Shown piece by piece: positions 1 through 64,000 of a stretch of DNA of 64,000 nucleotides (its first letter is position 1; every line of letters starts with the position of its first letter). The position numbers and the translations under genes are program-made. Source of the DNA: an uncultured delta proteobacterium. Its GTDB lineage: Bacteria > Myxococcota_A > UBA9160 > SMWR01. The notes beneath the pieces were generated by a model. The model was not told the DNA's origin. It searched no databases and was given only the letters and a program-made list of their open reading frames with translations. The stretch is taken from the NCBI GenBank assembly GCA_963832165.1, contig CAWHTE010000001.1:544001-608000 (forward strand), written 5' to 3'.

Positions 1-15
1 TGGAGGGCGAAGTCC

Positions 16-891
16 GTGAGCGACAGCCGTGTGCTGATGGAACGCGACGAGAGCACGGGCATCGCCCGTCTCACGTTCAACAACCCCGCTCGCCGCAACG
101 CGTACGACCCCGGGATGCGCGAGCAGCTCGGCGCGTACCTCGACGAGCTCGCGTCGGACGACGGCATCAAGGTGGTCCTGTTGCGGGGGCAGGGCGGCAT
201 CTTCAGCACGGGCGCCGACATGGCGAACGCCTACTCCTGGTACGGGAAGGACGCCGCCAAGGAGAACGGCGGGAGCCGCCGGCAGCGGCCGAGCCAGCGG
301 CGGCGGCTATCCGTCGACCGCAAGACCTTCGACTTCTACCACAACTTCCTCGGCTATCCGAAGGCGATCGTGGCCGAGGTGCGCGGCTTCGCGCTCGGAG
401 GCGGGTTCGAGATGGCCCTGATGGCCGACATCTCGGTCGTCGCGCGCAACACGATGATCGGGATGCCCGCAACGCGATTCCTGGGGCCGGCACTGGGATC
501 GCTGCACATGTTCTTCTACCGCCTCGGCCCGGTGCTGGCGCGGCGCCTGCTCCTCACCGGAGACACGATCGCCGCGGAGAAGCTGGAGCACCTGTCGGTC
601 TTCACCGAGATCACGGACGACGAGGCCGTCGAGGCGCGGGCGAGCTGGTGGGCCCAGAAGGTCGCTCGCATGCCCGCCGACGGGATCGTGATCGCAAAGG
701 AGGCGTTCCGGCTGGTCGAACAGCTGCAGGGGTACCAGGGGGAAGAGGTCGCGAGCTACCTGTTCCATGCTTTCGGCACGAACCTGCAGTTCGAGGAGAA
801 CGAGTTCAACTTCGTGAAGGCGCGCGCCGAGCACGGTGCGAAGCAGGCCTTCGAGATCTGCAAGACGCATTTCGAGGTGCCCGAGCCCTGA
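16..891 (+). CDS. Enoyl-CoA hydratase/isomerase (crotonase) family protein
   Basis: Crotonase motifs ARLTFNNPARRNA, FSTGAD, GFALGGGFEMAL; GGAG upstream of GTG start. Confidence 0.9.
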   Translation: MSDSRVLMERDESTGIARLTFNNPARRNAYDPGMREQLGAYLDELASDDGIKVVLLRGQGGIFSTGADMANAYSWYGKDAAKENGGSRRQRPSQRRRLSVDRKTFDFYHNFLGYPKAIVAEVRGFALGGGFEMALMADISVVARNTMIGMPATRFLGPALGSLHMFFYRLGPVLARRLLLTGDTIAAEKLEHLSVFTEITDDEAVEARASWWAQKVARMPADGIVIAKEAFRLVEQLQGYQGEEVASYLFHAFGTNLQFEENEFNFVKARAEHGAKQAFEICKTHFEVPEP

Positions 892-916
892 GCCGCCCCA
901 AGTGGCTTCACGCGAC

Positions 917-2578
917 ATGAGACGCGTCGACCCGACGCGCTTCGAAACCGCGGTGGCGCTTGCACTCACGCTCGCCGCGGTCGCGCTGCACGTCCTGACC
1001 TTTCTTCATCGGGGCGCGCTCTGGCGCGACGAGGCCAATGCGGTGGAGATGGGGCGCATGACGCTGCGCGCGGCTTGGGCCCATCTGCCCTTCGACTCGC
1101 TTCTGATGGGTCCGATCGCCGTGTATCACGGCATGGCGATGGCAGGCCTCGCGGCCGACGACACCGCGTTCCGCGCGCTGGGCCTGGCGTTCGGGATCGC
1201 GATCCTCGCTCTTCTGTGGTGCGCCGGGTTGCGGCTGCTCGGACGGCCGCCGCTGATCGCGCTGGTGCTGTTCGGGCTGTCGCCGGTCGGCGTGCGCTAT
1301 GGCGATTCGCTGCGCGCCTACGGTCTCGCGATCGCGACGCTCCTCGCCGCCTATCTCTCGGGCGCGCTCGCCGCGCGGCAGCCGTCGGCGCGCAGGGTGG
1401 CGCTGGCCTCGCTCGCCGCCGCGGCGGCCGTGCAGTGTTCGTATCTGAACTCGGTGCTGATCGCAGCGCTGTGTGCGGGTGGTGTCGCGGTTGCGCTCCG
1501 ATCCGGCGACCGACGGCGGGCCGTGATCGCGCTCGTACCCGGTGTCGCAGGCGCCGCGTCGCTGTCCGTGTATCTCGAGCGCATGCGCGCGACGTGGGCC
1601 GTCCTGGACGTGCAGGTCCGGCCCGTGAGCTGGGCCGAGACGCTCGAGCAGTTCGCCGCGGCGATTGCCACGCCATCCTCTCCCGCGATCGCTACCTGTT
1701 GGCTGATGGCCGCGGTCGCGGCGGTAGTGGCCGCGGCCTATCGCTTCGGGGGGCGACTCGCCGAGGATGAAAGCAGTCGCAGCAGCGCGGTATTCGCAAG
1801 CGCGGCGCTCGCGACGGCCTTGCCGCTCTATCTCTTCTTCGTGAAGCAGGCGGGCGTGAACCCGTTGCCATGGCACTTTTCGCCGCTCCTCGCATTCAGC
1901 GCACTGAGCCTCGACGCCATGATCGGGATCGGCGCGGGCGGCGCTTCGCGCGCTCGTGCAGTGCGCGCGCTACTCGTGGCGCTCGCGGCGGTCGCCGTCT
2001 TCCCGACGGCAGCGGATTTCGTGCGTCTCCGGCATACGAACGTAGATCGCGTTGCGGCGATCCTGGAGGATCTCACCGTAGAGGGAGATCTGGTGGTGGT
2101 TTCGCCCTATCACCTCGGGGTCTCGTTCGGGCGCTATTACCGCGGTGCTGCGCAATGGGTGACGCTGCCGCCCGTAGACGACCACCGCGTGCACCGCTTC
2201 GACCTGCTGCGAGCGGCGATGGCGTCGGAGAATCCGCTCGAGCCGGTCCTGGATCGCGCAGACGAAACGCTGCGCGCCGGCCATCGGGTCTTCGCCGTCA
2301 CCGACATCCCGATCTTCCGCAATCGGCCTTCGCGCCCCGAGACTCCACACGTTCCGGATCCGGATTGGGGGTGGAATGCGAGCGGTCACCTCATCGTCTG
2401 GTCGCTCCAGTTCGGTCATTTCCTCCAGACCCATGCCGCTCGCGGAGAATCGATTCCGGTTCCGGAGGACGACGATGTGAGCCCGCACGAGCGGTTGCTT
2501 CTGATCGAGGCCGAGGGAGTGATCGCGCTGCCAGCCACCAGCGGCGCGCCGAGCTCGAACCGCGCCGGATCGCGCTGA
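917..2578 (+). CDS. Multi-pass membrane protein, putative GT-C fold glycosyltransferase
   Basis: LWRDEA after first TM helix, SLRAY loop, many TM segments and a soluble C-terminal domain; ATG 917 chosen within ORF 836..2578. Confidence 0.6.
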   Translation: MRRVDPTRFETAVALALTLAAVALHVLTFLHRGALWRDEANAVEMGRMTLRAAWAHLPFDSLLMGPIAVYHGMAMAGLAADDTAFRALGLAFGIAILALLWCAGLRLLGRPPLIALVLFGLSPVGVRYGDSLRAYGLAIATLLAAYLSGALAARQPSARRVALASLAAAAAVQCSYLNSVLIAALCAGGVAVALRSGDRRRAVIALVPGVAGAASLSVYLERMRATWAVLDVQVRPVSWAETLEQFAAAIATPSSPAIATCWLMAAVAAVVAAAYRFGGRLAEDESSRSSAVFASAALATALPLYLFFVKQAGVNPLPWHFSPLLAFSALSLDAMIGIGAGGASRARAVRALLVALAAVAVFPTAADFVRLRHTNVDRVAAILEDLTVEGDLVVVSPYHLGVSFGRYYRGAAQWVTLPPVDDHRVHRFDLLRAAMASENPLEPVLDRADETLRAGHRVFAVTDIPIFRNRPSRPETPHVPDPDWGWNASGHLIVWSLQFGHFLQTHAARGESIPVPEDDDVSPHERLLLIEAEGVIALPATSGAPSSNRAGSR

Positions 2579-2619
2579 CCGATCGCCCCACCGCGCGTTT
2601 TCTGCGATGATGCGCAGGC

Positions 2620-4311
2620 GTGTCTCCGCGGCTGCTTTCGCCTCGCTGGTTCGTGGTCGCCATCGCCACGCTGCTGCTCGTGCCGTTCCTCGGCAAGCCC
2701 TTTCACATGGACGACACGCTGTTCTTGAAGATGGCCGAGCGCATTCTCGAGCACCCGTTCGACCCGTACGGTGGCACCCTCGTCTGGTACGAGTGGCAAC
2801 AGTCGATGGCGGACGTGATGCAGAACCCGCCACTCGGTGCGTACTGGATCGCGCTCCCGGGCGCACTGACCCACTTCAACGTGTTCGCGTTGCACGTGTT
2901 CGGTCTGCTGCCCGCAGTGGCGATCGTGCTCGGGACGTACGCACTCGCCGCGCGCTTCTCGCGCAGGCCCGCGACGGCCGCGCTCCTCGTCGCATCAGCG
3001 CCGATCTGGCTCGTGTCGTCGACGAACATCATGTGCGACGCGCTCGCATGCGCGCTCTTCGTGTGGACCGCCGTGGCGTTCTTGCACGCCTTCGATCGCG
3101 CGTCGACGTGCGGCTTCGTCCTCGCGGGTGTTCTAGGCGCCGCCGCATTCTTCGCGAAATACCCCTGCATATTCGTCGTGCCGCTCCTGAGTGCGTACGC
3201 GCTCGCGCGTTTGCGCGCGGTGGGAGCGCGCGCAATCGGTCCCTGGTGCTGGTTCGTCGTCGTCGTTGCGATCGGAGTCGCCGTGCACGAGGCGTGGACT
3301 GCGGCGCTCTACGGCGCGCCCAAGTTCCTCGGCGCGAGCTTGTACGCCGGCGCGTACGGCGCTGAAGTCTCGCCGTCGTTTCGCGCGGGTGCCGCGCTCG
3401 CGATGCTCGGCGCGGGAGCTTGCGGTGCGGGCGTGCTCGCGGTGATCGCGTTCGCCGCGCGCGGCAAGAGCAGAGCGCGCGCGGGGATCGTCGCCGCCGT
3501 CGTGCTCGCGATGGTGGGGTCCGCGGCGGCGACGGGTCGCCTCGCCGGCAGCAGTGTCCTCGACGCCACGAACGCGATCGATGCGTCATTCCTCGCGCAA
3601 CTCGTCGTCGCGCTGGGGCTCGGCATCGCGATCTTCATCGCGGCGCTCGCGGAGCTGCGGACGCTTCGGTCGACGCATGCGGGGAGCGCACCCGACGCAC
3701 GCGCGGACGCGCTTCTCCTCGCGCTCTGGGTGCTCGGGTTCTTCGCGTTCGCCGCGTTCGTCAACTGGACCGTCAACGCGCGCTCGTTGCTCCTCGCGGT
3801 TCCGGCCGTCGCAGTGGTCATCGCGCGCGCTCTCGACTCCGCGGCGATCGCGATGCGCCCGCCGTTCGCCGTCATCGCGGCCAGCGCTGCGATCGCGCTC
3901 GTCGTGTCGCTCGCCGATCAGTCCGTCGCCGTCGCGCAGCGCGACGCCGCGGTCGAGATCATGCAGCGGGCGCGCGGCGCGACGTCGCGCGTGTGGTTCC
4001 AGGGTCACTGGGGCTTTCAGCGCGCGATGGAGGAGCTGGGCGCGGAGCCCGTCGACTTCGTGCGCACTCGCGTCGCTCCCGGGGAGTGGATGGCGCTGCC
4101 CGACCTGAACACGAACGTCCGCGACCCCGATCCGGCGTGGACTCCGCTCTTCGTCGTGGAGCGTCCCGTCTTTCCGTGGGCGACCACGATCGATCCGACG
4201 CTGCGAGCGGGCTTCTATTGGTCGAGCGATCTCTACCCGCTGCCGTTCGTATTCGGCAGGCCCCGCGACGATCGCACGGAGGTGTACGTCGTCGGCCCGC
4301 CGGCGTCGTAG
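2620..4311 (+). CDS. ArnT/PMT-like (GT-C) membrane glycosyltransferase
   Basis: HMDD acidic motif after TM1, QNPPLG, NIMCD and AKY motifs; many TM helices. Confidence 0.7.
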   Translation: MSPRLLSPRWFVVAIATLLLVPFLGKPFHMDDTLFLKMAERILEHPFDPYGGTLVWYEWQQSMADVMQNPPLGAYWIALPGALTHFNVFALHVFGLLPAVAIVLGTYALAARFSRRPATAALLVASAPIWLVSSTNIMCDALACALFVWTAVAFLHAFDRASTCGFVLAGVLGAAAFFAKYPCIFVVPLLSAYALARLRAVGARAIGPWCWFVVVVAIGVAVHEAWTAALYGAPKFLGASLYAGAYGAEVSPSFRAGAALAMLGAGACGAGVLAVIAFAARGKSRARAGIVAAVVLAMVGSAAATGRLAGSSVLDATNAIDASFLAQLVVALGLGIAIFIAALAELRTLRSTHAGSAPDARADALLLALWVLGFFAFAAFVNWTVNARSLLLAVPAVAVVIARALDSAAIAMRPPFAVIAASAAIALVVSLADQSVAVAQRDAAVEIMQRARGATSRVWFQGHWGFQRAMEELGAEPVDFVRTRVAPGEWMALPDLNTNVRDPDPAWTPLFVVERPVFPWATTIDPTLRAGFYWSSDLYPLPFVFGRPRDDRTEVYVVGPPAS

Positions 4312-4338
4312 GAGTCGTCGCCGTCGGAGACGACGCCG

Positions 4339-5235
4339 CTACGACGATCCCTTCTTCTTTGCCGCAGCTGCCGCCATCGCGTCGATCAGGTCGAGCATGG
4401 GAAGGCGCTCGGCGCCGATCCCGGTGTCGATCCGATCCGCGATCTCCTCGGGCTTCCAGCGGCCCTCCTTCGTCATCGTGCGCACGACGACCGGCTGGTT
4501 GTAGACGCCGATCTCGCCGCCGTTGATCGAGTAGATCTGGCCCGTGATGTGGCGCGCGCGGTCGCTCACCAGGAACGTGACGAGCGGCGCCACGTCTTCG
4601 GGCTCTCCCATCTTGAAGTCCATCGGCACCGCACCGGACATGCGGCTCTTGGCCGCGGGCGCCACGCAGTTGGCGGTCACGCCGTACTTGTACAGACCGG
4701 CCGCGGCACTGCGCACGAGCGACACGATCCCGCCCTTGGCCGCGCTGTAGTTGGCCTGCGCCACGCTGGCCGCGAAGGCGCCAGAAGTGAAGCCGATCAA
4801 CGCACCCGACTTCTGCTCGCGGAAGATCGGTGCGGCGGCCCGGAACACGGTGAAGGTTCCCTTGAGATGGGTCTCGATCACGGGATCCCACTCCTGCTCC
4901 CCCATGTTGAAGAGCATGCGCTCGCGCAGGATGCCCGCCACGCAGACCACGGCGTCGATGCGGCCGAACGCGTCGACCGCGCGCTGCACGATCGAGGCGC
5001 CGCCCTCCATCGTCGTGACGCTGCTCGCGTTCGCGACGGCCTTGCCGCCCACGGCCTCGATCTCCTTCACCACCGCGGCTGCGACCTCGCTCGTCGGCGC
5101 CGTGCCGTCCACCGCCACGCCGTAGTCGTTGACCACGACGCTCGCCCCGTGCAACGCGAGGTCGATCGCCACCGCGCGTCCGATACCGCGACCCGCGCCC
5201 GTTACGGCTACGGCCTTGCCGTCGAGAAAGCCCAT
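4339..5235 (-). CDS. SDR family oxidoreductase
   Basis: TGAGRGIG Rossmann motif, YSAAK catalytic motif; start MGFLDGK. Confidence 0.9.
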   Translation of the reverse strand: MGFLDGKAVAVTGAGRGIGRAVAIDLALHGASVVVNDYGVAVDGTAPTSEVAAAVVKEIEAVGGKAVANASSVTTMEGGASIVQRAVDAFGRIDAVVCVAGILRERMLFNMGEQEWDPVIETHLKGTFTVFRAAAPIFREQKSGALIGFTSGAFAASVAQANYSAAKGGIVSLVRSAAAGLYKYGVTANCVAPAAKSRMSGAVPMDFKMGEPEDVAPLVTFLVSDRARHITGQIYSINGGEIGVYNQPVVVRTMTKEGRWKPEEIADRIDTGIGAERLPMLDLIDAMAAAAAKKKGSS

Positions 5236-5251
5236 CAGACGTCTCCTCCGC

Positions 5252-6895
5252 TCAATTCGTGCGTTGTTTAGTGGCGGCCACGGCCTGCTCGGCCGCAGAA
5301 CGCGCCCAAGGATAGTCGGGCTTACCGCTGGCGTGACGGTGGACGCGTTCGCAGAACGCGATCGCGCGCGGCGCCTTGAACCGGGCGATCGACCGCGCGA
5401 CGAACTCCCGCAGCTCGTAGGGGTCGATCGTCGTCTCGGGGCGGAGCGCCACGATGCCCACGAGCTCTTCACCGAACCGATCGCTCGGTCGTCCGACGAC
5501 GAGTGCATCGACGACGTCGGGGTGTCCGCGCAGCACCTGCTCGACCTCCTCGACGAAGATCTTCTCCCCGCCGCTGTTCACGACCAGGGAGTCGCGCCCG
5601 AGCAGCACGATGCCGCCGTCCGGCGTGAGTCGTGCCCGGTCGCCCGGGACCGCGACGCGCTGACCGTCGATGATCGGAAAGGTCTCCTCGGTCTTCTTCC
5701 GGTCGCCGAGGTAGCCGAGCGGCACGCGTCCGCGCCGCGCGGTCCAGCCGACCTCGTCGTCGCCCGGCGCGAGGAATCGGCGGCGATCCGCGGAGAGGAC
5801 GGCGGCCCCGGCCGCGGGCGCGAAGCTGCGCGACGGCGCGGCTCGCCGCGTCGCACCGAAGGCCATCCCGCCCGTCTCCGATGCACCGTATCCATCGATG
5901 ATCGTGATCTCTGGCAGGAGATCGAGCAGCGCGTCCTTGTTGGAATCGCTCGTGACGGCTCCGCCCGTGGCGATGGTATGCAACGACGCGAGGTCGTAGG
6001 TCCGCTCGCGCAGCTCGTCGATCAGCCGGCGTGCAAAGGCGTCTCCGACGATCGACATGAAGTTGACGCGCTCGCGAACGACGGTCTCGAGGATGGCGCG
6101 CGCGTCGAACGGTGCCCTGTCGTCGTGGAGGACGATCGTCCCACCCGAGTGGATTCCCGAGAACACCGTCCATTGGGCCGCCGCGTGCATGAGCGGCGGC
6201 GCTGCGAACCAGGTGCCGACACCCGTCGCTGCACTCGCCGAGAGGGTCTCTGTGGAAGTGTCGTCGGAGCCGCGCATCGCGGAGACGAAGATGTCGGCCT
6301 GGCGCCAGAGCACGCCCTTGGGCGAGCCCGTCGTGCCTCCCGTGCACATGAGATAGAGGTCGTCGGGGGACGGGGTGGGGAGGTCCGCTTCGGCGGAGGT
6401 TTTGCCGACCGCGTCTTCGAAGCTCGTGCTGCCCGCGAGCGGCGCGACTCCCGATCCGTCGTCTACGTCGACGAGCAGGAGGCTGCGGGGTCGCGCGACC
6501 TCGTCGACGAGCGGACCGAGTGCGCGGTGGTAGACGACGACTTCGGCGTCCAGCATGTCGAGCAGGCGGTCGATCTCCGCGGGTCGGTAGTGCTGATTGA
6601 CGTTGAACGGAACCGCCCGCGCGCGCCAGCAGCCCAGCATCGCTTCGATGTATTCCGGGCAGTTGTAGAGCAGCAGCGCGACGGTCGCCTGGCCGCACTC
6701 CCACCGCTCGAGCTCGCTGCGCTCGCGGCGCACGCCGATGCCGTGATGCCGCAGGTACGCTGCGAAGTTCCGGGTTCGCGACGCCACCTCGGCGTAGGTG
6801 CGCCTCGTCTCCTTCCAGACCACCACGTCGCGATCGGGCGCAGCAGCCGCGACGGCGTCGTACACGGCCGGCAGAGACCATTCCCTCGCGTTCAT
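5252..6895 (-). CDS. Acyl-CoA synthetase (AMP-forming, FadD19-like)
   Basis: TGGTTGSPKGV, GYGASETG, GRDSLVVNSGGEKIF motifs; GGGAG upstream of MNAREW. Confidence 0.88.
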   Translation of the reverse strand: MNAREWSLPAVYDAVAAAAPDRDVVVWKETRRTYAEVASRTRNFAAYLRHHGIGVRRERSELERWECGQATVALLLYNCPEYIEAMLGCWRARAVPFNVNQHYRPAEIDRLLDMLDAEVVVYHRALGPLVDEVARPRSLLLVDVDDGSGVAPLAGSTSFEDAVGKTSAEADLPTPSPDDLYLMCTGGTTGSPKGVLWRQADIFVSAMRGSDDTSTETLSASAATGVGTWFAAPPLMHAAAQWTVFSGIHSGGTIVLHDDRAPFDARAILETVVRERVNFMSIVGDAFARRLIDELRERTYDLASLHTIATGGAVTSDSNKDALLDLLPEITIIDGYGASETGGMAFGATRRAAPSRSFAPAAGAAVLSADRRRFLAPGDDEVGWTARRGRVPLGYLGDRKKTEETFPIIDGQRVAVPGDRARLTPDGGIVLLGRDSLVVNSGGEKIFVEEVEQVLRGHPDVVDALVVGRPSDRFGEELVGIVALRPETTIDPYELREFVARSIARFKAPRAIAFCERVHRHASGKPDYPWARSAAEQAVAATKQRTN

Positions 6896-6935
6896 CGCGG
6901 CGCTCCCTTCACGCCCGTCCCCGGGGCGTGGTACG

Positions 6936-6948
6936 ATACAAAAAGTAT
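6936..6948. promoter_or_regulatory. Candidate operator ATAC-N5-GTAT in the AT-rich divergent intergenic region
   Basis: Short palindrome between divergent acyl-CoA ligase and GntR genes. Confidence 0.3.
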
Positions 6949-6969
6949 AGATGTTTTGAGAGGGGAGCA

Positions 6970-7767
6970 TTGGCGCGATCGGGCAAGGGGCCGAAGAAGC
7001 GAAACGCGGCGGCGCCCCGCGCCGAACGCGTTCGCGTGCGCGAGAAGCCCCAGCAGATCGCCGACGAGCTCCGACGGCTGATCGTCTCGGGTGAGCTCTC
7101 CGAAGGGGAATCACTCGGCCGCGAGCCCGAGCTCGTCGCGCGTTTCGGAGTGTCGAGGCCGTCTCTGCGCGAGGCGCTCCGCATTCTCGAGGCGAAAGGC
7201 CTGGTGTCGGTGGTGCGGGGCAGGGGCGGCGGCGTCGTCGTGCACGAGCCCGACGAGCGGATGGCGGCCATCAACGCGGCGTTGCTGCTCCAGGCGCGCA
7301 ATGTGTCGGTGGCCGACGTTCACGAGGCGCGGAGCCTGTTGGAGCTCGCCGCGGTTCGCGCCGTCGCGTCGCAGCGGTCGCGGCGTTCGGCCGTATCGGA
7401 GCTGCAGCGGCTGGTCCGCGATCAGATGGACGTGATCATGGATCCGGACGCGTTCGGTCCCGCCAACGCGCGATTCCACGAGCACGTCGTCACGCTCGCC
7501 GGCAATCGCACGCTGAGCATCTTCGCGGAGATGCTGAACGAGATCGTCTCGCGTGCGGTGACCGAGGTCAGCAAGACGGGGTCGGAGGGCGACTCCGTGG
7601 CGACGCGTCGCCGCGGCATCCGTTCTCAGCAGAAGCTCGTCTCGCTGATCGAAGCCGGAAAGGCGTCGGAGGCCGAGGCGCACTGGCGCACGCACATGGC
7701 GATCGTCGGGCGCGTCCTGCTCGGTCAGCGCGCCGCGACGGTCATCGATCTGCTCGACCACCACTAG
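6970..7767 (+). CDS. GntR/FadR family transcriptional regulator
   Basis: HTH REPELVARFGVSRPSLREAL plus FCD-like C-terminus (ANARFHEHV); TTG start after AGGGGAG. Confidence 0.9.
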   Translation: MARSGKGPKKRNAAAPRAERVRVREKPQQIADELRRLIVSGELSEGESLGREPELVARFGVSRPSLREALRILEAKGLVSVVRGRGGGVVVHEPDERMAAINAALLLQARNVSVADVHEARSLLELAAVRAVASQRSRRSAVSELQRLVRDQMDVIMDPDAFGPANARFHEHVVTLAGNRTLSIFAEMLNEIVSRAVTEVSKTGSEGDSVATRRRGIRSQQKLVSLIEAGKASEAEAHWRTHMAIVGRVLLGQRAATVIDLLDHH

Positions 7768-7803
7768 CCCGAAGGCGCGCATTGGCGCGATTCTGGGTCC
7801 GTC

Positions 7804-9018
7804 ATGCAACCCCTCATCATCGCCGTTGCACTCGCTTTCGCCGCTGTGTGTTCTGCCGCTTCCGCGAAAGAGGACGGCAAGTACCTCACGATTCTCGGCG
7901 ATTGCGCTGGCTGTCACACCGACACGGACGGCCAGCTCTACGCCGGCGGCCGCGCACTGATCTCGCCCCTCGGCACCTTCTACACCTCGAACATCACACC
8001 CGATCGCGAGACCGGCATCGGCAATTGGACCGCGGACGATTTCTGGCAGGCACTTCATGACGGCCGCAGCAGGAATCGGGGCCATCTCTATCCCGCGATG
8101 CCGTATCCGCACTACACCATGTATTCGCGCGCCGATAGCGATGCGATGTTCGCCTATCTGCAAGGTCTTCCGCCGGTCTCGAACGTGCCGCCGAAGAACG
8201 AGATTCCCTTCCCCCTCAACATGCGATTCCTGATGGTCATCTGGAATGCGCTCTACCTCACAAAGGGTGAATACGTCCCGGATCCAGCGAAATCTGCCCA
8301 ATGGAATCGAGGCGCCTACCTCGTAAAAGGTCCGGGCCATTGCGACGATTGCCATACGCCGAAGAACTTCCTCTATGCCAATCGCGAAAGTCTCGCGCTC
8401 TCGGGCAACCTCGTGGAGAACTGGTGGGCCTCCGATCTGACGGCCGACGATCGCGAAGGGCTCGGTGCCTGGAGTGCGCCCGACATCGTCGAGTACCTGA
8501 AGACCGGCCGTAACCGGCATCTCATGGCTGCCGGATCCATGGCAGTCATCGTCACAGCCTCGACGAGCCAGATGCGTGATGACGATCTCGCCGCCATTGC
8601 GGCGTATTTGAAAGATTTGTCGCCGGTGATCGAGCAGCAGGCGTTGCCCGAACCAGCTCCGTCAGCGATGAACGCGGGCCGCAAGCAGTTCCGCAAACAC
8701 TGTCAGGACTGCCACAACTATGACGGCACCGGTGTTCCCCGCCGCTATCCGACGCTGGCAGGCGCTACAACCGTGCAGGCGCGGGATCCTACGACGATCA
8801 TTCGCATCATCTTGGAGGGCATGGAGCCTCCTGCGATCAGCGCGCGTCCGGATGACGAACCGATGCCCGCATACGCAAAAAAAATGACGGACGACGAAAT
8901 CGCCGACGTGACGACCTATATGCGCAATGCCTGGGGCAACCGTGCGTCAGCGGTTTCCGCGCAGCAGGTGCAGGACCTGCGCAAGAAGCTCGCCGCGCTC
9001 GCCGCAAAAGAGCCCTGA
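7804..9018 (+). CDS. Tri-heme cytochrome c (alcohol/gluconate dehydrogenase cytochrome c subunit family)
   Basis: Signal peptide; CAGCH, CDDCH, CQDCH; NITPDRETGIGNW and LYPAMPY family motifs. Confidence 0.9.
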   Translation: MQPLIIAVALAFAAVCSAASAKEDGKYLTILGDCAGCHTDTDGQLYAGGRALISPLGTFYTSNITPDRETGIGNWTADDFWQALHDGRSRNRGHLYPAMPYPHYTMYSRADSDAMFAYLQGLPPVSNVPPKNEIPFPLNMRFLMVIWNALYLTKGEYVPDPAKSAQWNRGAYLVKGPGHCDDCHTPKNFLYANRESLALSGNLVENWWASDLTADDREGLGAWSAPDIVEYLKTGRNRHLMAAGSMAVIVTASTSQMRDDDLAAIAAYLKDLSPVIEQQALPEPAPSAMNAGRKQFRKHCQDCHNYDGTGVPRRYPTLAGATTVQARDPTTIIRIILEGMEPPAISARPDDEPMPAYAKKMTDDEIADVTTYMRNAWGNRASAVSAQQVQDLRKKLAALAAKEP

Positions 9019-9056
9019 GCGCCATCCCGGAGCCGCGGGTCGTCGAAATCGGACGG

Positions 9057-9133
9057 TGGCGCCCCGGGAGGGAATCGAACCCCCGACCCCCTGCTTAGAA
9101 GGCAGATGCTCTATCCGACTGAGCTACCGGGGC
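9057..9133 (-). tRNA. tRNA-Arg (TCT)
   Basis: Cloverleaf GCCCCGG...CCGGGGC-G-CCA; anticodon loop CTTCTAA; GGTTCGATTC T-loop. Confidence 0.97.
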
Positions 9134-9167
9134 ACGCTGCAGAGGCTAGCAAGCTGTTTCTCGCGGT

Positions 9168-9196
9168 TTGACACCCCCGGGCCCCCTGGATAGCTT
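9168..9196 (+). promoter_or_regulatory. Sigma70-type promoter for tRNA-His
   Basis: TTGACA - 17 nt - TAGCTT, 12 nt upstream of the tRNA. Confidence 0.7.
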
Positions 9197-9208
9197 GGCC
9201 CGCTTCGC

Positions 9209-9286
9209 GGTGGGCGTAGCTCAGTTGGTTAGAGCGCCGGGTTGTGGTCCCGGAGGTCGGGGGTTCGAGTCCCCTCGCCCACCCCA
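9209..9286 (+). tRNA. tRNA-His (GTG)
   Basis: G-1, GTGGGCG acceptor stem, anticodon arm CCGGG-TTGTGGT-CCCGG, C discriminator, CCA. Confidence 0.97.
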
Positions 9287-9325
9287 ACCGGCGCTCGAAT
9301 CGCGTCACCCCGGTTAGTCCGCGCC

Positions 9326-9757
9326 TTGGATCTCTCCCTCCTACCGGCCGTCAACGCTTCGCTGAACGCGGTGGCGGCGCTGTTGCTCCTGCGGGGTCGG
9401 AGACTCGCACGCGCGAGACGCATCGATGCGCACCGGCGCACGATGCTGTGCGCGTTCGCGGTGTCGACGCTCTTCCTGGCGCTCTATCTGCTGCACAAGA
9501 TGGCGCGCGGGTTCGAGAGCACGACCCTGCACGTCGGGGGGGCGGCCAAGGCCGCCTATCTACTGATGCTCGCGAGCCACGTCCTGCTCGCGATGACGGT
9601 GCCCGTGTTCGCCATCCAGCTGATCCGCCACGGCCTCGCGGGCCGGATCGAGCAGCACCGGCGGCTCGCGCGGATCGCGTGGCCGATCTGGATCTACGTG
9701 TCGCTGACGGGCGTGCTGATCTACCTCTTGCTCTACCAGTGGAATCCCGGCGCCTAG
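9326..9757 (+). CDS. DUF420 family membrane protein (oxidase-assembly associated)
   Basis: LPAVNASLN, HRRTM, HRRLARIAWPIWIYVSLTGV motifs; likely TTG start. Confidence 0.85.
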   Translation: MDLSLLPAVNASLNAVAALLLLRGRRLARARRIDAHRRTMLCAFAVSTLFLALYLLHKMARGFESTTLHVGGAAKAAYLLMLASHVLLAMTVPVFAIQLIRHGLAGRIEQHRRLARIAWPIWIYVSLTGVLIYLLLYQWNPGA

Positions 9758-9976
9758 GTCTCCTCTGCTCGCGGCGCAAAGCACTAATCTGGCAGCGGAA
9801 AATCGCGCCGCTGCCCGCGAGAATCGGCCTTGAACGCGCTGACCCGATTGGCTACCCGTCCCGGCGTCGCAACCCCCTCCGGCGGCGCCCGATTCGGCTC
9901 TCGATGCGGGCTGGCTCCGGCGGTTCCGCCGGCGACGCCAGTCGAACCGCCACTCGTCACCTCGTCACGCAATGGG

Positions 9977-10648
9977 ATGGACCGAATGAACGCGAGGACT
10001 CTGCGGCTCGAGGCATTCACGGTCTTCTTTCTCTCGCTCGCGCTCGCCGTTGCGCTGCCCGCGGCGCGGGCGTTCGCCCAGGACGTCGCGCGCGGCGAGG
10101 AGCTGTACCAGCTCTGCCAGCAGTGCCATTTGGAGAACGGCAGCGGCAATCCCGTGGCCCTCGCGCCTGCGATCGCCGGGATGCCCGCGTGGTTCGTGAC
10201 GGGGCAGCTGCAGAAGTTCCGCAGCGGCGGACGCGGCACGCACTTCGACGACATCTCCGGGATGCGGATGCGGCCGATGTCGATGTGGCTGCGCAGCGAC
10301 GAGGACGTCGCGAATGTCGCCGCCTACGTCGCATCGCTGCCGAAGGTGCACCCCGCGCCGACCTTGAAGGGTGGGGACGCCGCGGTCGGCAAGGAGAAGT
10401 ATTCGCTCTGCGCGACCTGTCACGGCGTGAACGGCGAGGGCAATCAGGCGCTCAATGGATCACCGCTTGCAGGCACGAGCGACTGGTATCAGCTCACCTC
10501 GCTACAGAAGTTCAAGGCGGGCGTGCGCGGTGGTCCCAAGGACCCGACCGGCGCGTTGATGAGGGGCATGGCGACCAGCCAAATCCCCGACGAGCAGACG
10601 ATGCTCGATCTGATCGCCTACATCAGCACACTCACCCCGACGAACTGA
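9977..10648 (+). CDS. Di-heme cytochrome c4/c553
   Basis: Signal peptide, CQQCH and CATCH, PAIAG/PLAG...QL.KF repeats; start 9977 or 9986. Confidence 0.88.
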   Translation: MDRMNARTLRLEAFTVFFLSLALAVALPAARAFAQDVARGEELYQLCQQCHLENGSGNPVALAPAIAGMPAWFVTGQLQKFRSGGRGTHFDDISGMRMRPMSMWLRSDEDVANVAAYVASLPKVHPAPTLKGGDAAVGKEKYSLCATCHGVNGEGNQALNGSPLAGTSDWYQLTSLQKFKAGVRGGPKDPTGALMRGMATSQIPDEQTMLDLIAYISTLTPTN

Positions 10649-10660
10649 GGAGCGCGTCCC

Positions 10661-10765
10661 ATGGGCAAAGCCTACGAACCCGATGAGCTCGCCACCCGGA
10701 CCTTCGTGGTGAGCATCGCCGGCATCGCGGCCTTCATCGCCGTGGTGTTCTTCTTCGTCCTGTAA
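10661..10765 (+). CDS. 34-aa single-TM small protein (MGKAYEPDELATRTFVVSIAGIAAFIAVVFFFVL)
   Basis: GAGGAG RBS, GC3-rich codons, fills the gap between cytochrome c and coxB; TAA abuts the coxB RBS. Confidence 0.7.
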   Translation: MGKAYEPDELATRTFVVSIAGIAAFIAVVFFFVL

Positions 10766-10776
10766 GGAGGCACACG

Positions 10777-11463
10777 GTGATCGAGCGCTACCTCATCCAG
10801 GCGTCCACCTACGCCAGCGACATCGACGGCCTGATCATCCTGATCGGATGGATCGTGGGCGTCTGGTTCCTGATCGCCGAGGGCGTGTTCTTCTATCTGA
10901 TCTTCCGCTACCGCCATCGCGATGGGCGCAACGGCGAGTACATCACGGGTGAGGAGAAGCACCAGAAGCGCTGGATCACGATCCCGCACGCGCTGGTGCT
11001 CGTGTGCGACATCTTCATCATCGTCGGCGCCGTGCGCGTCTGGTACGACATCAAGCAGAACCTCCCGCCCGCGGACGCCACGGTGCGGATCGTCTCGCAG
11101 CAGTGGGCGTGGAGCTTCGTCCAGCCCGGCCCCGACGGGCAGCTCGACACGGCCGACGACATCAAGACGGTGGACGACCTGCACGTCGAGGTGGGCAAGA
11201 CCTACCACTACCAGCTCGAGTCGCGCGACGTGCTGCACGACTTCTCGGTGCCGGTATTCCGGCTCAAGCAGGACGCGATTCCGGGCCGCGTGATCACGGG
11301 CTGGTGGAAGGCCACCAGGACCGGGTCGTACGACATCCAGTGCGCGGAGATCTGCGGCATCGGCCACGGGTTGATGGCCGGGCGGATTCACGTCGAGTCG
11401 CCCGAGGAGCACGCGGCCTGGATGCAGGCGAACGCGCCCGCGACTTCGCTGGCGGCTCGCTGA
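10777..11463 (+). CDS. coxB: Cytochrome c oxidase subunit II
   Basis: Two TM helices, QQWAW, DVLHDF, CuA motif CAEICGIGHGLM; AGGAGG RBS. Confidence 0.95.
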   Translation: MIERYLIQASTYASDIDGLIILIGWIVGVWFLIAEGVFFYLIFRYRHRDGRNGEYITGEEKHQKRWITIPHALVLVCDIFIIVGAVRVWYDIKQNLPPADATVRIVSQQWAWSFVQPGPDGQLDTADDIKTVDDLHVEVGKTYHYQLESRDVLHDFSVPVFRLKQDAIPGRVITGWWKATRTGSYDIQCAEICGIGHGLMAGRIHVESPEEHAAWMQANAPATSLAAR

Positions 11464-11486
11464 GCGCATTCCGGGAGAGGTGAAGC

Positions 11487-13207
11487 ATGGCTGAGAAGAT
11501 CGCCGGGGCTCACGGGCACGATCACGCGCACGACGAGCACGGGCACCACGTCGAGACGTTCTGGAGCAAGTACGTCTTCTCCACCGATCACAAGATGATC
11601 GCCATGCAGTACATGTTCACGGGCATGTTCATGGCGCTGATCGGCGGGTTCTTCGCCTACACGTTCAGCATGCAGATGGCGTTCCCGGGCGAGTCGGTGC
11701 CGATCTGGGGCGGCATCGTCACCCCGGCGCAGTACAACGCGCTGATCACCAACCACGGCGCGATCATGATCTTCTGGGTCGCGATGCCGGTGCTGATCGC
11801 GGCGTTCGGGAACTTCCTGATCCCGCTGATGATCGGCTGCGACGACATGGTGTTCCCGAAGATCAACCGGCTCAGCTACCAGATCTTCCTGCTCTCGCGT
11901 GCTCGTGCTGCTCGCTTCGTTCTTCGTCGAGAACGGCGGCTTCGGCGGGCGCCTGGACGGTCTATCCGCCGCTGTCGGCGAAGGCCGAGTACAGCCTGAC
12001 GCCGCTCGGCTCGTCGCTCTTCGTCCTCGCGGTCGCGCTCGAGTTCGTCGCGTTCCTGCTCGGCGGCATCAACTTCGTCACCACCGCGATGAACTCGCGC
12101 GCGCCGGGCATGAAGCTCTACGACATCCCGATCGTGGTCTGGATGATCGTGATCGCGAGCATCCTGTTCATGGCCTCGGTCGGCCCGCTGATCGCGGGCG
12201 CGATCATGCTGTTCATGGACCAGAACCTCGGCACCGCACTTCTTCGATCCCAACGCGCGGCGGCGACCCGATCCTCTGGCAGCACCTGTTCTGGTTCTTC
12301 GGGCACCCCGAGGTGTACGTGGTGCTGCTGCCCGCGATCGGCATCACGGCCGACGTGATGTGCGTGTTCGCGCGCAAGAAGCTGTTCGCGTACCGCACCG
12401 TGCTGTACACGACGTTCGCGACCGGCGTGCTCTCGCTTCACCGTGTGGGCGCACCACCAGTTCATCGCGGGCATCGACCCGCGCATGGCGCACATCTTCA
12501 CGATCACGACGCTGTTGATCTCGATCCCGATCGCGGAGATGATGTTCGTGTTCATCGCCACGCTGTACGGCGGCGACATCCGCCTCACCACGCCGATGCT
12601 CTGGGCGCTCTCGTTCATCGCCGAGTTCCTGATCGGCGGCGTCACCGGCATCTTCCTGGGCGCGAGCGGCGCGGACATCTACTTCCACGACACCTACTTC
12701 GTGCTCGCCCACTTCCACTACACGTTCTTCCCGATCGCGATCATCGGTGTCTACGCGGGCGTGACGTTCTGGTACCCGAAGATGTTCGGGCGGATGATGA
12801 GCGACACGCTCGGGAAGATTCACTTCTGGGTCACGATCATCCCGTTCAACTGCATCTTCATCCCGCTGTTCTTCACTGGGCCTCGCCGGGCAGCACCGCC
12901 GCATCTACGACTTCCGCAACTTCCCGGAGCTCGCGCAGTACCAGCCCGTGCGCGTGTTCGCGACGGCGATGCTGATCATCATGCTGGTCTCCCAGCTCGA
13001 TCTTCATCTTCAACTTCTTCTGGAGCCTGCGCCGCGGGAAGGAGGCTGGGCCGCAACCCCTGGAAGTCGAACACGCTCGAGTGGACGACCGAATCGCCGC
13101 CCGGCCACGGCAACTGGAAGACGCTGCCGACGGTGTACCGCGGCCCCTACGAGTACAGCGTGCCGGGTCGCAAGGAAGACTTCTGGCCCCAGAACGTTCC
13201 CAACTAG
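11487..13207 (+). CDS. coxA: Heme-copper oxidase subunit I (A-family-like; split by about 7 apparent sequencing frameshifts)
   Basis: STDHK, NHG, DMVFP, WFFGHPEVY, WAHH, HDTYFVLAHFHY, RR and NPW motifs across successive frames. Confidence 0.93.
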
Positions 13208-13229
13208 GCGCAGACGCCTTGGAGCGCGC

Positions 13230-13801
<572 letters not shown>

Positions 13802-13818
13802 GAGAGCGTGCAGTCACC

Positions 13819-14167
13819 ATGTCCGAACACGCCGCAAGCCGCTCACGAGCATCCGAACTACATCAAGATCTGGGGCATCCTGCTCGTGCTGCTCTGCGTC
13901 AGCGTCGCGGGCCCGTTCCTCGAGATCAAGGTCGTCACGCTGATCACGGCGTTCGGCATCGCGATCGTGAAGGCGTACATGGTCGCGAAGAACTTCATGC
14001 ACCTGAACATCGAGCGGCAGTACGTCATCTACCTGATCATGACCATGCTCGTGTTCGTGCTGCTGTTCTTCGCGGGCACCGCCCCCGACGTGATGAAGTG
14101 GGACGGCGACAACTGGGTCAAGCCCAAGGTGGAGCAGGCTTCGTCGCACGCCGTCCACCACGAGTAG
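13819..14167 (+). CDS. Cytochrome c oxidase subunit IV (caa3/CtaF-like); frameshift near start
   Basis: YIKIWGILLVL, KAYMVAKNFMHL motif; three TM helices. Confidence 0.8.
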
Positions 14168-14180
14168 AGGCCGCCCCCCA

Positions 14181-14774
14181 TTGGCCCGCTCGACCGCCTC
14201 CCTCCGCGTGATCACCGATCCGCGGCCCCCGCCGGCACTGCCGAGCGCGGTGCTCGGAATGCTGATCTTCGTCAGCACCGAGGTGATGCTGTTCGCGGGG
14301 CTGATCAGCGCGTTCCTGATCCTGCGCGCGAGCCCGGTCGGCGGCGTGTGGCCTCCGCCGGGCCAGCCGCGCCTCCCGCTCGAAGAGACCGCGATCAATA
14401 CGCTCGCGCTGATCGCGAGCGGATTCATGCTCTGGCGCGCGCGCCGCGCGTTCGCCGAATCGCACGCGCGCGCGCAGCGCCCGCTCGCGATCGCGATGGC
14501 CCTCGGCGCGTTCTTCGTGCTGTTCCAGGGCTACGAGTGGGTGATGATGATCGGGCAGGGCCTCACCCTGCAGTCGAGCAATCACGGCAGCTTCTTCTAC
14601 CTGATCGTGGGCCTGCACGCCGCGCACGCGGTGGCCGGGCTCACCATGCTCTCGTGGGCGTGGTGGCGGCTGCGCGGCGGATTCCTCGCCAGCAGCACCT
14701 TCGGCGCAGCGCAGGTGTTCTGGTTCTTCGTCGTCGGGCTCTGGCCGATCCTCTACGCTCTCGTCTACACGTGA
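14181..14774 (+). CDS. Second subunit III-like protein
   Basis: LGMLIFVSTEVMLFAGLISA, QGYEW, GLHAAH, FWFFVVGLW. Confidence 0.85.
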   Translation: MARSTASLRVITDPRPPPALPSAVLGMLIFVSTEVMLFAGLISAFLILRASPVGGVWPPPGQPRLPLEETAINTLALIASGFMLWRARRAFAESHARAQRPLAIAMALGAFFVLFQGYEWVMMIGQGLTLQSSNHGSFFYLIVGLHAAHAVAGLTMLSWAWWRLRGGFLASSTFGAAQVFWFFVVGLWPILYALVYT

Positions 14775-15043
14775 GTCGATTCGCGCTCTCGATCGCTCTG
14801 CTCTGGTGCGCCGCGGCGCTGCCCGAGGCCGCAGCCGCGTGTTCGGTCTGCTACGCGGGAGCCGAAGAGAGCCGCAAGGCGTTCTTGTTCACCACCGTGC
14901 TGCTCTCCTTGTTGCCGATCGGCATGTTCGGGGCGCTCGGTTGGTGGGTCTGGCGATACGTGCGCGAGGTCGAAGCCGCCTCTGCGCAGCCGACGACTGC
15001 ACCGATCCCGGGCGAGCGCACGAGCTCCACCTCGAGCTCCTGA
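14771..15043 (+). CDS. Small exported/membrane CxxC protein at end of the cox operon
   Basis: GTGA coupling, signal peptide, ACSVCY immediately after cleavage site, one TM helix. Confidence 0.65.
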   Translation: MSRFALSIALLWCAAALPEAAAACSVCYAGAEESRKAFLFTTVLLSLLPIGMFGALGWWVWRYVREVEAASAQPTTAPIPGERTSSTSSS

Positions 15044-15115
15044 ACCCGCGTTCCAGACGGTTGAGCGCGGCCGCGTCCCTCGGGGAGACGGGTCGTTTCT
15101 ATCTCTATCCATCTG

Positions 15116-15128
15116 TTCTGATTCAGAA
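15116..15128. promoter_or_regulatory. Palindrome TTCTGA-T-TCAGAA upstream of XRE gene
   Basis: Perfect inverted repeat in AT-rich intergenic DNA. Confidence 0.35.
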
Positions 15129-15238
15129 AATCTCTCTACCAGAACCGTGGGTCCTGTGGGTCATTCAACCCGATCGGGTGCCCGGGGCTCTGCGGCGCTA
15201 CCATGCGGACGCGCGCGCCGCAACGAGCCTGCGAAGTC

Positions 15239-15483
15239 ATGAACCGGATCCGAGCCGCCCGACAAGCACTGGGGTGGACCCAGAACGATCTCGCCGACAA
15301 GGCCGCCGTGTCCGCGCGGACGATCCACGCCATCGAGAAGGGTCGGCCCTGTCGTCAGGCGACCAAGCGCAAGATCCTGCGCACGCTCGGCGTTCCGTGG
15401 GAGCTCCGCACCGAGTACTTCCCGGGCGTGCGCAAGGTTCGAGCGGTCGTGCATCGAGCACGAAGAGCGTGCGCTCGGCGTAG
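15239..15483 (+). CDS. XRE-family helix-turn-helix regulator (3' end uncertain)
   Basis: RIRAARQALGWTQNDLADKAAVSARTIHAIEKG; frame runs to 15607, an alternative-frame stop at 15483 suggests a frameshift. Confidence 0.75.
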
Positions 15484-15516
15484 CGACTCGCGGTCCGCTC
15501 GGCGAGTCTCTTTGCC

Positions 15517-16459
15517 GTGCTGCTGCTCCCGAGCTCTTCGCTCCCGCTCCGCTGCGCCGCCTGGCTCGCGGCGCTCGTGTTCGCGGGCGCGGCGCACGGT
15601 GTCGTGATCGATTCGGGGAACGGGACCGGCAACACGACGGCGCCCGCCGACGACTTCGGGTTCGAGAACGTCGGCGTCACCGATACCGGGCTCAGCGGCG
15701 TCTATCTCGGCGACGGCTGGGTGCTCACCGCGAACCACGTCGGCGCGCGCCCGATCACACTTCTCGGTGTGACCTATCAGGTCGTGATCGGATCGGGCGT
15801 CCAGCTCGCGGATCCGAGCAATCCGACCAACCCGCCGCCCGATCTCTACGTCTATCGGATCAACGGCTATCCGCTGTTGCCCGCGATCGTTCTGTCGAGC
15901 GCTACGCCGGCGATCGGGGAAGTCGTCAGCTGCCTCGGCTACGGCTGGACGCGCGAGGCCACGCAGACCACCTGGAGCGCCACCTGGCAGGAATCGCCGC
16001 CGTCGCCGCTCGTGGTGTACCGCGGCTACAAGTCGATCTTCAATGCGACCCGGCGTTGGGGTACGAACGCCGTGACCGCGGTCGGCGGCGACGTGTTGGA
16101 TACGCGCTCGATCGAGCTGAGCTTCGACCAATTCGGCGGCACCACGCACGAATCGCAGGCGGTGGTAGGCGACTCGGGCGGAGGCTGCTTCGCGAAGCGC
16201 GGTTCGACCTGGGAGCTCGTCGGCATGATGTTCGCGAACCTGACGTACGGAGACGGTCCCGGGCCTCAACCCGATCAGCCCCGCAACACCGCCGTGTTCG
16301 GGAACGCGGCGGTCCTCGCCGACATCGCGTACTACCGCCACGCAGATCGACGCGCTCACGCCGCGCGCCCGGGGCGATCCCCGCGCTGCCCGCGGCCGGC
16401 GCCGCCGCACTCGCGGCGCTGATCGCGCTCGCCGCGCGCAGCGAGCGCTGCGGCGCTGA
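15517..16459 (+). CDS. Secreted trypsin-like serine protease with probable IPTL-CTERM-like anchor (frameshifted C-terminus)
   Basis: WVLTANHV and GDSGG motifs; IPALPAAGAAALAALIALAA and a short basic end in shifted frames. Confidence 0.75.
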
Positions 16460-16499
16460 CGCCGCGCGCACGCGCCGGCTATCCTCGCCCGTCCTCGAC

Positions 16500-16576
16500 G
16501 CGCCGGTAGCTCAGCTGGATAGAGCATCAGGCTTCGAACCTGAGGGTCGGGGGTTCGAGTCCCTCCCGGCGCGCCA
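16500..16576 (+). tRNA. tRNA-Arg (TCG)
   Basis: GCGCCGG acceptor stem, TCAGG-CTTCGAA-CCTGA anticodon arm, GGTTCGAGTC, CCA. Confidence 0.96.
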
Positions 16577-17043
16577 GTCCACGCGAGCAACGAATCGTTC
16601 CGACCTTCGAGGGTCGGGGGTTGCTCAGCTCGGCTTCGCCTCGCTGGCGTCTCGGGCCGCTGCGCGGCCCGAGTGCGAGTCCCTCCCGGCGCGCACGCGA
16701 GCAACGAATCGTTCCGACCTTCGAGGGTCGGGGGTTGCTCAGCTCGGCTTCGCCTCGCTGGCGTCTCGGGCCGCTGCGCGGCCCGAGTGCGAGTCCCTCC
16801 CGGCGCGCCAGTCCACGCGAGCAACGAATCGTTCCGACCTTCGAGGGTCGGGGGTTGCTCAGCTCGGCTTCGCCTCGCTGGCGTCTCGGGCCGCTGCGCG
16901 GCCCGAGTGCGAGTCCCTCCCGGCGCGCACGCGAGCAACGAATCGTTCCGACCTTCGAGGGTCGGGGGTTGCTCAGCTCGGCTTCGCCTCGCTGGTGTCT
17001 CGGGCCGCTGCGCGGCCCGAGTGCGAGTCCCTCCCGGCGCGCC
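16577..17043 (+). repeat. tRNA-linked tandem repeat: 4 units with alternating 120/114-bp period, each ending in the tRNA 3' end
   Basis: CGAGTCCCTCCCGGCGCGC at 16556 (tRNA), 16676, 16790, 16910, 17024; units identical apart from a 6-nt indel and C>T at 16996. Confidence 0.95.
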
Positions 17044-17114
17044 GGCGATTCCCGGTAGCCACCCCCGATTCTGGTCAGCCCAGAGCGATCAGTGGACCGA
17101 GAAATGCCAGCAGG

Positions 17115-17570
17115 TCATAGGGGGCTCGGCCCCACTCGCGCTCCCGCACGCCGGGTTCGGCCCTTCACGGATATGTGCTTCGTCCACGGCGCTGGCGACT
17201 TTCCGAGGCGGTAGCTGTCGAGCAGGTCGAGAGCGTCGCAGATGCCGGAGCGGTTGTTCGGGTTCACGCGGAGCGTGTTGTGGTCTGTTCGTTGGATCTC
17301 GTTTTGCGACATGGGACAGCACACGACGGCTCCGAGGTCCGGATGGCGACGGCGCAGCTTGCGCCATTGCGGATTGCGACGCGCTTCGAGCAGGCCGGAG
17401 TTGATCACGAGGATCGAAGCTCCGCCATTTTCCGCGCAGACTCGCTCGGCCTCCGCGGTGTCCGCGACGGAGCAGACACTGCGCCCAGTCTTCTCGAGCG
17501 CGCGCTCGACACAGTGCCGCTCATAGGACGATGCGCTCGCGATCAAAATCACCGGAACGCCAGAAACCAT
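17115..17570 (-). CDS. Degenerate receiver-domain-like protein
   Basis: VILIASASSYERHCVERALEKTGRSVCSVADTAEA follows the REC beta-alpha pattern; GAGG RBS; acidic pocket absent. Confidence 0.5.
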   Translation of the reverse strand: MVSGVPVILIASASSYERHCVERALEKTGRSVCSVADTAEAERVCAENGGASILVINSGLLEARRNPQWRKLRRRHPDLGAVVCCPMSQNEIQRTDHNTLRVNPNNRSGICDALDLLDSYRLGKSPAPWTKHISVKGRTRRAGARVGPSPL

Positions 17571-18214
17571 GACGCCCCTCCCCCCGGCCGATGCCCTGTT
17601 CCAGGCAAGGACCAATTAGTTAGTGTGACGAAGTAACTCGATCCACGGTATCCCCGGAACCCGGTAGTCGCGTTCCAGGATTAGGTAGGTCGGCCACACG
17701 ATGGTCGCCGCAGCATCCGGAGAGCTGCCGGGAGCGCGCGCCACGCTCTACGACATCGTGCCGTCACGACAACTCTGCTTTCGCCGGTTCCGCGAGCTTC
17801 GCGTCGCCGATCGCCCGCGGCTGCGCGCCGCCTGAGCTCGCAGCTCGCGTCGGCTCCACGTTCGGGCATGCCCCAGCATGTTGATAGTGAACTACCCGGA
17901 CGCGGGGATGACCGGTGGTCGTTCCCGAGCGCATGATAATCGAGGTCTCTCTCTCTCCTCTGGCGCCTCGCGATCCCGGTTGGGGATCTCATGCGATCGC
18001 CTAGCACGGTGGTTGGCGCAAAGAACCGACGCGGACTCCGAATCAGGCGGTACAGCTTCCCGCCGCGTAGCCCGCGTTCGAGGGCAGGGGAGCGGCCCGA
18101 ACGTGGCCGCTCCCCTGCAACGCGTGGCGCGCTGCGCTCGGCCTCGAGCCGAATCCACTCTTCGGCACATATTCCTGCGAGAACGCGCAAGGGGGGTTTG
18201 ACCCCTCCGACGCG

Positions 18215-18913
18215 TCAAAATTGGAATCCCACGCCTCCGAGGGCGTGATGAGTCGAGATGTCGGATTCGATCTCGATCGGGTCATCGTCGAACTTCGGCT
18301 CGTAGTAGGTGAACCGGTACTCCGCGAAGATCGAGAACGACGGAGTCAGGTGGACGCGGAGGCCGGCCCGAGTGTCGAGCCCGATGTCGTAGCTGGTGTC
18401 GTCGACTTCCTCTTCGCTCCCGTCGACCCGGACCGTGAACGCATCATGGACCCAGCTCACGAAGAGTCCTGGCCCCACACCGATGTAGGGCTGTACTCCG
18501 ATCTGTGGATCCAATGGGATCACCAGGAGCTTGGTGCGCGCCATCAGCATCATGGAGATCGGGAACAGATCGACCTCGACGTCGTCGCGCGTTCGAATCT
18601 CCAGTCCACCGATCGTGTGGACCACCCCGGACGAAGGGCCGTTCAGTCGGAGATAGGAGAAGTCCGAAGCGAGCCCGAGCCATGGCAGGTCGGGGAACCA
18701 GAGGCCCCCGCGGATGCCGATTTCGGCCGAAGGATCGAAGTCGATGTCGTCGTGCAGCGATGATCCGCCGATCCTCGTCGCGAGCTCGCTGCTGCTCGTA
18801 AAGGAAGCGCCACCGTACACGTCGAGAAAGCCCTGGGCCTTCCCGCTTCCCGGAGCCGCCAACGACAGCGCGATCACTGCCCATGCGGCGAATGCCCGCC
18901 TGCCTCGATTCAT
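18215..18913 (-). CDS. Outer-membrane beta-barrel protein (OmpA/porin-like)
   Basis: Signal peptide, QPYIGVGPG, FAEYRF, C-terminal GGVGFQF. Confidence 0.85.
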   Translation of the reverse strand: MNRGRRAFAAWAVIALSLAAPGSGKAQGFLDVYGGASFTSSSELATRIGGSSLHDDIDFDPSAEIGIRGGLWFPDLPWLGLASDFSYLRLNGPSSGVVHTIGGLEIRTRDDVEVDLFPISMMLMARTKLLVIPLDPQIGVQPYIGVGPGLFVSWVHDAFTVRVDGSEEEVDDTSYDIGLDTRAGLRVHLTPSFSIFAEYRFTYYEPKFDDDPIEIESDISTHHALGGVGFQF

Positions 18914-18996
18914 CGATACCCCCACGGCCGGTCGCCGAGATGATCGTGCGCTTTTGCCTCGCCGGCACCGCCAAACCGAGCCACAATGCCGCGGTC

Positions 18997-19578
18997 GTGA
19001 AACGATCGCGGATCGCACTCGCTCTTGCGCTCTTGGTCGCGCTCGCGGTGTCCGGCGGCGCCCGCGCCGCGAACGTGGAAGGCGTAGCGCTCGATGACGC
19101 GATCGAGGTCGCCGGGGTCCCGCTGGTCCTGAACGGCGCGGGCCTGCGCTCGAAATTCTTGGTCTCGGGCTACGTGATCGGCCTCTACCTTCCCTCGCGC
19201 ACCACGAGCGCCGAGGCCGTGCTCGATGGGCAGGTGCGGCGTCGCGTGCGCCTCGTGCTGAAGCGCGGCTTCGGCGCGGACATGATGTGGTCGTTCTTCG
19301 AGGACGGGATCCGCCGGAATGCCACGCCGGCCGAGCTCGCGTTGATGGAGAAGCGGCTCTGGGAGGTGGAGCGGGCGTTCCGCGAGATCGGCGAGGTTCA
19401 TAAAGGCGATGTCGTCGACATCGACATGGCCGCAGACGGAAGCGGCGAGGTCCGCTATCGCGGTCAGCTGAAGGGGTCGTTCAGCGGCGCCGACCTCTCG
19501 CGCGTACTGCTCAAGATCTGGCTCGGCGAGAATCCGGTGCAGAGCGATCTCAAAGAAGCGCTGCTGCGCGGACGCTGA
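18997..19578 (+). CDS. Chalcone isomerase-like periplasmic protein
   Basis: LVLNGAGLRSKF, YVIGLYL, IWLGENPVQSDLKEALL motifs; signal peptide. Confidence 0.85.
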   Translation: MKRSRIALALALLVALAVSGGARAANVEGVALDDAIEVAGVPLVLNGAGLRSKFLVSGYVIGLYLPSRTTSAEAVLDGQVRRRVRLVLKRGFGADMMWSFFEDGIRRNATPAELALMEKRLWEVERAFREIGEVHKGDVVDIDMAADGSGEVRYRGQLKGSFSGADLSRVLLKIWLGENPVQSDLKEALLRGR

Positions 19579-19594
19579 CGAGCGCCGCGAACCG

Positions 19595-20221
19595 CTACGT
19601 CGGCGACGACGTCTGCTGCGGTTGCTCGCCGTCCTGCACTTCGGGATCGGGCTCGGCGGCGACGCTGGCTCGTCGGCGCACCAGCTTCAGGCGCGGCGCG
19701 CGTCTCGCAGGCGGAATCGCGGTCTTCTCCCACGGCCTGCGGTCGATCCCGCGCATGGTGCTCACGAGCTGTTCGAGGCTGCTCATGCCGAGCGCGCCAT
19801 ACGAGGCGCCGAGTTCGCGCATGCGCGGCGCGGCTGCGAGCAGCAGCCGCACGTATCCGCGGCGCAGCAGCCGCGAGAAGCCCGCTTCGACACGGAAGCC
19901 GATGTGCACGTCGCGGTCTTCGCTCATGATGAGCGCGAACAGCTCGGCGGCAAAATCACCGGCGAGATGACCGGGCACCGCGGCGAGTCGATCGATCGCG
20001 GCGAGCGAGAAGCGGAACACGAAGTCGGGGTCTTCTGCGGCGCCGGGCAGCAGCAGCGTGTCGTCTCCGCGCCGCTCGAGGTGCCACGCCTCATCGGGGC
20101 GGTGGCGGAAGTACACCGTGCTCGTCACGGCGGGATCGAGCTTGCGCGCGGCGTCCTGCCACGCGGGGTGTGTCGCGAAGAGTCCCGCGAGCCGTTCGAT
20201 CCAGGGGTCGTGAGAGTGCAT
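19595..20221 (-). CDS. Hypothetical protein
   Basis: 208-aa ORF with coding-like composition and GGAG upstream. Confidence 0.55.
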   Translation of the reverse strand: MHSHDPWIERLAGLFATHPAWQDAARKLDPAVTSTVYFRHRPDEAWHLERRGDDTLLLPGAAEDPDFVFRFSLAAIDRLAAVPGHLAGDFAAELFALIMSEDRDVHIGFRVEAGFSRLLRRGYVRLLLAAAPRMRELGASYGALGMSSLEQLVSTMRGIDRRPWEKTAIPPARRAPRLKLVRRRASVAAEPDPEVQDGEQPQQTSSPT

Positions 20222-20425
20222 GGGCTCCGCCGGGACACATCGTGTGCACGCGGCGTACCCACATTAAGGGCCCCGCCGGGGTTGCGCGAGCAATTTCAAG
20301 GGAAATCAATAAATGGCGCTGGTAGTTAGGGAGTCGAACAGGATTCACTCCACAGGTGTCAACCCGTGCAACTCGGCGCGCGTGCTACTTCATCGACACG
20401 CCCACCACCGGAGGCAAATTGCCCG

Positions 20426-21379
20426 ATGACCCAGCGCGACTACGACCCCGCGTTCCAGAAGCTCTTGCCGCTGCTTCCGACCACGCAGGACCTCTCGACC
20501 GTCGAGAAGGTGCGCGAGATGCGCAACGCGCCCGAGCGCATGGCGATGTTCCAGATGCCTCCGGATCGCGACGACGTGATCAAGGAGGATCACCGGATCG
20601 CGGGCCCTGCGAACGCCCCCGACGTCGACGTGCGCGTCTATCGGCCGAAAGCTCCCGCGAGCGAGCCGCGGCCGGCCGTGTTCGAGATCCACGGCGGCGG
20701 CTTCCTGATGGGCAACATCGCGATGATGGACCCGTGGTGCCAACGCGTCGCCGCGGAGATCGATGCGGTGGTCGTCTCGGTCGAGTACCGGCTCGCGCCC
20801 GAGCATCCGTTTCCGGCCGGTGTCGAGGATTGTTATGCAGCGCTCGTATGGACCGCGACCGAGGCGAAGAAGCTCGGGATCGATCCGGAGCGGATCGCGG
20901 TGGCAGGGCAGAGCGCGGGCGGCGGACTCGCCGCAGCCACCGCGCTGCTCGCGCGCGACCGCGGTGGGCCGAAGCTGTGCTTCCAGCTGCTCGAGATTCC
21001 CGAGCTCGACGACCGGCTCGACACGCCTTCGATGCTCGCATTCACCGACACGCCGCTGTGGAACCGGCCCAACGCGGTGTGGAGCTGGAAGCACTACCTC
21101 GGGCCCGACCACCAGGGGGACGTGTCGCCCTATGCGGCGCCCGCGCGCGCCGAGAATCTCGCAGGGCTGCCGCCCGCCTACATCTCGACGATGGAGTTCG
21201 ACCCGCTGCGCGACGAGGGCATCCTGTACGGGTTGCGCCTGCTCCAGGCCGGCGTGTCGGTCGAGCTGCACTCGTACCCGGGCACGTTCCACGGGTCGGC
21301 GCTGCTGCCGGCGGCCGAGGTGTCGCGGCGCAACATGGACGAGGTGTTCGGCGTGCTCGCGCGGCGGCTGCGGCGGTAG
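20426..21379 (+). CDS. HSL-family alpha/beta hydrolase (esterase)
   Basis: HGGGF, YRLAPEHPFP, GQSAGG, DPLRDEG, FHG. Confidence 0.93.
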   Translation: MTQRDYDPAFQKLLPLLPTTQDLSTVEKVREMRNAPERMAMFQMPPDRDDVIKEDHRIAGPANAPDVDVRVYRPKAPASEPRPAVFEIHGGGFLMGNIAMMDPWCQRVAAEIDAVVVSVEYRLAPEHPFPAGVEDCYAALVWTATEAKKLGIDPERIAVAGQSAGGGLAAATALLARDRGGPKLCFQLLEIPELDDRLDTPSMLAFTDTPLWNRPNAVWSWKHYLGPDHQGDVSPYAAPARAENLAGLPPAYISTMEFDPLRDEGILYGLRLLQAGVSVELHSYPGTFHGSALLPAAEVSRRNMDEVFGVLARRLRR

Positions 21380-21501
21380 GGCGGATTAGCTCGCGTGCGC
21401 CACCGCGCCAAGCGCGGACCATCGACCGAGCGTAATTCGCCATCCAGCCGGCGCGTTTCGCCGAAGTGGCGGATTACGCCCTTCGGGCTAATCCGCCCTA
21501 C
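21376..21501. repeat. Inverted pair of GTAG-type REP elements
   Basis: Terminal inverted repeat GTAGGGCGGATTAGC; right copy GTAGGGCGGATTAGCCCGAAGGGCGTAATCCGCC on minus strand (21468-21501). Confidence 0.85.
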
Positions 21502-22507
21502 AAGAAGCGACGAGCGCCTTGCGGTGAGCGATGCGCTCGCGGGATGCCGAGAGTCGGGTGGCGAGCTCGGGATCGGCGAGCTCATCGCGTCGCACCTGCT
21601 CGGCCGCCCGGAAGCACTCCTGTTCCTGCTGCAGAAGGTTGTTCCCGATGCACAGGAGATCCACGCCGGCGCGCAGCGCGCGCAGCGATGCCGCTTCGGT
21701 CGTGCAGATCGCCTGAAGGCCCTTCATCTGGAGATCGTCGGTGAGCAGCAGCGCCTCGGGCAGCGCCGCGCGCAGCTTTGCGATCGCCGGCACGGACACA
21801 GAGACGGGCCACCGCTCGTCCCAGTTCCGCTCGATTCCGTGTGAGAGCAAGATCGCGGAGCCGAACATCCGGTCGCACAGCTCCACGAAGACCCGGAGCT
21901 GCGCATCCGAGACCGTGCCGGTGATGTCGGTGAGCGCGAGGTGCGAATCGGTCGCGGCGCCGCCGAGGCCGGGATAGTGCTTGAGGCACAGGCCGAGCCC
22001 GACCGACTCCGCCACCTCGCCCTGGAGGAGCGCGCAGCGCTCGACCTCCGACGCGTCTGCCGAGAACGATCGCTCGATCGCGCCGATGTTCGGGTTGCTC
22101 GGGTTCGTGTTCAGGTCGACGACGGGCGCGAGGTTGTAGTCGATTCCGAGCCGCTTCATCTCCGAGAAACTCTCGGTCGTGAGGCGTCTCGCCTCTTCGG
22201 GGGGCAGCTTCGAGAAGTCCGCCGCACTCGGCAGCTCGCGGAAGCCCGCCGCCGGCTTGAGCCGCCGCACCTTCCCACCTTCCTGATCGATGAAGACGAG
22301 TGGATGCGAGGGGAGGGCGTGAGTCTCCGCGCACAGCGCGCGCACCTGATCCGGACTCTCGATGTTGCGCGCCCCGCCGCGTGCAATGTCGCGGTCGAAC
22401 AGGATCAGACCGCCGAGCCCGAACTCCCGCTCGAACTCGCGGACCCAATCCGGGAGCGTGAACCCGTGGAAGCCGAGGACGAAGTGCTCTCCGACGCGAT
22501 GGCTCAC
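21488..22507 (-). CDS. nagZ: GH3 beta-N-acetylhexosaminidase
   Basis: IDQEGGKVRR, NLAPVVD, KHYPGLG...DSH, TDDLQM; GTG start overlaps upstream stop. Confidence 0.85.
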   Translation of the reverse strand: MSHRVGEHFVLGFHGFTLPDWVREFEREFGLGGLILFDRDIARGGARNIESPDQVRALCAETHALPSHPLVFIDQEGGKVRRLKPAAGFRELPSAADFSKLPPEEARRLTTESFSEMKRLGIDYNLAPVVDLNTNPSNPNIGAIERSFSADASEVERCALLQGEVAESVGLGLCLKHYPGLGGAATDSHLALTDITGTVSDAQLRVFVELCDRMFGSAILLSHGIERNWDERWPVSVSVPAIAKLRAALPEALLLTDDLQMKGLQAICTTEAASLRALRAGVDLLCIGNNLLQQEQECFRAAEQVRRDELADPELATRLSASRERIAHRKALVASCRAD

Positions 22508-23616
22508 AGGCTCTCGAACGGCACCACCTCGGCGCGCGGCGTTTCGATCTCGCCCTGGGGCAGCATGAAGCGCCAGAATACGAGGCCGAACTGACGCTCT
22601 TCGGTGTCGAGCCAATTGGGCAGACCCGGATCGCGGTGGGCGAGGATCATCCGGAAGCTGCCGTCCTTCTCGAGCACCGTCTGAGCGCGATTGCGCGAGG
22701 CGGACCGGTTCGCGAAGTCGTAGGTCTGCATGTGCCGGTTCCACAGCGACACGTTCGCGAAGCGGCATTCCGGCCAGCGCCCCGTCATCACGAGTGCGTC
22801 GTCCGGGCCGACCAGGTAGGGCGCCATCGAGTAGGCGGCGTCGAACGCGGCGAGCCCGAACGCGCCCGGCGTCACGGGCTTGGGGAACTGGTTCGGCACG
22901 ATCGAGACGAACGGCGGCTGCTCGCGCTGCCCCATCGGCGGCTGGTTCAGCGTGCGGCTGCGCACGAACGTGGCCACGCGCCGGATCCCGCGCGCCACCG
23001 AAGCGTCGCTGGGCGCGGGCGGCACCGGCACGCGTCCCTCCACGTCGATCTGGAGCGCGGGGTTGCGCGTGGGATCCGCGGCCGCGGAGCGCTCGTTCTC
23101 GTAGTAGTGGCGCGTGGTGATGCGCGAGGCGCCGGGCTCGAGTGGGAGCCAGTTGCGGACCGCGGGCTTTCCGCCGAAGCGGAGCTCGAAGCGGCCGTCG
23201 CCGTCGACGTCGAACTGCGTGTCGTTGAGCACGCCGCCCGTGCGTGAGGCCATGTCGCCGTTTGCGGTGTCGCACTCGATCGTGAACGAGACGTAGACCG
23301 CGCCGTCCATGCGGCCGCGCACGCAGTAGCTGTACTCGGGGCTCACCGGGGCGTCGTAGTAGATCGCGTCGGCGTTGTCGCCCGTGATCTTGCGCGTTGC
23401 GGACACGATGCGCTGAAACCGCGGCCGCGTGGCATCGGTCTCGAGGAACGTGATCAGACCGCCCTCGAGCATGTGCAGGAGCGCACGGTGCGCGTTGGCG
23501 ACGTCGGATTCGCTCTGGAGGTTCCACTCCGGGCCTGCCCAGCGCTCGTCGATCTCGGACAGCAAGTCGATCAGTTCGCGCAGCGCCTTGCGGCTCTCGG
23601 TCTGGATCGGGCTCAT
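22504..23616 (-). CDS. DUF1214-type protein
   Basis: GDNADAIY, DGSFRMILAHRDPGLPNWLDT, FWRFMLP motifs. Confidence 0.8.
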   Translation of the reverse strand: MSPIQTESRKALRELIDLLSEIDERWAGPEWNLQSESDVANAHRALLHMLEGGLITFLETDATRPRFQRIVSATRKITGDNADAIYYDAPVSPEYSYCVRGRMDGAVYVSFTIECDTANGDMASRTGGVLNDTQFDVDGDGRFELRFGGKPAVRNWLPLEPGASRITTRHYYENERSAAADPTRNPALQIDVEGRVPVPPAPSDASVARGIRRVATFVRSRTLNQPPMGQREQPPFVSIVPNQFPKPVTPGAFGLAAFDAAYSMAPYLVGPDDALVMTGRWPECRFANVSLWNRHMQTYDFANRSASRNRAQTVLEKDGSFRMILAHRDPGLPNWLDTEERQFGLVFWRFMLPQGEIETPRAEVVPFESL

Positions 23617-23651
23617 CGGGGTGCTCCTTCGGCGTGGCTACGGTGTCCCGG

Positions 23652-24134
23652 TCAGGCGGGAGTTGCGAAGTAGAACTCCTCGCGGACCACCTTGCCGTCG
23701 CGCACCGTGTACACGGCGATCTCTTCCATCGCGTGCCGCTGGCCCGTCGCCTTCTCGACGATCTGGATGACGAACTTCACCGCGAAGCCGGTCGCGCCCA
23801 CCCACGGTCCCTCGATCTTCGAATCGACGACTTCGTTGTCGGCCTCCCAGGCGCGGTACTTCGCGAGCACGTTCTTCTTGCCCTTCCACGCCATCGAAGC
23901 GCCGAGGCCTTCCACCGACTCGATGCTCTGGCCGAGCCAGCGCTCTTCCACCTCCGCGTACTTCCCGGCGCGCAGCAGCTCGGTGACCTGCTTCGCGACC
24001 TCGAGCGGAGCGGGGCCCTTCCCGGTCTTCACGGGCTTGGGGCCCGCGCTCGCGGCGGGCTTGCGCGTGCGCGTCGTGCGCCCCCGGGCCTTCGCACGTG
24101 TCTTCGCGCTCTTCTTCGCCTTCTTCGAAGCCAT
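23652..24134 (-). CDS. SnoaL/NTF2-like protein with Lys/Arg-rich N-terminal extension
   Basis: IESVE, MEEIAVYTVRDGKVVREEFYF; AGGAGG RBS. Confidence 0.8.
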   Translation of the reverse strand: MASKKAKKSAKTRAKARGRTTRTRKPAASAGPKPVKTGKGPAPLEVAKQVTELLRAGKYAEVEERWLGQSIESVEGLGASMAWKGKKNVLAKYRAWEADNEVVDSKIEGPWVGATGFAVKFVIQIVEKATGQRHAMEEIAVYTVRDGKVVREEFYFATPA

Positions 24135-24211
24135 GCGGATCCTCCTGCTCGGGCGCTTTCCGTTGGTACCACGCCCCGGCGCAGCGCGGTACTGGCTATC
24201 GTCGGCGCGCA

Positions 24212-25432
24212 ATGGACATCGCCGCCCATCTCTCGCTCGGATGGCAGGTCGCCGCGGCCGCGGGCCGGATCGGCTCGGATCGCGTCGGCGCGTCGTTCGG
24301 CCGCGCGCTGCCCGCGACGCCCGAGGAGATCGCACGGCCCGGCGTGATCGAAAAGATCCTGCGCACGGGCGCGCCCGAAGGGCGCGAGCCGCTCCCGCCC
24401 GTCGCGCGCGTGCGCCTGCCCGGAGTAGAGTTCGAGAGCAGCAACTGCCGAAACTTTCTCGTCGATCTCGAGTTCGACGAGGAGTCCGCTCGGCCCGGGC
24501 TGCCCGCGACCGCGTACGTGAAGCTGCCGTGCCGCGCGCTCGCAACGCGAGTATTCGCGAACGCCCTCGGCTTCTGGGCACTCGAGTGCACGTTCTGCCG
24601 CACCCTCGCGCACCGCGTACCGATCCGTGTGCCGCGCGTCTACGCGGTCGTGCAGCGCGGCTCGCGCTTCGTGCTCGTACTCGAAGACCTGTCGGCGCTG
24701 CCGGGCGTGCGGCTGTTCCTGAACCGCGACATGGCGGCGGGCACCACGCCCGAGCGCGCGGCGCGCGCTCTCTCGACGCTCGCAGAGCTGCACGCGGGAT
24801 TCTGGGAGTGGGACGCAGCGCGGCGGGAGACGCTGCTCCCGATGGCGCTGCACCCATTTCTGCCGCGGCGTCGCCGCGCGGTGTCGCGCGCGTTGCTCGC
24901 GGCCGCGATCGGGCCGTGCCGTTCTCGCGCTCCGGACGTGTTCACGCCGCAGCTCGCCGCGCTATGCCAACGCGCGCTCGCGCGCTGGGATGATCTGATC
25001 GCCTACTGGTACGCGGGACCGCTCACGCTCGTCCACGGCGACAGCCACCTCGGAAACCTGTTCGAGATGGATGGGCCCGAAGGTCCGCAGATGGGCATGA
25101 TCGATTTCCAGGCGGTGCATTGGTCGAAGGGCCTGCGTGACGTCCAGTACCACCTGATCCACTCGCTCGCGCCCGATGTGCTCGCGCAACACGAGTCGAG
25201 CCTGATCGATCACTACGCGGCAGAGCTCGCGCGGCGCGGGATCGCCCTCGACCGCGAGCTCGCGCGCGAGCAGTACCGCGCATTCTCGTTCCAGACGCTG
25301 ATGACGGACGCGGTGTCGTTCGCGGGCGGATTGACCGAGCGCGAGGCCGTGGTGAGGACCGTGCTCGGGCGCTCCGCGGCGGCCGTCGAGCGGCTGGGCT
25401 TCGCGGGCTGGCTCGACGCGCTGCCCGCATAG
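24212..25432 (+). CDS. Phosphotransferase (APH/EcKinase-like)
   Basis: YVKLP, LVLEDL, TLVHGDSHLGNL, IDFQ. Confidence 0.85.
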   Translation: MDIAAHLSLGWQVAAAAGRIGSDRVGASFGRALPATPEEIARPGVIEKILRTGAPEGREPLPPVARVRLPGVEFESSNCRNFLVDLEFDEESARPGLPATAYVKLPCRALATRVFANALGFWALECTFCRTLAHRVPIRVPRVYAVVQRGSRFVLVLEDLSALPGVRLFLNRDMAAGTTPERAARALSTLAELHAGFWEWDAARRETLLPMALHPFLPRRRRAVSRALLAAAIGPCRSRAPDVFTPQLAALCQRALARWDDLIAYWYAGPLTLVHGDSHLGNLFEMDGPEGPQMGMIDFQAVHWSKGLRDVQYHLIHSLAPDVLAQHESSLIDHYAAELARRGIALDRELAREQYRAFSFQTLMTDAVSFAGGLTEREAVVRTVLGRSAAAVERLGFAGWLDALPA

Positions 25433-25445
25433 TGCCGCGCGCGGC

Positions 25446-27659
25446 CTAACCCGGTGATACCCAGCTCCGCTTCCCCGCCAGCCAGCGCAGGAAGAAGTAC
25501 TCGTTGATCGGGCGGTCGTCCTCGAGCGCCGGGGTGTCGGGGAGGCGCTCCGCGAGCTTCGCGGGGAGGAGCTCCTGCCCGAGCACCGTTTGGAAGCTCT
25601 GCACCGCCCCGAACTGCGGATGCCACTCGATTAGATCCGCCGTGGCGCCGGGCGGCAGTCGGCTCGCGAGCGCCGCGGCGTCGAGGTCCGCGATCGGCTC
25701 CATGCTCGCGAGGTAGTGGAGGCCCCAGCCCCGGATCGAGACGAACGCCCGCACGTGCGGGAACGACTCCTGGAGCGCCCTCGTGACGGAGGCGAGGATC
25801 GCGAGGTCGTCTCCGGACGGGAACCACTGCTGCACGATGCCCCCGGTCGCCAGGCGCCGCTTGATCAGCCCGTAGAATTCCCGCGAGTAGAGCAGGCTCG
25901 ACCCCGCGGCCTCCACGGGCGGAGGCGGGTCGATCGTCACCGCGTCGTACTGCTCGACGCTGCGCTCGAGGAAGCGCCGGCCATCGTCCACGAGCACGCG
26001 CGCGCCCGGCGCGGAGAGCACGCGCTGCGCGTCCGCGTGGAAGTACGGGAACAGCGCCGGAACGCTCGGGATCAGCTCGATCGCGTCCGTCGGCACGCCC
26101 CACGACACCGACGAGCGGAAGCTCGTGCCCATCCCGAAGCAGATCACGAGCACGCGGCGCGGCGGATGCTCGAGGTGCGCGAGCGGCAGGTGCACCATCA
26201 TCTTCGCGATCGTGTCGATGCGCGTCACTCCGATGCCGTTCACGATCAGGTCCAGGTTGCCGTTGGGGTCGCGCACCGCGATCACGGTCGCCGCGTGATC
26301 GCGGCGCACTTCGCGCTCCGGATAGATCGTCTCGAAGTCCACGGTCGACACGGCGATCAGAGCGGCGAGCGCACCTGCGGGGAGCAGGGCGGCGCGTGGC
26401 CCGCCCGAACCGCGCAGTGACAGCGCGGCGGCAATCGCGGCCAGCGGGACGCCGAGCGCGAGCAGCGATCCGCGCTCCCCGAGCCACGGAAGCAGCACGA
26501 ACGACGCGAGCAGCGGCCCGAGCACGCAGCCGACGATGTTCACGGCGTAGACGCCGCCCGCGCGCCGCGGATCGCCGCCCGACCAGCGGTCGACGAGCAT
26601 CGGCGTCAGGAAGCCGACGGCCGCACAGAACGGGGCGATCCCGGGGACCACCCGAGCGAGCCCCAGCGCGAAGGTGTGCTCGCCCGCGAGCCGCGGGTCG
26701 GCGAAGACCAGCGGGAACAGCGCGAGCGCGAACGCGGCGATCCAGAGCGGCGCCAGCAGCGAGGACGAGCCCGGTGCGGGCTGCGATCGCGCCCACCGGC
26801 GATAGGCGATCGCGCCGAGAAACGTCGCGCCGAGATAGATCGCGAGGATCGACGCGAACGCATACACCACGGTGCCCAGGAACGGCGCGAACTGCCGGAC
26901 CCACACCACCTCCATCGCCATGCTGAGCAGGCCCGTCGCGAACAGGAGCCACGGCGCCGCGGCGCGGCCGCGGATCGGGAACGCGTCGGCGGCAGCGGCG
27001 GACGGCGTGTGTGCGTGCGCAGCGCCCGCGGATGCGAACGCGCTCGACGCCAGTGCGCCCACGGCCACCAGCCCGTTGAGGGCGGCGAGCGCGCGCCCGG
27101 TCCCGCGAAATCCGAGCAGCTCGATCAACACGAACGCGGACGTGAGCGCCCCGAGCGTCGCCCCGAGCACGTTGGCGCCGTACAAGAAGCTGAACGAGCG
27201 ATCGGAGGACCCGGGCCTCGCGCGGCGCAGCGCCGCGATGCCGAGCGGGAAGGTCGCACCCATCGCGGTGCAGAACGGTAAGAGCGTCAGCGCGATCCAC
27301 GCGCCCGCGGCGAGATGATGCGCTCCCGACGCCCATGCGACCTCGTCCCCGAGCCGGGCCAGCAGCTGCTGGCCGTACCGGAGCTCGTAGGGCACGACCC
27401 ACCCCGCGATTCCGATGCACGCCTCGCTGAGCGCGTAGGCGCGCAGCGCCGCTCCGGCGCTGCGGGTCTCGAGCGCACGGGCGATCGCGCCGCCGAGCCA
27501 GCTGCCGAGCGCCAGCCCGCCCATGAACGCCGAGAGCACGATCGAGACCAGCGGCGTCGTCACGCCGAAGCCGGCCATCGCCAGGCGCAGCCACACCACC
27601 TCGTAGGCCAGGCTGCAGAAGCCAGACACGAGGAAGAACGCGAACATCCGGCGCGCCAT
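25446..27659 (-). CDS. Fused membrane domain/spermidine synthase-like methyltransferase
   Basis: SGFCSLAYEVVWLR, YGANVLG, VLVICFGMGTS, DDGRRFL, YSREFY, DDRPINEY. Confidence 0.88.
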   Translation of the reverse strand: MARRMFAFFLVSGFCSLAYEVVWLRLAMAGFGVTTPLVSIVLSAFMGGLALGSWLGGAIARALETRSAGAALRAYALSEACIGIAGWVVPYELRYGQQLLARLGDEVAWASGAHHLAAGAWIALTLLPFCTAMGATFPLGIAALRRARPGSSDRSFSFLYGANVLGATLGALTSAFVLIELLGFRGTGRALAALNGLVAVGALASSAFASAGAAHAHTPSAAAADAFPIRGRAAAPWLLFATGLLSMAMEVVWVRQFAPFLGTVVYAFASILAIYLGATFLGAIAYRRWARSQPAPGSSSLLAPLWIAAFALALFPLVFADPRLAGEHTFALGLARVVPGIAPFCAAVGFLTPMLVDRWSGGDPRRAGGVYAVNIVGCVLGPLLASFVLLPWLGERGSLLALGVPLAAIAAALSLRGSGGPRAALLPAGALAALIAVSTVDFETIYPEREVRRDHAATVIAVRDPNGNLDLIVNGIGVTRIDTIAKMMVHLPLAHLEHPPRRVLVICFGMGTSFRSSVSWGVPTDAIELIPSVPALFPYFHADAQRVLSAPGARVLVDDGRRFLERSVEQYDAVTIDPPPPVEAAGSSLLYSREFYGLIKRRLATGGIVQQWFPSGDDLAILASVTRALQESFPHVRAFVSIRGWGLHYLASMEPIADLDAAALASRLPPGATADLIEWHPQFGAVQSFQTVLGQELLPAKLAERLPDTPALEDDRPINEYFFLRWLAGKRSWVSPG

Positions 27660-27681
27660 CCGCGAAGCGCTCTCGAAGGTG

Positions 27682-28857
27682 CTAGTCGATCCTTCCGAGG
27701 ATCATCGCGCTGGTCGGCACGCCGACGCCCGACGTGACGAGCACGTGGTTCACGTCCTTCTCGGGCTGGTTCACCGACTCGCCGCGCACGAGCCGCACAC
27801 CTTCGTTCACCCCGTTCATGCCGTGGATGTACGCCTCGGAGAGCTGCCCGCCGTTGGTGTTGGTGGGAAGCCGCCCGCCGCGCGCGATGCCGCCCGCGGC
27901 AGCGAACTCCTGCGCCTCGCCGGGCTTGCAGAAGCCGAACGACTCGAGCTGCCACAGCACGATCGCGGTGAACGCGTCGTAGATGATCGCCGCATCGACA
28001 TCGTCGGGAGACAGACCCGAGATCTCCCAGCACTGGCGCGCGACCACGTCCATCTCCGGGATCGCGCCGATGTCGTCGCGGTAGAAGCTCGTCATCGCTT
28101 CCTGGTCCTGGCCCGAGCCCTGCGCGACGCCGCGGATCAGCGCGGGCTTCTGCCGCAAGTCCTTCGCGCGCTCGGGCGTGGTGACGATGCAGCACGCGGC
28201 GCCGTCGCTCTCCTGACAGCAGTCGTAGAGCCGGAACGGCTCCACGATCCACTTCGAGGCCAGGTACTCCTCCATCGAGAGGGGGCGCTGGTAGAAGAAC
28301 GCGCGCGGGTTGGTGACCGCGAAGTCGCGGATCGAGATCGCAACATGGCCGAGCTGCTCGGCGGTGGTGCCGAACTTGTGGGCGTAGCGGCGCTGGAACA
28401 TCGCCACCCACGACGCGGGTGTGAGCAGCCCGGACGGCATGTACCAGCTGTAGTGGATCGTGTCGCTCGTGATCAGGTCGCCCGACACGCCCATGCTGAA
28501 GCGGTGCCCCGAGCGTCCGTTGAGCGTGCGGTAGCAGACCACGTAGTTCGCAGCGCCCGTTGCCACCGCCATCGCGGCCTGGTGCAGCGTGGCCGTCGCG
28601 GCGCCGCCGCCGTGGTGCGCCTTGCTGATGAAGCGCAGCTCGCCGATGCCGAGCGCGCGCGCGAGCTCGATCTCGTCGGTGCTGTCCATCGTGAACGAAG
28701 ACATGCCGTCGATCTCTTTCGGATCGACGCCGCAGTCCTGGATCGCGGCGCGCAGCGCTTCGCAGCCGAGCTGCAGCTCGGAGCGCTTCGAATTCTTGGA
28801 GTACTCCGTCTCGCCGATTCCGACGATCGCGGCCTCGTCTTTCAACGTGGTAGGCAT
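27682..28857 (-). CDS. Thiolase-like lipid-transfer protein (Ltp2-like aldolase)
   Basis: AAIVGIGETEYSKNS, DCCQESDG, IYDAFT, NTNGGQLSEAYIHGMN. Confidence 0.9.
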   Translation of the reverse strand: MPTTLKDEAAIVGIGETEYSKNSKRSELQLGCEALRAAIQDCGVDPKEIDGMSSFTMDSTDEIELARALGIGELRFISKAHHGGGAATATLHQAAMAVATGAANYVVCYRTLNGRSGHRFSMGVSGDLITSDTIHYSWYMPSGLLTPASWVAMFQRRYAHKFGTTAEQLGHVAISIRDFAVTNPRAFFYQRPLSMEEYLASKWIVEPFRLYDCCQESDGAACCIVTTPERAKDLRQKPALIRGVAQGSGQDQEAMTSFYRDDIGAIPEMDVVARQCWEISGLSPDDVDAAIIYDAFTAIVLWQLESFGFCKPGEAQEFAAAGGIARGGRLPTNTNGGQLSEAYIHGMNGVNEGVRLVRGESVNQPEKDVNHVLVTSGVGVPTSAMILGRID

Positions 28858-29279
28858 CAGCGGCTCCCCTTCGGCAACTCGACGACGACGGTGCCGGTGA
28901 CGTGGTTGCCCCAGCTGTTGGCTCCCTTGACCTCCACTTCGGCGGTGCTCGCGGCCGCGTCGAGCGACTTCACGGTGCCGCGCAGCTTCATCGTGTCACC
29001 GGGCATGTTCGGGGTGCCGAGGCGGATCGCGACGCGCGTGATGCGCGCGTCGGGTCCGGCCCAGTCGGTCACGAAGCGCCCGACGAGGCCGTTCGTGGTC
29101 AGGATGTTCATGAACACGTCGTCGACGCCCGAGCTCTGCGCGGCGGCCTTGTCGTGGTGCACGGGCGTGAAGTCGCGCGAGGCGAGCGCCGTGGAGATGA
29201 TCAGGCTCGTCGTGAGCGGGATGTCGAGCCCGGGCAGCTCCTGCCCGACCTTCAACTGTTCGAAGCGAACGCTCTGCAT
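28857..29279 (-). CDS. MaoC-like dehydratase (ChsH1-like)
   Basis: ALASRDFTPVHHD, FMNILTTNGLVGRFVTDWAGP, GNHVTGTV. Confidence 0.88.
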   Translation of the reverse strand: MQSVRFEQLKVGQELPGLDIPLTTSLIISTALASRDFTPVHHDKAAAQSSGVDDVFMNILTTNGLVGRFVTDWAGPDARITRVAIRLGTPNMPGDTMKLRGTVKSLDAAASTAEVEVKGANSWGNHVTGTVVVELPKGSR

Positions 29280-29287
29280 GGCTCCTC

Positions 29288-30249
29288 TCACCGCACTCGC
29301 CGGAACACCGGCAGCTTGTAGCCCGGCTCGACCTCCTCGATCGAGCACTCGACGGACATGTCGACGTGGATCTCGCCCAGCGGGCAGTCGACGATGTTCG
29401 CGACGATGCGCGTGCCCTCCTCGAGGTCGATCACCGCGATCGCGAGCGGCAGCTCGTAGCCCGGGATCGGGGGATGGTGCAGCACCACCCAGCTGTTCAC
29501 GGTGCCCTGGCCGCTCGACAGCACGCTCGTCCACTCCGTGGAGTGGCACGCGTGGCACATCGGGCGCGGCGGGTGGCGCAGCACGCCGCACTGTTTGCAC
29601 TTCTGGATCAGCAGATGGCCCCGGTCGACGCCCTCCCACCACCAGCCGTTGTCGAACGAGCGCGGCGCGCGGATCCGGCCGGGCTTCTTCGGCGCGGCCC
29701 GCTTCCGCCGCCGCGGGCCGCGGCTGCTGCGGCCGGCTTGAACTTGAGCACGCGGAACACCATCGAGCCGACTTCTTCGCCGTCCTGGTCGGTGAAGCGG
29801 GTCACCGTCTCGATGAAATAGCCCGTGCCGAGCGCCGTGGTCTTCTGCTCCGAGATCGACTCGATCGTCGCGTGCGCGGTGATCTGGTCCCCGGGCACGA
29901 GATAGCGCGTGTACTCCTGGCGGCAGTCGGTCGCGACCACGCCCGTGTAGCCCTCGTCGTTGAAGATCTTGTGCAGCTCCTGCTGCTTGTCGCGCGGGGC
30001 GTCGTAGCCCGCCGACATCGGATACCCCGCCATCGTCCACGCCTGCATCATCGTGGGCGGCGCGACGAGCTTGCCGTGGCGCGACGTCTTCGCGGCTCCG
30101 GGGTCGACGTAGATCGGGTTCGCGTCGCCCATCGTCTCGCACCAGTGGCGGATCATCGGCTCGTTCACCGCGTCGAGACCCGCTTCGGGCGGACCGAACG
30201 ACTGGCCGACGAAGTCGCGGATCCGCTTCTCGAGCTCTTCCTGGGTCAT
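29288..30249 (-). CDS. MaoC + Zn-ribbon/OB-fold (DUF35) protein (ChsH2-like), frameshift near 29715
   Basis: VNEPMIRHWCE, PPTMMQAWTM, then CKQC...PPRPMCHAC in the second frame. Confidence 0.85.
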
Positions 30250-30392
30250 GCCTGCTCCTGCGCCCACGGGGAGTCCTACTCTATCGCGGCCTGCGCGAGG
30301 AGGTCGAGATCAGCGCGCGGAAGGGCGACGCCCCCTCGGCTGCGGCAGCCGATGGGCGAACAGGTCCCCGCGCAGTGAAGTGTCGAGCAGGT

Positions 30393-31718
30393 CTATCGGC
30401 GCGTCAGTGCCGGCGGAGGCTCGTCCTGGACAACGAGGTTCTCGACGGCTTCGCGCACGAGATCGAGCGTGATCTGCGGCGGAATTCCCGAGAAGTGGCA
30501 GCGCTCGATCACGTGGTCGACCACGAACTTCGGGTGGGCCGATGAGATCGGGACTCCCGTCTTCGGATAGAACTCGTCGAGCAGATACGAGACCACATCG
30601 GCCGGCAGCGCTAGCCCCTGATCCTCGCTGATCTGGCGCAGGATCTCCGTGTACTCCGCCGCCGTCGGCACCGGCACGTGGAACTTGTAGGGAATGCGGC
30701 GCATGCCCGCGGCGTCGATCAGGTTCTGCGGCGGCGTGTTGGTCGAGAACACCACCAGCTGGTCGAACGGCATCTCGATCTTCTTGCCGGTGTGCAGCGT
30801 GAGGAAGTCGATCCGGCGCTCGAGCGGCATGATCCAGCGGTTGATCAGATCGAGCGGCGACACGCGCTGGCGGCCGAGGTCGTCGGCGATGAACACGCCA
30901 CCGGTCGCCTTCAGGTGCGCGGGCGCCTCGTAGAATTTCGAGATCGGATCGAAGCAGAGGTCGAGCATCTCGATCGTGAGCTCGCCGCCCGTCACGACGA
31001 CGGGCCGACGGCAGCACAGCCAGCGCGGGTCGAGCGCTCGTCCGCGCCGCGAGTCGGCGGCGGTGTCGAGCGTGTGCACGCTCTGATCGAAGAACCGGAT
31101 GATCTGACCATCGGCTTCGATGCAGTAGGGCAGGTAGATCGACTGGTCGAACGCGGCGCCGATCGCCATCGCGATCGAGGTCTTGCCATTGCCGGGCGCG
31201 CCGTAGAGCAGGACCGCCTTCGCGGAGTTGGCAGCGGGGCCGAGTCGCTCGATCGTGCCCTCGGGCAGCACCAGATGTCCGAGCGCGAGCGCCATCGCCG
31301 GGGGCGTGATCTGGTCGTGCGTGATCGACTGCGCGGCGACCTGTTTGCGATAGGCGTCGATCGGCACCGGCGCGGGCCCGACGTACTGGCACTGCGACAG
31401 CGCCTCGACCGCCCAATCGCGGCCGACGCCGGTCAGGGCGTAGCGGTACACCGAGCGCTTCGCGTCGGCGAGCCCGAGCACCTCGAGCAGGCGCTTCTCC
31501 TTGGCCGACTCGAGCACCTCGTGCACCACGGGCTCGGGCAGCTTGATGTACTCGGCGATCGCCGCGGCGGTCTCGAGGTTGGTCACGTAGACCGCCTTGA
31601 GCACGAAGCGCAGCAGGAACTGCGGCTCGAGGCCGCTCTCGTGGACGGTGTCCGGTGCGAGCGGGCGCGGGACCGAGGCCTCGGTCTCGGGGGCCGTGTC
31701 GATCGCGCTGCGGTTCAT
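30393..31718 (-). CDS. AAA-type ATPase of unknown function
   Basis: Walker A GAPGNGKTS, GGELT, ADDLGRQ, NRWIMPLE, FSTN; GGAGG RBS. Confidence 0.85.
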   Translation of the reverse strand: MNRSAIDTAPETEASVPRPLAPDTVHESGLEPQFLLRFVLKAVYVTNLETAAAIAEYIKLPEPVVHEVLESAKEKRLLEVLGLADAKRSVYRYALTGVGRDWAVEALSQCQYVGPAPVPIDAYRKQVAAQSITHDQITPPAMALALGHLVLPEGTIERLGPAANSAKAVLLYGAPGNGKTSIAMAIGAAFDQSIYLPYCIEADGQIIRFFDQSVHTLDTAADSRRGRALDPRWLCCRRPVVVTGGELTIEMLDLCFDPISKFYEAPAHLKATGGVFIADDLGRQRVSPLDLINRWIMPLERRIDFLTLHTGKKIEMPFDQLVVFSTNTPPQNLIDAAGMRRIPYKFHVPVPTAAEYTEILRQISEDQGLALPADVVSYLLDEFYPKTGVPISSAHPKFVVDHVIERCHFSGIPPQITLDLVREAVENLVVQDEPPPALTRR

Positions 31719-31804
31719 GGTCGTCCTCCGGTCTCGCGGGATGCGTATATTAGGGCGGCAATACGGCGCCCCTGCATGAGAACCTTTGAGTGGTGAGAAA
31801 CTCG

Positions 31805-32866
31805 ATGCCGGTAACACTCCCGGGAACTCCCGAAGAGATCACGTCGGGCTGGCTCTCGGCGACCCTTGGGGCGATCCACCCGGGTGCGCGTGCCGAGGCA
31901 GTGGAGATCGTGGGCGCGCACAGTGGCACGACGGGCCGCGCGATGCTGCGCGTCACGTGGGCTCCCGGCCCGGACCTGCCCGAGCGCGTGTTCGTGAAGC
32001 TGCCGCCGAGCGACGCCACCCAGCGCCTCATGGTCGATGCGACCGACATGGGGCGCCGCGAGGCGCATTTCTACGCGGACCTCGCGCGCGAGGTGCCCGT
32101 GCGCGTACCCGGTGCGCTGTGGTCGGGGTGGGGCGACGACCCGTCGCAGTACCTGATGCTGCTCGAAGATCTCGCCGCGACGGGGTGCGACTTCCCGCTC
32201 TCGAGCGATCCCGCGATCCTCGACTTCGCGCGCGCGCTCGTCGAGGAGCTCGCGCGGCTGCATGGACACTTCGCCGACTGGTCCCGGTTCGCGTCCGCCT
32301 TTCCCTGGGTCCAGGGCACGATGCGAAACGAGTGGGGACGCATGCTCGTGCAGGCCGGCCTCGACGCATTTCGCGACTCCTCGCCGCCCGAGTTCGCGGC
32401 GATCAGCGAGCTCTACGTGGCGCACATGGAGGGCTTCAACGACTGGATGGATCGCGGCTCGCACACGCTGATCCACTACGACTGCCACCTCGGCAATCTG
32501 TTCCGCGAGAAATCGCGCCCGGGTTTCCTCGACTGGGCGTGCGTCGCGCATGCTCCGGGCATGCGCGACGTGGCCTACTTCCTCAGCAACTCGCTACCCA
32601 CGGAGCTGCGCCGGAAGGAGGAGCGCGACCTCCTCCAGCGCTATCGCGCCGGCCTCGCCGAGGCCGGGATCGCGCTGCCCCCGTTCGACGAGACCTGGCA
32701 CGACTATCGCCGCTTCGCGCTCACGTCGTGGGTCGCCGCCACCACCACGGCTGCAGCGGGGAGCCGGATGCAACCGATCGAGATCGGACTGCGCGCGATG
32801 GAGCGCACCAACGCCGCCGTGCGCGACCTCGATTCGCTCGCGCTGATGCGCGAGGCACTCGCCTAG
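31805..32866 (+). CDS. Phosphotransferase (APH/EcKinase-like)
   Basis: VFVKL, REAHFY, LLEDL, TLIHYDCHLGNL, LDW. Confidence 0.85.
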   Translation: MPVTLPGTPEEITSGWLSATLGAIHPGARAEAVEIVGAHSGTTGRAMLRVTWAPGPDLPERVFVKLPPSDATQRLMVDATDMGRREAHFYADLAREVPVRVPGALWSGWGDDPSQYLMLLEDLAATGCDFPLSSDPAILDFARALVEELARLHGHFADWSRFASAFPWVQGTMRNEWGRMLVQAGLDAFRDSSPPEFAAISELYVAHMEGFNDWMDRGSHTLIHYDCHLGNLFREKSRPGFLDWACVAHAPGMRDVAYFLSNSLPTELRRKEERDLLQRYRAGLAEAGIALPPFDETWHDYRRFALTSWVAATTTAAAGSRMQPIEIGLRAMERTNAAVRDLDSLALMREALA

Positions 32867-33270
32867 CGCTTCTTGCGGCGCGCCGGGCTGTTCTTCTTGC
32901 GCGTCTTCGCGCGCGCGGGGGCCTTCTTTCGCGAAGGCTTGCGCGACGGAGGCGGGCCCATCGGCACCACCTGCCGCACTTCGACCGTGCCCACGCGCGT
33001 GTGCGGGCAGCGCTTGGCGATCTCGATCGCCTCCGCGCGATTCCTGCAGTCGACCAGGAAATAGCCGCTGATCACCACGCGCGACGGGAACGGTCCATCG
33101 AGCACCGAGTCGCCGGTCACTCGAGCGCCGTGGGCCTCCGGCTGCAGCGGTGTGCCTCCGCGCAGCTTCCCGTTGCCTGCGAGTTCACCCGCAAATCGGC
33201 CCATCGCCCGGTAGATGCTCCGATCCTCGGGAGCCTCCCGGTCCGCGAGCATGATCAGCATGAACTCCAT
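32863..33270 (-). CDS. YciI family protein with basic C-terminal tail
   Basis: DGPF, ISGYFLVDC, EAIEIAKRCP, VEVR; AGGAG RBS. Confidence 0.85.
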   Translation of the reverse strand: MEFMLIMLADREAPEDRSIYRAMGRFAGELAGNGKLRGGTPLQPEAHGARVTGDSVLDGPFPSRVVISGYFLVDCRNRAEAIEIAKRCPHTRVGTVEVRQVVPMGPPPSRKPSRKKAPARAKTRKKNSPARRKKR

Positions 33271-33499
33271 CGCACACTCCTTGCTCTCGAGTGAGGCTGC
33301 GCACCACTCGGCGCGCGGCGTTCGGGTAGCATGATACGCTGTTTGGGCTGCGGCCTATCGCGCCTACACGCGGCTCGACGCGACCCCGAGGAGCCGGCAC
33401 GTTCATGATGGAAGCGGTGCAGAGCACGCGCTGCTGATCCACAGTCCGGCGCGGGACTGGAGCCACCCCTCGCGCGAACCGCCGGGCCCGCCGCCGTTC

Positions 33500-33790
33500 T
33501 CGGTGGATACCGCCGGCCCGAGCCGAGCAGATCGAGCTCGAGCTGGACGCGGGCGCGAGCCCGCGCTGATCCTCGTTTCCGAGAGCTACCACCCGTGGTG
33601 GCGCGCGAGGATCGACGGTGTACCGGCTACGGTGGTGCGGGCCCATTACTTTGAGGCGGTGCCGTGCCGGAAGGTGCGCACCGCGTGAGCTCCGTTTCGA
33701 GCCGCCGACCTGGCTCGCCGCGGTCGACGGCATCAGTCAGCTGGCGCTGGTGGCACTGCTGGGGAGTGATTGTGTGGGGGGAGAGTGGTG
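33500..33790 (+). pseudogene. Remnant of YfhO-like protein C-terminus
   Basis: LILVSESYHPWWRARIDG...GAHRV...LRFEPP across broken frames; no N-terminal part. Confidence 0.55.
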
Positions 33791-33806
33791 AAGAGGAGCG
33801 AGCTCC

Positions 33807-34451
33807 ATGAAGACCCTGGCGCTGATCGCGCGGCGGCCCGACATCACGCGCGAAGAGTTCCGCGACCACTACGAGGAGGTCCATGCGCCGCTCGCGGTGC
33901 GCACGCTGCTCGAGGGCACGACGCGCTATGTGCGCCACCACGTGCGCGAGGAGCTGTTCGGCTCGCCCGTGTTCGACGTGGTGACGGCGTTCTGGTATCG
34001 CGACGCCGCAGCGGCCGTCGAGGTCATGCGCCGTACCGAGACGCCGGCCGGCGAGGCGATCCGGCGCGACGAGCTCACGTTCATGAACAAGCCCGCGAAC
34101 ACGTTCTTCGCGGTGACGGAGCAGGTCGTGCGCGGCGCCGAGCAGCGCGCGGCCGCGCTCTCGCTGATCGCGCTCGTACGCCGGCCGCAGGGCGAAGACG
34201 CCGCGCGCTTCGCCCCGACCTACGAGAGCGAGCAGGTGCCGCGCCTGCTCGACGCGACACGCGCGCCCTCGTGGTGTCTCCAGAACCGCGCGCTGCGCTT
34301 CGGCGCTGCGGATCCGGCGTTCGACTCGGTGACGCAGGTGCAAGCGGCGGCGGATACCGGCCTCGCGCAGTGGGCGAAGGAGCTCGCCGCGACGGGCGCG
34401 GGCGTGGTGCTCGTAGCGGTGAGCGAGCACGAGAGCGCACTGCCGTGGTGA
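33807..34451 (+). CDS. EthD domain protein
   Basis: RRPDITREEFRDHYEEVHAPL, FDVVT; GAGGAG RBS. Confidence 0.85.
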   Translation: MKTLALIARRPDITREEFRDHYEEVHAPLAVRTLLEGTTRYVRHHVREELFGSPVFDVVTAFWYRDAAAAVEVMRRTETPAGEAIRRDELTFMNKPANTFFAVTEQVVRGAEQRAAALSLIALVRRPQGEDAARFAPTYESEQVPRLLDATRAPSWCLQNRALRFGAADPAFDSVTQVQAAADTGLAQWAKELAATGAGVVLVAVSEHESALPW

Positions 34452-34622
34452 TGGCGGATTCTTCAGGACTCCATCATCACTCCGCCGGTCCGCGCCGAGC
34501 TTTGTAGATTCGCGTCCCGCCCATCTGCGCCGACCTCGCGTGCGCGCGATCCGCGCGCCGTCGAACGGACCGCGCTCCTCTGGCACGCGCCTTGCTCCTT
34601 TTGTTCGGCGGAGGAATTTCAA

Positions 34623-35095
34623 ATGAGCCAGTTCATCGAATCGATCGAAGTCGACGTGCCGGTGCGCACGGCGTACAACCAGTGGACCCAGTTCGAGAGC
34701 TTCCCGCGCTTCATGGAGGGCGTGCAGAAGGTCGAGCAGCGCGACGACCGGCGCTTGCACTGGTGCGCGGAGATCGGCGGCCGGGACGTGGAGTGGGACG
34801 CGACGATCACCGAGCAGAAGCCCGACCAGCGCATCGCGTGGAAGAGCACGTCGGGTGCGCGCCACGCCGGCGTCGTGGACTTCCATCGTCTCGACGACGA
34901 CACGTGTCGCGTGACGCTCCAGATCGACTACGAGCCCGAGGGCGCGGTCGAGACGGCCGGCGACCTGATCGGCCTGGTGAAGCGGCGCGTGAAGGGCGAC
35001 CTCGAGCGCTTCAAGCAGTTCATCGAGGAGCGCGGCGCCGAGTCGGGTGCCTGGCGCGGCACCGTGCCGAACCGTGACGAGCGGGGGCCTGGCCG

Positions 35096-35099
<4 letters not shown>
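34623..35099 (+). CDS. SRPBCC (polyketide cyclase/dehydrase) protein
   Basis: VPVRTAYNQWTQFESFPRFM, DLERFKQFIE. Confidence 0.92.
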
Positions 35100-36709
<1,610 letters not shown>

Positions 36710-36730
36710 CGCTCGTCCTCTGCCGTCGGA

Positions 36731-38380
36731 TCAGCGTAGCTCGCTCGCGCGGCCGCGTTCCACGAAGCGCGCGCGCACCGCGGCCACGTCGCTCGCGGCC
36801 ATGCGCCGCAGCGACTCGCCCTTGGCGGGCCGGAAGAACACCGGCTCGCCGCATTCCCAGCGCTCGCCGCGCAGCTGGCGCTTCTGGACCTTCGCAGTCT
36901 GGGTGATCGGCAGCGCGGCGCTCGTGCGCACGTAGCGCGGCGACCACTTCGTGCCGAGATCGCTCTGCCGCGCGAGGAACGCGTCGAAGTCGTCCGGGTC
37001 GAAGCGCTCGGGCTCGATGAGCTGGAGCGCGGCCATCACCTGGTCGCCGACCTCCTCGTCCGGAACGGCATACACCGCCGCGAGCACGACGCCCGGATAG
37101 CGCGCGAGGATCCGCTCGACCGGAGCCGCCGCGAAGTTCTCGCCGTCGACGCGCAGCCATTCGAAGTCGCGGCCCGCGAAGTAGAGGAAGCCGTCGGCGT
37201 CGCGGTAGGCGAGGTCGCCGGTCCAGTACATGCCGTCGCGCATGCGCTGGCGATCGGCGTCCTCGTTCTTGTAGTAGCCCTCGAATAGCGCTTTGCCGCC
37301 CGTGTTCACGAGCTCGCCGATCGCCTGCTCGGCGTTGGTGAGGCGGCCCTCGGCATCGAACTCCGCCACCGGACATTCCTCTCCGGTTTCGGGATCGAGC
37401 ACCTTGGTCCCGGGGTCGGAGCGGCCGAGCGCGCCCTTCGGAGTGTCCGGAACGCGCAGCACCATCGCGCCGCTCTCGGTGGAGCCATAGTTGTCGACTA
37501 CGCGCACGTCGAAGCGCTTCGCGAAGCGTTCGATATCGAGATCCGCTGCCTCGTTGCCGAACGCGAGCCGCAGCGGGTTGTCGGTGTCGTCGTCGCGCTC
37601 GGGCTGGGCGAGGATGTACGAGAGCGGCTTGCCCACGTAGTTCATGTAGTTGCAGCCGTACTTCCGGATGTCGGGCAGCGCGGACGAGGCGGAGAAGCGC
37701 CGGCGCAGCACCGCGGTGCCTCCGGCCACGATCATGGGACCCGTGCCCGTGAACAGCGCGTTGCTGTGGAACATCGGCATCACTTGATAGGAGACGGTGT
37801 CGCGGCCGAGCCCGTAGTTCGCCACGAGCGTCTGCGAGACGATCGACCACTTGCCCTGCGTGCAGATCACGGCCTTGGGCGCGCCGCTCGTGCCCGAGGT
37901 GAACAGGAGCAGCAGCAGGTCGGACATCGCGACCGCGACGTCGGGGATCGGCGCGCCCGCAAACGGCGCGATCGCATCGGCATAACGGTCGGATTCGACG
38001 TTCAGCACACGGTCCACCGGCACGCCGAGATCGAGCCCGTCGAGCAGCGGTGCGTGGCACGGCTCGGTGACGATGAGCTGACAGTCGGTGTGGCGCACGT
38101 CGCGTGCGAGCTCGGCGCCGCGCCGCGTGGGATTGATCCCCACCACCACGCCGCCCGCGAGCGCAGCGGCACCGATCCAGAACGAGAACTCGGGCACGTT
38201 CTCGAGCAGCACACCGACGTGGAGCGGCCCGTCGCGCCGCGTGGCGAGCAGGAACGCCGCGCGCTGCGCGCATCGCGCGACCCACTCGCGGTAGCTCCAG
38301 CTGCGATCTTCGAAGCGCAGCGCCGTGTGATCGTCGTCGGCGCGCGCGGCGACCCAGTGGCGGAACGGAACCAGCTCCAT
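36731..38380 (-). CDS. Acyl-CoA synthetase (FadD17/FadD1-like)
   Basis: FTSGTSGAPKA, YGSTE, GDLAYRD, RVDGEN. Confidence 0.9.
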   Translation of the reverse strand: MELVPFRHWVAARADDDHTALRFEDRSWSYREWVARCAQRAAFLLATRRDGPLHVGVLLENVPEFSFWIGAAALAGGVVVGINPTRRGAELARDVRHTDCQLIVTEPCHAPLLDGLDLGVPVDRVLNVESDRYADAIAPFAGAPIPDVAVAMSDLLLLLFTSGTSGAPKAVICTQGKWSIVSQTLVANYGLGRDTVSYQVMPMFHSNALFTGTGPMIVAGGTAVLRRRFSASSALPDIRKYGCNYMNYVGKPLSYILAQPERDDDTDNPLRLAFGNEAADLDIERFAKRFDVRVVDNYGSTESGAMVLRVPDTPKGALGRSDPGTKVLDPETGEECPVAEFDAEGRLTNAEQAIGELVNTGGKALFEGYYKNEDADRQRMRDGMYWTGDLAYRDADGFLYFAGRDFEWLRVDGENFAAAPVERILARYPGVVLAAVYAVPDEEVGDQVMAALQLIEPERFDPDDFDAFLARQSDLGTKWSPRYVRTSAALPITQTAKVQKRQLRGERWECGEPVFFRPAKGESLRRMAASDVAAVRARFVERGRASELR

Positions 38381-38503
38381 CGCGACTACCGTACACCGGC
38401 AGGATGGTTCGATCCACGAACTTCGAAGCGGTCTTTCGTGGACGCTCGTGCGGCGCGGGGCTTACACTGCAAGACCCAGGCGGAACCCTTCGAGGTGATC
38501 GCG

Positions 38504-40476
38504 ATGAGCAGGATCCAGGGTTCGGTGCAGTTAGCCGGTCGACTCGTGCTAGGTATTTCCGCGGTCGGATGGCTCGCGGCGGTCCCCGCGCGCGCAGAGC
38601 TGGCGCTGTTCGAGGCTACCGGGATCACGCTGGGCGACGACCCGGTCGAGTGCGCCGACCTGGGTACCCACCGCCGCTGCGCTTCCGACGCGGGCAGCGA
38701 GCGCGTGCTTTCCCACGACGGACTGCCGGCGAGCGAGCGCATTCCGCTCGACTTCCAGCTCTTTCTCCCCGCCGCACCCGCGAACGGACCCGACGGCAAC
38801 TACCCGCTCGTCGTGTTCATCCACGGCTGGGGCGGCAGCAACACCTCGATCGGCGGCGGTGTCGAGAGCGAGTTCGTGCCCTACGCGGAGGGCGGCTATG
38901 CGGTGCTCGCGTACAGCGCGCGCGCCTGGGGAGGGAGCTGCGGATCGGCACAGCAGGCGAACTCCGAGTGCGCCGGGCAATGGAACCACCTCGCCGACAT
39001 CCGCTACGAAGTCCGCGACACGCAGTATTTCGCGGGGCTGCTCGCCGACGAGCTCTCCGACGACGGCACGCCGCTCGTCGACCCCGCGAAGATCGGCGTC
39101 ACCGGCGTCTCCTACGGTGGCGGCCAATCGACGATGCTGACGACCCTGCGCAATCGCGTGGTGAACCTCGATGGAAGCACCTCCCCGTGGACGAGCCCGG
39201 CCGGCAAGCCGATGCAGATCGCCGCCGCGGCCCCGTACTGGGCGTGGACCGATCTCGCCTACGCGCTGCTCCCGAACGGGCGCACGCTCGACTACGCCGT
39301 GAACAACGCATATCGCGGTCCGCTCGGCGGCGCGCCGTTCGGCGTGTCGAAGACGAGCGTTCAACGCGGGGCTCTACGCGCTGGGGGCGGCGATGAGCGT
39401 GTACGCGCCGCCCGGCGAGGACCCCGACATCAACGCCTGGAACACGTTGATCAACGCGGGCGAGCCCTATCAGGAGGCGACGATCGGCCCGATCGCCGAC
39501 GCGGTGACGGGCTACCGTTCGGGCTACTACTGGCTCGATCCGGCGGTCGAGCCGGCTCCTACGCTGTTCAACTCGGGCTGGTCGGACGACATCTTCCCGA
39601 TGATGGAGCCCGTGCGCTGGATCCAGCGCGCGAAACATCTGCATCCCGGCCTGGCGGCGGCACTGGTCGCCAGCGACTTCGGACACGCGCGCGCGAGCTC
39701 CGCCGACGCCGCGTACGCGAAGAGCACCGCGCGCGCTTGGTTCGACTACTACCTGAAGGGGATCGGTGGGCCGCCCGGACCGGCCGTGCGCGCGCGCACG
39801 CAGAGCTGCGTGGAGCCCGCGGTCGACTACGAGGCCGGGTCGTGGCTCGGGCTCGCGCAGGGCGAGGTGCGCCAGTCTTCCGGCGGCGGAACGGTGCTCT
39901 CGTCCGGCGGGCCCAGCAGCGCTTCGGCGCAGGCATTCGACCCGATCGCGGGCAGTGGGGCGTGCTCACGCGTGGCTGACGAGAACGTTGTCGGGAACGG
40001 TCGTGTTGAATCTGCCGGCGCCGGGCGGCGCAGGTTATACCGTGCTCGGCACACCCACGGTGATCGCGGACCTCACCGTGACGGGTACCGCCGCGAACAG
40101 CATGCTCGCGGCGCGCCTGCTCGACGTGGACGCGAACGGCGACGAGCTGCTGCTCGCGCGCGGGATCTACCGGCCCGATGCATCGGGCCAGCAGGTGTTC
40201 CAGCTCGCGCCGATGGGCTTCCACATCGCGCCCGACCACCATCTCCAGCTCGAGCTGATGGGCAACGAGGCCCCGACGATGCGCGCGTCGAACGTGTCGT
40301 TCGCGATCGAGGTCGGGAACCTCGAGCTGCGCGTTCCGGTCGCGGAGCCGCAGGCCGAGCCGCCCGCGGAGAAGGTTCTGCCGCCGGGCTATCTGCCCGA
40401 GCCGGGATTCGCCGCGCTATTCGCGAGCGGCTCGGCGCTCGTCGCGATGCTCGCGCGCAGGCGCCGCACGCAATAG
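38504..40476 (+). CDS. Secreted CocE/NonD-like alpha/beta hydrolase with PEP-CTERM (frameshifts near 39360 and 40000)
   Basis: Signal peptide, HGWGG, GVSYGG nucleophile elbow, C-terminal LPEPGFAALFASGSALVAMLARRRR. Confidence 0.8.
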
Positions 40477-41922
40477 CCGAGCGCGACGGCCCACGCGACC
40501 AGCAGCACAATCGCGAGCGCGCGCGCGGGCGCACGTCCGGGCACGCCGAACCAGAGCGACCACAGATAGAGATCGACATCGCCCGCGAACAGCGATCGCA
40601 GGGATCCCGCGATCGGAGAGCGCAGCGGATCGAACAGAAATGCCGGGCGCGCAGCGGAGACCTCGCTCTCCCAGCCCATCCGCTCCACGGTGTGCCGCCA
40701 GTGCACGCTGATCAACACGATCTGGATCGCACACCCGAGCGCCGCGAGCGCACCCGCGAGCCATCCCTGCCAACGCGGCCTGGGCGCGTCGAGCCAGTTG
40801 CCCAGCGGCAGGAGCAGGAGCGGGGTCAGCGCGAACAGATAACGCGGACCCGGTGCCGACCACAGCCCGTGCCAGAACACGAAGCGGCCGCACAGGACGA
40901 GGAAAGCAGAGCGTGAGCGCGAGCACGGTCAGCGCCTCGGCGCGGTGCGCGCGCCAGAAGCCCGGCAGCCACAGCGGCAGCAGCAAGAGCAGCGGCGAGT
41001 ACGCGAACACGCCCGCGCCCGGGGAGAGCAACAGTCCGGTCAGGCCGTCGAGCAGCGAGCCGTGGAGCAGGAACGACTGCGCGGTCATCGGCGAGGTGAT
41101 CCAGTTGCCCCACTTCGCGTAGTTGACCGCGATGTGGACCGCGGCGACCGCGGCACTCGGCAGCGCGATCGCGGCCGCGACCCGGGTCACCGCGAGGCCG
41201 GACTCGCGCGCGCGCGCGACGAGCGTCCAGGCGAGGTAGCCCGCGAGAGCGGGACCCGATACGGCCGCGGGTATGCGCACGATCACGACCGCCGACGCCA
41301 GCAGGACACCCGCTGCGAGCCACATCACGCGGCCCGTGCGCCGCCACGCGTGCAGAGCTGCGAAGCCGCCCACGATCGCGATCGCTTCGCTGGTGTGCTG
41401 AAGGAAGTAGACCGAGTGGGTGGCCACGTAGGTGCACGCGCCCAGCAGCGCCGCGGCCCACAGTGCCGAGCGCCGGCTCGCACCGAGGCCGCGCTGGAAC
41501 AGGAAGAAGATCGCGACGAGCACGCCCGAGGTGATCGGGGCGTAGGCGCTCACGGCGAAGATCGGCGGGCTCTCGTGCGTGTCGATGTAGTCGTCGTCGT
41601 CACGCCCGATCGCGGCGCGCACCCTATCGGGGCCGACCGCGTTCGCGACTGCGTCGGCGAGCGCGATGAACGGCACCGCGAGGGCGGTCTGGGCGATCGC
41701 AAAGTGGCTGTAGAAGCGCCCGTCACGACCCGCAAAGATGTGCATGCCGGGCTCGACCGCGAGCGTGCCGCTCGTGTAGAGCGAGAGCGCGGGGTTGAAT
41801 ACACCGAGCTCGTCGGTCGCCGAGAAGTGGCAGTGATTGAACGGGAGGTAGGCGAGCGCCGCGACCGCTGCGAGCCAGGCGGCCGTGCGCCGGTCGCTTC
41901 CCGCGGATCTCGGATTTCCCAT
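40389..41922 (-). CDS. Multi-pass membrane protein, putative GT-C glycosyltransferase (frameshift near 40900)
   Basis: TDE motif after TM1, GLLLSPGAGVFAYSP, WHGLWSAPGPRYL. Confidence 0.6.
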
Positions 41923-42026
41923 GGGTGGGCAGAACATGGCCTAGTGGGGTCGGCGCGGGAAGGTTCCCGCGGCCATGCCGCGGCCGCGCTCAAGCGCGGG
42001 CCGGGATCCTTCGATACCCAGGGACG

Positions 42027-42413
42027 ATGAGCGAGAAGAAGACGATCCTGGTGGCCGACGACGAAGACTTCCTGCGCCTGCTGGTCAAGGAGACGCTCAC
42101 GCAGTACCGCGTGATCGAGGCCCGCGACGGCGACGAGGCGCTCGCGCTGGCGCGCGAGACGGAGCCGGATCTGTTGATTCTCGACTGGATGATGCCGGGC
42201 CGGCACGGCCCCGCGGTGCTCGAGGCGCTGCGCGCCGATCCGGAGACCCACGACCTTCCGGTGCTCATGATGACCGCGAAGGCCGGCGCCGCCGAGCGCG
42301 CGCAGCTGCTCGCCGCGGGAGCTACCGCGTGCATGGCCAAGCCGTTCGGCACCTCGGCGCTGCGCGCGTGCGTCGAGGAGATCCTCGGCAAGGCGAGCCA
42401 GCCCCAGTCCTGA
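42027..42413 (+). CDS. Single-domain response regulator
   Basis: ILVADDE, LILDWMMP, MMTA, AKPF. Confidence 0.92.
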   Translation: MSEKKTILVADDEDFLRLLVKETLTQYRVIEARDGDEALALARETEPDLLILDWMMPGRHGPAVLEALRADPETHDLPVLMMTAKAGAAERAQLLAAGATACMAKPFGTSALRACVEEILGKASQPQS

Positions 42414-42449
42414 TCCGGGATGGCGCGGCGCTGGCGCCGCGCGGGCCGA

Positions 42450-43733
42450 TCACTCGTCCGTGAGGTCCTCGGAGTCGTCGCACATCGCGCGGTTGCCGCC
42501 CGCGCTCTTGGCGGCGAACAGCGCGCGGTCGGCGCGCTTGATCAGCTCTTCGCGGGTGCACGGCCCGCCCTCGGCGGTTGCGACGCCGACGCTCGCGGAG
42601 ATGCGCAGCTCGATCTCGCCGGACTCGATCGGATGAGACGAGAGCGACTCGCACATGCGCTGCGCGATCTCCATCGCTTCGCGCCGGCTGGTCTCGGGCA
42701 GCACGACCAGGAACTCGTCGCCGCCGTAGCGACCGAACACGTCGTTCCGGCGCAGGACCCTCTGCACCCGCTCACACACGGTGCGCAGCACGCGATCGCC
42801 GACGATGTGGCCGTGCTGATCGTTGATCGGCTTGAAGTCGTCCATGTCGACCATGGCGAGCGAGAGCTCGGTGTCGCCCGCAGCGCGTTCGGAGAGGCTG
42901 TTGTCGAGCACTTCCAGCACGCGGCGCCGGCTCGACACGCCCGTGAGACCGTCCCGATCGGCGTGGCGGCGCTGCTCTTCGCGCGCTGCGATCAGGCGCT
43001 CCTGCAGCTCGACGATGCGCTGTCCCGCACGCAGGCGCGCGCGCAGCTCCTCGGGCGCAACCGGTTTGGCCAGGAAGTCGTCGGCACCGGCTTCGAGACC
43101 GACGAGCATCGACTCCGGGTCGTCCTTTGCGGTGACCAGGATGATGTAGGTGTAGGTGTCCGACTTGCGTGCGCGCAGCGCGCGGCACACTTCGACGCCG
43201 TCCATGCCCGGCATCATCCAGTCGATGATCGCGAGGTGCGGGGGCCCGGACGGGGAGAGCATTTCGAGCGCCACGTCGCCGCGCGAGACCGACGTCACGC
43301 GGTGTCCCCACTTCGTGAGCAGGTGCTCGAGGCGCATGCGCGTGACGTCGTCGTCCTCGGCGACGAGCACGTGACGGAGCTCGTGGCGCGTGCAGTGGGC
43401 CGACAGCGCGCTGCTGAGGTCGCCTAGCGCCGCTTCGACGCGCTCGATCAGGATGCGCAGCGCCGGGATGTCGCCCGACGTGGCTCGCTCCATCAGCGCG
43501 CGCGCGGCGCGCTCGGTGTCGTCTGCGGCGAAGGCCTGGCTGGCGCCCGCGAGACCGTGGGCGAGCCGCTCGATGTCGGCGGCGTCGCGGCGCTCGAGCG
43601 CCTCGTGGAGCTGGTCGAGCCGGGAGGCGTTCTGCTCGAGGAACTTCTGGGCCGTGGCGACCAGGAGATCGCCGTCTCCTTCCACCAGGTCGAGGGCTCG
43701 CTTGAGGTCGAATGCCGGAGTTTCGCGTTCCAT
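42450..43733 (-). CDS. Hpt-REC-GGDEF diguanylate cyclase
   Basis: AHGLAGAS Hpt-like segment, REC (AEDD, IDWMMP, KP), RRND I-site, RYGGDEF. Confidence 0.88.
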   Translation of the reverse strand: MERETPAFDLKRALDLVEGDGDLLVATAQKFLEQNASRLDQLHEALERRDAADIERLAHGLAGASQAFAADDTERAARALMERATSGDIPALRILIERVEAALGDLSSALSAHCTRHELRHVLVAEDDDVTRMRLEHLLTKWGHRVTSVSRGDVALEMLSPSGPPHLAIIDWMMPGMDGVEVCRALRARKSDTYTYIILVTAKDDPESMLVGLEAGADDFLAKPVAPEELRARLRAGQRIVELQERLIAAREEQRRHADRDGLTGVSSRRRVLEVLDNSLSERAAGDTELSLAMVDMDDFKPINDQHGHIVGDRVLRTVCERVQRVLRRNDVFGRYGGDEFLVVLPETSRREAMEIAQRMCESLSSHPIESGEIELRISASVGVATAEGGPCTREELIKRADRALFAAKSAGGNRAMCDDSEDLTDE

Positions 43734-43980
43734 GGATCCCCGGGCCTAGGGCCCCGGGGTGCGTATCGCGCGAATGCTCGCAGGACTTGACCCAGAGTGG
43801 CGTGAATAGGGCATTTTTCCCCATTGCCGCGCCCGGATCTGCGCATCGCTTGCCGGATGCGCGCACTACGGACTCCGCCCACGCTGTAGGGGTTTTGCGG
43901 ACAGAGTGCAAGATTCCTGCGCAGGGTTGAGCACTTGCGCGCTATCCTGGCAGCCGATCGGGGCACCTTGCAGGAATTCG

Positions 43981-44685
43981 ATGCCTGAGGCGGTATTGCG
44001 CAGTACGGAAGCCCCTGCCCCTGCCCCGCGGCTGGCCCCGCGCACGCGAGTGGTGATCATCGACGACCACCCGATCGTCCGGCGCGGCCTGGCCGAGCTG
44101 GTGTCCGCAATGCCCGATCTCGAGACGGTCGGTGAGGCGGAAAGCTACACGCGGGCGCTCGAGCTGCTCGAGCGCACGCCCACGGACGTGGCGATCGTGG
44201 ATCTCTCGCTCGACGACTCGAGCGGCCTCGATCTGTTGTCCGAGATTCGATCGCGCTTCCCCGCCGTGAAGGCGATCGTGTTCTCGATCCACGATGCGGA
44301 GCTCTACGCGCCGCGCGCGCTGCGCGCGGGTGCGGCCGGCTTCGTGAGCAAGACCCAGCCCTGCGAGGACCTGCTCATGGCGATCCGCGCGCTGACGCTG
44401 GGCGAGATCTACGTCGCGCCGGACGTGGCCCAGCGGATCCTGCGCCGCATGTCGAGCGGGAGCCGTGCGCGCGCAGATGGCGGCGTGGAGCTGCTCTCGG
44501 ATCGCGAGCTCCAGGTGTTCGAGCTCGTGGGTCGCGGACAGACGACCGGTGAGATCGCGAAGGCGCTCCACCTCTCGCCCAAGACCGTCGAGACGCATCG
44601 CCAGCGCATCAAGGCCAAGCTCGGGATCGACAGCGGCACGAAGCTACTGATCCGCGCGGCTCAGTGGGTGGCGCAGGACACCTGA
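43981..44685 (+). CDS. NarL/LuxR family response regulator
   Basis: IDDHPIVR, VDL, LSDRELQV, LSPKTVETHR. Confidence 0.93.
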   Translation: MPEAVLRSTEAPAPAPRLAPRTRVVIIDDHPIVRRGLAELVSAMPDLETVGEAESYTRALELLERTPTDVAIVDLSLDDSSGLDLLSEIRSRFPAVKAIVFSIHDAELYAPRALRAGAAGFVSKTQPCEDLLMAIRALTLGEIYVAPDVAQRILRRMSSGSRARADGGVELLSDRELQVFELVGRGQTTGEIAKALHLSPKTVETHRQRIKAKLGIDSGTKLLIRAAQWVAQDT

Positions 44686-44708
44686 TCGCTGCGGCGATCG
44701 GCGGAGCG

Positions 44709-46076
44709 ATGGCGGCGCGCAAGAAGGCGAGGTCGAAGAAGACGCGGCGGGGCACCGCGCGCGCGATACCCCGGCGCCGCCGCGCCGACTCGGCGGAAGA
44801 TGCGAGCGCCGAGATCGCGGCACTGCGCCGTGCGGTCGGCGACCTCGAAGAGGCCAATCGCGATCTCGAGGCGCGGATCGAGGAGCGCACACGGCTCGAC
44901 CGCCTGGTCCGCGACGCTTCGGGGCTCGCGAATCGCACCGAAGGCGTCGCCGACATGCTGCGCGGAACGCTGCGCGCGTTGTGCGAGCGCGGCGGCTGGT
45001 CGCTCGCGCACGTCTTCTACTACGAACCGAACGCCGCGGGCCTCCTGCCGAGCCAGGTGTGGGCGCCGGAAGCAGACGCGACGTTCGAGGCGTTTTGCGC
45101 CGCGACTGCGGCCCTGCGCACGGCGTCGGAAGAGAGCGTGGTCGCGCGCGTATTCGCGAGCGGGCAGGGGCGCGAGGTGTGCGATCTTGGCCGCGGGCTG
45201 GATCCCTCGCGCCCGGGGCTATCCGACACCGGATTGCGTCGCATGCTCGTGCTTCCGATCCAGGCCGGCGGCTCCGCGTTCGGTGTGCTCGAGCTCTTCA
45301 GCGTGCACGACGAGCCGTCGCCCGAGCCGATGATCACCGCGATGGCCCTCGTCGCGACCGAGATCGGGCACGTGATGCTGCGCGAGCAGACCGAGGCGCT
45401 GGCGGCGCAGATGGAGTCGCAGGAGCAGCTGCGCGTCGCGCGCGACCTGCACGACGGGCTCGGTCAGCGCGTGAGCGCCATTGCGATGCTCGCGCACCGG
45501 CTCCGGGGCAGCCTCGAGGAGCGCGGTTCGGAGGAGGCGGAGGCCGCAGCGCGCTTGTCGGCCACGATCGAGGAGGCCAAGATCGAGCTGCGCGCGCTCG
45601 TGCGCGGACTCATGCCGGTCTATCCGGACAGCGAGGGGCTCGTCGACGCGCTGTACCGGCTCGTCGAGGAGAGCGGCCGCGCTTCTGGCGTCCCCTGCTC
45701 GATCGAGTCGAACCTCACGGTGCAGATCGAGGACGCGTTCGTCACGCGTCATCTCTACTTCATCGCGCAGGAGGCGCTGCGCAACGCGCTGCGCCACGCA
45801 AAGCCGAGCCGCGTCGTGGTCCGCCTCGCCGAATCCGATGGGCGCATCGAGCTCTCGGTCCGCGACGATGGCATCGGCATCTCGCCCGCGGACGGCCCCG
45901 AAGAGGGGTGCGGGCTGCGCATCATGCGCCACCGCGCGGCACTGCTCGCCGCGCGGCTCGTGGTGGACTCGATTCCGGGCAACGGCACGACGGTGAAGTG
46001 TCTTCTGCGCATTGGGAGCGGATTCACCCGCGCGGTCCAGAGCGCACCCAAGACGCCTCGCGGCGAGGCGAGCTAG
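44709..46076 (+). CDS. GAF-domain sensor histidine kinase (HisKA_3/NarX type)
   Basis: ARDLHDGLGQ, QEALRNALRHA, DDGIG, GLRIM, GTTV. Confidence 0.92.
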   Translation: MAARKKARSKKTRRGTARAIPRRRRADSAEDASAEIAALRRAVGDLEEANRDLEARIEERTRLDRLVRDASGLANRTEGVADMLRGTLRALCERGGWSLAHVFYYEPNAAGLLPSQVWAPEADATFEAFCAATAALRTASEESVVARVFASGQGREVCDLGRGLDPSRPGLSDTGLRRMLVLPIQAGGSAFGVLELFSVHDEPSPEPMITAMALVATEIGHVMLREQTEALAAQMESQEQLRVARDLHDGLGQRVSAIAMLAHRLRGSLEERGSEEAEAAARLSATIEEAKIELRALVRGLMPVYPDSEGLVDALYRLVEESGRASGVPCSIESNLTVQIEDAFVTRHLYFIAQEALRNALRHAKPSRVVVRLAESDGRIELSVRDDGIGISPADGPEEGCGLRIMRHRAALLAARLVVDSIPGNGTTVKCLLRIGSGFTRAVQSAPKTPRGEAS

Positions 46077-46083
46077 CCCGCCG

Positions 46084-47259
46084 GTGCCGCTCTGGAACAA
46101 CTGGTCGGGACGGGTCCGCGCGCAGCCGACCGAGATCGCGCGCGTGCGCGACGAAGCGGACGTGATCGCCGCGGTGCGCCGCGCGGCGCGAGCCGGAGTG
46201 CCGCTGCGCTGTCTCGGCGCGGGTCACAGCCATGCGCCGCTCGTGGCCACGGCGGGCGTGCTCGTCGATACGCAGGATCTCGAGGGCGTGGTACACGTCG
46301 ACACCGCGCGCGGCGAGGCGACGCTGCGCGGCGGCACGCGCATCAGCGCGCTCGGCGCGCCGCTGCGCGCAGCGGGCGTGGCACTGCACAACCAGGGCGA
46401 CATCGATCGCCAGTCGATCGCGGGCGCCGCGGCGACCGGTACGCACGGCACCGGCCGCGACCTCGCGAATCTCTCCGCCTCCGTGGTCTCTGCGCGCATC
46501 GCACTCGCGGACGGCGAGGTCGCGACCTGCGACGCAAAGACCGAGCCCGACCTGTTCCAGCTGGCGCGCCTCTCGCTCGGCGCGGTCGGTGTCGTCACGG
46601 AGCTCACCGTCTCGGTGCGCGCCGCGTACCGGCTCGCCGAGCGGATGTGGCTCGAGCCGCTCGACGAGGTGCTCGCGCGGATCGACGCGCTCGCGCGCGA
46701 AACGCGCCACTTCGAGTTCTTCTGGATGCCCCGCAGCGAGCGCGCCGCGTGCAAGGCGCTCGCGGAGACCGATGCCGAGCCCGTATATCCGCTCGCGGGG
46801 GAGGGGGCGCGCTGCGCGTGGAGCTACGAGGTGCTCGCGAACGAGCGCAACGACAAGCACACCGAGATGGAGTACTCGGTGCCGATCGCGGAGGGCCCCG
46901 CGTGTTTCGCGGAGCTGCGCGCGCTCGTCCACCGCGATTTTCCCGATCTGCACTGGCCGCTCGAGTACCGCACGCTCGCGTCCGACGACGTCTGGCTGTC
47001 GACGGCGAGCGGGCGCGCGACCGCCACGATCTCGGTCCACCAGGGCGTCGACCTGCCCGACGAGCCGCTGTTCCGCGCCTGCGAGGAGATCTTCGCTGCG
47101 CACGGTGGGCGGCCGCACTGGGGCAAGGTCCACTACCGCAGCGGCGCCGAGCTGGAGGCGCTCTACCCGCGCTGGGCGGACTGGTGGCGCGCGAGAGATC
47201 GCTACGACCCCGACGGACGCTTCCTCAATCCACATCTCGCCGCGCTGCGGCCGTCGTGA
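46084..47259 (+). CDS. FAD-linked oxidase (D-arabinono-1,4-lactone oxidase family)
   Basis: WNNWSG, GAGHS, TGTHGTG, EMEY, GRPHWGK. Confidence 0.9.
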   Translation: MPLWNNWSGRVRAQPTEIARVRDEADVIAAVRRAARAGVPLRCLGAGHSHAPLVATAGVLVDTQDLEGVVHVDTARGEATLRGGTRISALGAPLRAAGVALHNQGDIDRQSIAGAAATGTHGTGRDLANLSASVVSARIALADGEVATCDAKTEPDLFQLARLSLGAVGVVTELTVSVRAAYRLAERMWLEPLDEVLARIDALARETRHFEFFWMPRSERAACKALAETDAEPVYPLAGEGARCAWSYEVLANERNDKHTEMEYSVPIAEGPACFAELRALVHRDFPDLHWPLEYRTLASDDVWLSTASGRATATISVHQGVDLPDEPLFRACEEIFAAHGGRPHWGKVHYRSGAELEALYPRWADWWRARDRYDPDGRFLNPHLAALRPS

Positions 47260-47322
47260 CCCTTGCGTGTATCCTTCCGCTCCGACCGCAAGCTTCGCGC
47301 AGCGTATCAGGGAGGACCCCCC

Positions 47323-48186
47323 ATGAAGTTCGGCGTCGCGTTCGCAAACATCGGTCCGTTCGTGCAGCCCGACGAGGCAGCGTTCCTCGCGCGCACCTGT
47401 GAAGAGGTGGGCATCGAGTCGCTCTGGACCGTCGAGCACGTTGCGGTGCCCACCGGCTATCAAGCGCAGTATCCCTACAGCGCCGACGGGCGCATGCCCG
47501 GTCCCGAGAACTCACCGATCCCCGATCCGCTGCTCTGGCTCGCCTATGTCGCGGCCGCCACGTCGAAGATCCGACTCGCCACGGGCATCCTGATCCTGCC
47601 GCAGCGACATCCGCTCTACGTCGCCAAGGAGGTCGCGACGCTCGACGTGCTCTCGAAGGGCCGCGCGTTGCTCGGCATCGGCATCGGCTGGATGGAGGAC
47701 GAGTTCCGCGCGCTGGGCATTCCGTTCGACGAGCGCGTCGCGCGCACCGAGGAGGCGTGCGCGGCGCTGCGCACGCTCTGGAAGCCCGGCGCCAACGCGT
47801 TCAAGGGCGACTACTACGCCTGGGAGGCGCTCGAGTCGAACCCGAAGCCCGTGCAGCCCGGCGGCGTGCCGATCATCGTGGGCGGGCATGTGCTCGGCGC
47901 GGCGCGACGCGCCGCGCGCGTGGGCGACGGCTTCTTCCCGATGAAGACGCAGGGCGCGCGCCTGCCCGAGCTGCTCGCGGCGCTCTCCGACGAGTGCGCG
48001 CGCGTGGGGCGTGATCCGAAGCAGATCGAGATCACCACCTCGTCGCCGGGCCCCGATCTCGACGCGATCCGCCGCCTCGCAGATCAGGGCGTGTCGCGTC
48101 TGGTGATGGGTCCGCCCGGATTCACGCGCGACGCGGTGCGCTCGGGCCTCGAGAAATTCGCCGACGCCGTGCTCGCCAAGCTCTAG
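47323..48186 (+). CDS. LLM class (putative F420-dependent) oxidoreductase
   Basis: LWTVEHV, PDPLLWL, AKEVATLDVLSKGR, PKPVQ; GGAGG RBS. Confidence 0.9.
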   Translation: MKFGVAFANIGPFVQPDEAAFLARTCEEVGIESLWTVEHVAVPTGYQAQYPYSADGRMPGPENSPIPDPLLWLAYVAAATSKIRLATGILILPQRHPLYVAKEVATLDVLSKGRALLGIGIGWMEDEFRALGIPFDERVARTEEACAALRTLWKPGANAFKGDYYAWEALESNPKPVQPGGVPIIVGGHVLGAARRAARVGDGFFPMKTQGARLPELLAALSDECARVGRDPKQIEITTSSPGPDLDAIRRLADQGVSRLVMGPPGFTRDAVRSGLEKFADAVLAKL

Positions 48187-48198
48187 ACTCTGCGCCCG

Positions 48199-50010
48199 AT
48201 GAGCGATTCCCCCTACGCCGTGGTCGACGAGTCTGGCGCATCGCGCTGGGACGACTCCGCCGACATCGTGATCGCCGGGCTCGGCGTCGCGGGCGCGTGC
48301 GCCGCGATCGAGGCGCGCGAGGCAGGCGCGGACGTGCTCGTGCTCGAACGCGCGAGCGGCGGCGGCGGTACGACCGCCAATGCGGCGGGGCACGTCTATC
48401 TCGGCGGCGGGACGCGCGTGCAGAAGGCGGTCGGCGTCGAGGACGACGCCGAGGACATGTACACCTATCTCACGATGAACACGCCCGTGCCCGAGGCGGA
48501 CAAGATCCGCCTCTACTGCGACGAGAGCGTGGCGCACTTCGACTGGCTGGTCGCGCAGGGCGTGCCGTTCAACGACACGATGTTCCACGGCAAGCACTTC
48601 ATGCAGATGACCGACGAGTGCCTGATCTGGTCGGGGAACGAGGAGGCGTGGCCGTTCCGCGACAAGGCGAAGCCCGCGCCGCGCGGGCACAAGGTGGCCA
48701 AGGAAGCCGAGGGCGGCGGTGCGCTCATGGTGGAGCGGCTCGTCGAGCGCATGCGCGCACTCGGCGTGCGCATCGAGGTGAACACGGCCGTGCAGCAGCT
48801 CGTGCGCGACGGCGGGCGCATCGCCGGTGTGCGCGCGAAGACCTTCGACGCGCAGAAGACGATCCAGGCGCGCCGCGGCGTGATCCTCGCGACGGGCCAC
48901 TTCACGGGCAACGCGGCGATGCTCGCGAAGTACACGCCGCGGCTGCTCGAGGAGGGGATCACGCGCCAGTACACGCCCTACGACGACGGCGCAGGTCATC
49001 AGCTCGGAGCCGCCGCGGGCGGTGTGCTGCTCCACATGGATGGTGCGCTGATCACGTCGCCGTTCTACCCGCCCGAGCAGCTGATCAAGGGGATCCTCGT
49101 GAACCGGCTCGGCCAGCGCTTCGTGGCCGAAGACTGCTACCACTCGCGCTCGAGCATCTACGCAACTCAACAGCCCGGCGGCGAGGCCTACCTGATCGTC
49201 GACGAGAAGATCTTCGCGCGGCCGCTGTTCGGACACGAAGTGGTCGACGCGTGGGAGACGATCGCCGAGATGGAGCGCGGCCTCTCCATGCCTGAGGGCT
49301 CGCTGCAGAAGACGCTGCGCGACTACAACGAGCACGCTGCGCGCGGCGAGGACCCGGAGTTCCACAAGAAGTCGAAGTGGGTGACGCCGATCGAGCAGCC
49401 GCCGTTCGCGGCGATCCAGTTCTCGCGCGGGAAGTGCGCGTACATGGGATTCACGCTCGGCGGCCTGCGCGTGTCGATCGACGGCGAGGTGCTGCGCGCG
49501 GACGGAGACGCGATTCCGGGGCTCTACGCCGCGGGCGCGTGTGCGGCGAACATCGCGCAGGACGGCGCGGGCTATTCGAGCGGCACCTGCATCGGCGAGT
49601 CGAGCTTCTTCGGCAGACGCGCCGGGCGGCATGCTGCCGAGGAGGAGATGACGATGGGGTATGAAACGAGCGGTCGTCTGCACGTCGTCGCTGACACCAA
49701 GCAGGTGACCGAGCGGTTTCGGAAGCGCGAGTTCGTCGTCGAGATCGCCGACAAGCGTTTCCCACAGTTCGTGCAGTTCGAGCTCACGGGCGATCGCTGC
49801 GAGCAGCTCGACGACTACAAAGTAGGCGACGAGGTGCGCGTGGAATTCAGCCTGCGCGGCCGCGAGTGGAAGAGCCCGAAGGGCGAGACGAAGTACTTCA
49901 ATAGTCTCGACGTCTGGACGCTCGCGCGCGTCGCCGGTGGCGCGCGCGAGAGCGACCCGTTCCCGCAAGACGATCCCCCGCCGCCTTCGGACGACGACGT
50001 TCCGTTCTAG
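48199..50010 (+). CDS. FAD-binding dehydrogenase (3-ketosteroid dehydrogenase/flavocytochrome-like) fused in frame to DUF3127
   Basis: GLGVAG, GGGGTT, LATG, TLGGL, GLYAAG, GRRAG; no stop before DUF3127 part. Confidence 0.85.
   Translation: MSDSPYAVVDESGASRWDDSADIVIAGLGVAGACAAIEAREAGADVLVLERASGGGGTTANAAGHVYLGGGTRVQKAVGVEDDAEDMYTYLTMNTPVPEADKIRLYCDESVAHFDWLVAQGVPFNDTMFHGKHFMQMTDECLIWSGNEEAWPFRDKAKPAPRGHKVAKEAEGGGALMVERLVERMRALGVRIEVNTAVQQLVRDGGRIAGVRAKTFDAQKTIQARRGVILATGHFTGNAAMLAKYTPRLLEEGITRQYTPYDDGAGHQLGAAAGGVLLHMDGALITSPFYPPEQLIKGILVNRLGQRFVAEDCYHSRSSIYATQQPGGEAYLIVDEKIFARPLFGHEVVDAWETIAEMERGLSMPEGSLQKTLRDYNEHAARGEDPEFHKKSKWVTPIEQPPFAAIQFSRGKCAYMGFTLGGLRVSIDGEVLRADGDAIPGLYAAGACAANIAQDGAGYSSGTCIGESSFFGRRAGRHAAEEEMTMGYETSGRLHVVADTKQVTERFRKREFVVEIADKRFPQFVQFELTGDRCEQLDDYKVGDEVRVEFSLRGREWKSPKGETKYFNSLDVWTLARVAGGARESDPFPQDDPPPPSDDDVPF
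49654..50010 (+). CDS. DUF3127 OB-fold (SSB-like) protein, probable independent internal start
   Basis: FRKREFVV, LRGREW, YFNSL, acidic tail DDDVPF; GAGGAGGAG 6 nt before ATG 49654. Confidence 0.8.
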   Translation: MGYETSGRLHVVADTKQVTERFRKREFVVEIADKRFPQFVQFELTGDRCEQLDDYKVGDEVRVEFSLRGREWKSPKGETKYFNSLDVWTLARVAGGARESDPFPQDDPPPPSDDDVPF

Positions 50011-50230
50011 GCTCTCTCGATCCGCGAAGCTGTTTAGCCTGGAGCGGGATTCATTTGTGCGCGTCCAGTCTCGATAACCGATCCGCGAGTTCACTGACGA
50101 TCGGATCCTTCGCAGTGCTCGAGGAACCCTTCCGATTCTCGACGAGCTTGATCACGAGTTCCTCAAGGGAAACGAGAACGATCGAGAGATAAGTGTTTGA
50201 AGGCAGCCCTAGTCCCTCGGGATCGTTGGA

Positions 50231-50395
50231 CTAGACCTCAAACGCTACGCCGGTCAGTTCCTCCGATCGCTTCCACAGCCGCTTCACGACTGCGCGGTCG
50301 TTCGTGAGTGGAGTCGATTGCTGCGACGCCGGAAAGTCGCGCACGTCGAACCAGCGCTTCCCATTAACGAAGCCGCCGAGAGTGACGTCGGCGCG
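50231..50395 (-). pseudogene. C-terminal remnant of a retinol-dehydrogenase-like SDR
   Basis: Translates to ...DRAVVKRLWKRSEELTGVAFEV*; no start, begins right after the neighbour's stop. Confidence 0.55.
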
Positions 50396-51424
50396 CTAGG
50401 CGAAGTAGCTTTGCGACGTCGCGGCGGCCGTGAAGTTCTCGCGCAGGTGCGCGAGCGACTGGCTGTCGGCGTTCACGGCGTCGAGGCCGTGAGCCAGCAC
50501 GTAGGCGTAGCTGCGTTGGAACGGAGAGAGCGACGCGCTGCGGAACGCCGCGTCGTAGTGGGCGTCGAACGCGGCGAGGCGATCCGGGCCGAGCCCGTAC
50601 CAGCGCCCGGCGAGATGGCGGCCGGCCTTCATGCCGACGAGCCCGATCCCCGCGGCGCGCGCGCGGTCGAAGCTCGCCCGCAGTGCCGTCATCGGTGGCG
50701 AGCCGCTCATCACGTCCTTCGTTTTCCAGTCGTACCAGCCCGCAGGCGTCACGGCGATCTGCGCGAGCGAGTACCAGCCGGTCTCGGACGCAGCGTCGAG
50801 CACCGCCTGTGCGTTCTCGTGCGTGGACACGCCCCAGTGCGCGACCTTTCCCGCCTTGCGCGCCGCGAGGAACGCTGCGTGCATCTCTTCGCTGCGTACG
50901 AGCGATACGTTGTTCGAGGCCATCACGTAGTAGGCGTCGACCCGCTCCGCGCCGAGATCCGCGAGGCTCTGGTCGAGCGCGCTCGACCAGTTCGCGGCAG
51001 CGCTGCGGTGCTGCGCCGCGCTGAGCTCGCTTCCCGGCAGGGTCTCGAGCCCGACCAGCCCCTTCGAGATCAGGAAGATCCGATCGCGATGCTTGCGCGC
51101 GAAGCCGGCGAGGTTCTCCTCGGCGCTCCGGTAGTAGTCGCGCGTACCGACGTCGAACACGTTCACGCCGCGCGCGAGCGCCGTCTCGAGCAGCTCGTCG
51201 CGGCGGCGGAACATCAGCGCCGCGCCGCACCCGAACACGAGCCGGCTGCCCGAGAAGCCCGTGCGGCCGAGCGTGCGGTAGGTCATCGCGGGCCAGCCGC
51301 CGGTCTCGGGCGGCGCGGTCTCCGCGGCGACCGCGCGCGCCGCGCGGCCGAGAGCAGTGCCGCCGAGCCCGAGCAGCGCGAGCCCCTTGAGCACGCGCCG
51401 CCGCGTCGCCTCGAGTACCGCCAT
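50396..51424 (-). CDS. Aldo/keto reductase with Tat-like signal peptide
   Basis: TRRRVLK signal; YRTLGRTG, FLISK, GKVAHWGVSTH, GMK. Confidence 0.85.
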   Translation of the reverse strand: MAVLEATRRRVLKGLALLGLGGTALGRAARAVAAETAPPETGGWPAMTYRTLGRTGFSGSRLVFGCGAALMFRRRDELLETALARGVNVFDVGTRDYYRSAEENLAGFARKHRDRIFLISKGLVGLETLPGSELSAAQHRSAAANWSSALDQSLADLGAERVDAYYVMASNNVSLVRSEEMHAAFLAARKAGKVAHWGVSTHENAQAVLDAASETGWYSLAQIAVTPAGWYDWKTKDVMSGSPPMTALRASFDRARAAGIGLVGMKAGRHLAGRWYGLGPDRLAAFDAHYDAAFRSASLSPFQRSYAYVLAHGLDAVNADSQSLAHLRENFTAAATSQSYFA

Positions 51425-51440
51425 GGCGGCATCATAGGGC

Positions 51441-52337
51441 TCATTGCCCCGCAATTCCGATCTCGTCCGATCCACCCACCTCGAACAGCGGCGCCATCGC
51501 CTCGCGCGCGACGTCGGCGCGCATCTCCGCCTCGCCGGGCGCTTTGATCGGGCCGGCCGCTGCGCCGAGGATCTCGGGAAGCAGCGTCGCGTCGCTCGTC
51601 GTGTTGAGGAAGAGTCCGGGGCGCGCGAGGACCCAGTGCACCGCGCGCCGGATCGCGGCGGGATCGCGCAGCGGCTCGTACCACGAGAAGCGTTTTCCGG
51701 GCGCACCCTCGGACCATCGCCGACGCGCGACCGCCTTGATCGTCTGCACCGCGACACCCCGCGCGCGACAGTCCGCGAGCAATGCATCGACGTCGGCGGC
51801 GTACGCGGGCTGCGCGAGCATCGGGAAGTTGTAGGGCAGCAGCACGCTGTCGAATGCGTAGCGCGCGAGGCTCTCGCGGTGCCGGCGCGCGACCGTCGTT
51901 CCGTGGCCTGTCACGCCGATGAACCGCACGTGGCCCGCGTCGCGCGCCTCGCAGAGTGCCGCGAGCGCGCCATCGGCAGCGAATGCGGCTTCCCATTCCC
52001 GCTCCGCGACCAGGTTGTGCAGCTGGATCAGGTCGATGCGATCGACGTTCAATCGCCGTCGCGACGCCTCGATGCTCGCCTTCGCGCCCGCGTAGCCGCG
52101 CTCGGCGGTCTTGCTGGCGAGGAAGAACCCGTCGCGGTGTGTTGCCATCCACGGACCGATCCGGAGCTCGGAGTCGCCGTACGAGGCGGCCGTGTCGATG
52201 TGATTGATGCCGAACTGGAGCAGCAGCTCGAGGATCCGGTCGGCGCGATCCTGGCGCATTCCGCCCAGGGCGGCGGCGCCGAAGATGACGCGTGTGCTGT
52301 CGTGGCCAGTGCGGCCGAAGGGGATCCGGTCGATCAT
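51441..52337 (-). CDS. Aldo/keto reductase
   Basis: FGRTG, IDTAASYGDSE, DLIQLH, IGVTGH. Confidence 0.92.
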   Translation of the reverse strand: MIDRIPFGRTGHDSTRVIFGAAALGGMRQDRADRILELLLQFGINHIDTAASYGDSELRIGPWMATHRDGFFLASKTAERGYAGAKASIEASRRRLNVDRIDLIQLHNLVAEREWEAAFAADGALAALCEARDAGHVRFIGVTGHGTTVARRHRESLARYAFDSVLLPYNFPMLAQPAYAADVDALLADCRARGVAVQTIKAVARRRWSEGAPGKRFSWYEPLRDPAAIRRAVHWVLARPGLFLNTTSDATLLPEILGAAAGPIKAPGEAEMRADVAREAMAPLFEVGGSDEIGIAGQ

Positions 52338-52376
52338 GCGCGCTCCCTACGTAGCAGTGTCATAATCGCATCCGCC

Positions 52377-53624
52377 ATGACCGCGATGCACAATCCGATC
52401 GCCACCGAAGATCAGCGCGTCACCGAGCTGCGCGCGCTCGAGCTCGTCGCGCACCCGACGCTCGTGCAGGCGAAGGCCGAGGTGCGCGAGTGGTGGCTCC
52501 GCACGACCGACCCGAGCCCCGACATGCGCGCGTGCTTCGAGTGGGCGTTCGAGGAGGTGATGTTCGCAGCGGTCGTCTGGTCGCTGAACCAGGACCCGCT
52601 CCATCCGCGCGTCGTCACGATCACGCGCCTGGCCCATCGCCTCGAGGGCCGCGACATCCCGGGCTCGCGCTGGGGGCTCGACAACCCCGACTCCATCTAC
52701 CGCGTCATCCCGATCAGCGGGGCCGAGCGCTACGAGATCCGCGGGCGCGTCGCCGAGCGCCGCCTCGCCGAGAACTACTTCACGCTCTGGGACGCGACCA
52801 TGAATACGATCGACGTGCTCGACGGCAAGCGCCTCGTGCTCGACGCCGACCGCCGCTTCACGATCACCGTCGACAGCGAGCCCGCGAATGGGCGCCCCAA
52901 CCACATCCGCTCCACTTCCGCCGCACACGAGTTCTACATCCGCGACGTGATGCTCGACTGGGAGCACGATCGCGCGAACGAGCTCGAGATCGTGCGGCTC
53001 GGTCCGCCGCCGCCGCGCACACCGTTCGACGAGGCGCAGCAGCTCGAGCGCGCCGCGGCGTACATGTGGAAGTGGGCGAAGAGCTCGGAGCGCTGGAACG
53101 CGCAGTCCGACGACAAGCCCGTCAACAAGCTCGAGTTCGTGATCGATCGCCAGACCGACGGTGCGCTGCGCAACCAGGTCTACATCCTCGGCCGCTTCCA
53201 GCTCTCGGATCGCGAGGCGCTGATCGTGAACATCGGCCTCGGCGACGCCGAGTACTTCGTGTGTCCCGTGACGAATCTCTGGGGCACGACGAACGACATC
53301 ACGAGCCGCACGGGCTCGCTGAACAAGGTCCAATCGCTGGCGAATCGCGACGGCACCTATACCTACGTCGTGTCGGCGGTCGATCCCGGCGTGCACAACT
53401 GGGTCGACACTTCGGGCACGCACGAGGGCATCCTCACGCTGCGCTGGGCCGAGTTCCCGAGCGGACGTCCCGGCTCCGACCTGCGCGCCGAGAGCCGCCT
53501 CGTGCCGCTCGACCAGCTGCGCGCGCATCTGCCGCCTGAGACGCGTTTCGTGACGCCGGCGGAGCGAACCCACCAGGTCGCGCGGCGCGCCGCGAGCTAT
53601 GCCTGGCGGCTGCTCGAGAGCTAG
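52377..53624 (+). CDS. DUF1214-type protein
   Basis: GLDNPDSIYR, DGTYTYVVSAVDPGVHNWVDT, LRW. Confidence 0.75.
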   Translation: MTAMHNPIATEDQRVTELRALELVAHPTLVQAKAEVREWWLRTTDPSPDMRACFEWAFEEVMFAAVVWSLNQDPLHPRVVTITRLAHRLEGRDIPGSRWGLDNPDSIYRVIPISGAERYEIRGRVAERRLAENYFTLWDATMNTIDVLDGKRLVLDADRRFTITVDSEPANGRPNHIRSTSAAHEFYIRDVMLDWEHDRANELEIVRLGPPPPRTPFDEAQQLERAAAYMWKWAKSSERWNAQSDDKPVNKLEFVIDRQTDGALRNQVYILGRFQLSDREALIVNIGLGDAEYFVCPVTNLWGTTNDITSRTGSLNKVQSLANRDGTYTYVVSAVDPGVHNWVDTSGTHEGILTLRWAEFPSGRPGSDLRAESRLVPLDQLRAHLPPETRFVTPAERTHQVARRAASYAWRLLES

Positions 53625-53629
53625 TCGCG

Positions 53630-54478
53630 ATGGCCGACGCGCTGGACAAAGTCTGGTTCATCACCGGTTGCTCCACGGGCATGGGCCGCGACATCGCGCT
53701 CGAAGCCCTCGAGCAGGGCTACCGCGTGGTGCTGACCGCACGCAATCCCGACACGCTCGCGGACATCTGTGCTCGCTTCGCGGAGCGATCCGCAGCGGTG
53801 CGGCTCGACGTGACCGACCCGGGGCAGATCGCGTCGGCGGTGCAGCAGGCAGAGCAGGCATTCGATCGGATCGACGTGCTCGTGAACAACGCGGGCTACG
53901 GATACATGTCGGCGATCGAGGAGGGCGACGAGGTCGAGGTGCGCGCGATGTTCGAGACCAACTTCTGGGGCCTGCTCGCAGTGACGCGCGCCGTGCTTCC
54001 ACGGATGCGCGAGCGCCGGGCGGGACAGATCATCAACAACTCCTCGCAGGCGGGCCTCATGTCGTATCCGGGCACCGCCTACTACAGCACGAGCAAGTTC
54101 GCGGTCGAGGCGCTCTCGGAGGGCCTGTCGCGCGAGGTGGCGCCGTTCGGAATCCACGTCACCGCGGTCGAGGCGGGCGCGTTCCGGACCGACTGGGCCG
54201 GCCGCTCGATGCGATGGAACCCGACCCGCATCGCGGACTACGCCGATGTGGTCGGCGCGCGCGCGCAGCTGATCGCGGACATGGACGGCAAGCAGCCCGG
54301 TGATCCCAAGCGCGCGGCCGCCGCGATCGTGGCGCTGGCCCGGTGCGAGAATCCGCCGCGCCAGCTCCTGCTCGGCCGCGGTGTGCTCGCGTCCTACCGC
54401 CAGAAGCTCGCCGAGGTGAGCGCTTCGCTCGACGAGTGGGAAGAGGTGACGCTCGGCGCCGACTTCCCCGCCGACTGA
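53630..54478 (+). CDS. SDR family oxidoreductase
   Basis: TGCSTGMG, NNAGYG, YSTSK, GDPKRAA. Confidence 0.93.
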   Translation: MADALDKVWFITGCSTGMGRDIALEALEQGYRVVLTARNPDTLADICARFAERSAAVRLDVTDPGQIASAVQQAEQAFDRIDVLVNNAGYGYMSAIEEGDEVEVRAMFETNFWGLLAVTRAVLPRMRERRAGQIINNSSQAGLMSYPGTAYYSTSKFAVEALSEGLSREVAPFGIHVTAVEAGAFRTDWAGRSMRWNPTRIADYADVVGARAQLIADMDGKQPGDPKRAAAAIVALARCENPPRQLLLGRGVLASYRQKLAEVSASLDEWEEVTLGADFPAD

Positions 54479-54627
54479 TCGCGGCTCCGACGCGAGATCG
54501 TTAGTCGATCGAATCGACTCGAATTCCCGCATTCGTCCCGCGGTTGTGTCGGTTCGCGCCCGCATGGTACGGTGCCCGGCTTCCCACGTGGACGCTCTGC
54601 GGCGTGGCGCGTGTCGAGGTATGGCGG

Positions 54628-57471
54628 ATGAAGCGGATTCTCCTGGTTGGCGGCGGCGTCGCCCTGTTAGTTACGACGACGCTTCTCGCGAGTGCCCAGC
54701 TCCTCCCGGACATCCCGGACGACTGGAGCGGCATCGACGGCGCCCTGCTTCACGGGACGGTCACGCCGCCCGGAGCGGAGCTGCTCGAGAAGTCCAAGGA
54801 GCTCCGGGCCTATGACGATCTCGTCTACGGCTATCCCTCGCTGACCGAGGCGCAGATCACCTCCACCTATTTCAAGGATGGCCGGTTCCGGCCTGTGACG
54901 AATCCGAAGCGCGTGTACTACCCGCGCAGCGACGTCAAGATCGTGCGCGATGCGGAGTGGGGAGTCCCTCACATCTACGGACTCACCGACTCCGCCGCCG
55001 CGTTCGGCGCGGGCTACGCCGCGGTCGAGGATCGGCTGCCAATCATCATCGCGCTGATCGCGCTGGGCCGCGCCGAAGCATTCGAGCTGCTCGGCGACAA
55101 CGCGTCGTGGCTCGCCGACGCCGAGATCGTCCGACTCTACGGGTACACCGAGCAGGAGTTTCAGGCGATGATCGACCGCCTGCCGATCGTCTACGGCCAG
55201 GACGGGCAGGACGTCGTGGATCTGCTCGGCGAGCTCACGGCCGGCATGAATGCGGCGGTGCTCGGGATCGCACTCGGACAGCTGCCGCTGCCGCCGGGCG
55301 TGCTCGAGCTCGGCGGGCTTCCGGGTCCGTTCCGGACCACCGACATCGTGGCGATCGTCTCGATCGTGCGGGCGTTGTTCGGCGCCGGGGGTGGCGCCGA
55401 ACTCTCGAACGCTTCGCGGATGCTGTCGCTCGTGGAGCAGTACGGGCCCGAGCGCGGCCTCGCGATCTACGAGGACTTCCGCAACCGATTCAGCAACGAC
55501 GGCATCGTGCACACCACTGATTCGTTTCCGTACGGCCAGGTTCCCGCGGTCATCGACCCGGACTCCTCGCCGTACCCCAGCCAGTACAGCGGCGGCGACC
55601 CGGGCGTGCAGGTCTTCCTCGAAAGGCTTCTGGGCATCTTCCCGGGCGGCATGGCGCAGGCCTCGGCACAGACCGCCGACCTCGCCGAGCAGGCGCGCAT
55701 CAAGTACGAACACCTCGTCCTCGACACGCCGGGCGGCCGGATCGATCTCTCGCATCCGGGCCAGCTCAGCAACCACGTCGTGATCGACGGTGCGGTGTCG
55801 AGCACGGGGCACCCGATCCTGCTAGGCGGTCCCCAGGCCGGCTACTTCGACCCGCAGATCCTCGTCGAGAACGAGCTGCACGGCGATCGCATCCACGCGC
55901 GCGGAGCGGGCTTCCCGGGCATGGGATTCGTCGTGATCGGTCGCAGCGCGAACGCCGCCTGGACGGCCACCGCCGGCGGCTCCGACATGATCGACGTCTA
56001 CATCGAGGAGCTCTGCGAGCCGGAGGGCGGGGCGCCTACCGAGGGCTCGCTCCACTACCTGTTCAATGGCAACTGCGTGGCGATGGATCGCCGCGTGCAC
56101 CGCTCGCTGGACGTCGTCCCGATCGATCTGCCCGGCGGCGAGCTCCTGCCCGAGATCATCGTCGAACGCACCGTCCACGGCCCCGTGGTCGCGCGCGGAC
56201 GGATCGGCGACAAGCCCGTCGCGGTGAGTCGCAAGCGCTCGACCTATCTGAAGGAGCTCGACGCGGCGGTCGCCATCCTGCGACTGAACCGCAACCAGGT
56301 ACCCGACGGCGAGAGCTTCGTCCGGGACTTCACGCAGTCGATGAACCTGTCGACCAACTGGACCTACGCCAACGCCAGCGAGATCGCCTACGTGCACGGC
56401 GGCTTGTATCCGGTGCGGCCCGCCGGAGCGCACCCCGATCTCCCGGTATGGGGGACGGGCAACTACGAGTGGCAAGAGGACCCGGGCCTCGAGCACATCG
56501 CGCGCACCAAGCATCCCGCGACCGACAACGACGACGTCTATCTCTCCGACCTGGCGTCGGCGGGCGAGCTCTCGCGGCACCCGCACGAAGTGCGCCCCGA
56601 GCGGCACTACGTCGTGAGCTGGAACAACCGACCGGCACCCGATTGGACCGCCTCCGACGGAAACTGGGGCTTCTCGAGCATCTATCGCGCCGATCTACTC
56701 GAAGATCTCGTGCTCCACGAGATCTCGGCCGACCGCAAGATCAGCCCCACGAGACTCGTGCAGCTCATGGAGCACGCAGGCCTGTCCGATCTGCGCGGGA
56801 CCCACGTCCTCCCGCAGGCGCTCGAGATCCTGAGCCACGCCGATGCGATCGGTCCCAACGCAGCGCAGCGGATCGCCACGCTGCAGGCGTGGGCCGACGG
56901 CTGGACCGACTTCGCGAACGCGCGCGGCCCGCTGCGGCGCGACGGCGATCGCGATGGTGAGTACGATCAGGCCGAGGCCGCCGGCATCATGGATGCGTGG
57001 TGGGATCCGATGATCCACGCGATCTTCGACCCCGGCCTTGCGGGCCGCGATGTGTCGACCGTCTCGCTCCAGGAGTTCCACAACGCTCCGGGGTCGACGG
57101 GCTCCGCGTTCCAGGGCGGCTTCTACGGCCAGGTCCACGCCGACCTCGCGCGAGTGCTAGGTGAGCCGATCCTCTCGCCGACGTCGCAGATCTACTGCGG
57201 CTCGAGTGCCGTCGGCGTCGACGGCGACCTCGTGTCGTGCGCCAATGCGCTGGCGGCTTCGCTCGAGGCGATCTCTCCGAGCAACGCGAGTGCGCTCGGC
57301 GAGCGCATCCTGTTCCTGCCGACCGCCGCGCTGTCGATGCACTGGGTCAACCGGCCGACGACCCAGGGCCTCGCGATGTTCCCCGAGCCGTCGCGAGCGA
57401 CGATGATCGCGGCCGGCGTCGCCCTCGTGGGGATACTCGCGCGCTGGAGGCGCCGGCGACACTCGCGCTGA
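54628..57471 (+). CDS. Penicillin acylase family Ntn-hydrolase with PEP-CTERM
   Basis: WGVPHIYG, FGAGYA, SN nucleophile, RTVHGPV, SWNN, C-terminal FPEPSRATMIAAGVALVGILARWRRRR. Confidence 0.9.
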   Translation: MKRILLVGGGVALLVTTTLLASAQLLPDIPDDWSGIDGALLHGTVTPPGAELLEKSKELRAYDDLVYGYPSLTEAQITSTYFKDGRFRPVTNPKRVYYPRSDVKIVRDAEWGVPHIYGLTDSAAAFGAGYAAVEDRLPIIIALIALGRAEAFELLGDNASWLADAEIVRLYGYTEQEFQAMIDRLPIVYGQDGQDVVDLLGELTAGMNAAVLGIALGQLPLPPGVLELGGLPGPFRTTDIVAIVSIVRALFGAGGGAELSNASRMLSLVEQYGPERGLAIYEDFRNRFSNDGIVHTTDSFPYGQVPAVIDPDSSPYPSQYSGGDPGVQVFLERLLGIFPGGMAQASAQTADLAEQARIKYEHLVLDTPGGRIDLSHPGQLSNHVVIDGAVSSTGHPILLGGPQAGYFDPQILVENELHGDRIHARGAGFPGMGFVVIGRSANAAWTATAGGSDMIDVYIEELCEPEGGAPTEGSLHYLFNGNCVAMDRRVHRSLDVVPIDLPGGELLPEIIVERTVHGPVVARGRIGDKPVAVSRKRSTYLKELDAAVAILRLNRNQVPDGESFVRDFTQSMNLSTNWTYANASEIAYVHGGLYPVRPAGAHPDLPVWGTGNYEWQEDPGLEHIARTKHPATDNDDVYLSDLASAGELSRHPHEVRPERHYVVSWNNRPAPDWTASDGNWGFSSIYRADLLEDLVLHEISADRKISPTRLVQLMEHAGLSDLRGTHVLPQALEILSHADAIGPNAAQRIATLQAWADGWTDFANARGPLRRDGDRDGEYDQAEAAGIMDAWWDPMIHAIFDPGLAGRDVSTVSLQEFHNAPGSTGSAFQGGFYGQVHADLARVLGEPILSPTSQIYCGSSAVGVDGDLVSCANALAASLEAISPSNASALGERILFLPTAALSMHWVNRPTTQGLAMFPEPSRATMIAAGVALVGILARWRRRRHSR

Positions 57472-57489
57472 GCCGGCTCCGCCTCTGGA

Positions 57490-58446
57490 TCACTTCTGGC
57501 CGGCGGCCTCGAGCGACTCGGGCGTGAGGCCCTTGTGCCCCCACACGTCGCCTTCGACGAAGCGATTCGGCGTCCACGACTCGTCCACGAGCACGCCGTG
57601 GCAGCCGACCTCGATGTCGAACCCGACCGGGCTCTTCACGTAGAACGAGAACATGCCGTCGTTGCGATGGCGTCCGAGGCTGGTCGTGATCGGCAGCCGC
57701 GCCGACACGGCGCGGTCGTGGGCGCGGCCCACGTCGTCGATCTCCGGCAGCTCGAACAGCACGTGGTGCAGCGCCGAGATCGGTCCTACCCGCAACAGCG
57801 CCACCGTGTGATGGCGCGCATTGCAGTGCAGGAACCACACGCCCTGCTGCGGCCCGAACGCGACGTAGTCGGAGAGCCGGAAGCCGAGCGCGCCGCACCA
57901 GAACGCGAGCGCTGCGTCGATGTCGGGCACGAGCATCACGACGTGGCCGAGGCCGAGCGGACCCGTCACGAAGCGGTCGACCCCGGCCGGCGACACGAAA
58001 TTGTGATCGCGCGTGACGCCGTGGAAGAGCTCGACGCGGTTGCCCGAGGGATCGCGCAGGTGGATCATCGCGTGCACCGCGCGCGCCTCGAGCTCCTCGG
58101 GCGTCGCGGGCGTGACGGCCACGCCCTTCGCCTCGAGCTCCGCGCGCGCGGTCGCCAGCTCTGCGGGGCCGCGCAGCTCGAAGCCCAGGTAGCGCACGCC
58201 CGGGCCGTCGCCCGGATGCAGCGCGACGCGCCACTGCCAGTCGTCCATCTTCAGGTACACGGATCCGTCGGGCGCGACGCCCGTGCCGCCGCTAGGCGCT
58301 CCCGGGTTCGGCATTCCCGGGATGCCCCAGGCCTCTCCGGGCAGGACGCGCGCGGGCATCAATCCAAGGATCCCCGTCGCGAAGTCGAGCCACGCCTTCG
58401 GGTCGGCGCCCTGGAGACCCACATAACCGAGTTGCCGGATTTCCAT
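57490..58446 (-). CDS. Extradiol ring-cleavage dioxygenase (BphC/HsaC-like)
   Basis: LGYVG, GLGHVV, CNARHH, LHHVLFE, GRHRND, SFY, IEVG. Confidence 0.9.
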   Translation of the reverse strand: MEIRQLGYVGLQGADPKAWLDFATGILGLMPARVLPGEAWGIPGMPNPGAPSGGTGVAPDGSVYLKMDDWQWRVALHPGDGPGVRYLGFELRGPAELATARAELEAKGVAVTPATPEELEARAVHAMIHLRDPSGNRVELFHGVTRDHNFVSPAGVDRFVTGPLGLGHVVMLVPDIDAALAFWCGALGFRLSDYVAFGPQQGVWFLHCNARHHTVALLRVGPISALHHVLFELPEIDDVGRAHDRAVSARLPITTSLGRHRNDGMFSFYVKSPVGFDIEVGCHGVLVDESWTPNRFVEGDVWGHKGLTPESLEAAGQK

Positions 58447-58453
58447 GGACCGA

Positions 58454-59729
58454 TCACCTCTGCTTGACGACGGCCGCCGGGAAGAAGCCGAAGTTCGGAA
58501 TCGCGATGTCGTGGCCGAGCAACGCGAGGCCGTAGACGCGGCCCCAGACGTCCCAGTCGCAGCCGACGTGCGTGACACCCGCGCCGACGTCGCGATAGGC
58601 GCGTTCGACCGCGTCGCCGGTCTTGATGCCGTGTGCGCCGCCGCGGTAGAGCAGGCTCTCGACCGCTTCGAGCAGCATGCGCGCAGTGAACGCCTGGTTG
58701 CGGCGCCAGGTGGCGCGCTGGAACACGGTGGGCGCCTGCCACGCGCCGTACAGCCTCTCGGCCTCCTCGATGTCGCGCAGCATCAATCCCTCGGCCGCGT
58801 CGATGCGCGCTGCCGCGTCGGCGATCCGCAGCTGCACGGCCTGCGTGTCGCCGAGCTTCTCGCGGAACAGGTTCGTGCGCGACTGGAGCCGCTCGGCGGT
58901 CGCTTCGAGTGCGCTGCGCGCGGCTCCGATCAGCGCGGGGGTCACCGTCCAGCCCATCCAGTCGAACGTGGGCACGCGGTGCCACACGGAATCGTGTACG
59001 GCGGCGCCCTGCGTGCGCACACCCTGGTCGGGCGTGCGGTTGCAATCGGCCCAGGAGAGTCGTGCGGTGCTCGGGCACGAACTGCTCGCGCACGACGATG
59101 TCGTTGCTCGCGGTGCCCTTGAGCCCCATCGCGTGCCAGGTGTCGACGATCTCGTACTCGCCGGCCGCGCGCTCGAGGATGAACAGGCGCATCTCGGGCG
59201 GGCCGCCCGCCGCGCCGGGCCGCTCGACCGGGGCGAGCAGGAGATCGAGGTCGCAGTTGAAGGAGCCGCTCGCAAACTCCCAGTGTCCGTCGAGCACGTA
59301 GCCGCCGTCGGCAGGCCTCGCGATTGCGCGCCGCGGAGACCAGCCCGTCGACGCGATCCGCGCGTCGCGCACGGGATCCCCGCTGTTCCAGAGCCACTTC
59401 TGCGTCTCGGCCGGGAAGTGCGCGAGGATCAGCTGGTGCATCGCGTTGTTCTCGTACACCCAGGCCGTGCTCGCACAGCCGCGCCCGAGCTCGGTCGCCA
59501 CGCGGACGTAGGTGGCGAAGTCGAGCTCGTAGCCGCCGTAGGCGCGCGGCTGCAGGATCCGGAACAGGCCCGCGTCCTTGAGCTCGCGGATCGACTCCTC
59601 GGGCACGCGGCGCTCGCGCTCGCAGCGCTCCGCGCGCTCGCGCAGCCGCGGCACCAGCGCGCGCGCGCGTGCGATCAGCTCGTCGACACCCGGCTCGCCG
59701 GCTTCGTTCGCTCGGACCCGTTCCGCCAT
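58454..59729 (-). CDS. Flavin-dependent monooxygenase oxygenase subunit (HsaA-like), frameshift near 59060
   Basis: GLFRILQPRAYGG, STAW, WEFASG, DTWHAMGLKGTASND, ERAYRD. Confidence 0.85.
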
Positions 59730-59742
59730 GGCCGACTCCTTG

Positions 59743-60564
59743 TCAGAGCAGCTCGACCGGGGGATCGACGCCCGGCACGAGCGGCGCGAACGGTGCGACG
59801 AGCAGCGCGCGTCCGCGCTTGCCGGCGTCGATCGCCGCCGCGAGGCCCGCGAAGCGCTGCTCGAAGCACGCCGCGGGGTCCTGTTCGACGAAGCACGCGA
59901 TCAGGATGCGCTCGCCGCACGCCCGGTACCTCGGGCGCGGCCTTCGGCCACCACGCGGCCTTCGGCTTCGGCGTGAAGCAGAGCGCCATCGCGATCGGAG
60001 ACTTCTCGATCGCACCTGGCAGGAATTCCCGCGTGAGCCACGCGCGCAGGTCGTCGAGCGAGGTGTCGGGACGGCGCTCCGTCCACACCAGCACGATGCC
60101 GGGGTAGCGCCGGTCGAGCGCGAGCTCGGGCGGCACGCCATCGGCGTCGCGCAGCGCGCCGCCGAGATAGTCGTATGCCGCGGTCGGTGATCACGTCGCG
60201 CTGATCGAAGTTGCGGCTGGTTCGCGGCGAGTATCGGCATCTGCTCCGCGACGAAGCGCTGCTGATCGTCGTAGCGCCCGCGCTGGATCCAGATCGCCGC
60301 GAGGAACGATCCGCGCGTGATCGGGTCGCAGATCGGATTGCTCGCGGGCTGGCGCAGCGCCTTCTCGCGCCGCGTGGCGATCCAGCGCTGGGTGGCGATC
60401 GTCCAGGGCGCACAGCTGCCCGCGGCGATCAGGTGATCGCGCTCGTACCAGCGGTTCCAGGCCAGCTCGTGGCCGCGGTGCGGTTCCATGAGCGAGAAAA
60501 TCGCGTGGCCGAGCTCGACGCGCCGATCCGAGATCTGCGGTGCGGCCGGGGCGGGATCCGACAC
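59743..60564 (-). CDS. Conserved-looking hypothetical protein (frameshifted)
   Basis: EPHRGHELAWNRWYERDH, ELALDRRYPG, APFAPLVPG segments in successive frames; GGAGGAG RBS. Confidence 0.6.
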   Translation of the reverse strand: MSDPAPAAPQISDRRVELGHAIFSLMEPHRGHELAWNRWYERDHLIAAGSCAPWTIATQRWIATRREKALRQPASNPICDPITRGSFLAAIWIQRGRYDDQQRFVAEQMPILAANQPQLRSARRDHRPRHTTISAARCATPMACRPSSRSTGATPASCWCGRSAVPTPRSTTCARGSRGNSCQVRSRSLRSRWRSASRRSRRPRGGRRPRPRYRACGERILIACFVEQDPAACFEQRFAGLAAAIDAGKRGRALLVAPFAPLVPGVDPPVELL

Positions 60565-60700
60565 GGCGTCTCCTCCGGGCGGCCAGTATCGCTCGCCGCA
60601 CGCGCTCGCGCGCTCGTCATTCTTGCACACGAGGTGCGCGGATCTGCTCCTTGTGTGCCCGGACGCGCCTCCCGTAGGCTCGACGAGCGGAGGAAGACCC

Positions 60701-61606
60701 ATGCCGCTGCGCGGTCTCGGATACCTCGGACTCGCGAGTCCCGACCTCGCGCCCTGGCGCTCGTTCGCGAGCGAGCTGATCGGGCTCGCTCCCGCGGAGG
60801 GTCGTGGCTCGAGCTCGGTGCTGCGCTTCCGCATGGACACGCGCGGCTGGCGGATCGCCGTGCACCGCGCGGCGCGCGGCGGACTCGCCTATGCGGGCTG
60901 GGAGGCGGCGGATCGCGCAGCGCTCGACGAGGTGGGCGCGAGGCTGCGCGCCGCAGGTGTCGCCGTGTCGACACCGAGCGCAGAGGAGCGCGCGGAACGC
61001 GGCGTGTCCGCGCTGCTGCGCTTCAGCGATCCCTGGGGTCACACGCACGAGGTGTTCTCGAGCGCGTTCTACGACTTCGACACCGAGTTCGTCTCGCCCG
61101 CGGGTGTCTCCGGCTTCGTCACCGAGCACGGGATGGGACACCTCCTGCTCGGCGTGCCCGATTGCAACGCGGCCGAGGACTTCTACACGAACGCGCTGGG
61201 CTTGCGGGTGACCGACCGCATGGACATGGGCGGTGGACACCGCGCGGTGTTCCTGCGCGCGAGCCCGCGCCATCACAGCCTCGCGCTCACCGACGTGCTG
61301 CCCGAGCCGGGCCTGCATCACTTCATGCTCGAGACTCGGACGCTCGAAGACGTCGGGCGCGCCTGGGACCGCGTGCAGGACCAGCGCGTTCCGATTCAGA
61401 TGACGCTCGGCCAGCACGCGAACGATCCGCTCGTGTCGTTCTACGCGGCGACACCGGGAGGGTTCGGCGTCGAGATCGGATGGAACGGGATGCTGATCGA
61501 CGAGAGCCGCTGGGCGGTGCGCGAGTTCGGCGGCAAGGGCGAGATCTGGGGCCACCGCGGCGCAGCGATGGAAGAGATCAACGCAGCTCGCGCGAAGGCG
61601 AGCTAG
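60701..61606 (+). CDS. Extradiol ring-cleavage dioxygenase (second copy)
   Basis: LGYLG, GMGHLL, PRHHSLA, LHHFMLE, GQHAND, SFY, VEIG; GGAGG RBS. Confidence 0.9.
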   Translation: MPLRGLGYLGLASPDLAPWRSFASELIGLAPAEGRGSSSVLRFRMDTRGWRIAVHRAARGGLAYAGWEAADRAALDEVGARLRAAGVAVSTPSAEERAERGVSALLRFSDPWGHTHEVFSSAFYDFDTEFVSPAGVSGFVTEHGMGHLLLGVPDCNAAEDFYTNALGLRVTDRMDMGGGHRAVFLRASPRHHSLALTDVLPEPGLHHFMLETRTLEDVGRAWDRVQDQRVPIQMTLGQHANDPLVSFYAATPGGFGVEIGWNGMLIDESRWAVREFGGKGEIWGHRGAAMEEINAARAKAS

Positions 61607-61608
61607 GA

Positions 61609-62622
61609 GTGGCGGGTTTGCGCATCTGTATCCTCGGCGCGGGCGGGCTCGGCTCGCTGGTCGGCGGCTGGCTCGCCGAATCCGGCGTATCGGTCACGCT
61701 GGTCGCGCGCGCGCCGCACGTCGCGGCGATCCGCGCGCGTGGGCTCACGATTCGCGGCATCCGCGGCGAGTGCGTCGTGCGGCGTCAGCTCGAGGCGGTC
61801 GCGACGCCGGCCGAGGCGCGCGGCGAGTTCGACTATCTGATTCTCGCGGTCAAGGCGAAGGACAGCGAGACCGCGCTGGCCGACGCGGCGCCGCTGCTCG
61901 CGCGCACGCGCGCGGCGCTCTCGCTCCAGAACACGCTGTGCAAGGAAGAGATCCTCGCGGCGCATCTCGGCGCGGAGCGCGTGATCGGTGCGTCGACGAC
62001 CGAGGCGGGCACGCTCGTCGAGCCCGGCGTCGTGCAGCACGTGGGCACGGCGCCGACCGCGTTCTATTTCGGCGAGCAGGGCGGCAAGCCCAGCGCACGC
62101 GTCGCCGCGCTCGTGGATGCATTCAACAAGGCGGGCTTCGGCGCGCGCGAGGCCGACGACATCCGCCACGTCGAGTGGGAGAAGCTGCTCCAGATCACCG
62201 CGCTGTGCGCGTGGTCGGTGTCGGCGCTCGGCGTCATGCCGGGCGGGTCCGTGGCAGAGGCGCTCGTGGTACGCGAGGCGGCCGAGCACTATCTCGCGAT
62301 CGCGCGCGAGCTGCTCGCGGTCTATCGCAGCCTCGGCTACGAGCCGCAGGACTTCTTCGCGCCGTACTCGCGCTTCCGCGAGCTCGCGCGCGAGACGGAC
62401 GAGCAGGCGGTCGAGGCGCTGCGCGCGCAGGGGCAGCGCATGCTCGACGCCGGCGTGATCGGGCGCCCGTCGCTGCACGTCGATCTGCTGCGCGGGCGGC
62501 CGACCGAGGTGGAGTACTGCCTCGGTCCGTTCCTGGCGCAGGCCGATCGCGCGGGGATCGCGGTTCCCACGGTGCGCGCGGGCTACCGGATCATCCGCAC
62601 GCTGGAGCAGATGCTGGTATGA
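61609..62622 (+). CDS. Ketopantoate reductase (PanE/ApbA) family oxidoreductase
   Basis: ILGAGGLG, LAVK, SLQN, WEKL, GRPTEVE. Confidence 0.85.
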   Translation: MAGLRICILGAGGLGSLVGGWLAESGVSVTLVARAPHVAAIRARGLTIRGIRGECVVRRQLEAVATPAEARGEFDYLILAVKAKDSETALADAAPLLARTRAALSLQNTLCKEEILAAHLGAERVIGASTTEAGTLVEPGVVQHVGTAPTAFYFGEQGGKPSARVAALVDAFNKAGFGAREADDIRHVEWEKLLQITALCAWSVSALGVMPGGSVAEALVVREAAEHYLAIARELLAVYRSLGYEPQDFFAPYSRFRELARETDEQAVEALRAQGQRMLDAGVIGRPSLHVDLLRGRPTEVEYCLGPFLAQADRAGIAVPTVRAGYRIIRTLEQMLV

Positions 62623-63437
62623 CCGAGAAGCGCATGCTCGACCGCGGCGAGCTCGATGCCGACACGCATCCCGATCTCAAACCGCCGACCTTCGCGAGCG
62701 TCGAAGAGGAGCGCGCCCACCGCAAAGCGCGTCTCGCGGGCGCGTGCCGGATCTTCGCGCGCTTCGGCTACGACCACTGGGTGGCAGGCCACCTCACGGT
62801 GCGCGATCCCGAGCACGCCGACCGCTTCTGGGTGAATCCGCTCGGCGTCTCGTGGCGGCTCCTCCGCGCGAGCGATCTCTGCCAGGTCGACTTCGCGGGA
62901 AACGTCGTCAGCGGCGAGCGCCCCGTGAACGGCGCCGCGTTCGCGATCCACTCCGAGATCCACCGCAATCGCGAGGACGTGGTGGCGGCGGCTCACGCGC
63001 ACACGCCCTTCGGGCGCGCGTGGTCGGCCACGGGTCGTCCGCTCGAGCCGATCAGCCAGGATCACTGCGCGTTCTACCAGGATCACGCGGTGTTTTCCGA
63101 CTTCACGGGCGCGGTCTACGACAGCGCCGAGTCGCGGCGCTTCGCCACCGCGATCGGGTCGGGCAAGGCACTGATCCTGCAGAACCACGGCCTGCTCACG
63201 GTGGGCCAGACCGTCGACGAAGCGGCGTTCTGGCTCCACCTGCTCGAGCGCTGCGCACAGTCGATGCTGCTCGTGAACGCGCTCGTGCCGCGAGACGGCC
63301 GCCCCGCGTACACCGCGCTCTCGCACGAGGTGGCGTCGCATACCCACGAGCAGGTCGGCCAGCCGCTGCACGGATGGCGCGGCTTTCAGCCGCTGTGGGA
63401 CGAGCTCATTGCCGAACAGGAGGATTTTCTGGCGTGA
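62619..63437 (+). CDS. Class II aldolase/adducin family protein
   Basis: GHLTVRDP, FWVNP, AFAIHSEIH, AHAH, LQNHGLLT; ATGA coupling. Confidence 0.92.
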   Translation: MTEKRMLDRGELDADTHPDLKPPTFASVEEERAHRKARLAGACRIFARFGYDHWVAGHLTVRDPEHADRFWVNPLGVSWRLLRASDLCQVDFAGNVVSGERPVNGAAFAIHSEIHRNREDVVAAAHAHTPFGRAWSATGRPLEPISQDHCAFYQDHAVFSDFTGAVYDSAESRRFATAIGSGKALILQNHGLLTVGQTVDEAAFWLHLLERCAQSMLLVNALVPRDGRPAYTALSHEVASHTHEQVGQPLHGWRGFQPLWDELIAEQEDFLA

Positions 63438-64000
63438 AGGCACCGAGCATCGATTCGATCCGCGCCGGCGACGAACTTCCGAGTGTCGAGCGCACGACCG
63501 TCTTCGCGCACTGGAACCGCTTCGCAGCCGTGAACGACGAGTTCATCGACGTGCACATGGAGCGCGAGGCCGCCGTGGCTGCGGGCCAGACCGACGTATT
63601 CGGGATGGGGAACCTGCGGATCGCCTACGCGCACAACGCGCTGCACCGCTGGCTCGCGGGCGCGGGCGACATCGCGGAGTTCGGCTGTCAGTTCCGCGCG
63701 CTCAACATGAAGGGCGACGTCCTGCGCACGCGCGCGGTGGTCAAGAGCACCGAGACGCGCGACGGCAACCCGCTCGCGAGCATCGAGCTCGACGTCCTGA
63801 ACCAGCGCGGCGAGAGCACGATGCCGGGCAGCGCGACGGTGCTGTTCTTTCCGGGCGGGAAGGGCACGAGCCTGCCCGAGCCTGCGCCGTCGCCGATCCC
63901 GACCGACCGCACTCCCGCGGTGCATCTCGACGCGAAGACGATCAGCTGGCTCGGCGTGCCGCTTCCTGCTGACACGGCATACCCGGTATGCGAGAACGAC
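63434..64000 (+). CDS. MaoC/hot-dog fold dehydratase, truncated by window end (absent from ORF track)
   Basis: GTGA coupling; FAAVNDEFIDVHM, FGMGNL, NQRGE; open to 64000. Confidence 0.8.
   Translation, partial: MKAPSIDSIRAGDELPSVERTTVFAHWNRFAAVNDEFIDVHMEREAAVAAGQTDVFGMGNLRIAYAHNALHRWLAGAGDIAEFGCQFRALNMKGDVLRTRAVVKSTETRDGNPLASIELDVLNQRGESTMPGSATVLFFPGGKGTSLPEPAPSPIPTDRTPAVHLDAKTISWLGVPLPADTAYPVCEND

Follow-up and report, generated by a model that had tools for sequence, protein, structure and literature searches.

How can an A-family heme-copper oxidase work once the residues of its canonical K-channel are gone? The question is raised by an oxidase operon in a stretch of 64,000 nucleotides (the window) from an uncultured delta proteobacterium, whose subunit I carries Met in place of Lys362 (R. 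sphaeroides numbering). Introduced into A-family oxidases, the K362M exchange nearly abolishes turnover, and the available part of the literature describes it as inhibiting electron transfer. The operon runs from a cytochrome c gene through a small ORF, subunits II, I, III and IV and a second subunit III to another small ORF, and the features are as follows:

9320..9757, + strand: DUF420 membrane protein (PF04238, E 3e-35), 5′ of the operon and adjoining it in some relatives
9989..10648, + strand: diheme c-type cytochrome with two PF00034 stretches
10661..10765, + strand: 34-residue single-helix ORF, possibly a small subunit
10777..11463, + strand: subunit II with intact CuA site (PF00116; alignment to 1M56_B)
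11487..13207, + strand: subunit I, A1-type, K-channel lost, eight +1 insertions in the assembly
13230..13801, + strand: first subunit III gene, two +1 insertions (near 13340 and 13552)
13819..14167, + strand: subunit IV, caa3 type (PF03626; TIGR02229 above cut-off)
14181..14774, + strand: second subunit III gene (PF00510, E 6e-21)
14771..15043, + strand: small membrane ORF of no known family, conserved at the operon end

In the core of the clade described below, the diheme cytochrome gene stands 5′ of the subunit II gene in 15 of 16 loci (L035-L050; L047 is cut), and its product is the likely electron donor to CuA. The two small membrane ORFs, neither of a known family, are candidates for extra subunits. 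The first has no Pfam match, is matched by tblastn in 5 of 20 loci (L035-L054) and has a near-identical copy in the same-genus genome G001; the second is matched in 12 of these 20 loci, and its atlas matches are unnamed clusters only. Downstream of the operon, an ORF at 15517-16422 resembles by eye a secreted trypsin-like serine protease (TANHV, GDSGGG) and is apparently frameshifted near its end, and at 16500-17044 a tRNA-Arg(TCG) precedes a tandem array, about four copies of a unit of 114-120 bases that starts with the tRNA-Arg(TCG) 3′ end.

The subunit I gene is spread over three frames, and the motifs quoted in an initial annotation of this DNA were all found where it had placed them: NHG starts at 11751, EFVAFLLGGIN at 12041, HPEVY at 12304, PAIGITADV at 12331, WAHH at 12446, ISIPIAEMMFV at 12518, FIAEF at 12614, HDTY at 12686, AHFH at 12707 and RRIY at 12897. 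The R. sphaeroides numbering, assigned there by eye, was borne out by a codon check and by phmmer, which aligned both the helix VII-XI piece of the window and the intact same-genus orthologue (against 1M56) to R. sphaeroides subunit I without gaps. The changed positions are:

12041..12055, + strand: helix IV, upper D-channel, S197E (codon 12041-12043), S200A and S201F
12349..12435, + strand: S299A and H300D, and the helix VII hydroxyl stripe T315, T319, T323 and S327
12518..12550, + strand: helix VIII, A356S, T359I, G360A, I361E (12536-12538), K362M and S365V
12623..12625, + strand: helix IX, L390E (alignment and codons)

The core alignment adds changes that had escaped the initial annotation, namely A356S, A319T, I323T, S327, N140R, W144Q, S425F/Y/V, L426P and P480H. 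In subunit II, Gln occupies the position of E101 (codon 10963), accompanied by a new His (10987) and a new Asp (11008) in helix 2. A structure model of subunit I (pLDDT 88) superimposed on R. sphaeroides subunit I with Z 52 and an rmsd of 1.5 Å. Compared with the A1-type aa3 oxidases of R. sphaeroides (1M56/2GSM) and P. denitrificans (1AR1), at 40% identity, the enzyme shares the fold, the six His metal ligands, the cross-link Tyr288, E286, D132/N121/N139/N207, H411/D412, R481/R482 and a CuA subunit II, all subunit I residues that had been reported as retained and are so in the alignment to R. sphaeroides. Its clade has lost K362, T359, S365 and S299, does not conserve E101(II), has gained E197, E361, E390, S356, T319, T323 and the subunit II His/Asp, and is altered at S200A/S201F, S425F/L426P and P480H. 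Among PDB entries, the helix VII-XI piece is matched best by 3OM3, the R. sphaeroides K362M mutant, which likewise has Met at 362. In contrast to the clade enzyme, which has lost T359, S365 and S299 and is under purifying selection, the mutant keeps all three and is crippled.

As assembled, the gene differs from the intact one of G001 (87.5% DNA identity) by eight single-base insertions, near 11898, 11946, 12236, 12258, 12433, 12874, 13000 and 13054, and by no single-base deletion in the conserved part of subunit I. Together with the two in the next gene, the insertions are confined to about 11,900-13,550. Eight frameshifts in the assembly, concentrated in this operon while rpoB of the source genome is intact, could betray a decaying pseudogene. 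We consider decay hardly credible, as all eight are +1 and the aligned in-frame pieces contain no in-frame stop, share 467 of 517 residues with G001 and give a dN/dS of 0.15. Moreover, short-read contigs of near relatives lack the extra bases. In public run X1, a 158-base contig covers 160 window bases across the first two insertions (8 other letters differ), a zero-mismatch contig of a relative covers 153 window bases with 151, and contigs in runs X19 and X2 are without the bases at 12238, 12255 and 13340. The contigs from X1, X2 and X19 belong to near relatives and are not reads of the source sample; none of the public sequencing runs searched held more than 0.18 of the window's words. Contigs in the RNA runs X15 and X19 are likewise those of relatives, at 85% likeness, and indicate neither transcription nor habitat. 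Genome-wide sequencing error was rejected as the cause, since rpoB is intact and insertions and deletions are balanced outside the operon (+1 against −1, 18 vs 22 in 20,541 aligned bases, compared with 25 vs 11 in 4,950 in the operon). From this pattern, we read the eight frameshifts as local +1 assembly errors. As the substitutions recur in intact relatives, decay is refuted as far as they are concerned, and the earlier claim that frameshifts do not explain them holds.

The relatives are numerous. At 78% identity or more, a match was found in 45 of 60 related genomes searched, and helix VIII reads P-I-A-E-[M/L], instead of the normal PTGxK, in all 29 relative loci fetched. Among the best 80 of 599 stretches in a scan of named genomes, at least 16 loci matched at 70-81% identity and at least 4 at 51-59%. 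The record titles of 16 loci name Myxococcota, Bradymonadia, Gemmatimonadota, Bdellovibrionaceae, Eisenbacteria, Puniceicoccaceae and others, and the clade as a whole comprises Myxococcota-like MAGs, Gemmatimonadota, Bdellovibrionota and others. One member (L043) lies on a contig that bears the title of a Klebsiella pneumoniae MAG, probably through wrong labelling or binning, and another, one of the 29 loci and otherwise intact (L018, G032), has the CuB ligand motif WAHY rather than WAHH, an error or a damaged copy.

For the tree, 229 of 262 collected subunit I sequences were aligned, 33 being dropped for incomplete coverage; the set consists of 43 core, 8 basal, 52 other lysine-less and 126 lysine-bearing sequences. 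Clustering at 50% left the core essentially as one cluster. In trees built without the channel columns, the core forms a clade (100/99), core plus basal form a clade (100/99), and the basal sequences are paraphyletic, so that the core nests within a basal grade. The whole group is nested among lysine-bearing A1 sequences, in a tree without B, C or NOR outgroups, and in PDB searches the G001 orthologue matched B-family structures at E of about 1e-9 vs 1e-121 for A1. The divergent A-family clade without a canonical K-channel that had been proposed is thus real, conserved and, on the tree, a monophyletic group of A1-type aa3 enzymes. With 12 changes of state at position 362 on the 229-sequence tree, lysine loss is recurrent in the A-family. 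For instance, two Acidobacteriota sequences (L091, L096) lost K362 separately and recently within a lysine-bearing clade and have Thr at 356. A lysine-less clade of Verrucomicrobiota/Fidelibacterota (L089, L097, L098, L101, L103, L109, L114) is a possible sister group, not well supported (85/73); it likewise lacks K362 and has S356, and differs in the absence of E197, E361 and E390.

Throughout the core, K362 is replaced by Met or Leu, T359 by Ile, Leu or Val and S299 by Ala, Ile or Val, with K362, T/S359 and S299 each in 0/43, and S365 is hydrophobic in nearly all. Glu at the E101(II) position remains in 3/23 core sequences vs 14/15 of the outgroup. At the level of sequence, the K-channel has been dismantled as a unit. 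E197 is found in 51/51 core and basal sequences, all lysine-less, and in 0/126 lysine-bearing ones; core and basal were first chosen by E197, so its count inside the group is circular. Conservation of the three altered helix motifs was confirmed, with E197 in 43/43, E361 in 42/43 and D/E390 in 37/43 core members, which for the most part belong to a single order and do not count as independent. Thr stands at 390 in the other 6, and at least one of 361 and 390 is acidic in 43/43. Basal sequences have E361 in 0/8 and D/E390 in 1/8. A His after the helix 2 Pro of subunit II occurs in 23/23 core, 0/6 basal and 0/15 outgroup sequences, and an Asp seven residues past it in 29/29 core and basal and 0/15 outgroup sequences. 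Ser/Thr356 is present in 51/51 core and basal sequences, 34/52 other lysine-less and 1/126 lysine-bearing ones. From these distributions on the tree we infer that loss of the lysine, E197, S356 and the subunit II Asp came first, followed by E361, E390 and the His. Two other features were discarded as marks of the clade: an acid at 300, which is D/E in 62/126 lysine-bearing sequences, and a Glu in helix 1 of subunit II, which is not clade-specific. The ligands, Y288, E286, D132, N121, N139, N207 and H411/D412 are invariant in the 43 core sequences where tabulated, and all of these residues are likewise conserved in 120 further proteins (Y288 in 119/119 covered). These 120 had been ranked on residues 320-420, and their 120/120 at 361, 362 and 390 is selection-biased.

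What kind of enzyme is this? The six His ligands and the helix VI cross-link Tyr in HPEVY, the D-channel residues with E286, a CuA subunit II, subunit III and heme A synthesis genes are those of an A1 oxidase, whereas the canonical K-channel set (K362, T359, S365, S299, E101(II)) is absent, S200 and S201 are replaced, and the G001 orthologue scores 579.5 bits against TIGR02891 (CtaD_CoxA equivalog), below the curated cut-off of 670.75. Judged by its residues, the clade is not a canonical two-channel A1 member, yet it falls phylogenetically inside A1. A C-family (cbb3) enzyme was rejected on account of the Tyr in helix VI, the CuA subunit II partner and the lack of a CcoN model among the NCBIfam matches; the NCBI label "cbb3-type cytochrome c oxidase subunit I" on several clade proteins is wrong for an A1 enzyme with a CuA subunit II. 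A heme b-only (bb3) enzyme was rejected because ctaA and ctaB are present in the source genome.

The source genome (G000, 89% complete) contains one PF00115 gene, ctaA, ctaB and NrfD-family genes, and gave no match for a bd oxidase or a bc1 cytochrome b. Two NrfD-family genes lie about 2 kb apart (C11:73886-77107), and ctaA was matched in two pieces (C11:163107-163907); NrfD-family genes without bc1 cytochrome b would fit alternative complex III. In five relatives chosen for having a single PF00115 match (G007, G047, G111, G118, G142; 90-96% complete), the clade gene is that match and no bd match was found; many other relatives have further PF00115 genes. The clade gene is thus apparently the only terminal oxidase found in these six genomes, at a completeness of 89-96% at which a second may be unassembled. 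Because it is the sole terminal oxidase found, the enzyme very probably functions as an aa3-type O2 reductase. With the same high confidence, full conservation of the ligands suggests that electrons would pass from the diheme cytochrome c to CuA, heme a and the heme a3/CuB site with its His-Tyr cross-link.

A different ion or substrate chemistry, which the initial annotation had also raised, found no support, given the O2-reducing site, CuA and heme A synthase, the lack of a NOR signature and the failure to find Na+-NQR or Rnf. That the new carboxylates bind Na+ in a sodium pump, or serve NO reduction, is very improbable. Three buried Glu and the Ser/Thr residues could ligate a cation, and the c subunit of the ATP synthase has GIGQG and ES motifs; it continues, however, with Ile after ES, where Na+ rings carry Thr, and the source genome has no NQR or Rnf match. 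NO reductases (cNOR, qNOR, eNOR, sNOR) resemble the clade enzyme in that glutamates are buried within their heme-copper fold. The cross-linked tyrosine, which the clade enzyme keeps together with HPEVY, CuA and a full A1 D-channel, is missing from them, and the accessible text of PMC11214002, which sets out the families, defines them by this lack and by a Glu ligand to the non-heme metal; an NO reductase was rejected. Further partly available sources (PMC8361435, PMC12901375, bioRxiv 10.64898/2026.07.10.737566) served as background only.

How, then, might protons reach the active site? Rewired proton delivery had been suggested, by the D-channel alone or along a Glu-lined path. The canonical K-channel is indeed gone, and a single path through all three glutamates is unlikely: S197, S200 and S201 are D-channel corners in the available part of PMC10341450, which places E197 off the path of E361, and E197 also occurs in the basal grade, where E361 is absent throughout and D/E390 in 7/8. 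We tentatively favour, without calling it probable, a reading in which an intact aa3 cytochrome c oxidase of the A1 type would reduce O2 without a K-channel, the protons of active-site reduction entering by a remodelled D-channel instead. E197, in place of the S197/S200/S201 hydroxyls, might act as a second protonatable relay beside E286. Being later on the tree, E361, E390 and the His of subunit II would tune or stabilize helix VIII, helix IX and subunit II rather than form the primary fix. In support of this, E197 goes with lysine loss in the whole group (51/51 vs 0/126), and in a separate group of lysine-less sequences a Glu is new at position 207 of the D-channel (12/52 vs 1/126). On the other hand, an added Glu is no general requirement, as none of the D-channel positions checked carries an additional acid in 38/52 other lysine-less sequences. 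S201F could make the channel narrower, the Ser-to-Asp mutant described below also speaks against this reading, and the near-invariance of E361 in the core and the Ser/Thr gained by the K-side cavity fit a rebuilt K-side.

Such a K-side path, a close rival although in itself rather unlikely, would lead from D/E300 along a Ser/Thr stripe (T315, T319, T323, S327, T352, S356) to Y288. On this reading, E361 paired with the subunit II His would be the protonatable element replacing K362. Of the six positions 315, 319, 323, 327, 352 and 356, picked after the data had been seen, 5-6 are Ser/Thr in 42/43 core sequences and at most three in lysine-bearing ones; A319T and I323T each occur in 42/43, and residue 323 is Ile in 126/126 lysine-bearing sequences. 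P315, G327 and A356 are, with S365 and E101, K-channel corners in the available text of PMC10341450. The distribution of S/T356, the acid at 361 or 390 in every core member and the restriction of the subunit II His to the core point the same way. One core member without E361 (L046, 7226-9728; its record title lacks "MAG") carries a Glu three positions ahead of the conserved His in helix 2 of subunit II, possibly a swap across the subunit I/II interface. Nevertheless, enzymes of the basal grade do without both E361 and the His, residue 390 is Thr in 6/43, E361 points 100 degrees away from K362 on an ideal helix, and the hydrophobic side chains of I359, M362 and V365 fill the old path. In independent pairs, S/T356 changed in the same direction as lysine loss in 4.4/9 and in the opposite one in 0.0 (median p 0.125, not significant), and convergence of the helix VII hydroxyls (315, 319, 323, 327) was rejected for want of any trend. 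Ser/Thr356 as such accompanies the loss of K362 across unrelated clades (85/103 lysine-less vs 1/126 lysine-bearing).

E197 might also lower coupling, by analogy with a laboratory mutant. We take the serine analogous to bovine residue 153 to be S197 of R. sphaeroides. According to the available text of PMC7341133, the analogous residue separates the D-channel from an overlying cavity filled with water and lies 10 Å away from the equivalent of E286. The same text relates second-hand that a Ser-to-Asp exchange at this position of the R. sphaeroides enzyme abolished pumping, with proton uptake from the periplasm. In the clade, the position of H195 above E197 is Ala or Gly, with S201F below, and E197 could open a periplasmic route that supplies reductive-phase protons from outside, pumping being reduced or absent. 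We regard this as improbable: full conservation of D132, N121, N139 and N207 implies a D-channel in use, poor coupling would be costly for a sole oxidase, and the mutant result is second-hand, its assignment to S197 being tentative.

Lysine loss itself is not new, as it is already in print for the A-family (PMC8239418; bioRxiv 10.1101/2020.03.01.968255); the replacement residues are the novelty. The supplement of PMC8239418 (Degli Esposti 2021) has a table of numerous lysine-less subclades of family A (Methylacidiphilum, Elusimicrobia, Bacteriovorax, the Acidithiobacillus rus operon, CyoCAB), and the available part of the bioRxiv study states that oxidases of acidophilic iron oxidisers may lack the K-channel and keep the D-channel. 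As in our clade, K354 (P. denitrificans) is hydrophobic in the tabulated subclades, E78(II) is often lost and the D-channel is kept; the accessible text also describes a "KC/hybrid" class with helix VII Ser/Thr and a subtype a-III with a two-COX3 operon, both resembling the clade. No row of the table (Fig. S7) combines Ala, Met, Ile and Val at S291, K354, T351 and S357, so that the clade is set apart from the tabulated subclades by its residue row; the table has no columns for 197, 361 and 390, and for the oxidases it covers, the available part of the supplement mentions no significant alteration of the D-channel. The literature searched, with subscription papers largely outside its coverage, yielded no description of the clade's residue set.

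A possibility somewhat short of probable is a proton-pumping A-family oxidase, the sole terminal one of neutrophilic soil and sediment bacteria, that takes in all its protons through a two-glutamate D-channel and/or a new E361-His-Asp(II) relay across the subunit interface; if true, the design would be one uncharacterised so far in the superfamily. It has long been asked why A-family oxidases require a second (K) channel, and the consensus, in the available text of PMC10341450, is that K-channel proton delivery needs K362. A whole clade with K362M and loss of the other channel residues seems to depend on this enzyme for respiration, and is a natural test case. E197, S356, T323, T319, E361 and the subunit II His are candidate suppressors of K362M, E197 may be the natural counterpart of a laboratory uncoupling mutant, and the basal grade would represent an evolutionary intermediate.
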